Origin: a virus
Taxonomy: Duplodnaviria; Heunggongvirae; Uroviricota; Caudoviricetes
Length of the DNA stretch: 12,419 nt
IMG/VR virus record: IMGVR_UViG_2909246061_000007
Coordinates: 1-12,419 of that record
Direction: 5' to 3' (one strand)
Part shown: positions 1 to 12,419 of the stretch, piece after piece
Numbering within the stretch: the first letter of the stretch is position 1
Layout of the letters: every line of letters starts with the position of its first letter
Made by a program: the position numbers and the translations under genes
The notes under the pieces: generated by a model
What the model was told of the DNA's origin: nothing
Seen by the model: only the letters and a program-made list of their open reading frames with translations
Database searches by the model: none

Positions 1-258
1 ATGCAAACCGTTATTTTTGGTCGTTCGGGTTGCCCTTACTGTGTGCGTGCAAAAGATCTGGCTGAGAAATTGAGCAATGAACGCGATGATTTTCAGTATC
101 AGTATGTAGATATTCGTGCGGAAGGGATCACTAAAGAAGATCTACAACAAAAGGCAGGTAAACCCGTAGAAACCGTGCCGCAGATTTTTGTCGATCAGCA
201 ACATATCGGCGGCTATACCGATTTTGCTGCATGGGTGAAAGAAAATCTGGACGCCTGA
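1..258 (+). CDS. grxA: glutaredoxin 1
   Basis: 85-aa ORF starting at window base 1 with the CPYC active-site motif (GCPYCVRAK) and a sequence I recognise as E. coli Grx1; followed by a hairpin terminator. Confidence 0.93.
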   Translation: MQTVIFGRSGCPYCVRAKDLAEKLSNERDDFQYQYVDIRAEGITKEDLQQKAGKPVETVPQIFVDQQHIGGYTDFAAWVKENLDA

Positions 259-269
259 TCGTCTGACAA

Positions 270-300
270 GCCCTCGCGTTGAGGGCTTTACTGATTTTTT
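270..300 (+). terminator. rho-independent terminator downstream of grxA (between convergent grxA and ybjM)
   Basis: Inverted repeat GCCCTC (270-275) / GAGGGC (281-286) with 5-nt loop, followed by a T-rich tract (TTTACTGATTTTTT). The ybjM stop codon (288-290) lies within the tail. Confidence 0.55.
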
Positions 301-665
301 CTGTGCTGTGGTTTAAACAAACTACTGATAAATAAGAAACACAGTGCCCCCAGCGCACACCAGAACACCGCGCTTAGTAACCATGCCAGCTCTTGCCAGA
401 ATGAGCGCGTCGGTGAAAAAAACAGCCGCATAATGAGCATCGAACAGGGTGCCGCCAGCATTGCGCCAAACAGAGGTTTCAGGACTTCTCTACGCTGTGA
501 AAAGAAGCTGGCGACTGCTCCAGGAAGAATGAAAAATAGCAAGCCGATTTCAGGATGCCCGGCAGCCCGAAAAGCGCCTTTCATGTGCGTCGCCAGAAAA
601 AGGCACACCACAATGAAGAGGACAAAACAGCAGATTGCCCCCGCCCAACGTTGTTTATGTTTCAC
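288..665 (-). CDS. ybjM: inner membrane protein YbjM (125 aa, multi-pass hydrophobic)
   Basis: 125-aa highly hydrophobic ORF convergent with grxA; length, sequence and position between grxA and ybjL match E. coli ybjM synteny. Confidence 0.8.
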   Translation of the reverse strand: MKHKQRWAGAICCFVLFIVVCLFLATHMKGAFRAAGHPEIGLLFFILPGAVASFFSQRREVLKPLFGAMLAAPCSMLIMRLFFSPTRSFWQELAWLLSAVFWCALGALCFLFISSLFKPQHRKNQ

Positions 666-934
666 TCGTTCCTCCTGACACTGCGTCTATCGAACACATT
701 TTTCGCCAGTGTGGCGTTCAGTAAGATAAAGCCGCTTCGCATTCCATGCTAATATAGGCCAACGCAATTCATATAGCCGTTGATACCTAATGTGATTACA
801 CTAGTAAAATATATTGTTACTTTACTATCGTTTAGGTGCGCTGAATGAATCTGCGCCCTGAATTCTGGTAAAAAACATTATCGTAAATTACCATTTCTTT
901 CAACAGCTTACTAGTAAACAAGAAGTTAGCCTCC

Positions 935-2620
935 GTGAATATAAACGTCGCCGAATTGTTAAATGGGAATTACATTCTGTTATTATTTGTGGTCCTCGCG
1001 CTTGGGCTATGTCTCGGAAAGTTACGACTTGGTTCGATCCAACTGGGTAATTCCATTGGCGTTTTAGTCGTATCGCTGTTATTAGGCCAACAACATTTCA
1101 GCATTAACACCGATGCGCTTAATCTTGGCTTTATGCTGTTTATTTTCTGCGTCGGGGTCGAAGCCGGACCGAACTTTTTTTCCATTTTTTTTCGCGATGG
1201 GAAAAATTACCTAATGTTAGCACTGGTGATGGTTGGCAGTGCGCTGGTGATCGCCTTAGGGTTAGGTAAGCTGTTTGGCTGGGATATTGGCCTGACGGCC
1301 GGTATGTTAGCAGGCTCTATGACGTCGACACCGGTTCTGGTCGGTGCTGGCGATACACTGCGTCATTCCGGCATGGAAAGCAGGCAGCTCTCACTGGCAC
1401 TGGATAATCTGAGCCTCGGGTATGCCTTAACCTATTTAATCGGTCTGGTGAGTTTGATTGTTGGTGCGCGTTACTTGCCGAAATTGCAGCATCAGGACTT
1501 ACAGACCAGCGCCCAGCAAATCGCCCGCGAACGTGGCCTGGACACTGATGCCAACCGTAAGGTTTATTTACCGGTGATCCGCGCCTATCGCGTCGGCCCG
1601 GAACTGGTGGCCTGGACCGACGGCAAAAATCTGCGTGAACTGGGTATTTATCGACAAACCGGCTGCTACATTGAACGTATTCGACGTAACGGGATTCTGG
1701 CAAATCCAGACGGTGATGCCGTGCTACAAATGGGCGATGAAATAGCGTTGGTAGGCTATCCCGACGCCCATGCCCGACTCGATCCCAGCTTCCGTAACGG
1801 TAAAGAAGTTTTCGATCGTGACCTTCTCGACATGCGTATCGTCACTGAAGAAGTGGTCGTTAAAAACCATAACGCTGTAGGTAAACGTCTCGCACAACTG
1901 AAGTTGACCGATCACGGTTGCTTCCTTAACCGCGTCATTCGTAGCCAGATTGAGATGCCGATAGATGACAACGTCGTGCTTAACAAAGGTGACGTTTTAC
2001 AAGTCAGCGGCGATGCCCGCCGCGTAAAAACCATCGCCGATCGCATCGGCTTTATCTCGATTCACAGCCAGGTCACTGACCTGCTGGCATTCTGCGCCTT
2101 CTTTGTTATTGGGCTGATGATCGGGATGATCACCTTCCAGTTCAGCACATTCAGTTTCGGCATGGGGAACGCTGCCGGGTTGTTATTCGCCGGAATTATG
2201 CTGGGCTTTATGCGTGCTAACCACCCGACCTTCGGTTACATTCCGCAGGGTGCATTAAGCATGGTGAAAGAGTTCGGCTTGATGGTGTTTATGGCAGGCG
2301 TTGGTCTGAGCGCCGGTAGCGGTATTAATAACGGCCTGGGCGCGATTGGCGGTCAGATGTTGATTGCCGGATTGATTGTCAGTCTGGTGCCCGTGGTTAT
2401 CTGTTTCTTGTTCGGTGCTTATGTATTGCGAATGAACCGCGCGCTGTTGTTCGGCGCAATGATGGGCGCACGTACCTGCGCGCCGGCAATGGAGATCATC
2501 AGTGATACAGCTCGCAGTAACATCCCGGCGCTGGGCTATGCGGGCACCTATGCAATCGCCAACGTCCTGCTGACGCTGGCAGGGACAATCATCGTCATGG
2601 TATGGCCAGGATTAGGATAA
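935..2620 (+). CDS. ybjL: putative AAE-family transporter YbjL (561 aa, GTG start)
   Basis: 561-aa ORF with hydrophobic N- and C-terminal membrane domains flanking a soluble central region, consistent with a duplicated transporter with RCK_C/TrkA-C-like domains. Sequence recognised as E. coli YbjL; GTG start at 935. Confidence 0.92.
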
Positions 2621-2732
2621 AACTGAAGTTGCCCTGAAAATGAAATTTTTTTGCACAACCGCAGAACTTTTCCGCAGGGCATCAGTCTTAATTAGTGCCA
2701 CTGCTTTTCTTTGATGTCCCCATTTTGTGGAG

Positions 2733-2775
2733 CCCATCAACCCCGCCATTTCGGTTCAAGGTTGATGGGTTTTTT
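2733..2775 (+). terminator. rho-independent terminator, about 113 bp downstream of ybjL
   Basis: Perfect 10-bp inverted repeat CCCATCAACC (2733-2742) / GGTTGATGGG (2760-2769) followed by TTTTTT (2770-2775). The 17-nt loop is long but contains internal CCG/CGG pairing. Confidence 0.6.
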
Positions 2776-2855
2776 GTTGCCTGAAATTTAAGCTGTTTAA
2801 AATCATGATGTTAGAAACACTGTTTTTTAACGATGGCGACAAAATGGCGGCAGCG

Positions 2856-3074
2856 TCAAAGAGAGAGCGCCACCTGTCCTGATTTCATTGGATGCGGCTG
2901 AACCGGATTTGACTCTTTTGGCGTTGCAATCGAACGAACAAAAGTTTCATGGGTAACAAAAGTATGGCTGCAGTTAATGTTCTGGCACTGGTTGTAACGC
3001 TCTTTGGTCAATGAAGATACCTGAAAACTGCTGCGAGTATGGGCGGCACTTCCACACAGTGGGCAAATCATCAT
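2856..3074 (-). CDS. ogr: Ogr/Delta-type zinc-finger late transcription activator
   Basis: 72 aa from the ATG at 3074 (MMICPLCGSAAHTR...ERYNQCQNINCSHTF): C-x2-C ... C-x4-C zinc-finger spacing and the ERY-QCQN-NC core typical of P2 Ogr. SD-like GGGGAGAA precedes the start. Lies at the 3' side of gene D as in P2. Confidence 0.85.
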   Translation of the reverse strand: MMICPLCGSAAHTRSSFQVSSLTKERYNQCQNINCSHTFVTHETFVRSIATPKESNPVQPHPMKSGQVALSL

Positions 3075-3164
3075 TTTTCGAGTTCTCCCCATTTTTGCTA
3101 AATTCACAATAATGACACCGCATTATTCCATTTTGCAAACTTAAAAGTTCTCCATTGCGAAGAA

Positions 3165-4016
3165 TCATTCCATTTCGAAATCATCAATCCTCACTTCAAG
3201 CTCCAGACTGGTTGTAAAACCGTTATCGGGGCTGACGGTATGCGTCAGAGTCGTAATGGTCCATTCCGCATCATCTATCGGCTGTTTAAAGCCACTGACT
3301 TTCACTGGCATTTCCGTGTAGAGATCTGCCCGACCTTCTGCCAGTTGTAGCGAGAATGACGCAACGCCGCGTTGCAGGCGTTCCCACTGCATTTTCGCCG
3401 CCCGTTCGGCGTTGCTCCGGTTGGCATAGGTGCGATTAAGTACCAGCACGTTTTCATCTGTACCCACCAGGTAATCGCCCTGCTTCGCTTCGCGGCTAAG
3501 GACAGTCAGTACCACCTCTGCAGGTGCCGGGCTGGTTGCACTGGCATCCGCCACCCGACCGTCGGCGCTTCGGGCATGAAATTCATAAGCTGCGGTTGGC
3601 CCCGCAACCGAAAGCCCTTCAAAAGCCGCAGGCACACGCAGGCGTAACGCTTCATCGCTTTCCATCACAGCAGCAACGGGTGGCACAGCGTCATTATCAG
3701 CAGGCGTCACCGTCAGGCGTTTCACGTTGTAATTGGCAGCGAGCTGGTCCAGATCGCTCCCTATGGCATAAGCCACCATCACCGCCTGCGCGGCTTCGTT
3801 AATGCGCTGGCGCAGGAGCAACTCACGATAAGCGTTCTCCTGCAACAATTTGGTAATGGGTTCAGATTCCAGTTCCAGCGTACGCATCACTGCTTCCTGC
3901 TCATCTTTCGGATGAAGCGCTACAAATTCTGCCTTGCGTTCGGCAAGCAGCGTCTCAAAGTCCGGCACATCCACAATCTGCGGCGCAGGTAACTGCGAAA
4001 GGTCAATCACTGCCAT
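3165..4016 (-). pseudogene. in-frame chimeric ORF: baseplate protein J (N-terminal part) fused to tail protein D (C-terminal part)
   Basis: N-terminus (MAVIDLSQLPAPQIVDVPDFETLLAERKA...) resembles P2 gpJ. C-terminus (...ANRSNAERAAK..WERLQRGVA...VKVSGFK...DNGFTTSLELEV) resembles the C-terminus of P2 gpD. Implies deletion of I-H-G-FI-FII-E-T-U. AGGAG SD upstream of the ATG at 4016; junction roughly 3440-3520. Confidence 0.7.
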
Positions 4017-4362
4017 TCTCTGCTCCTGTTGATACGGAAAGGGACACAGGCACACCGTTATTCCGCCGCCCGGTCAGCTCCACCACCATTGAACCGTCAA
4101 AATTGCTGTTGATGGTGATGGAATCCAGCGTCAGCCGTGGCTCCCAGCGACTCAGCGCCACATACACTGCCGACATGACCTGCAGGCGTAACGCCGGATT
4201 TTGTGGCTGGTCTATCAGTGCCGACAGCAGGGAACCATATTCACGGCGAGCAATGCGGCTACCCTGCGGCGTCAGCAGAATGTCCCGCACCGACTGGCGC
4301 AGATGGTCAATATCAGTAATGGCTTTACCGCTGGTATTGTTCATCCCGCTATAAAGCGTCAT
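4003..4362 (-). CDS. W: baseplate assembly protein W (gp25-like)
   Basis: 119-aa ORF with the pattern DIDHLRQSVRDILLTPQGSRIARREYGSLL...DQPQNPAL...WEPR, matching my recollection of P2 gpW. ATGA overlap with the upstream V fragment; its 3' end overlaps the J start. Confidence 0.82.
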   Translation of the reverse strand: MTLYSGMNNTSGKAITDIDHLRQSVRDILLTPQGSRIARREYGSLLSALIDQPQNPALRLQVMSAVYVALSRWEPRLTLDSITINSNFDGSMVVELTGRRNNGVPVSLSVSTGAENGSD

Positions 4363-4745
4363 ACCGGGCCTCCGGTTGTGTCGCCGCCTTTCAGGACGCC
4401 AGTATGCTGATGTGCATCAACCACAATTCCGTTAGAACTCATTGCACCGCCGCCCTGGGTAACACCACCATTCATCACTACTTCGCTGTTAATACGCGTG
4501 CGGTCAGCCTCCAGCACAAACTCACTGGTTTTCATGGTGATGTTGTCAGCGGCCTCAATGACCATTGATTTGATGCCCCTGACATACCAGCGCCCGGTGG
4601 CGGGTTCGTATTCAAACCAGCCACCGTCAGGATGTTCTGTCACGCAGGCGTCCGCCGACGTCGACGGTGGCGCGAACTGATTCGAATAGATGGCGGGTAA
4701 CGCAAAGGCGGTTTCCAGATTGCCGCCCAGACTCAGCAGCACCAC
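4359..4745 (-). pseudogene. baseplate spike protein V, C-terminal fragment (N-terminal roughly 80 aa missing)
   Basis: ORF aligns with the C-terminal two-thirds of P2 gpV (LSLGGNLETAFALPAIYS...; glycine-rich C-terminal tip HTGVLKGGDTTGGPV). No V N-terminal domain is present upstream; the upstream ORF is instead a lysB-like fragment. Confidence 0.7.
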
Positions 4746-5041
4746 CTGCTCACCTTCCGATGGTCGCCACCATGTGCGGGCATTATCCGGTGTTGTCGTT
4801 GTCTCAGCAGCGCGCTGGTCTGTTCTGCTTCGGCATAGAGCCGCGCCTGCTCCCGGTTATTGGTTTCAGTCAGAATGGACAGGCTGATAAGCTGGCTGTT
4901 GCTCTTTGCCAGTGCCTGGCTTTTGCTCTGCAGCTCGTCTGCCTGCGTGCTGATGGTCTGGCTGGCATCAGCCAGCCGCCACGTCTGCCAGCCCAGCGCC
5001 GCCAGTAATAACGCCAGCATAACCAGCAGCAACCGGTTCAT
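4733..5041 (-). pseudogene. LysB/Rz-like i-spanin, N-terminal fragment (3' part deleted, so the embedded o-spanin is presumably lost)
   Basis: N-terminal TM segment (MNRLLLVMLALLLAALGW) followed by a coiled-coil-like Q/A/L-rich region, in the lysB position with ATGA overlap to lysA (5038-5041). The C-terminal about 20 aa look like unrelated read-through near the junction with V. Confidence 0.55.
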
Positions 5042-5415
5042 GCTGCTACCTGTTGCGCCATCTGATTACGGGTGATCCAGAAGGCAATAACGGTCAGTAG
5101 ATAAAAGACCAGGGTAATAGCCCACCCCGTCCAGGCGAGACTTACGACAATCAGCAATCGCATCACCCAGCTGATAAATACGTTTTCTTTTCGGGTAATG
5201 GTCTTCAGCAAAGATGCCCTCAACTCCTGCCAGAGCGGGCCATTCTTAATTAACGCAGCCAGTGCTACCGGAATTACCGCCCATGTCAGTAAACAGGCTA
5301 CCCAAACGCCGGACGCTGCCAGTACCGGAAAAATCCCCTGGGGATACACCATTGCTGCGATTAACAGCGCCATCCATAACATCAGAAACAGCCCGCTGAT
5401 TAATTTCTTTTTCAT
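5038..5415 (-). CDS. lysA: LysA-like lysis-timing membrane protein (about 125 aa, 4 predicted TM segments)
   Basis: Start assigned to the ATG at 5415 (MKKKLISGLF...), immediately after the K stop codon. Very hydrophobic, in the position of P2 lysA between K and lysB. Confidence 0.65.
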   Translation of the reverse strand: MKKKLISGLFLMLWMALLIAAMVYPQGIFPVLAASGVWVACLLTWAVIPVALAALIKNGPLWQELRASLLKTITRKENVFISWVMRLLIVVSLAWTGWAITLVFYLLTVIAFWITRNQMAQQVAA

Positions 5416-5416
5416 T

Positions 5417-5929
5417 TCAGTTTGCTCCCTGTAAACACCAGGCCATCTCCCGCGCACGGCGGTTATCCAGCCCCTGATTAAACACACCTTTCACATAAAC
5501 CCAGCGCGGCAACTGTCGGCACGCATCCGCCCAGCGCCGCTGATTGAGTAATTTCACCAGCGTGGAACTGCAGGCATTGCCCGTTCCCACGTTGAAGGCA
5601 AACGACACCGCAGTGTCATATACCTTCTGCGGCGGCTGTTGTTTCACACACCTTTCCAGCGCCCGCTCCACACGCAGCACGTTGGAAATCAGTCCTTCTG
5701 CTGCCTGTCGTTCCGTAATGGTTTTGCCGGGAATGACGCCTGACGTGTTACCAATGCCGTCGGTCCAGACGCCCGCGCTGCACTGATACGGCTGCAGACG
5801 ACAGCCTTCGTAATCGGCAATCAGTTTCAGCCCCTCCACGGAGGTGTGAAGCTGCTGAAACCCCGGCAGCGTGGCAGCAATAGCCAGCACGGCCCCGACA
5901 AGGCAGCGTTTAACGATTGATGGATTCAT
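5417..5929 (-). CDS. K: endolysin, T4-lysozyme-like (GH24) with probable SAR-type N-terminal hydrophobic segment
   Basis: 170-aa ORF with an N-terminal hydrophobic stretch (CLVGAVLAIAATLPG) and E-x8-D-x5-T-like catalytic spacing (YEGCRLQPYQCSAGVWTDGIGNT). GGGAGGA SD upstream; in the position of P2 gene K. Confidence 0.8.
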   Translation of the reverse strand: MNPSIVKRCLVGAVLAIAATLPGFQQLHTSVEGLKLIADYEGCRLQPYQCSAGVWTDGIGNTSGVIPGKTITERQAAEGLISNVLRVERALERCVKQQPPQKVYDTAVSFAFNVGTGNACSSTLVKLLNQRRWADACRQLPRWVYVKGVFNQGLDNRRAREMAWCLQGAN

Positions 5930-6125
5930 AGTCCTCCCGCGAGATCTGCCCGTCGCGCAGAAGCTGGTAGGCTTTGTGTTTGTAGTACCAGTTGATAGCC
6001 AGCATCAGCACACCAATCATCAGGCCGCCCAGCGTTGAGGCATCCTTGATGGACAAATCGCCCAGCCAGGCCAGCACAACGGCGATGCAGTACGTGATAA
6101 AGGCGCTGATTCGCTCAAGCGTCAT
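5910..6125 (-). CDS. holin (class II / pinholin-like, 71 aa, two TM segments)
   Basis: Small ORF directly upstream of the endolysin with 20-nt overlap; two hydrophobic helices and a charged C-terminal tail, at the gene Y position. Confidence 0.6.
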   Translation of the reverse strand: MTLERISAFITYCIAVVLAWLGDLSIKDASTLGGLMIGVLMLAINWYYKHKAYQLLRDGQISREDYESINR

Positions 6126-6128
6126 AAT

Positions 6129-6251
6129 TCAGTCCCATAGCTGGACGGTCTGCACGGTGGTGGTGGTCGGAATGTCCGGCAGCTCCACCTGCAGCCCGTG
6201 AGGTAAAAAGGGGCCATAGCCCGCATTGCTGAAATGCTGGGCGAGAAAGTT
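6129..6251 (-). pseudogene. tail protein X, C-terminal fragment
   Basis: Last about 30-40 codons (...FLPHGLQVELPDIPTTTTVQTVQLWD) match the C-terminus of P2 gpX (LPHG..VELPD....LWE). The upstream part of the ORF is unrelated antisense read-through into P. Implies loss of O-N-M-L. Confidence 0.55.
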
Positions 6252-7907
6252 GCAACCGTTCACAGCTGGAAAAAACGCGACAAGTGGGGTGACTATGGGC
6301 CGCTGGATCAGATGCAGCTCACCACCGCCGCACGCTACTGCCAGCTTATTATGAAGGAGCACAAAGAAGGGAAAGATTTCAAAGAGATTGACCTGCTGGC
6401 GCGCCAGTCGGAACGCCACGCGCGGATCGGCAAGTTTAACAATGGCGGCAACGAAGCCGACTTAAACCCAAACGTCGCCAACCGCAACAAAGGCCCGCGC
6501 CGTCAGCCGGAAAAGAATGTTTTCACCGATGAACAGATTGAGAAGCTGGAAGAAATCTTCCATTCCTCCATGTTCAACTACCAGCGCCACTGGTGGGAAG
6601 CCGGAAAAACCAACCGCATCCGCAACCTGCTGAAGTCACGCCAGATCGGCGCGACCTTTTACTTTGCCCGTGAAGCCCTGATTGACGCCCTGCTGACCGG
6701 ACGTAACCAGATTTTCCTTTCCGCCAGCAAGGCACAGGCCCACGTCTTTAAGCAGTACATCATCGACTTCGCCAAAGAAGTGGAAGTGGAGCTGAAAGGC
6801 GATCCGATGGTGCTTCCCAACGGGGCCACGCTTTACTTCCTCGGCACCAATGCCCGCACGGCCCAGAGTTACCACGGCAACCTGTATCTGGATGAATATT
6901 TCTGGATACCGAAATTCCAGGAGCTGCGCAAAGTGGCTTCCGGTATGGCTATTCACAAAAAATGGCGACAGACCTATTTTTCCACGCCATCCAGCCTGAC
7001 ACACAGTGCTTATCCGTTCTGGTCCGGTGCACTGTTCAACCGTGGGCGCAACAAAGCCGATAAGGTGGACATCGACCTGTCCCACAGCAACCTGGCCCCC
7101 GGCCTGCTCTGCGCAGACGGGCAGTACCGCCAGATAGTCACCGTGGAAGATGCGGTGCGCGGCGGCTGTAACCTGTTCGACCTTGACCAGTTGCGCATGG
7201 AGTACAGCCCGGACGAATACCAGAACCTGCTGATGTGCGAGTTTGTGGACGATCTCGCGTCCGTGTTCCCGCTCAGCGAGCTGCAGGCGTGCATGGTGGA
7301 CAGCTGGGAAGTCTGGACCGACTTTCATGCACTGGCACTGCGCCCATTTGGCTGGCGCGAAGTGTGGATCGGTTATGATCCGGCGAAAGGTACGCAGAAC
7401 GGCGACAGTGCCGGATGCGTGGTGGTGGCACCGCCAGCCGTGCCGGGCGGCAAGTTCCGCATTCTTGAGCGTCACCAGTGGCGCGGGATGGACTTTCGCG
7501 CCCAGGCTGACGCCATCAAAAAACTGACCGAACAGTACAACGTGACCTATATCGGCATCGACTCAACCGGTGTTGGTCACGGGGTTTATGAGAACGTGAA
7601 AGCGTTCTTTCCTGCCGTCCGGGAGTTTGTCTACAACCCCAACGTTAAAAACGCCTTGGTACTCAAGGCCTACGACATTATCAACCACCGCCGTCTGGAG
7701 TTTGACGCCGGGCACACCGACATTGCGCAGTCATTCATGGCAATCCGTCGCGCCACCACCGCCAGCGGCAACCGCCCAACCTATGAAGCCAGCCGCAGCG
7801 AAGAAGCCAGCCATGCCGATCTGGCCTGGGCAACAATGCACGCACTGTTTAACGAACCGCTGCAGGGCGAATCCGCCAATACCAGCAATATTGTGGAGAT
7901 TTTTTGA
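6234..7907 (+). CDS. P: terminase large (ATPase) subunit P, probably N-terminally truncated
   Basis: 557-aa ORF with strong resemblance to P2 gpP from about residue 30 onward (ARYCQL...EIDLLARQSERHARIGK...KSRQIGATFYFAREALIDAL...NLLMCEFVDD...SEEASHADLAWA). True start uncertain (ATG 6234 or 6312); the 5' end abuts the X fragment, so the native promoter is probably deleted. Confidence 0.85.
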   Translation: MLGEKVATVHSWKKRDKWGDYGPLDQMQLTTAARYCQLIMKEHKEGKDFKEIDLLARQSERHARIGKFNNGGNEADLNPNVANRNKGPRRQPEKNVFTDEQIEKLEEIFHSSMFNYQRHWWEAGKTNRIRNLLKSRQIGATFYFAREALIDALLTGRNQIFLSASKAQAHVFKQYIIDFAKEVEVELKGDPMVLPNGATLYFLGTNARTAQSYHGNLYLDEYFWIPKFQELRKVASGMAIHKKWRQTYFSTPSSLTHSAYPFWSGALFNRGRNKADKVDIDLSHSNLAPGLLCADGQYRQIVTVEDAVRGGCNLFDLDQLRMEYSPDEYQNLLMCEFVDDLASVFPLSELQACMVDSWEVWTDFHALALRPFGWREVWIGYDPAKGTQNGDSAGCVVVAPPAVPGGKFRILERHQWRGMDFRAQADAIKKLTEQYNVTYIGIDSTGVGHGVYENVKAFFPAVREFVYNPNVKNALVLKAYDIINHRRLEFDAGHTDIAQSFMAIRRATTASGNRPTYEASRSEEASHADLAWATMHALFNEPLQGESANTSNIVEIF

Positions 7908-8380
7908 TGGGAAAGAGTAAGAAAAACCGCGCTGCGGCGACGAATCAGCTCCAGCATAAAAGCCAAACTTCAGCCGAAGCATTCAGCTTCGGTGATCCCA
8001 TTCCAGTACTTGACCGCCGCGAACTGCTGGACTATGTGGAATGCGTACAAACAGATCGCTGGTATGAGCCACCAGTGAGTTTCGACGGGCTGGCGCGTAC
8101 CTTTCGCGCTGCCGTGCATCACAGTTCACCAATTGCGGTGAAATGCAACATTCTGACCAGTACCTACATCCCTCACCCGCTGCTCAGCCAGCAGGCTTTT
8201 TCACGTTTTGTGCAGGACTATCTGGTATTTGGTAACGCCTACCTGGAGAAACGCACGAACCGCTTCGGTGAAGTTATCGCCCTTGAGCCTGCTCTGGCAA
8301 AATACACCCGACGCGGGTTAGACCTGGATACCGCACCTGCAGCAACACGCCCGATCTCTGCGGTTGCACTCATGACATAA
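7907..8380 (+). pseudogene. Q: portal protein Q, N-terminal fragment (about 145 of roughly 340 aa)
   Basis: ATG at 7907 overlaps the P stop TGA (7905-7907). The N-terminal region (FSFGDPIPVLDRRELLDYVEC...WYEPPVSFDGLAR...AVHHSSPI...KYTRRG) is portal-like; the ORF then diverges and stops at 8380, overlapping the cII-like ORF on the opposite strand. Confidence 0.72.
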
Positions 8381-8661
8381 TGCGGCAGTTTCTCTTTTGC
8401 CACCTCATTAATCGGTACACATGGCAGGCAGTGAATCTGTGCCAGAAAGCCATCTACCAGCGTTGAATCTTCAGTCAGATCGGTAAGCAACCAGATTTCT
8501 GGTGCGGTTAATAAATGAGGTTGAGCTGGGTTCAGCTTGTTCCGCAGAATCTGTACATTCATGCCTGCACGTTCTGCCAGTCGCACCAGGTTGTGGCGCA
8601 GTGCGAATGCACGACAGGCTTCGTCAAAATGTGGATGTTTGGAAACTTGGTAATCAAACAT
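8239..8661 (-). pseudogene. cII: 186-type CII-like regulator, 3'-truncated and reading through into antisense of the Q fragment
   Basis: ATG at 8661 preceded by a [57 protein letters not shown]...[26 protein letters not shown] matches the phage 186 CII family (HTH). Resemblance is lost after about 115 codons, near 8320-8345. Confidence 0.68.
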
Positions 8662-8693
8662 AGTCGACACCCCTGATGTATCCCAAAATGGAA

Positions 8694-8915
8694 CTAGTTG
8701 AATACAACATTGCAATCAGTAAGTGCATCAACGGTAAGAGCAGCAAGGTTGATCATTACCTTTTCTCTTTTCTTGTCTTTCCGAAGGCGATGGCGAGGGA
8801 TGCGACCATCAGCCAGCATATCGTTGATGGTGTCGATAGAAAGACCAGTAAGTTCGCTATAACGCTCAATTGTGACGTGTGGCGTATTCAGAGTTATTGA
8901 AATGTTAGGGGTCAT
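8694..8915 (-). CDS. Apl/Cox-like small DNA-binding protein (73 aa; excisionase / lytic-side switch regulator)
   Basis: ATG at 8915 with an AGGAGA SD. Small basic protein with HTH-like segment ([25 protein letters not shown]), divergent from cI and upstream of cII, i.e. the 186 apl position. Confidence 0.6.
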
Positions 8916-9010
8916 GATGCAACATCTCCTATTGGCTTGTGGTGAGCCTGTAGTAATCGTGACAAGTACCCAAACGGGGACAAAATTGATACTAGGATCG
9001 CAAAAGAGAT
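8916..9010. promoter_or_regulatory. lysis-lysogeny switch region between divergent apl-like and cI genes (lytic and lysogenic promoters and operators expected)
   Basis: 95-bp intergenic region between divergently oriented regulator genes; position is analogous to the pR/pL region of 186. Individual -10/-35 hexamers could not be assigned confidently by eye. Confidence 0.5.
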
Positions 9011-9607
9011 ATGTCAACATCAAAGTACCCAAATGAGATCAAAATAAATCCCAATAAAGGTGGTAAGGCTGCGATTGAGCGATTAGTCGAAGCTTATGGC
9101 TTTACGACACGACAGGCTTTAGCTGATCACTTGGAAGTATCAAAAAGCACTCTGGCGAACAGGTATTTGCGGGATACGTTTCCTGCAGACTGGATAATCC
9201 AATGTGCTCTTGAAACAGGAACCTCACTGAAATGGTTAACCACCGGGCAAGGCCTTAAGCAAAGCTCGCTGACAGCAGCTACAGAAGAGCTTGCCAAGTT
9301 TCGCCTTACCGCAGGCAAAATGATTGAAGATGGTTCATATGTCTTCGATTCATCATTTCTTCCTGCAAATCTTTCATCACCAATTGTTATTCAGGATGGG
9401 CTCGTCACATACATTTGTGATCAAAAATTTTCTGAAGTACTTGATGGGCACTGGTTAATCAACATCGACGGAACCTATTCCATTCGAAAAATCACAAAGC
9501 TTCCAAAAGGTATGATTAAAATTACAAGTACAGAGAATAGCTTTGAATGTGCATTTTCTGATATTGAAGTAGTTGCTTGTATAAGAAGTACAATAGTTTC
9601 AAATTAA
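9011..9607 (+). CDS. cI: 186-type CI immunity repressor
   Basis: 198-aa ORF with an N-terminal HTH (ERLVEAYGFTTRQALADHLEVSKSTLANRY...CALETGTSLKWLTTGQG) and a C-terminal region (HWLINIDGTYSIRKITKLP...FECAFSDIEV) that match my recollection of phage 186 CI across both domains. Confidence 0.85.
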   Translation: MSTSKYPNEIKINPNKGGKAAIERLVEAYGFTTRQALADHLEVSKSTLANRYLRDTFPADWIIQCALETGTSLKWLTTGQGLKQSSLTAATEELAKFRLTAGKMIEDGSYVFDSSFLPANLSSPIVIQDGLVTYICDQKFSEVLDGHWLINIDGTYSIRKITKLPKGMIKITSTENSFECAFSDIEVVACIRSTIVSN

Positions 9608-9627
9608 TATAGTAAAAGGATTTAAAA

Positions 9628-11304
9628 ATGAATTCATTTTCCATCGTTATATTCTTATTAGCATTTCTCGCCCCCATTCTAGCTGTAATATTATTTAAGC
9701 AAAGCAAAAAACATAAAGCGGCTATAGATACCTTGACAGCTAACAACATAGCCCTTTCCAACCAACTGAAAGAAAATCAAGAAGAATTAGCACAGACTGT
9801 ACGAGATCTATCAGAGCTTGAAGGACGAGCTGCACCATTATGGCAATACGTAGAATTGCACAGCGCAGTGATGGAAGCAGAGAATAAGATAAAAAATGCA
9901 GACTCAATAGCCAGGCAAAAAATAGAAGAAGCCCAAATAAAGGCTGCTAAGACAGTAAACGAAGCAAATTATCAAGCTCAGATAAAAATAAGCAACGCTA
10001 ATAGCGAAGCTATAGCAATTACTAAAGACGCTCGCGATGCACGCCTGAAAGCTAAAGAACGTCTTGATAATGCCAATAGTAAAGCAAATGAGCTGATCTC
10101 AAATGCTAATGACAATGCAGTGAAAATTATTTCCGATGCAGAAGAAAGAGCAAAAGAGATTGCTGGTTCAGCATATGAAGCTAAAGAGTTTGCAGAAAAA
10201 TATGAAGCAGTTGCCAAATCAATGAAAAATAAAATTGAAGGTTATGGTGATGAATGGATCATCCCTAACCGTAGCGTTCTCGATGAATTGGCAGAAAATT
10301 ATGAGTTTACAGATGCAGGCAAGGAATTACAAAAAGCCAGGGAGTTAACAAAATCATTAATAAAAACTAATAAAGCTGCTTCGTGTGATTATGTTGAACA
10401 AAACAGGCGTAATACTGCTATCAACTTTGTTTTAGATGCCTTCAATGGAAGAGTTGACAGTATTTTATCAAAAGTCAAACACAACAATTTTGGAAAACTT
10501 TCCCAAGAGATAAAAGATGCGTTTCAACTTGTAAATTACAATGGTTCTGCCTTTAGGTCCGCAAAAATAAGTGACATCTATCTTCAAGCTCGACTCAACG
10601 AGCTAAAATGGGGTGTTGCAGTTAATGAAATTATGCTCGAAGAAAAAGAAGAGCAAAGAAGGATTAAAGAACAACTTCGTGAAGAGGAAAGAGCTCGTAG
10701 GGAGTATGAAAAAGCGATAAAAGAAGCTGAAAAAGAAGAGAAAGCTATTCAGCAAGCTATAAATAAAGCAACAAAAGAGCTTATGCTTGCAAATGAAGAA
10801 CAACGCTTAGCTTTAGAGCAAAAAATAGCTGAACTACAGTTAAAATATGAAGAAGCTGAAGCTAAAAACCAACGAGCTATTTCTATGGCTCAACAAACTA
10901 GATCAGGCCACGTTTATATAATTAGTAATATTGGCTCATTTGGCGAAGATGTATATAAAATTGGAATGACACGCCGCCTTGAACCACTTGATCGTGTTCG
11001 TGAACTCGGTGATGCTAGTGTTCCTTTTTCGTTCGATGTTCATGCGATGATTTATAGTGATGATGCACCATCATTAGAAAATCATCTGCATAAAGTCTTC
11101 AACGAAAAACAGGTCAATAAAATTAACTCACGAAAAGAGTTTTTCAACGTAAATATTAAAGAAATTAAGTCTGTTATTGAAGATATGAACATCAACGCAC
11201 AATGGACAATGTTTGCGGAAGCGAAAGAATATAGAGAGTCACTGGCGATTGAGCAAGAGCGCAAAGCAGCAACTTCCGCCAACGATGAACTGCATGTTGC
11301 TTAG
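9628..11304 (+). CDS. membrane-anchored coiled-coil protein with C-terminal GIY-YIG-like (T5orf172/MUG113-type) domain; candidate defense/exclusion cargo gene
   Basis: 558-aa ORF with an aaagga SD 6-11 nt upstream. Residues 1-24 form a hydrophobic anchor; about 30-200 and 330-420 are E/K/A-rich coiled coil; about 205-330 is a globular region; about 427-510 is GHVYIISN-x9-VYKIGMTRR...E...RKEFF (GIY-x10-YIG-R...E...EFF pattern). Visibly AT-rich compared with flanking phage genes. Confidence 0.8.
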   Translation: MNSFSIVIFLLAFLAPILAVILFKQSKKHKAAIDTLTANNIALSNQLKENQEELAQTVRDLSELEGRAAPLWQYVELHSAVMEAENKIKNADSIARQKIEEAQIKAAKTVNEANYQAQIKISNANSEAIAITKDARDARLKAKERLDNANSKANELISNANDNAVKIISDAEERAKEIAGSAYEAKEFAEKYEAVAKSMKNKIEGYGDEWIIPNRSVLDELAENYEFTDAGKELQKARELTKSLIKTNKAASCDYVEQNRRNTAINFVLDAFNGRVDSILSKVKHNNFGKLSQEIKDAFQLVNYNGSAFRSAKISDIYLQARLNELKWGVAVNEIMLEEKEEQRRIKEQLREEERARREYEKAIKEAEKEEKAIQQAINKATKELMLANEEQRLALEQKIAELQLKYEEAEAKNQRAISMAQQTRSGHVYIISNIGSFGEDVYKIGMTRRLEPLDRVRELGDASVPFSFDVHAMIYSDDAPSLENHLHKVFNEKQVNKINSRKEFFNVNIKEIKSVIEDMNINAQWTMFAEAKEYRESLAIEQERKAATSANDELHVA

Positions 11305-11362
11305 CAATGTATGTTTCATAGTAATCACACATTGATTACTGGTTGTATATACAGTTAAATTT

Positions 11363-11387
11363 AGCCCTCTGATATGAGGGCTTTTTT
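11363..11387 (+). terminator. rho-independent terminator immediately upstream of int; stem overlaps the int ribosome-binding site
   Basis: AGCCCTC (11363-11369), loop TGATAT, GAGGGCT (11376-11382), then TTTTTT (11382-11387) directly followed by the int ATG at 11388. Confidence 0.65.
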
Positions 11388-12419
11388 ATGGCAGTACGAA
11401 AACTCACCACAGGAAAATGGCTTTGCGAATGTTACCCCGCCGGACGTAGTGGACGTCGTGTGCGTAAACAATTCGCCACCAAAGGCGAAGCTCTGGCTTT
11501 TGAGCGTCACACGATGGAAGAAACCGAAGCAAAGCCCTGGCTGGGTGAATCAGTGGATCGTCGAACACTGAAAGACGTGGTTGAACTATGGTTCAAACTA
11601 CATGGTAAATCTCTGACAGCTGGGCAGCATGTCTATGACAAATTGCTGTTGATGGTTGACGCTCTGGGCAATCCCCTTGCAACCGATCTCACCTCTAAAA
11701 TGTTTGCCCACTATCGAGATAAACGTCTGACAGGAGAGATCTACTTCAGCGAAAAATGGAAGAAAGGAGCAAGCCCGGTCACCATTAACCTGGAGCAAAG
11801 CTATCTAAGTAGTGTTTTTAGCGAACTATCCCGCCTGGGCGAATGGTCGTATCCGAACCCACTGGAGAACATGCGAAAATTCACCATCGCAGAAAAAGAG
11901 ATGGCATGGCTTACCCATGAGCAGATTGTTGAATTGCTGGCTGATTGCAAACGTCAGGACCCAATTCTGGCACTGGTAGTTAAGATATGCTTAAGCACAG
12001 GCGCACGTTGGCGTGAAGCCGTAAATCTTACCCGCTCACAGGTGACCAAATACCGAATTACCTTTGTAAGAACGAAGGGGAAGAAAAACAGAAGCATCCC
12101 TATCAGTAAAGAGCTTTACGAAGAGATCATGGCGCTTGATGGGTTCAATTTCTTTACAGACTGCTATTTTCAATTTTTATCCGTGATGGAAAAAACGTCT
12201 ATCGTGCTCCCTCGCGGTCAACTGACACACGTTCTGCGCCATACGTTTGCGGCGCACTTCATGATGTCGGGTGGAAATATCCTGGCCTTACAAAAAATTC
12301 TCGGGCATCACGATATAAAAATGACTATGCGTTACGCACATCTGGCACCGGATCACCTGGAAACTGCATTACGGTTTAATCCGCTGGCAACACTACCAAC
12401 ATCAATAGCAAGTTTTTGA
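11388..12419 (+). CDS. int: P2-family tyrosine integrase
   Basis: 343-aa ORF ending with TGA at the last base of the window. Contains tyrosine-recombinase catalytic regions (LSTGARWREA..., HVLRHTFAAHFMMSGGNILALQKILGHHDIKMTMRYAHL with R, H-x-x-R, and Y). Position after cI matches P2/186 organisation. Confidence 0.9.
   Translation: MAVRKLTTGKWLCECYPAGRSGRRVRKQFATKGEALAFERHTMEETEAKPWLGESVDRRTLKDVVELWFKLHGKSLTAGQHVYDKLLLMVDALGNPLATDLTSKMFAHYRDKRLTGEIYFSEKWKKGASPVTINLEQSYLSSVFSELSRLGEWSYPNPLENMRKFTIAEKEMAWLTHEQIVELLADCKRQDPILALVVKICLSTGARWREAVNLTRSQVTKYRITFVRTKGKKNRSIPISKELYEEIMALDGFNFFTDCYFQFLSVMEKTSIVLPRGQLTHVLRHTFAAHFMMSGGNILALQKILGHHDIKMTMRYAHLAPDHLETALRFNPLATLPTSIASF

Follow-up and report, generated by a model that had tools for sequence, protein, structure and literature searches.

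A P2/186-like prophage remnant at rybB in Escherichia coli, with four internal deletions, joints biased to TA and a recurrent breakpoint in cII

Late genes of a P2-like phage lie close together as short open reading frames on the Escherichia coli chromosome, and the locus raises the question of whether it is a compact element in working order or a decayed prophage and, if the latter, how its joints were made. The stretch of DNA analysed here (the window) comprises 12,419 nucleotides, and the element in it is a worn-down P2/186-like (Peduoviridae) prophage remnant. Its colinear blocks share 96–98% DNA identity with Peduoviridae phages and prophages, and gene order and strands are the same as in P2, 186, the CP019275 prophage and vB_EcoM-813R9; P2 and 186 themselves share ~67–76% DNA identity. 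Common to the window, P2, 186 and intact relatives are Ogr/B, the 186-type CI/Apl/CII switch, the Y-K-lysA-lysB/lysC genes and P/Q. The insertion point is the 3′ end of the small-RNA gene rybB (2700–2778, + strand; Rfam RF00110, 105 bits, full length), between ybjL and rcdA; at the empty K-12 site rybB directly adjoins rcdA. The left copy of the att core, ATGGGTTTTTTGTT, is the rybB terminator tail (2766–2779), and K-12 positions 4012–4037 align with both insertion ends in the locus of the near-identical strain PSS-10, where the right copy lies at ~17228–17241, past the window end. Tandem TGGCG repeats, TGGCGACAAAATGGCGGCAGCG (2833–2854, + strand), with a second set near the int end of the prophage, are probably integrase arm-type sites and resemble the consensus YAYCGCCAYTY annotated for 186. 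The remnant runs from ~2766–2779 to beyond the window end and is larger than the 2856–8661 of the preliminary description.

Junctions were located against an intact P2-like prophage (CP019275), a same-site prophage (ON470620) and PSS-10. Four internal deletions, of ~11.1, 1.36, 3.45 and 7.4 kb relative to intact relatives, have cut the element from ~32–33 kb to ~10 kb. At least four had been proposed; all four are now placed to the base, and the microhomology that was to be looked for amounts to 2–6 bp at each. Positions 8327–12399 are colinear with ON470620, with no further deletion there.

At the left end, ogr/B, the late-gene activator, is intact (2856–3074, − strand; Pfam Ogr_Delta, E 5e-22; RefSeq annotation of PSS-10). 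It is followed by D′, the C-terminal 327 nt of tail gene D (3165–3491, − strand), which aligns with CP019275 locus positions 31604–31930 and whose Phage_GPD match covers profile positions 196–302 of 305. Junction 1 (3488–3491, CTTC; ~11.1 kb deleted), within the 3440–3520 first suggested, joins the N-terminal 529 nt of J to D′ in a 283-residue in-frame chimera (3165–4016, − strand; WP_118393997.1; Pfam Baseplate_J and Phage_GPD). The 3′ part of J, I, H, G, the invertase, FI, FII, E, T, U, the 5′ part of D and the F-operon promoter are gone. W, the gp25-like baseplate wedge gene, is full length (4003–4362, − strand; Pfam GPW_gp25).

Next to W lies V′, the C-terminal 431 nt of the baseplate spike gene (4359–4789, − strand), which lacks the native start, aligns with CP019275 positions 19156–19586 and has the Apex motif as its sole Pfam match. 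At junction 2 (4784–4789, TA[T/C]CCG, that is, TA then CCG) it meets the N-terminal 257 nt of lysB after a deletion of 1,359 bp relative to the PSS-10 state. The expected position (about 4745–4790) was correct, but besides R and S the deletion takes lysC, the 3′ end of lysB, the 5′ end of V and the promoter region of the V operon. The resulting lysB′ (4733–5041, − strand) has 85 N-terminal codons and a 17-residue out-of-frame tail, and no working spanin pair of the Rz/Rz1 type is left. The genes lysA, K (endolysin) and Y (holin) are all full length but have lost their late promoter (5038–6125, − strand; Pfam Phage_lysozyme).

Junction 3 (6215–6218, C[A/G]TA; CATA in the window, CGTA in both parents) joins X′, the last 90 nt of tail gene X (6129–6218, − strand; CP019275 positions 16368–16457), which has no native start, to a truncated P. 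The X–P joining had been recognized, although the real position lies ~30 nt to the left of the 6250–6320 given. About 3.45 kb is missing: the 5′ part of X, L, M, N, O, the divergent P/O late promoters and the first 76 nt of P. P′ (6217–7907, + strand) is the large terminase gene minus 25 N-terminal codons and its promoter; an internal ATG at 6234 is a possible start for 557 residues, and Pfam finds Terminase_5 positions 22–58 of 58 and complete Terminase_6N and 6C. Q′ (7907–8332, + strand) holds 142 N-terminal codons (426 nt) of the portal gene, the frame extending to 8380 through a foreign tail of 15 residues. Junction 4 (8327–8332, GATACC, with TA at 8329–8330), within the predicted 8320–8345, joins Q′ to the N-terminal 335 nt of cII; the ~7.4 kb lost comprised the 3′ part of Q, cos, cargo, tum/dinI, A with ori, dam, B, fil and the 3′ part of cII. 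The remaining cII′ (8327–8661, − strand) comprises 111 N-terminal codons of the 186-type gene (Pfam Phage_CP76 positions 1–112 of 146), and its frame runs 29 codons into antisense Q.

Since order and strand are otherwise colinear with P2/186, the joints carry 2–6 bp of microhomology and no IS element or long repeat is found at any of the four, these are deletions rather than rearrangements, as proposed, and the joints look as homology-independent (illegitimate) joining leaves them. When positions of a reference prophage are paired at random, only 16% of the pairs share at least 2 nt of microhomology, compared with 4/4 junctions here. The claim that all fragments are still open is essentially right because the reference alignments are gapless and free of internal stops; V′ and X′, however, have no native start and P′ would have to use its internal ATG.

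What remains could not function as a phage. Compared with intact P2/186 relatives the window lacks ~23 kb, including cos, ori/A, B, the capsid (head) genes and most tail genes, together with all four Ogr-dependent late promoter regions; CP019275 intervals 12990–13131, 18940–19007 and 24951–25092, which correspond to activator sites annotated in P2, fall within the deleted spans. Replication, packaging and excision as a phage are therefore excluded, and the intact holin and endolysin genes are left without a promoter. Still encoded are Ogr, a cox/apl-like gene (8694–8915, − strand), intact and assigned by position and by annotation in the PSS-10 and ON470620 loci, with no Pfam or PADLOC match, an intact 186-type CI repressor (9011–9607, + strand; Pfam Phage_CI_repr and Phage_CI_C), the integrase (11388–12419, + strand), whose stop codon ends on the last window base, and, as cargo between cI and int, an intact DUF4041/SNIPE/PD-Lambda-1 anti-phage defence gene (9628–11304, + strand; PADLOC PD-Lambda-1, E 4e-120; Pfam SNIPE and T5orf172 in an identical copy). 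These are parts from which a host can benefit, and their retention by selection is plausible.

The order of events follows from the distribution of the junctions. The window differs from PSS-10 by four substitutions in 12.4 kb. Junctions 1, 3 and 4 occur in one of 5,426 complete genomes (PSS-10 only) and in 13–33 assemblies or blocks, and their exact proteins on 13–17 contigs (the J′–′D chimera on 13). The intermediate state sought in other E. coli is found in PSS-10 and about twelve further assemblies, a small clone, which carry deletions 1, 3 and 4 and retain lysB-lysC-R-S-V intact. Junction 2 was not found in the 5,426 complete genomes, and its protein (lysB′ with the tail) is on one contig among ~15 billion catalogued proteins. 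Deletions 1, 3 and 4 thus came first, and deletion 2, private to the window assembly, is the latest. Four additional deletions, different from these and independent, are found in sister assemblies. That the deletions are not ancient is borne out by this distribution, through the rarity of the junctions and the four substitutions, and not by the open frames from which it had been argued.

One alternative is a functional compact element, such as a P4-like satellite or another helper-dependent island, with full-length reading frames; the window keeps int, a repressor, cox and ogr, and this set superficially recalls satellites with delta/ogr-like activators. We regard this reading as hardly credible, and the alignments reject it: as first supposed, every late-gene frame is a fragment, matching with abrupt junctions part of a longer gene of intact relatives at 95–98% DNA identity, and the Pfam matches are partial, covering just the expected parts of the profiles. 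No primase/helicase, sid/psu-like gene or cos is present, and the PSS-10 intermediate and the further decayed siblings indicate ongoing loss.

The cuts of the window prophage are not random, since nearly all coincide with a TA step and one hits a spot in cII that was broken independently in other remnants too. The crossover lies in TA at 3/4 window junctions (junction 1 being the exception), at 7/8 deletions of the lineage (P ~8e-10, with 3.7% expected by chance) and at 18 of the 20 junctions examined overall, the partner parents being proxies at 94–100% identity save for five events with the exact parent known; the joints lacking TA are junction 1 and K::O of the BL21 prophage. The sequence 5′-G-N-T-A-3′ stands on the same strand in both parents at 15/16 TA junctions, against 16% expected. 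The nucleotide that separates G from TA is in most cases not the same in the two parents (position −3 matches in 5/15), so the conserved G is not due to contiguous base pairing. Our literature search found no report of deletion joints that favour TA within G-N-T-A and a small number of recurrent sites; Rpn nucleases, considered beside these joints, are non-specific. Short-homology illegitimate recombination of E. coli (RecA-independent, with gyrase-mediated and short-homology-dependent classes) is similar in its microhomology of 2–8 bp without IS elements or long repeats; what sets the present joints apart is this strong preference. It is very probable, in our judgement, that the prophage integrated at rybB and was then reduced by four illegitimate-type deletions with joints biased to TA in G-N-T-A, one of them at a hotspot in cII.

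To judge from the compared sequences, the cII breakpoint, GTGCGGTA^TCTGG (a caret marks the break), is indeed a hotspot, which has been used independently ten times or more, junction 4 included. A survey that was seeded by the cII fragment of the window and by a single protein cluster (90% identity), and was for that reason biased to this allele and to the retained N-terminal side, finds the breakpoint joined to ten or more different partners, in prophages of three immunity types at two attachment sites. The partners are Q (twice, at different positions), A (twice), T (twice), U, D (twice) and FI. The broken prophages lie at rybB and ssrA and carry three CI types. GGTATC at this site is a G-N-T-A motif on both strands, and the partner sites resemble it, with C at +2 in 9/9 and G at +4 in 8/9 (permutation P <5e-6). 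The cII region is intact in 1,240 of 1,320 E. coli records, and other cII breakpoints occur in ETEC6334 (~nt 396) and in N32 (IS3-mediated).

Recurrence in cII could instead reflect selection for a truncated CII (residues 1–110/111) or for in-frame CII fusions, with no mutational hotspot. The same 110–111 residues are kept in all remnants, and 5/8 same-strand junctions are in-frame fusions (CII′–A′ of 481 residues in BL21, CII′–T′ of 420 and 466, CII′–U′ of 212 and CII′–FI′ of 384); this excess over the expected 1/3 is, however, not significant. Selection on the protein cannot demand TA in partner sequence that the joint discards, yet TA precedes the TCTGG- or TATC-type partner blocks in 4/4 cases where it is not needed (chance ~(1/16)^4), and the same TA rule outside cII is left unexplained. 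We therefore consider such selection very unlikely. Breakage of cII by a phage enzyme is, if anything, more doubtful still. For the rolling-circle initiator A at a pseudo-origin, GG^TATC-TGGCGAT weakly resembles the cognate origin TTGG^ACTCGTGGCAAT, but the site is not among the prophage's best origin-like sites, TA is absent from the nick of the true origins and the predicted cII::ori junction is absent from the 5,426 genomes. For integrase at a secondary attachment site, there is an arm-type-like TGGCG motif 4 nt away from the break, but the att core is unrelated to the cII site and the prophages broken at the hotspot differ in integrase and attachment site, with two of each. A transposon end as the maker of the joints likewise gained no support when tested, and neither did the A nickase or the integrase. 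Deletions promoted by lambda Int (att end fixed) and those adjacent to IS elements also have one fixed end and many partners, as at cII; unlike them, the fixed cII end is not att and has no IS or terminal inverted repeat.

The most likely cause, to which we give about an even chance of being right, is sequence-preferring breakage or strand transfer at G-N-T-A by some protein, which would be followed by joining at TA. The second most likely, though tentative, is template switching (copy-choice), in which a nascent strand ending in ...G-N-T-A-3′ would leave its template and re-prime on another G-N-T-A, giving donor sequence up to TA and acceptor sequence after it. Homology is found on one side of TA only, and the imperfectly homologous side always carries the sequence of one parent (7/7 informative cII junctions and the exact-parent events), both as expected from such a switch; moreover, P2-type rolling-circle replication supplies long single strands. 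Template switching nevertheless leaves unexplained why 3′ ends should lie at TA and why G is needed at −4 when −3 matches in 5/15, distances of 0.7–28 kb are long for slippage, and no significant hairpin stands beside the cII site (z = −0.4 and −0.8).

Cleavage at preferred sites by a type IIA topoisomerase (DNA gyrase or Topo IV), with subunit exchange or end joining, seems less probable again. Gyrase-mediated illegitimate recombination was reportedly established by Ikeda and co-workers. In cII (GTGCGGTA^T), V (GCGCGGGTA^A) and D (CGCGGGTA^T) the recurrent sites resemble both the Topo-Seq gyrase consensus GGCGGTAT^NNNN^ATACCGCC in its core and the strong gyrase site of Mu, GTGCGGGT^GATT (PMC6379681), and the TA step at the G-segment centre of gyrase is reported to be highly deformable (PMC13284261). 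Scored by its match to the consensus, the left half-site of cII ranks in the best 0.4% of positions, but the whole site is unremarkable (top 17%). If the cut lay one base after TA with a 4-nt stagger, as in the consensus register, the bases seen right after TA could not have come from the right-hand parent; the Mu-like register (T^A) alone fits, and the products behave as if the overlap were 2 nt (TA) rather than 4 nt.

Two known remnants can be set beside the window. The defective P2-like prophage of E. coli B/BL21 occupies the same ybjL-rybB-rcdA site, is of the same family, is also multiply deleted (D′, K′, A′ and cII′ pseudogenes) and has its cII broken at the same TA. It belongs to a different lineage (95–96% identity in late genes, 78% in the immunity region), with different deletions and partners (cII′::A′, D′::invertase′ and K′::O). 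The K-12 cryptic P2 remnant at the P2 locH site, reportedly described by Barreiro and Haggard-Ljungquist in 1992 as ogrK and a D fragment, ends as the window remnant does on its left, with ogr and a C-terminal piece of D; it differs in its length of ~0.6 kb and in its site, and is not known to keep anything of the immunity end. The BL21 prophage, unlike the window, keeps most tail genes, and it carries a retron where the window has nothing.

The element in the window belongs to the P2/186 family and is defective. Its gene order is colinear with that of P2 and its late genes are homologous, as expected of the Peduoviridae; the Ogr/B zinc-finger late activator and the 186-type CI/Apl(Cox)/CII lysogeny switch are represented by Pfam matches to Ogr_Delta, to Phage_CI_repr with Phage_CI_C and, partially, to Phage_CP76; and a tyrosine integrase gene (int, 11388-12419) is accompanied by flanking direct att repeats. 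A complete viable genome is not present: cos, A/ori, B, the capsid genes, most of the tail genes and the late promoters all lie within four deleted spans, and the element is therefore a remnant rather than a phage. Three intergenic regions of the intact P2-like prophage in CP019275 (L004) are the counterparts of late promoters that bind Ogr in the P2 annotation: P/O (12990-13131), S-V (18940-19007) and upstream of FI (24951-25092). All three fall in the missing DNA, so that the genes for holin, endolysin and lysA, though intact, are left without a promoter. The spanin pair is destroyed. The preliminary description had named a satellite or compact intact phage, with full-length homologues of these genes, as the alternative; this is rejected, because alignment shows the late-gene ORFs to be fragments, and no P4-like satellite genes (primase-helicase, capsid-size, helper-control, cos) appear in the ORF list or Pfam scan of the window. 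Prophage decay by deletion, with microhomology at the joints, is well known, and both the K-12 ogrK-D' remnant and the BL21 prophage, a defective element at the same site, are comparable (primes denote truncated genes).

The E. coli genes grxA, ybjM and ybjL occupy the start of the window, followed by the small-RNA gene rybB (2700-2778; full-length Rfam match, 105 bits), and phage-derived DNA fills the rest of the window from about 2780. The site is empty in K-12, where rybB directly adjoins rcdA. Against this empty site, the genome of PSS-10 carries a direct repeat of about 14 nt, ATGGGTTTTTTGTT, which is the rybB terminator tail, at both insertion ends, the right copy lying beyond the window; rybB stays complete because its terminator-like tail is re-supplied by the phage end (2700-2790). 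Immediately within each end of the prophage (window 2833-2854; PSS-10 17108-17129) is the same block of 22 nt, TGGCGACAAA[A/G]TGGCGGCAGCG, in which TGGCG occurs twice; its resemblance to the 186 consensus suggests that these blocks are probably arm-type sites of the integrase. Other P2-like prophages occupy the same rybB site in E. coli B/BL21 and in ON470620, a 'phage' record that includes flanking host genes and has Ns at its left phage/host boundary (~5204-5213); the truncated tail-fibre end in this record was rejected as a deletion junction, being an assembly gap.

The window was aligned to CP019275, ON470620, PSS-10, BL21, P2 and 186, which placed the four deletion junctions to the base, as the preliminary description had proposed could be done. 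Colinear blocks with 96-98% identity to ON470620 and CP019275 cover 3488-4789, 4785-6218, 6217-8332 and 8327-12399, with weaker colinear matches to P2 and 186; at the ogr-D' end (2944-3491), CP019275 shows 83% identity and BL21 is near-identical. At J1 (3488-3491; microhomology CTTC), nucleotides 1-529 of J meet the 3'-terminal 327 nt of D; at J2 (4784-4789; microhomology TA, one mismatch, CCG), the 3'-terminal 431 nt of V meet the 5'-terminal 257 nt of lysB; at J3 (6215-6218; CATA, with CGTA in both parents), the 3'-terminal 90 nt of X meet a P gene without its initial 76 nt; and at J4 (8327-8332; microhomology GATACC), the 5'-terminal 426 nt of Q meet the 5'-terminal 335 nt of cII. The deletions measure 11,146, 1,359, 3,454 and 7,435 bp and together remove about 23.4 kb. 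The protein matches agree: Baseplate_J and Phage_GPD fall within a single 283-aa ORF, the in-frame J'-'D chimera, and other fragments match just the expected parts of their profiles (Terminase_5 positions 22-58 of 58, Phage_CP76 1-112 of 146, and only the Apex motif of V). The lysB', Q' and cII' frames run into foreign tails of 17, 15 and 29 residues, respectively, and V' and X' lack a start; the fragments are still open, as had been claimed, since the alignments are gapless and free of stops. All four junctions that the preliminary description had read from the sequence are thus real, and its observation and interpretation stand with small corrections: the third junction falls some 30 nt left of the range proposed for it, the other three ranges being right, and at this same X::P joint the truncation of P itself had been missed. 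Short identity at the joints, the lack of an IS or long repeat and flanks colinear with the parent mark these as microhomology-mediated (illegitimate) deletions. Microhomology of at least 2 nt is seen at all four junctions and in only 16% of random position pairs.

Among 5,426 complete E. coli genomes, an end-to-end match to the window was found in PSS-10 only, at ~100% identity with four substitutions in 12.4 kb, but in two pieces spanning 1,359 bp more than the window. The window itself comes from assembly GCA_022975895.1, contig JAGMIL010000001.1. PSS-10 alone among these genomes carries J1, J3 and J4, and J2 was found in none of them. Exact-protein counts from a catalogue of 15 billion proteins place the J'-'D chimera and P' on 13 contigs and the tailed cII' and Q' ORFs on 17 contigs (33 blocks), and the lysB' and V' ORFs made by J2 on one. 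The intermediate states whose existence the preliminary description had suggested looking for were recovered: a three-deletion state without J2 is present in PSS-10 and, among contigs with the same cII' ORF, in L112 and 12 similar places. This state has undergone at least four further independent deletions in sister assemblies, comprising lysA::W in L111 (2,187 bp), K::V in L118 (1,735 bp), and a Q'/P' internal deletion (689 bp) and V::D' (1,509 bp) in L115, all four with their joints at TA. With J2 on a single contig, the three-deletion state in sisters and these additional losses, J2 is the newest step and the lineage is still shrinking. Residue 27 of cII' (window 8580-8583 region) is Arg in the window and PSS-10 and Gln in other J4 carriers (P0133, 3 contigs), so that J4 exists on two slightly different backgrounds.

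The cII side of J4 is a recurrent breakpoint. In junctions assembled from the strains of the J4 search and the 90%-identity protein cluster of the window cII' ORF, cII in every listed case ends ...CAGGTGCGGTA and is followed by a different partner: Q at nt 426 in the window and at nt ~351 in a food metagenome (L102); A in BL21 and, near the A start, in the prophages L013 and L014; T in LR-27 and, at another position, in HH107; U in ETEC1706; D in L010-L012 (>180 blocks) and, at another position, in L015/L016; and FI in L017. The prophages broken at this site are inserted at either rybB or ssrA, encode one of two integrases and fall into three CI types. At five of the junctions cII is fused in frame to its partner, often giving a long ORF; these include a 481-aa CII'-A' in BL21 (22155-23600) and, in L007, L008, L009 and L017, CII'-T' of 420 and 466 aa, CII'-U' of 212 aa and CII'-FI' of 384 aa. 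The LR-27 fusion is annotated by PGAP as an intact 'CII family protein'. Breaks elsewhere in cII were found in ETEC6334 (at ~nt 396, joined to R) and in N32 (IS3-mediated), and the cII region is intact in 1,240 of the 1,320 E. coli records that have it. A pattern scan of GTDB representatives yielded no more cII junctions and one of metagenomes yielded one new and one BL21-type junction; a CII protein search listed full-length CII only and was uninformative on truncations. The site shows no unusual conservation among 60 unique intact alleles, third codon positions varying as elsewhere, and neither strand folds into a hairpin better than shuffled sequence.

On the cII coding-strand alignment, every partner parent has TA immediately 5' of the joint, and the partner sequence past the joint resembles the TCTGG of cII, with C at +2 in 9/9 (P = 1e-5) and G at +4 in 8/9 (P = 2e-4; permutation P < 5e-6 for the partner-to-cII similarity). 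Where the cII parent and partner differ, it is the partner bases right of TA that appear in the product, which places the joint within or at the TA. Every one of the five deletions with an exactly known parent crosses at TA (microhomologies TA, CGG[A/G]TA, GG[C/A]TCATA, TA and TA), as do J3, the ETEC6334 junction (GTTAC) and the second L017 junction. As TA is present in only 3.7% of the microhomologies of at least 2 nt in the reference prophage, seven TA joints out of eight in the window lineage correspond to P ~ 8e-10. Moreover, G-N-T-A stands on the same strand in both parents at 15 of 16 TA junctions, against 16% expected; its N matches between parents in only 5/15, which puts the conserved G outside the contiguous paired block. 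In our judgement, this pattern would point to protein recognition more than to annealing. Selection on truncated CII was rejected as the cause, since it leaves unexplained why TA is needed in the partner's discarded flank and why the same rule operates outside cII.

The recurrent break sites have GCGG(G)TA in common: GTGCGGTA/T in cII, where the motif is on both strands (GGTATC); GCGCGGGTA/A in V, used by J2 and L115; and, on the other strand, CGCGGGTA/T in D. The TA in D (CP019275 31528-31530) is a second recurrent breakpoint. It is used both by the BL21 D'::invertase' joint (6538-6598) and by the ssrA-site cII'::D' joint of L015/L016.

Several known activities were considered as the source of the joints and rejected. 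Two observations argue against a secondary integrase site: the att core ATGGGTTTTTTGTT is unlike the cII site GGTATCTGG, and prophages at ssrA, which have a different integrase, also break at this hotspot. Against a pseudo-origin of the rolling-circle initiator, the A protein, the nick of the P2, 186 and ON470620 origins has no TA, other sites of the prophage resemble an origin better than the cII site does, and a synthetic cII::ori junction had no match in the 5,426 genomes. A transposon end was dropped, as the retained terminus was found to have no second copy or inverted repeat, and the gix-like sites of the tail-fibre invertase (ACC-NN-GGT) contain no TA. XerCD/dif, Chi, type II/IIS restriction sites, CRISPR PAMs, DarT (TNTC), RuvC/RusA and Topo I (C at -4) were dropped by eye, as misfitting the joint position or not being in all hosts, and Rpn nucleases were dropped because they are reported without sequence specificity. 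Gyrase-mediated illegitimate recombination is attractive, as the recurrent sites, the cII half-site included, resemble the Topo-Seq consensus core GGCGGTAT/NNNN/ATACCGCC and the strong gyrase site of Mu, GTGCGGGT/GATT, both from the supplement of PMC6379681; however, scored over its whole length the cII site matches the consensus no better than is usual, and the products resemble joints with an overlap of 2 nt rather than the 4 nt of a gyrase stagger. Template switching by a nascent strand ending GNTA-3' would account for the one-sided homology but not for why ends fall at TA, and we consider it rather unlikely. A protein-made break at G-N-T-A is held with moderate confidence. The outcome of these comparisons allows commitment only to a break or strand transfer that would prefer G-N-T-A sites, with subsequent joining at TA.

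Tentatively, P2/186-like prophages may be dismantled by a sequence-directed process instead of random illegitimate recombination, in which pairs of G-N-T-A sites are joined exactly at TA and the palindromic GGTATC of cII (codons V110/S111) acts as a super-hotspot for deletions of 2-28 kb to many partners. The same kind of remnant (ogr ... partner::cII'-cox-cI-int) would then recur, often with in-frame CII fusions, and prophage decay would be shaped by an as yet unrecognised activity that breaks and rejoins DNA at preferred sites, belonging to a host topoisomerase or to some other enzyme. Neither a cII hotspot nor TA-anchored prophage deletions turned up in an incomplete search of the literature. 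The remnant itself is a well-resolved case of ordinary prophage decay, for which sister genomes supply intermediate and more decayed states, and the junction bias and recurrent cII breakpoint are the part worth pursuing. If the rule is true, mutation bias, and not selection alone, has a part in steering prophage 'domestication'; like remnants, including that of BL21, can arise repeatedly without shared ancestry; and the cII site offers a simple assay for an E. coli breakage-rejoining activity so far untied to genome reduction.

What remains intact comprises ogr, cox/apl, a 186-type CI repressor, the integrase and a 558-aa DUF4041 protein, and we infer that these have been kept for serving the host. 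The last is encoded at 9628-11304, in the cargo slot between cI and int, and by its profile matches belongs to the PD-Lambda-1/SNIPE defence family (DUF4041 + T5orf172): PADLOC assigns PDLC03976 (PD-Lambda-1; E = 4e-120, profile positions 37-481 of 491), and Pfam detects SNIPE and T5orf172 domains. The gene is split into ORFs of 223 and 251 aa in the sister contig L114, and in BL21-type relatives the slot is occupied by a small YdcA-like ORF. Defence-type genes differ among the variable cargo slots of L013, L014, BL21 and ON470620, which hold DarT-Macro (DarTG), an HsdR-like protein with a KAP NTPase, and an ATPase pair between V and S; the BL21 cargo is the retron St85/Ec86 pair.

What the first reader, a model, noticed from the sequence alone, without database searches (positions are those of the whole stretch)
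9590..11390. Cargo gene appears wired into the lysogenic cI transcript and insulated from int by a terminator that sequesters the int RBS
Seen in sequence: the cI stop (9605-9607) and cargo start (9628) are only 20 bp apart with an SD but no room for an independent promoter or terminator, so co-transcription with cI is the simplest reading. A strong hairpin plus T6 (11363-11387) ends the cargo transcript, and its 3' stem arm GAGGGC is the only SD-like sequence in front of the int ATG (11388). Inference: the cargo gene would be expressed constitutively in the lysogen along with the repressor, as expected for a lysogen-protecting function. Read-through int expression from the cI promoter, as occurs in 186-type phages, would be blocked, and int translation could be structurally attenuated.
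Basis: partly seen in the sequence, partly recalled or inferred. Interest (0 to 1): 0.55.

Follow-up and report, generated by a model that had tools for sequence, protein, structure and literature searches.

The report
Insulated, SOS-controlled integrase behind defence cargo

Summary
The cI stop (9605-9607), an AAGGA ribosome-binding site (SD), the cargo ATG (9628), the hairpin AGCCCTC/GAGGGCT plus T6 (11363-11387) and the int ATG (11388) are all where stated.

- **Cargo.** It is a homologue of PD-lambda-1/SNIPE, a membrane nuclease that cuts injected phage DNA.
- **Hotspot.** In 84 loci carrying the same integrase, the repressor-to-int interval holds at least 12 unrelated cargo sets. All are co-oriented, and most start 2-31 nt after the repressor stop. 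This supports co-transcription with cI.
- **The hairpin belongs to int, not to the cargo.** It is present whatever lies upstream, including a relative with no cargo. At least seven hairpin versions all pair the int SD. The T-run is present only in some versions.
The cargo-int spacer is filled with regulatory signals: a 186-CII-type inverted repeat (11307-11332), a -35 (11332-11337), a strong LexA box (11337-11356) and a -10 (11355-11361). The predicted transcription start falls at the end of the hairpin's 5' arm.

Best model: read-through from cI/cargo is terminated and cannot be translated. Int is made from its own SOS-derepressed promoter, which is probably also CII-activated in relatives. 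No start site or protein binding has been measured.

The parts
8635..8661 (+). pE-type CII operator ATGTTTG-N13-CAAACAT, overlapping the cII start codon (8661, minus strand)
   Evidence: Half-sites and spacing are identical to the annotated CII site of phage 186 pE.
8327..8661 (-). cII remnant, C-terminally truncated by a deletion that fuses it to the portal gene
   Evidence: blastn against KP12 and PSS-10. RefSeq annotates it as a pseudogene. The intact KP12 CII is 72% identical to 186 CII.
8694..8915 (-). apl/cox-like gene (73 aa), first gene of the early lytic operon
   Evidence: ORF list. Annotated as Cox in 813R9. No Pfam hit.
8959..9017 (.). Face-to-face switch promoters: the lysogenic (pL/Pc-like) promoter GTGACA-16-CAAAAT at 8959-8986 (+), and the lytic (pR-like) promoter TTGACA-17-TAGTAT at 9017-8989 (-)
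   Evidence: Consensus scan. The arrangement matches that annotated for 186.
9011..9607 (+). cI immunity repressor (198 aa)
   Evidence: Pfam Phage_CI_repr 8e-32 and Phage_CI_C 4e-27. 33% identical to 186 CI.
9608..9627 (+). 20-nt cI-cargo spacer with SD AAGGA at 9616-9620
   Evidence: Read directly from the sequence. No promoter-like or terminator-like hit.
9628..11304 (+). Cargo: PD-lambda-1/SNIPE homologue (558 aa) with an N-terminal hydrophobic helix, DUF4041 and a T5orf172/MUG113 (GIY-YIG-like) nuclease domain
   Evidence: PADLOC PD-Lambda-1 4e-120. Pfam DUF4041, T5orf172 and MUG113. Function is taken from PMC13190303.
11307..11332 (+). CII-type inverted repeat ATGTATG-N12-CACACAT. It is degenerate here and perfect (ATGTTTG-N13-CAAACAT) in relatives
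11332..11337 (+). -35-like TTGATT (TTGACA, TTGACC or TTGACT in relatives)
   Evidence: The tool flags the relatives' versions as promoters.
11337..11356 (.). LexA (SOS) box TACTGGTTGTATATACAGTT (reverse complement AACTGTATATACAACCAGTA)
   Evidence: Heterology index 1.6, against 13.9 for the next best site in the window. The best of 200 random 12.4-kb sequences is 5.5. It is the only ACTG-N10-CAGT in the window. It is the best box in the whole KP12 genome, ahead of the tum-promoter box.
11355..11361 (+). -10-like TTAAAT/TAAATT, 17-18 nt after the -35. Predicted TSS about 11366-11369
   Evidence: Sequence plus the geometry conserved in all variants. The TSS has not been measured.
11363..11382 (+). 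Hairpin AGCCCTC-tgatat-GAGGGCT. The 3' arm contains the int SD GAGGG (11376-11380)
   Evidence: Compensatory variants in relatives.
11382..11387 (+). T6 tract completing an intrinsic-terminator-like signal directly in front of the int ATG
11388..12419 (+). int, tyrosine integrase (343 aa)
   Evidence: Pfam Int_N and Phage_integrase. 55% identical to 186 Int from residue 1.

Best explanation
This is the lysogeny end of a decayed 186-like prophage. The proposed mechanism has four parts.

1. **Cargo in the repressor operon.** The defence gene (a SNIPE/PD-lambda-1 homologue) sits in the repressor operon. It is transcribed with cI from the lysogenic promoter, and in intact phages also from the CII-dependent pE. 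It is therefore made constitutively in the lysogen.
2. **Hairpin as insulator.** The hairpin at 11363-11382 is part of a conserved int leader. In transcripts arriving from cI/cargo it forms, pairs the int SD, and in this variant terminates with its T6 tract. Lysogenic transcription therefore yields little or no Int.
3. **Int has its own promoter.** The promoter lies in the 83-nt spacer: -35 at 11332-11337 and -10 at 11355-11361. Its predicted start (about 11366-11369) falls at the end of the hairpin's 5' arm. Its own mRNA lacks that arm, so it is neither terminated nor strongly SD-blocked.
4. **Control of that promoter.** A strong LexA box between -35 and -10 would repress it. A 186-CII-type inverted repeat abuts the -35 with the same geometry as at 186 pE.

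Int would then be made in the two situations where it is needed: SOS induction (LexA cleaved, together with Tum and Apl) and establishment of lysogeny (CII high). In this window the CII input is probably dead, because cII is truncated and the site is degenerate.

**Shown:** the sequence elements, their conservation and their geometry. **Inferred:** promoter activity, start-site position, LexA and CII binding, and termination efficiency.
For: **Cargo in the cI operon**
- The gap is 20 nt with an SD. The only + strand promoter-like site upstream is the one before cI.
- Among 84 loci with an Int at least 98% identical, the repressor-int interval carries at least 12 cargo classes. These include Old, PDC-S20 KAP NTPases, PDC-M18, SNIPE and several unknowns.
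- All cargo is on the repressor strand, mostly 2-31 nt after the repressor stop, and ends a few nt before the int leader.

**Hairpin belongs to int**
- The roughly 80 nt before int are homologous under every cargo, and in cargo-less ESSI2_ev040, while the sequence upstream is unrelated.
- There are 33 unique leader 3' segments and at least 7 hairpin sequences. In each, the MFE hairpin's 3' arm contains the SD-like run: GGAGGG, GAGGGC, GAGGAC, AAGGGG, GAAGGGGG or AGAGAGGA. Compensatory changes occur, for example AGCCCTC/GAGGGCT versus AGTCCTC/GAGGACT.
- In the window, SD P(unpaired) is 0.00 with the 5' arm. It rises to 0.2-0.4 when the RNA starts at 11368-11370.

**Promoter**
- The tool flags TTGACA-17-AAAAAT (L004) and TTGACA-18-AATCAT (ev040) at the homologous place as the only + strand promoter-like sites there.
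- In all variants the 5' arm starts 6-8 nt after the LexA box CAG, which is directly after the -10.

**LexA box**
- Heterology index is 1.6. Training sites span 0.7-9.2, the next best site in the window is 13.9, and the best of 200 random sequences is 5.5.
- CTG-N10-CAG is present in 84 of 84 loci retrieved by protein similarity.
- In the whole KP12 genome the two best boxes are this one and the box at the tum/DinI-like operon. That second box is the expected positive control.
- 186, whose int overlaps cI, has no box in this region.
- The consensus TACTG(TA)5CAGTA is taken from PMC9578287.

**CII site**
- The 186 pE site is ATGTTTG-N13-CAAACAT abutting the -35.
- ev040 has exactly two perfect copies, one at pE and one before int.
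- The exact pattern plus TGAC occurs 38 times in IMG/VR. All are int leaders of this family, except one cut by a contig end and one interrupted.
- The combined CII/-35/LexA pattern occurs 10 times across the GTDB species genomes, always before an int ATG. Nine are in Enterobacterales records and one record is labelled a Bacillota MAG.
- KP12 CII is 72% identical to 186 CII over its full length.
Against: - No transcript ends, protein binding or reporter data exist. Every functional step is inferred from sequence.
- The window's own promoter hexamers are weak: TTGATT and TAAATT score 8/12 and were not flagged by the scan.
- Its CII-type repeat has two half-site mismatches and N12 spacing. By my recollection of Shearwin and Egan 2000, which I could not verify here, a +/-1 bp spacing change strongly weakens 186 CII binding. 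cII is also a pseudogene in this element.
- In the commonest variant the '-10' AAAAAT is also the A-tract complementary to the terminator T-tract, so it need not be a promoter element.
- In the shorter RNA the SD is still partly paired with downstream sequence (P unpaired 0.2-0.4).
- My random-sequence control for SD sequestration is only moderately discriminating: p is about 0.02-0.05 in four hairpin families and not significant in the GAGGAC/bulged family.
- The LexA matrix was built from SOS boxes recalled from memory.
- The 186 literature states that 186 has a single CII-activated promoter (PMC7708051).
- One phage with a 55%-identical int (613R3) has a small cargo between cI and int without this module. 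The module is therefore not a prerequisite for cargo at this site.
Confidence: 0.6

Rival explanations
1. The hairpin plus T6 is simply the terminator of the cI-cargo transcript. Int has no promoter of its own and is made only from the small fraction of transcripts that read through, with translation damped further by SD pairing.
For: The hairpin plus T6 meets the intrinsic-terminator pattern. The window's own -35/-10 are weak and were not flagged. In the commonest variant the AAAAAT can be read as a terminator A-tract.
Against: A strong LexA box and a CII-type repeat with pE-like geometry are conserved between cargo and hairpin in 84 of 84 loci. This model gives them no role. Several relatives keep the SD-pairing hairpin with no T-run and no cargo upstream. 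A phage whose Int depended only on leak-through past a terminator and an SD block would integrate and excise poorly.
Confidence: 0.15
2. The hairpin and the neighbouring palindromes came in with the cargo cassette as its own 3' end, or are junction or recombination sequences used for cassette exchange. On this view they are not regulators of int.
For: Homology between cargo classes starts almost exactly at the left half of the inverted repeat, 2-10 nt after each cargo stop. The repeat therefore marks the cassette boundary.
Against: The module is present in cargo-less ev040, where the repressor stop lies inside the left half-site. It is linked to the int family, not to any cargo. The two palindromes match two independently defined operators, 186 CII and LexA, at the positions those operators occupy in known promoters.
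Confidence: 0.07
3. The cargo has its own promoter inside the 3' end of cI, so it is expressed independently of the repressor promoter. This rival concerns only the co-transcription step and is compatible with the int model.
For: A good -10-like TACAAT lies at 9589-9594, 34 nt before the cargo ATG. PD-lambda-1 was reported as active when cloned 'with its native promoter' with only 62 or 282 bp upstream, depending on strand, although that homologue may sit in a different context.
Against: The only -35-like hexamers are at 19 nt (TTGAAG) or 10 nt spacing, and the scan reports no + strand promoter in 9018-11200. Twelve unrelated cargo classes behind at least three repressor types mostly start within 31 nt of the repressor stop. 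This is most simply explained by operon membership.
Confidence: 0.15

Closest known systems
Phage lambda cI-rexA-rexB operon (defence genes co-transcribed with the immunity repressor; own knowledge)
   Same: An anti-phage function sits directly downstream of the repressor on the same strand and is expressed in the lysogen from the maintenance promoter.
   Different: Here the slot is a hypervariable hotspot with at least 12 cargo sets. It lies between the repressor and int in a P2/186-type phage, and the operon is closed by a hairpin that also masks the SD of the next gene.
Phage 186 lysogenic operon pL/pE-cI-int
   Same: The switch layout is the same: face-to-face promoters, apl, cII, and an identical CII operator at pE. 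The proteins are homologous: CII 72% (KP12 homologue), Int 55%, CI 33%.
   Different: In 186 the cI stop overlaps the int ATG, so int is read from the cI transcript. 186 has no LexA box in this region and is reported to have a single CII-activated promoter (PMC7708051). Here int is separated, masked, and given its own signals.
Lambda pI, the CII-activated int promoter, with sib retroregulation (own knowledge; lambda CII activating int is stated in PMC7708051)
   Same: Int expression is uncoupled from the main operon and tied to the establishment activator. An RNA structure makes Int yield depend on which promoter produced the mRNA.
   Different: Lambda CII is unrelated to 186 CII. Lambda's discriminating structure is 3' (sib, RNase III). 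Here it is a 5' hairpin, and the promoter additionally carries a LexA box.
IS10/Tn10 protection from external promoters by fold-back inhibition (Davis, Simons and Kleckner 1985, cited in PMC13181058)
   Same: Read-through transcripts contain a segment upstream of the native start that pairs with the ribosome-binding site. Transcripts from the element's own promoter start inside or after that segment and can be translated.
   Different: The gene here is a phage integrase, not a transposase. The start-site position is only predicted. In some variants the hairpin is also an intrinsic terminator.
LexA-controlled recombinases and phage switches: integron intI promoters (Guerin 2009, cited in PMC9578287) and 186 p95-tum
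   Same: An E. coli-type SOS box overlaps the promoter of a tyrosine recombinase gene or an induction gene. The intact relative KP12 also has the tum-type box.
   Different: I found no report of a LexA box on the int promoter of a P2/186-like phage. Here it is combined with a CII-type operator and an SD-masking hairpin.
P2-like prophage defence hotspots (Rousset 2022 PMC9122126; Vassallo 2022 PMC9519451; NAR 2026 PMC13586616)
   Same: Variable anti-phage cargo occupies fixed positions in P2-like prophages. The 2026 survey lists an 'integrase-primase' interval holding 8% of P2 systems.
   Different: Those papers do not place the slot precisely between repressor stop and int leader. In the one I searched for such terms (PMC13586616), 'terminator' does not occur and the transcriptional wiring is not discussed.

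Membership tests
Intrinsic (Rho-independent) terminator | G+C-rich stem-loop immediately followed by a U-tract | tested here: met
   7-bp stem with 5 G-C pairs, 6-nt loop, -13.3 kcal/mol, then T6.
Intrinsic (Rho-independent) terminator | Conserved as a terminator (stem plus U-tract) in homologous positions | tested here: inconclusive
   The T-run is kept in the window type, classes A/B and L117. It is absent in the ev040, Ewingella and Rahnella variants, and is TTATTT in the Yersinia variant.
Intrinsic (Rho-independent) terminator | Transcript 3' ends at the U-tract in vivo or in vitro | not testable with these tools
   Needs Term-seq or in vitro transcription.
LexA (SOS) box, E. coli type | CTG-N10-CAG palindrome with an AT-rich centre and a heterology index within the range of proven sites | tested here: met
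   16/20 match to TACTG(TA)5CAGTA. HI 1.6 against a 0.7-9.2 range for 19 recalled sites; the best of 200 random 12.4-kb sequences is 5.5. Consensus from PMC9578287.
LexA (SOS) box, E. coli type | Overlaps the core promoter of the regulated gene | tested here: met
   It lies between the -35-like and -10-like hexamers in all variants. The promoter itself is predicted, not measured.
LexA (SOS) box, E. coli type | LexA binding and SOS-dependent derepression | not testable with these tools
   Needs EMSA or ChIP and reporter assays in lexA mutants.
186 CII operator (as at pE) | Inverted heptamers ATGTTTG / CAAACAT | tested here: inconclusive
   The window has ATGTATG / CACACAT (6/7 and 5/7). 26 of 61 unique leaders in relatives are perfect.
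186 CII operator (as at pE) | 13-bp spacer (half-sites two helical turns apart) | tested here: not met
   The window has N12. Relatives split 32 with N13 and 29 with N12. ev040, the Yersinia type, L093, L103 and L117 have N13.
186 CII operator (as at pE) | Right half-site abuts or overlaps the -35 of the activated promoter | tested here: met
   CACACAT ends at 11332, which is the first base of TTGATT. The placement matches CAAACAT at 186 pE.
186 CII operator (as at pE) | A cognate functional CII protein encoded by the element | tested here: not met
   cII is truncated in the window. It is intact in KP12 and in many E. coli strains that are 100% identical from 8327 onward.
Repressor-operon cargo (lambda rexAB type) | Same strand, directly downstream of the repressor, with no promoter or terminator between | tested here: met
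   20-nt gap and no consensus hit. The pattern recurs in at least 12 cargo classes.
Repressor-operon cargo (lambda rexAB type) | Co-transcription with the repressor in the lysogen | not testable with these tools
   Needs RT-PCR or RNA-seq across 9550-9700.
Fold-back inhibition of read-through transcripts (IS10 type) | The SD pairs with a segment lying upstream of the gene's own transcription start | tested here: inconclusive
   Pairing is shown by folding, with compensatory variants. The start site is only predicted from -10 geometry (11366-11369).
SNIPE / PD-lambda-1 defence protein | N-terminal membrane anchor, DUF4041 and a C-terminal GIY-YIG-like (T5orf172) nuclease domain | tested here: met
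   PADLOC PD-Lambda-1 4e-120 over residues 116-550. Pfam DUF4041, T5orf172 and MUG113. The N-terminus MNSFSIVIFLLAFLAPILAVILF is hydrophobic. The protein is about 58 aa longer than the studied 500-aa protein. Anti-phage activity was not tested.

The most novel reading that the evidence does not exclude
A widespread lineage of 186-like prophages of Enterobacterales has replaced the 186 arrangement, in which int is read from the cI transcript, with an undescribed three-part integrase switch. One compact promoter is activated by CII and repressed by LexA. This acts as an OR gate for establishment and SOS induction. Its transcription start lies inside a hairpin that masks the int ribosome-binding site, and in some variants terminates, on every transcript coming from upstream. 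This uncoupling would have turned the repressor-int junction into a safe slot in the lysogenic operon, where defence genes such as SNIPE, Old and KAP NTPases accumulate and are swapped.
Probability: 0.45. Interest if true: 0.7.

Novelty: new variant of a known kind. Interest (0 to 1): 0.6.

Why it matters
If correct, the finding matters in three ways.

1. It explains how a prophage can express a defence gene strongly and constitutively from the repressor operon without also over-producing integrase.
2. It shows a second solution to the problem lambda solves with pI and sib. Int would be made at establishment and at induction but not during stable lysogeny. Here that is achieved with a single LexA/CII-controlled promoter plus a 5' hairpin that distinguishes which promoter made the mRNA.
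3. It gives a precise, searchable landmark for mining cargo in thousands of Enterobacterales prophages: repressor stop, then cargo, then the CII repeat, the LexA box and the SD hairpin. It also predicts that excision of these elements is directly SOS-gated at the level of int.

The predictions can be tested with a handful of reporter fusions and one 5'/3'-end mapping experiment.

Tried and rejected
- **Hairpin as part of the cargo cassette.** Rejected. It is found with every cargo and with none.
- **Upstream repeat as a weak RNA terminator for the cargo.** I first read ATGTATG..CACACAT this way. I dropped it because the 'loop' is 12-13 nt in every class, its sequence is free, and the half-sites match the 186 CII operator.
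- **Window-specific 9-bp stem AGTAATCA/TGATTACT.** It is not conserved in KP12 (one mismatch) or in other classes, so I treat it as incidental.
- **Rfam.** No family reaches threshold at the int leader. Sub-threshold hits (RyhB at 30 bits against a gathering score of 55, Trp leader and others) are generic hairpin-plus-U-tract matches.
- **Shuffle control for SD pairing.** Uninformative, because shuffling keeps the C-rich composition. I replaced it with random genomic segments, which discriminate only moderately.
- **Consensus search allowing 3 mismatches to TACTGTATATATATACAGTA.** It found nothing, because the box has 4 mismatches. The matrix score was needed.
- **Literature.** Searches for a LexA-controlled int in P2/186-like phages found nothing. 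The BTP5 transcriptome paper concerns a 186-like prophage that I could not link to this int lineage.
- **Vassallo supplement.** It gives the cloned PD-lambda-1 fragment but not its strand or context, so it does not settle whether the cargo has its own promoter.

Full report
**What is in the window**

The window is E. coli chromosome (ybjL, then the sRNA gene rybB at 2700-2778) followed by a heavily deleted 186-like prophage. Blocks of ogr/D, baseplate, lysis, terminase and the 5' end of the portal gene are joined directly to a truncated cII at about 8327. From there to 12399 the sequence is 96% identical to Klebsiella phage KP12. It is 100% identical to prophages in many E. coli strains in which RefSeq annotates a CII-family protein rather than a pseudogene.

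The surviving lysogeny end reads as follows:
- cII' and a pE-type CII operator (8635-8661)
- an apl/cox-like gene (8694-8915, minus strand)
- face-to-face switch promoters (8959-9017)
- cI (9011-9607)
- cargo (9628-11304)
- int (11388-12419)

**Check of the observation**

The cI stop is at 9605-9607. The spacer is 20 nt with AAGGA 7 nt before the cargo ATG at 9628.

The hairpin AGCCCTC-tgatat-GAGGGCT (11363-11382) is followed by T's up to 11387 and by the int ATG at 11388. It is the MFE and centroid structure and folds at -13.3 kcal/mol on its own. It is the only + strand terminator-like site between 8600 and 12419.

GAGGG in the 3' arm is the only SD-like run before the ATG. It is fully paired in any RNA that includes the 5' arm. 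The int start is secured by alignment with 186 Int from residue 1.

**The cargo**

The 558-aa protein matches PADLOC PD-Lambda-1 (4e-120) and Pfam DUF4041 plus T5orf172/MUG113. This family was found by Vassallo et al. 2022 (PMC9519451). It was characterised in 2026 as SNIPE, a constitutively membrane-bound nuclease that cuts siphovirus DNA during injection (PMC13190303). A protein that must be in place before infection fits constitutive expression in the lysogen.

**Is the cargo in the cI transcript?**

Directly, only the sequence can be read. There is no promoter-like or terminator-like hit between the cI promoter and the hairpin, apart from one low-scoring hit inside the cargo 3' end. A -10-like TACAAT at 9589-9594 lacks a properly spaced -35.

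The comparative evidence is stronger. I retrieved 80 IMG/VR loci by Int similarity and four phage records. In these, the distance from the pE operator to int ranges from 1361 to 3628 bp. The interval holds at least 12 different cargo sets:
- a 63-aa signal-peptide protein (the commonest)
- KAP NTPases (PDC-S20)
- a P2 Old homologue
- PDC-M18A/B
- SNIPE (16 loci)
- several proteins with no family

All lie on the repressor strand. Most start 2-31 nt after the repressor stop, behind at least three repressor types. All end 2-10 nt before the same int leader. This is the signature of an operon slot.

A 2026 survey lists an 'integrase-primase' interval with 8% of P2 defence systems, but it does not discuss transcription (PMC13586616).

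**The hairpin belongs to int**

The alignment with phage 4LV2017, which has a different repressor and different cargo, shows homology starting right after the cargo stop and running into int. Across all loci the last 80 nt or so before int are one module, while the sequence upstream is unrelated.

ESSI2_ev040 (Int 86.6% identical) has no cargo at all. Its repressor stop lies inside the first element of the module, and int is still preceded by a hairpin.

By contrast, in 186 and in a Yersinia phage (Int about 55% identical) the cI stop overlaps the int ATG.

I collected 33 different -10/hairpin segments comprising at least seven hairpin sequences:
- GCYCTC/GAGGGC
- AGTCCTC/GAGGACT
- RGYCCAAG/CTTGAGGRCT
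- ATACCCC/GGGGTAT
- ATCTCTC/GAGGGAT
- TCCCCTTC/GAAGGGGG
- a Rahnella form

In each, the 3' arm of the MFE hairpin contains the SD-like purine run 5-9 nt before the ATG. The T-run is present in the window type and some others, but absent in ev040, Ewingella and Rahnella. SD masking is therefore the conserved function, and termination is an addition in some variants.

A control that replaced the 5' part with random genomic segments gave p of about 0.02-0.05 in four independent hairpin families. It was not significant for the bulged Yersinia type.

**What fills the 83-nt spacer**

*CII-type repeat.* An inverted repeat, ATGTATG-N12-CACACAT, lies at 11307-11332.
- The annotated CII operator of 186 pE is ATGTTTG-N13-CAAACAT, directly abutting the -35.
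- The window has that exact operator at its own pE (8635-8661).
- In ev040 the repeat before int is a perfect second copy.
- In KP12's whole 34.8-kb genome the only two sites with at most 2 half-site mismatches are pE and this one.
- The exact operator followed by TGAC occurs 38 times in IMG/VR. All are int leaders of this family, bar one contig end and one interrupted copy.
- The spacer is 12 or 13 nt in all 61 unique leaders, and its sequence is free.
- KP12 CII is 72% identical to 186 CII.

*Promoter hexamers.* The -35 is TTGATT (11332-11337) here and TTGACA/C/T elsewhere. The -10 is TTAAAT/TAAATT (11355-11361). The scan tool flags the homologous TTGACA-17-AAAAAT and TTGACA-18-AATCAT as the only + strand promoter-like sites in those regions.

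*LexA box.* Between the hexamers lies TACTGGTTGTATATACAGTT (11337-11356).
- With a heterology-index matrix built from 19 E. coli SOS boxes that I recalled from the literature, it scores 1.6. The training sites span 0.7-9.2.
- The next best site in the window scores 13.9, and the best in 200 random 12.4-kb sequences scores 5.5.
- All variants score 0.7-8.8. CTG-N10-CAG is present in 84 of 84 loci that were retrieved by protein similarity, not by pattern.
- As a positive control, the second-best box in KP12 lies in front of a small ORF plus a DinI-like ORF just after gene A. This is the position of the LexA-controlled tum operon of 186.
- As a negative control, the 186 cI-int region has no box.

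*Combined pattern.* The pattern of CII repeat, TTGAC and CTG-N10-CAGT occurs 10 times in one genome per species of GTDB. Nine records are Enterobacterales: Raoultella, three Yersinia, Escherichia, Citrobacter, Ewingella, Rahnella and one unclassified Enterobacteriaceae. One MAG is labelled Bacillota but carries a sequence nearly identical to the Escherichia one. Every hit lies just before an int ATG.

**Geometry and mechanism**

In every variant the 5' arm of the hairpin begins 6-8 nt after the CAG of the LexA box, which is directly after the -10. A start 7 +/- 1 nt after the -10 falls at 11366-11369 in the window, the last bases of the 5' arm.

RNAs starting there cannot form the hairpin. SD P(unpaired) rises from 0.00 to 0.2-0.4, with the remainder paired weakly to downstream sequence.

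This is the logic described for IS10. There, transcripts from outside promoters fold back on the ribosome-binding site, while transcripts from the element's own promoter do not (Davis, Simons and Kleckner 1985, cited in PMC13181058).

The model is as follows:
- cI/cargo transcripts end at, or are untranslatable beyond, the hairpin.
- Int comes from its own promoter, which is repressed by LexA and, where the operator and CII are intact, activated by CII.
- Int would therefore be made at establishment (CII) and at SOS induction (LexA cleavage, together with Tum and Apl), but not in the stable lysogen.

**Limits**

- Nothing has been measured.
- The window's own hexamers are weak. Its CII repeat is degenerate with N12 spacing, and its cII gene is truncated, so only the LexA and hairpin parts are likely to operate in this strain.
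- In the commonest variant the AAAAAT '-10' doubles as a terminator A-tract.
- The LexA matrix rests on sites recalled from memory, although the consensus is confirmed (PMC9578287) and the tum-position control behaves as expected.
- 186 is reported to have only one CII-activated promoter (PMC7708051). A second CII-dependent promoter in relatives would be new and needs proof.
- Phage 613R3 shows that a small cargo can sit between cI and int without this module.

**Comparison and novelty**

Each ingredient is known:
- defence genes in the repressor operon (lambda rexAB)
- a CII-activated int promoter (lambda pI)
- LexA control of recombinases (integron intI) and of 186 tum
- SD-masking hairpins that block read-through expression (IS10)

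The combination has not been described in the papers I could search. That combination is one 83-nt module in front of int in a widespread 186-like lineage, directly downstream of a defence-cargo slot in the lysogenic operon. I rate it a new variant of known kinds.

**Verdict**

Co-transcription and insulation are likely. However, the hairpin is int's, not the cargo's, and int most likely has its own SOS-controlled promoter.

Noticed in passing
window 2700-2778 (+), and 2765-2790: RybB sRNA gene (Rfam 105 bits) lies directly after ybjL. Homology to phage KP12 begins at about 2765, inside the rybB terminator. The phage attP region carries ATGGGTTTTTTGTTG, so the element appears to integrate at the 3' end of rybB and rebuild it.
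   Followed up: partly
window 2765-8332: The prophage is a roughly 9.6-kb patchwork remnant of a roughly 33-kb phage, with five blocks joined by deletions. The portal gene is fused to cII at about 8327, and the tum region and replication genes are gone. ogr, cI, the SNIPE homologue and int remain intact. The window is also 1354 bp shorter than its closest genome, E. coli PSS-10, at 4784/4789.
   Followed up: partly
L137 (KP12) 21380-21470, minus strand: A LexA box, TACTGTAAATATAAACAGTG, and a second weaker box lie upstream of a 62-aa ORF and a DinI-like ORF just after replication gene A. This is the equivalent of the 186 p95-tum SOS-induction module, and I used it as a positive control.
   Followed up: partly
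window 12400-12419, compared with L002/L003: Int exists in two C-terminal versions: 343 aa as in the window and in many IMG/VR loci, and 350 aa in KP12 and 813R9. They diverge at window 12400. The cause (recombination at the element end or a different att region) was not resolved.
   Followed up: no
L004 5621-5812 and about 42 similar loci: The commonest 'cargo' in the repressor-int slot is a 63-aa protein with a signal-peptide-like N-terminus (MLGKVFFVVLSCSLLLNPL...). It has no Pfam match (not tested against PADLOC) and might be a small exclusion or lipoprotein-type factor.
   Followed up: no
L042 2822-4371: Two repressor-type genes in tandem (191 aa CI-like and 307 aa) precede a KAP NTPase cargo. 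This suggests that the immunity region itself is exchanged or duplicated at this hotspot.
   Followed up: no
L001 2268-3924; L012 4943-5914; L063 4445-5911; L076 3718-5922; L080 3408-5922: Several cargo sets in the same slot have no PADLOC family match, or were not scanned against PADLOC. One includes an ASCH-domain protein and one has a weak DUF3644 match. They are candidate new defence systems by position.
   Followed up: no
window 9589-9594: A -10-like TACAAT lies inside the 3' end of cI, 34 nt before the cargo ATG, with only a TTGAAG 19 nt upstream as a possible -35. It might give weak cI-independent cargo transcription.
   Followed up: no
L124 (IMG/VR), int leader: One int leader is interrupted in the middle of the LexA box by unrelated sequence after ...CTGTTTTTATAT. 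This is possibly an insertion or an assembly junction.
   Followed up: no

Follow-up and report, generated by a model that had tools for sequence, protein, structure and literature searches.

A divergent member of the SNIPE (PD-lambda-1) defence family, recognised by sequence between cI and int of a decayed 186-like prophage

The 12,419-nt stretch of DNA analysed here (the window; virus record IMGVR_UViG_2909246061_000007) carries a low-GC gene whose 558-aa product, judging from its sequence, is a member of the already described SNIPE / PD-lambda-1 family and not a new system. We read it, with a probability of roughly 0.8, as a SNIPE defence protein, that is, a membrane-tethered nuclease which would cut siphovirus DNA at injection and act as a direct defence. 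PD-lambda-1 was found by Vassallo et al. in 2022 (PMC9519451) as RCP76574.1 of strain ECOR26, with a coding sequence of 1503 nt, and was renamed SNIPE by Saxton et al. (preprint of 2025, bioRxiv 10.1101/2025.11.03.685801; Nature 2026, PMC13190303). The reference SNIPE is an inner-membrane GIY-YIG nuclease, encoded by one gene, which cuts siphovirus DNA during genome injection (PMC13190303).

The gene and its family

The gene and its leader are placed as follows.

9628..11304, + strand: SNIPE / PD-lambda-1 family gene, ATG start, 558 aa plus stop codon (open reading frame list, PADLOC, PHROG, RefSeq)
9608..9627, + strand: 20-nt leader of the cargo gene, including the Shine-Dalgarno sequence AAGGA (sequence reading)

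The Shine-Dalgarno sequence lies at 9616-9620, 7 nt 5' of the ATG of the cargo gene and 8 nt 3' of the stop codon of cI (9605-9607). The region of the open reading frame has 35% GC, against about 55% for the prophage, and comparison with a 94.5%-identical allele in an intact prophage gives a dN/dS of 0.046, with zero nonsynonymous changes across residues 201-422. The gene is hence under strong purifying selection, and a chance reading frame is ruled out by this ratio, the low-GC stretch and profile matches far over threshold. The 558-aa frame claimed in the initial annotation is therefore real and has the anatomy given for it there.

Whether this architecture belonged to a named family had been left open in that annotation, and the PADLOC check supplies the answer. 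The PD-Lambda-1 profile PDLC03976 matches with 400 bits (E=4.1e-120), residues 116-550 of the query aligning to positions 37-481 of the 491 in the profile, and a second profile, PDLC03977, covers residues 108-551 of the 558 aa (E=4.1e-116). PHROG 1847 matches the same protein with E=3.6e-132, and identical proteins are named 'DUF4041 / SNIPE associated domain-containing protein' in RefSeq. The hallmarks of the family that can be read from sequence are present, namely a PADLOC profile match almost end to end, a DUF4041 domain, a T5orf172/MUG113 domain with the catalytic Glu and a predicted transmembrane (TM) helix. The gene also stands singly, flanked here by cI and int; the reference-type locus has other neighbours, an HD-domain gene and genes of the ybcN side. 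The earlier proposal of a single-gene, membrane-tethered, nucleic-acid-targeting anti-phage effector thus gains support from the PADLOC match and from the published function of the family, by which such a role is predicted.

In comparisons with the reference, RCP76574.1 was represented by a 500-aa E. coli protein (L002), which has all nine of the residues named in the SNIPE paper (E223, N250, L253, W257, E264, K305, I308, T319 and E414). Residues 265-555 of the window protein align to L002 196-487 with 49% identity (E=2e-76), and hhalign gives a probability of 100% with 50% identity over 265-546 (282 aligned residues). The alignment maps the reference E414 to E484, Y360 to Y430, Y373 to Y443 and R379/R380 to R449/R450. 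The two proteins have the same order of parts: a short periplasmic N-terminus, a TM helix with a basic cluster, a helical region, DUF4041, an E/K/R-rich linker, the nuclease domain and a short tail. Both genes are prophage-borne and low in GC. However, any similarity of residues 1-264 to the reference is undetectable by pairwise alignment and by hhalign, and the window protein is the longer one (558 against 500 aa), the part N-terminal to the conserved segment being about 70 aa longer. The DUF4041 segment, which aligns with reference residues 196-252, is only 29% identical. Sites of defence-enhancing mutations in the reference are substituted (E223 is S292, W257 is K327, K305 is Q375 and T319 is N389), as is the crosslinking site N250, which is Q320. 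The 558-aa protein is, on this sequence comparison, a divergent SNIPE subtype. It is present in 165 of 5426 complete E. coli genomes, with orthologues at 82-85% identity across the Enterobacteriaceae, and no experimental work on it was found in the literature searched.

Membrane anchor and N-terminal stalk

The N-terminal part of the protein comprises two features.

9637..9696, + strand: single transmembrane helix, aa ~4-23, by hydropathy, with three residues before it and the basic cluster KQSKKHK after it
9700..10236, + strand: variable N-terminal helical stalk, the 'adapter' region of the family, aa 25-203 (composition, motifs, periodicity, AF2 helices)

The sole hydrophobic segment of the protein spans residues ~4-23, with a Kyte-Doolittle 19-residue maximum of 2.99, and all windows above 1.6 begin at residues 1-9. 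The initial annotation had put one N-terminal TM helix at residues 1-24, in agreement with this prediction. As only three residues precede the helix and KQSKKHK follows it, an N-out / C-in topology is predicted. The reference SNIPE has the same anchor design (TM ~6-24, then KRIKK), and its N-out topology was determined with PhoA-LacZalpha insertions and its membrane localisation seen (PMC13190303); a single TM helix is a feature of the reference that 59% of SNIPE homologues share. Many gene calls place the start of the window protein at Met82, by which the TM helix is lost, and annotation-based surveys relying on such calls would therefore miss the membrane anchor.

The stalk is rich in A, E, K and N (34, 21, 20 and 16, respectively, of the 176 residues in 25-200), contains three NAN motifs (at residues 124, 149 and 160) and is modelled by AF2 as helices 2-67 and 71-203 with pLDDT 60-85. 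The peak of hydrophobic periodicity is at 3.61 residues, compared to the 3.5 of a heptad, which gives no support to a coiled coil of heptad type in residues 80-200. Of the E/K/A/N-rich coiled coil with NAN motifs described earlier, the composition and the motifs hold; with this periodicity the term 'coiled coil' is approximate and 'amphipathic helical stalk' is safer.

Matches of this region to coiled-coil families in NCBIfam were rejected as a family assignment, being far below threshold (DivIVA_Wag31 with 23 bits against a cutoff of 260, SMC, ATP synthase b/E), and so were the Pfam matches of residues 1-210, all below cutoff (DUF6377, DivIVA, V-ATPase_G_2, ATP-synt_B). A search of residues 1-205 against 1.84 billion representatives returned 38 matches at E<=0.001. 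Six of the ten examined have DUF4041, four of these also T5orf172/MUG113; the others are one DivIVA-domain protein and three proteins without a significant Pfam match. There was no sign among these ten that the stalk is a module shared with other effectors.

DUF4041, linker and nuclease domain

The C-terminal half of the protein comprises the following.

10240..10617, + strand: globular middle domain, aa ~205-330, Pfam DUF4041; homology to the reference starts at aa 265
10426-10593, + strand: Pfam DUF4041 (PF13250), aa 267-322, 46.6 bits against a cutoff of 27
10618..10896, + strand: E/K/R-rich linker helix, aa 331-423, AF2 helices, 48% identical to the reference linker
10906..11187, + strand: T5orf172 / MUG113 (GIY-YIG clan) nuclease domain, aa 427-520, Pfam, 70% identical to the reference domain
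11077..11079, + strand: codon of E484, counterpart of the reference catalytic E414 by alignment mapping

Pfam T5orf172 matches residues 427-520 with 61.8 bits (cutoff 20) and MUG113 matches 443-520 with 70.7 bits (cutoff 22.3); together with DUF4041, all three are above their gathering cutoffs in the profile search that had been proposed as a check. The GIY-YIG-type motifs named in the initial annotation were all found at their places in the nuclease domain: GHVYIISN at 427-434, VYKIGMT at 442-448, RR at 449-450, LENHLH at 483-488 (with E484) and KEFF at 503-506.

A full-length AF2 model, built from an alignment of 16 sequences with members 82-100% identical, has a mean pLDDT of 54.6, the long helices being moderately confident (linker helices 317-387 and 390-423, pLDDT 63-80) and both globular domains below 50. 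Residues 416-558 modelled as a single sequence gave a mean of 50.4. Both low-confidence models suggest a beta-beta-alpha-beta-alpha order across the nuclease domain, which is not counted as evidence, and due to the low pLDDT the folds of the globular domains rest on the profile matches and not on the models. In a PDB sequence search the full protein had no match at E<=0.01, and the nuclease domain had chance matches alone at E<=10 (a DARPin and an RNA polymerase).

The T5orf172-type domain also occurs in other settings. The PADLOC candidate PDC-S57 (E=3e-20 over residues 424-546) and the free-standing phage T5orf172 / MUG113 proteins phrog_16524 and phrog_36333 have this C-terminal domain in common with the window protein, but the likeness is confined to the nuclease domain, without TM helix, stalk or DUF4041.

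Cargo inserted between cI and int

The host element is a decayed 186-like (P2-family, myovirus) prophage, integrated at rybB, in which most of the structural and replication genes have been lost and pseudogenes are numerous. The cargo gene has these neighbours.

8959..8986, + strand: promoter-like site 5' of cI, candidate counterpart of the 186 lysogenic promoter pL (consensus scan)
9017-8989, - strand: stronger promoter-like site facing the candidate pL (consensus scan)
9011..9607, + strand: cI immunity repressor, 198 aa, immediately 5' of the cargo (Pfam Phage_CI_repr 8e-32, Phage_CI_C 4e-27; RefSeq 'phage repressor protein CI')
11307..11387, + strand: conserved structured backbone element at the right edge of the cargo (alignment of five backbones with different cargo)
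11388..12419, + strand: tyrosine integrase, 343 aa, 3' of the cargo (Pfam Int_N 3e-32, Phage_integrase 7e-22)

A low-GC cassette of 1.7 kb lies exactly between cI and int, bounded by the stop codon of cI and the conserved element upstream of int. In the annotation of phage 186, cI and int abut in one lysogenic operon (pL followed by cI, int and orf69), and 78 nt separate the two in ESSI2_ev040. These arrangements mark the gene as inserted cargo, which bears out the moron between cI and int postulated from the sequence. The arrangement of cI, cargo and int recurs in the intact phages KP12 and vB_EcoM-813R9 and in a UPEC132 prophage. Among 5426 E. coli genomes the cI allele of the window is always accompanied by the cargo, and an 'empty' site with this allele directly beside int was found in none.

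In sister phages the slot is empty or occupied by other cargo, including, in sister prophages, a PDC-S20 KAP NTPase and genes of unknown function, and the SNIPE gene is accordingly dispensable for the phage. This bears on a reading in which the protein is a selfish or phage-serving T5orf172 protein, like a homing endonuclease or a DNA-binding regulator, that aids replication, integration or satellite competition of the 186-like phage. Such domains recur widely among homing-endonuclease-like genes of phages and among nuclease-derived regulators (e.g. PMC10448857 and the ICP1/PLE papers), and the gene does lie between two lysogeny genes. Yet the full architecture, with TM helix, stalk, DUF4041 and nuclease, fits the defence-family model and goes beyond the nuclease domain alone, the occupants of the slot in sister phages are unrelated, and the reference family member resides in an unrelated lambdoid prophage. 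We consider this reading very unlikely. A GIY-YIG homing endonuclease in the strict sense, a soluble nuclease with a DNA-recognition domain in or next to its target gene or intron, was rejected on account of the TM anchor with DUF4041 and because the gene occupies a slot for cargo, flanked by cI and int, and does not lie inside a host gene; homing endonucleases are not known to be membrane-anchored.

The decay of the prophage, and the fact that the exact decayed arrangement is common to only 3 of the 5426 genomes, would also be expected of a silent relic, in which the gene has neither expression nor function. However, the reading frame and its Shine-Dalgarno sequence are intact, as are cI, int and the candidate pL; many other strains encode a copy with 100% identity; and the low dN/dS argues against the loss of function. 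A relic is highly improbable.

The candidate pL and the site opposite face each other, as do the annotated pR and pL of phage 186, and by this analogy the former may function as the lysogenic promoter; the scan returned three promoter-like sites against a mean of 7.6 in shuffled sequence, i.e. fewer than expected. The terminator scan gave no terminator-like site between cI and the cargo gene, and the latter is probably co-transcribed with the repressor. The element upstream of int contains a GC hairpin (11363-11382) and a T-run ending at the int ATG, scored as a terminator-like hit, and has an RNA fold z of -4.4, with weak covariation (2 of 14 pairs).

Proposed mode of action

The mechanism suggested here for the window protein follows that of the characterised E. 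coli SNIPE. The single N-terminal helix would anchor the protein in the inner membrane with nearly all of it in the cytoplasm, and the long helical stalk would hold DUF4041 and the C-terminal GIY-YIG nuclease beneath the membrane. By analogy the protein may be produced constitutively in the lysogen, the membrane tether keeping the nuclease harmless to the chromosome. When a siphovirus injects its genome, DUF4041 would touch the conduit of tape measure protein and the incoming DNA, which the nuclease would then cut, and the infected cell would survive in an exclusion-like direct defence.

For the reference, E414A and deltaDUF4041 each abolish defence, E414A also removes toxicity, the deltaTM protein is toxic and causes double-strand breaks, and radiolabelled phage DNA is cut during injection (PMC13190303). 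Its DUF4041 binds both DNA and the tape measure protein, W257R boosts defence, sensitivity is restricted to siphoviruses with myoviruses not targeted, and prophage induction is unaffected (PMC13190303). Cells infected in its presence survive and reach confluence, unlike those with the abortive-infection control PD-lambda-3 (PMC13190303).

These observations bear on the 'abortive infection or exclusion' envisaged in the initial annotation. By analogy with the family's published mode, a direct defence at DNA entry with surviving cells, the exclusion-like half of this proposal would stand and the abortive half would not. In an abortive system the nuclease would be released or activated upon infection and degrade host and phage DNA alike, the death of the cell protecting the population. 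The nuclease is inherently able to cut the chromosome, as the toxic deltaTM reference demonstrates, and the unrelated N-terminal region of the window protein leaves scope for other regulation. Reference cells nevertheless live, phage DNA being cut during injection only, and the window protein retains both the TM anchor and the complete C-terminal effector half. Abortive infection is thus an improbable explanation compared to SNIPE-type direct defence.

How far the details of SNIPE-type defence extend to the 558-aa protein is a separate matter. The N-terminal region of the family is thought to set the partner and phage specificity, and with an unrelated N-terminus the association with ManYZ and the phage range of the reference are not transferable to the window protein. 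Given in addition the changed residues at positions implicated in tape-measure binding, its partner may differ from ManYZ or the tape measure protein. A further, tentative reading, which we regard as possible but rather doubtful, is that the enterobacterial 558-aa subtype is a functionally distinct SNIPE lineage, with an inner-membrane entry route other than ManYZ, another phage range and a role as a repressor-linked weapon against competing siphoviruses. It draws on the unrelated and ~70-aa-longer stalk with its weak DivIVA / ATP-synthase-b-like character, and on the changed DUF4041 positions, including a natural Lys (K327) at the site of W257R. The idea of such a weapon stems from the location of the gene, within the lysogenic operon of a prophage whose class, the myoviruses, is insensitive to the reference SNIPE.

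Relation to other systems and significance

Zorya and Kiwa are likewise membrane-localised, act at genome entry with a DNA-targeting effector and were grouped with SNIPE in a 2026 review (PMC12904381), but each is encoded by several genes, divides sensing and effector function between different proteins and has other folds, KwaB of Kiwa binding DNA without cutting it (PMC12904381). PADLOC gave no match to Zorya or Kiwa here. The defence genes that P2-like prophages carry as cargo (old, tin, fun; hotspots of Rousset et al. 2022, PMC9122126; Vassallo 2022; bioRxiv 10.64898/2026.02.27.708500) are similarly low-GC accessory genes at fixed slots. The window gene, however, lies outside the two classical P2 hotspots (gpA-portal and Z/fun), inside the lysogenic operon, and the location also differs from that of the reference-type locus, between the nin region and ren-P-O of a lambdoid prophage.

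The gene is named directly by PADLOC, a standard defence-annotation run, and the mechanism of its family has been published (Nature 2026). What the window adds is a SNIPE variant that is natural and well populated, has an entirely different N-terminal 'adapter' and could serve in domain swaps that address specificity, and an example of a defence gene located within the lysogenic operon of 186-like phages, between cI and int.

Family assignment and anatomy of the cargo protein

The gene situated between cI and int encodes an architecture that belongs to a named and mechanistically characterised defence family, a name already attached to the exact protein in RefSeq. Two PD-Lambda-1 models of PADLOC match the protein nearly end to end (E=4.1e-120 and 4.1e-116), in PHROGs it falls into phrog_1847 (E=3.6e-132), and many complete E. 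coli genomes contain an identical protein, named ‘DUF4041 domain-containing protein’ in RefSeq and ‘SNIPE associated domain-containing protein’ in the newer annotations. PD-lambda-1 was first recovered in a functional selection (Vassallo et al. 2022, PMC9519451) and was renamed SNIPE by Saxton et al. (bioRxiv 10.1101/2025.11.03.685801; Nature 2026, PMC13190303). The initial annotation had suggested that the gene could encode a membrane-tethered, nucleic-acid-targeting anti-phage effector and had proposed HMM and PADLOC searches as a check; these matched PD-Lambda-1, DUF4041 (residues 267-322), T5orf172 (427-520) and MUG113 (443-520), the Pfam domains all above gathering cutoffs, and the nearly full-length PD-Lambda-1 match supports that reading.

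The 558-aa ORF (window 9628-11304, + strand) starts with ATG, is preceded by a Shine-Dalgarno sequence (AAGGA) 7 nt 5' of the start and lies only 20 nt beyond the preceding stop codon. The surrounding stretch has a GC content of 34-38%, against ~55% in the adjoining prophage DNA. The protein has a single hydrophobic segment (residues ~4-23; Kyte-Doolittle 19-residue maximum 2.99), with no second segment exceeding 1.6 in 19-residue windows, and this segment is followed by the basic cluster KQSKKHK. The predicted ORF with one N-terminal TM helix is thereby borne out, as is the C-terminal GIY-YIG-type domain, the motifs of which were located where expected:

Motifs in the C-terminal domain (protein residues)
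427-434: GHVYIISN
442-448: VYKIGMT
449-450: RR
483-488: LENHLH
503-506: KEFF

The proposed N-terminal coiled coil holds in part. Residues 25-200 are indeed enriched in Ala, Glu, Lys and Asn and contain three NAN motifs (at 124, 149 and 160), but a heptad pattern is not supported: within residues 80-200 the hydrophobic periodicity has its maximum at 3.61 residues rather than 3.5, and ‘amphipathic helical stalk’ is therefore a safer term than ‘coiled coil’. Profile matches of the stalk (DivIVA, ATP synthase b, V-ATPase G/E) were all sub-threshold. A search of residues 1-205 against 1.84 billion representative proteins gave 38 matches at E<=0.001, ten of which were examined: six carry DUF4041 (four of them T5orf172/MUG113 as well), three have no significant Pfam match and the remaining one has a DivIVA domain. 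Neither the profiles nor these ten of 38 matches gave any sign that the stalk was acquired as a module from a known host protein or that other effectors share it. Structural confirmation of the protein was not obtained, AF2 giving pLDDT <50 for both globular domains, and no PDB relative was detectable by sequence search. Met82 is the start in a database cluster of 164 sequences (P0059, 477 aa; 100% identity in the part held in common with the window protein), and this start drops the TM helix (residues 1-81, window 9628-9870). Such gene calls would mask the membrane anchor in annotation-based surveys.

Comparison with the reference SNIPE

The 500-aa protein of E. coli 730V1 was used as reference, a stand-in of equal length for RCP76574.1 of ECOR26 (1503 nt; DUF4041 197-252, T5orf172 357-448; Vassallo et al. 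2022, PMC9519451), and contains all nine residues given by number in the SNIPE paper (E223, N250, L253, W257, E264, K305, I308, T319 and E414). The window protein can be aligned to it only from residue 265 onwards (BLASTP: 49% identity, window 265-555 versus reference 196-487, E=2e-76; hhalign: probability 100%, residues 265-546), neither method detecting similarity in residues 1-264. Identity differs by segment, from 29% in DUF4041 and 36% in the tail to 48% in the linker helix and 70% in the nuclease domain. The catalytic E414 of the reference corresponds to E484, and the window protein also retains the two tyrosines of GIY/YIG and both arginines (Y430, Y443, R449, R450). The part preceding the conserved segment is ~70 aa longer in the window protein, while the extreme N-terminus has the same plan in both: 3-5 residues, a TM helix of ~20 residues and a basic cluster. 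On these sequence comparisons the protein is a clear member of the SNIPE family, and a separate subtype. This subtype is common: of 5426 complete E. coli genomes, 165 have it, versus ~143 with the reference type, and 558-aa orthologues (82-85% identity) were found in genera such as Citrobacter, Salmonella, Klebsiella and Enterobacter and their relatives. The reference-type gene of 730V1 resides in a lambdoid prophage, between nin-region genes and ren-P-O, adjoined by a 515-aa HD-domain protein with no PADLOC match (730V1 locus L002, 6984-10393).

SNIPE is constitutively located at the inner membrane, with the N-terminus periplasmic and the remainder cytoplasmic; its defence is abolished by E414A or by deletion of DUF4041, while the protein devoid of its TM helix is toxic and causes chromosomal double-strand breaks (Saxton et al., PMC13190303). 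Only siphoviruses are sensitive, and prophage induction is unaffected (Saxton et al., PMC13190303). By analogy, a SNIPE-like mode of action is the best-supported reading for the window protein: anchored in the inner membrane, and sparing the chromosome as long as it stays anchored, it would cleave the DNA of siphoviruses where this is injected, by means of DUF4041 contacts both to that DNA and to the tape-measure conduit. Abortive infection, one of the modes suggested in the initial annotation, has a low probability as it is disfavoured by the data on the reference SNIPE; infected cells bearing SNIPE survive (Saxton et al., PMC13190303), and SNIPE is therefore a direct defence.

The ManYZ partner and the phage range of the reference cannot, on sequence grounds, be transferred to the window protein, because the adapter and several defence-enhancing positions differ. 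Across the family, conservation is lowest and length varies most in the N-terminal region, which is the proposed specificity ‘adapter’, and mutations of the reference at E223, W257, K305 and T319 raised defence against Bas14, W257R being a gain-of-function change (Saxton et al., PMC13190303). The corresponding residues of the window protein are S292, K327 (basic, like W257R), Q375 and N389. With its distinct adapter and DUF4041 surface, this widespread 558-aa subtype may have a different membrane partner and phage range.

The host prophage and the variable cI-int slot

The window covers grxA, ybjM and ybjL and then prophage DNA up to the stop codon of the integrase gene. The sRNA gene rybB is found at 2700-2778 (Rfam RF00110, 105 bits). 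An imperfect direct repeat of 26 nt (2765-2790) begins within the 3' end of rybB, with a second copy just past int and right before rcdA (15869-15894 of L001, the locus that extends beyond int). From this repeat pair, a 186-like prophage appears to have integrated at the rybB 3' end. The element spans only ~10.1 kb. It is a heavily decayed 186/P2-like prophage (window 2850-9010). Intact are ogr, gpW, the lysis genes (holin, lysozyme, lysA), cI, the cargo gene and int, while the annotation gives baseplate J and V, lysB, tail X, terminase, portal and cII as fragments, joined via internal deletions. This exact arrangement occurs in only three of the 5426 genomes.

The block of cI, cargo and int is also present in the intact UPEC132 prophage (gene 94.5% identical in DNA, protein 97%) and in phages vB_EcoM-813R9 and Klebsiella phage KP12. 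In the annotated record of phage 186, cI abuts int in one ‘lysogenic operon’, with pL and pE as its promoters and its terminator after orf69. As in 186, two promoter-like sites face each other in the window between cI and the apl-like gene, and a terminator scan found no terminator-like site between cI and the cargo gene; the lysogen therefore probably transcribes the cargo gene together with the repressor, which would suit the finding that SNIPE is constitutively at the membrane. On its right side the cargo has a sharp edge: an element of ~80 nt starts directly after its stop codon and is kept upstream of int whatever the cargo, or with none.

Structured element and cI-int slots of related prophages
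Window 11307-11387: structured element directly 5' of the int ATG, conserved in five backbones with differing cargo
ESSI2_ev040 (L005) 3077-3154: empty slot, 78-nt gap
E. coli C (L007) 4623-4814: 63-aa ORF only
NC101 (L008) 3394-4921: 60-aa ORF and KAP NTPase, the latter matching PADLOC candidate PDC-S20 (E=2e-171)
Klebsiella phage 4LV2017 (L004) 2749-4405: 349-aa ORF and 201-aa ORF

Three features make up the element: the inverted repeat ATGTATG...CATACAT, the palindrome ACTG...CAGT and, at 11363-11382, a GC hairpin with a T-run after it. Its RNA fold has a z-score of -4.4 with compensatory change in two of 14 pairs, and the stem of the ESSI2_ev040 hairpin differs in sequence yet still pairs. 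It may be a terminator or attenuator limiting int expression from the lysogenic transcript.

The cargo thus varies at the cI-int slot of 186-like prophages, and the slot itself is also not new. A homing-endonuclease or regulatory role of the window gene is improbable, being disfavoured both because the full-length architecture is that of SNIPE and because the slot is dispensable. Neither 4LV2017 ORF has a Pfam match and the 349-aa ORF has no PADLOC match; these genes are unexplained candidates. The 198-aa cI allele (window 9011-9607) was never found without adjoining SNIPE-type cargo (0 in 5426 E. coli genomes), despite a closely related int in about 1100 of the same genomes, and immunity type and cargo therefore seem to move as a single module. 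In intact relatives of this prophage, the classical P2 hotspot, which lies between gpA and the portal gene, contains a second defence gene:

UPEC132 prophage (L003) 352-1761, - strand: PD-T7-1 (E=1e-196)
Phage vB_EcoM-813R9 (L006) 1853-3004, - strand: HEPN / PD-Lambda-3_B-like protein

Selection on the cargo gene

The window gene and the UPEC132 allele differ by 77 synonymous and 16 nonsynonymous changes (dN/dS = 0.046), which indicates strong purifying selection. Of the 16 nonsynonymous changes, about 13.5 fall within residues 1-200 and none within 201-422, so the scant protein variation is concentrated in the adapter region, as predicted by the family-wide analysis in the SNIPE paper. That the gene is a dead relic is unlikely, given this selection signal and its intact expression signals.
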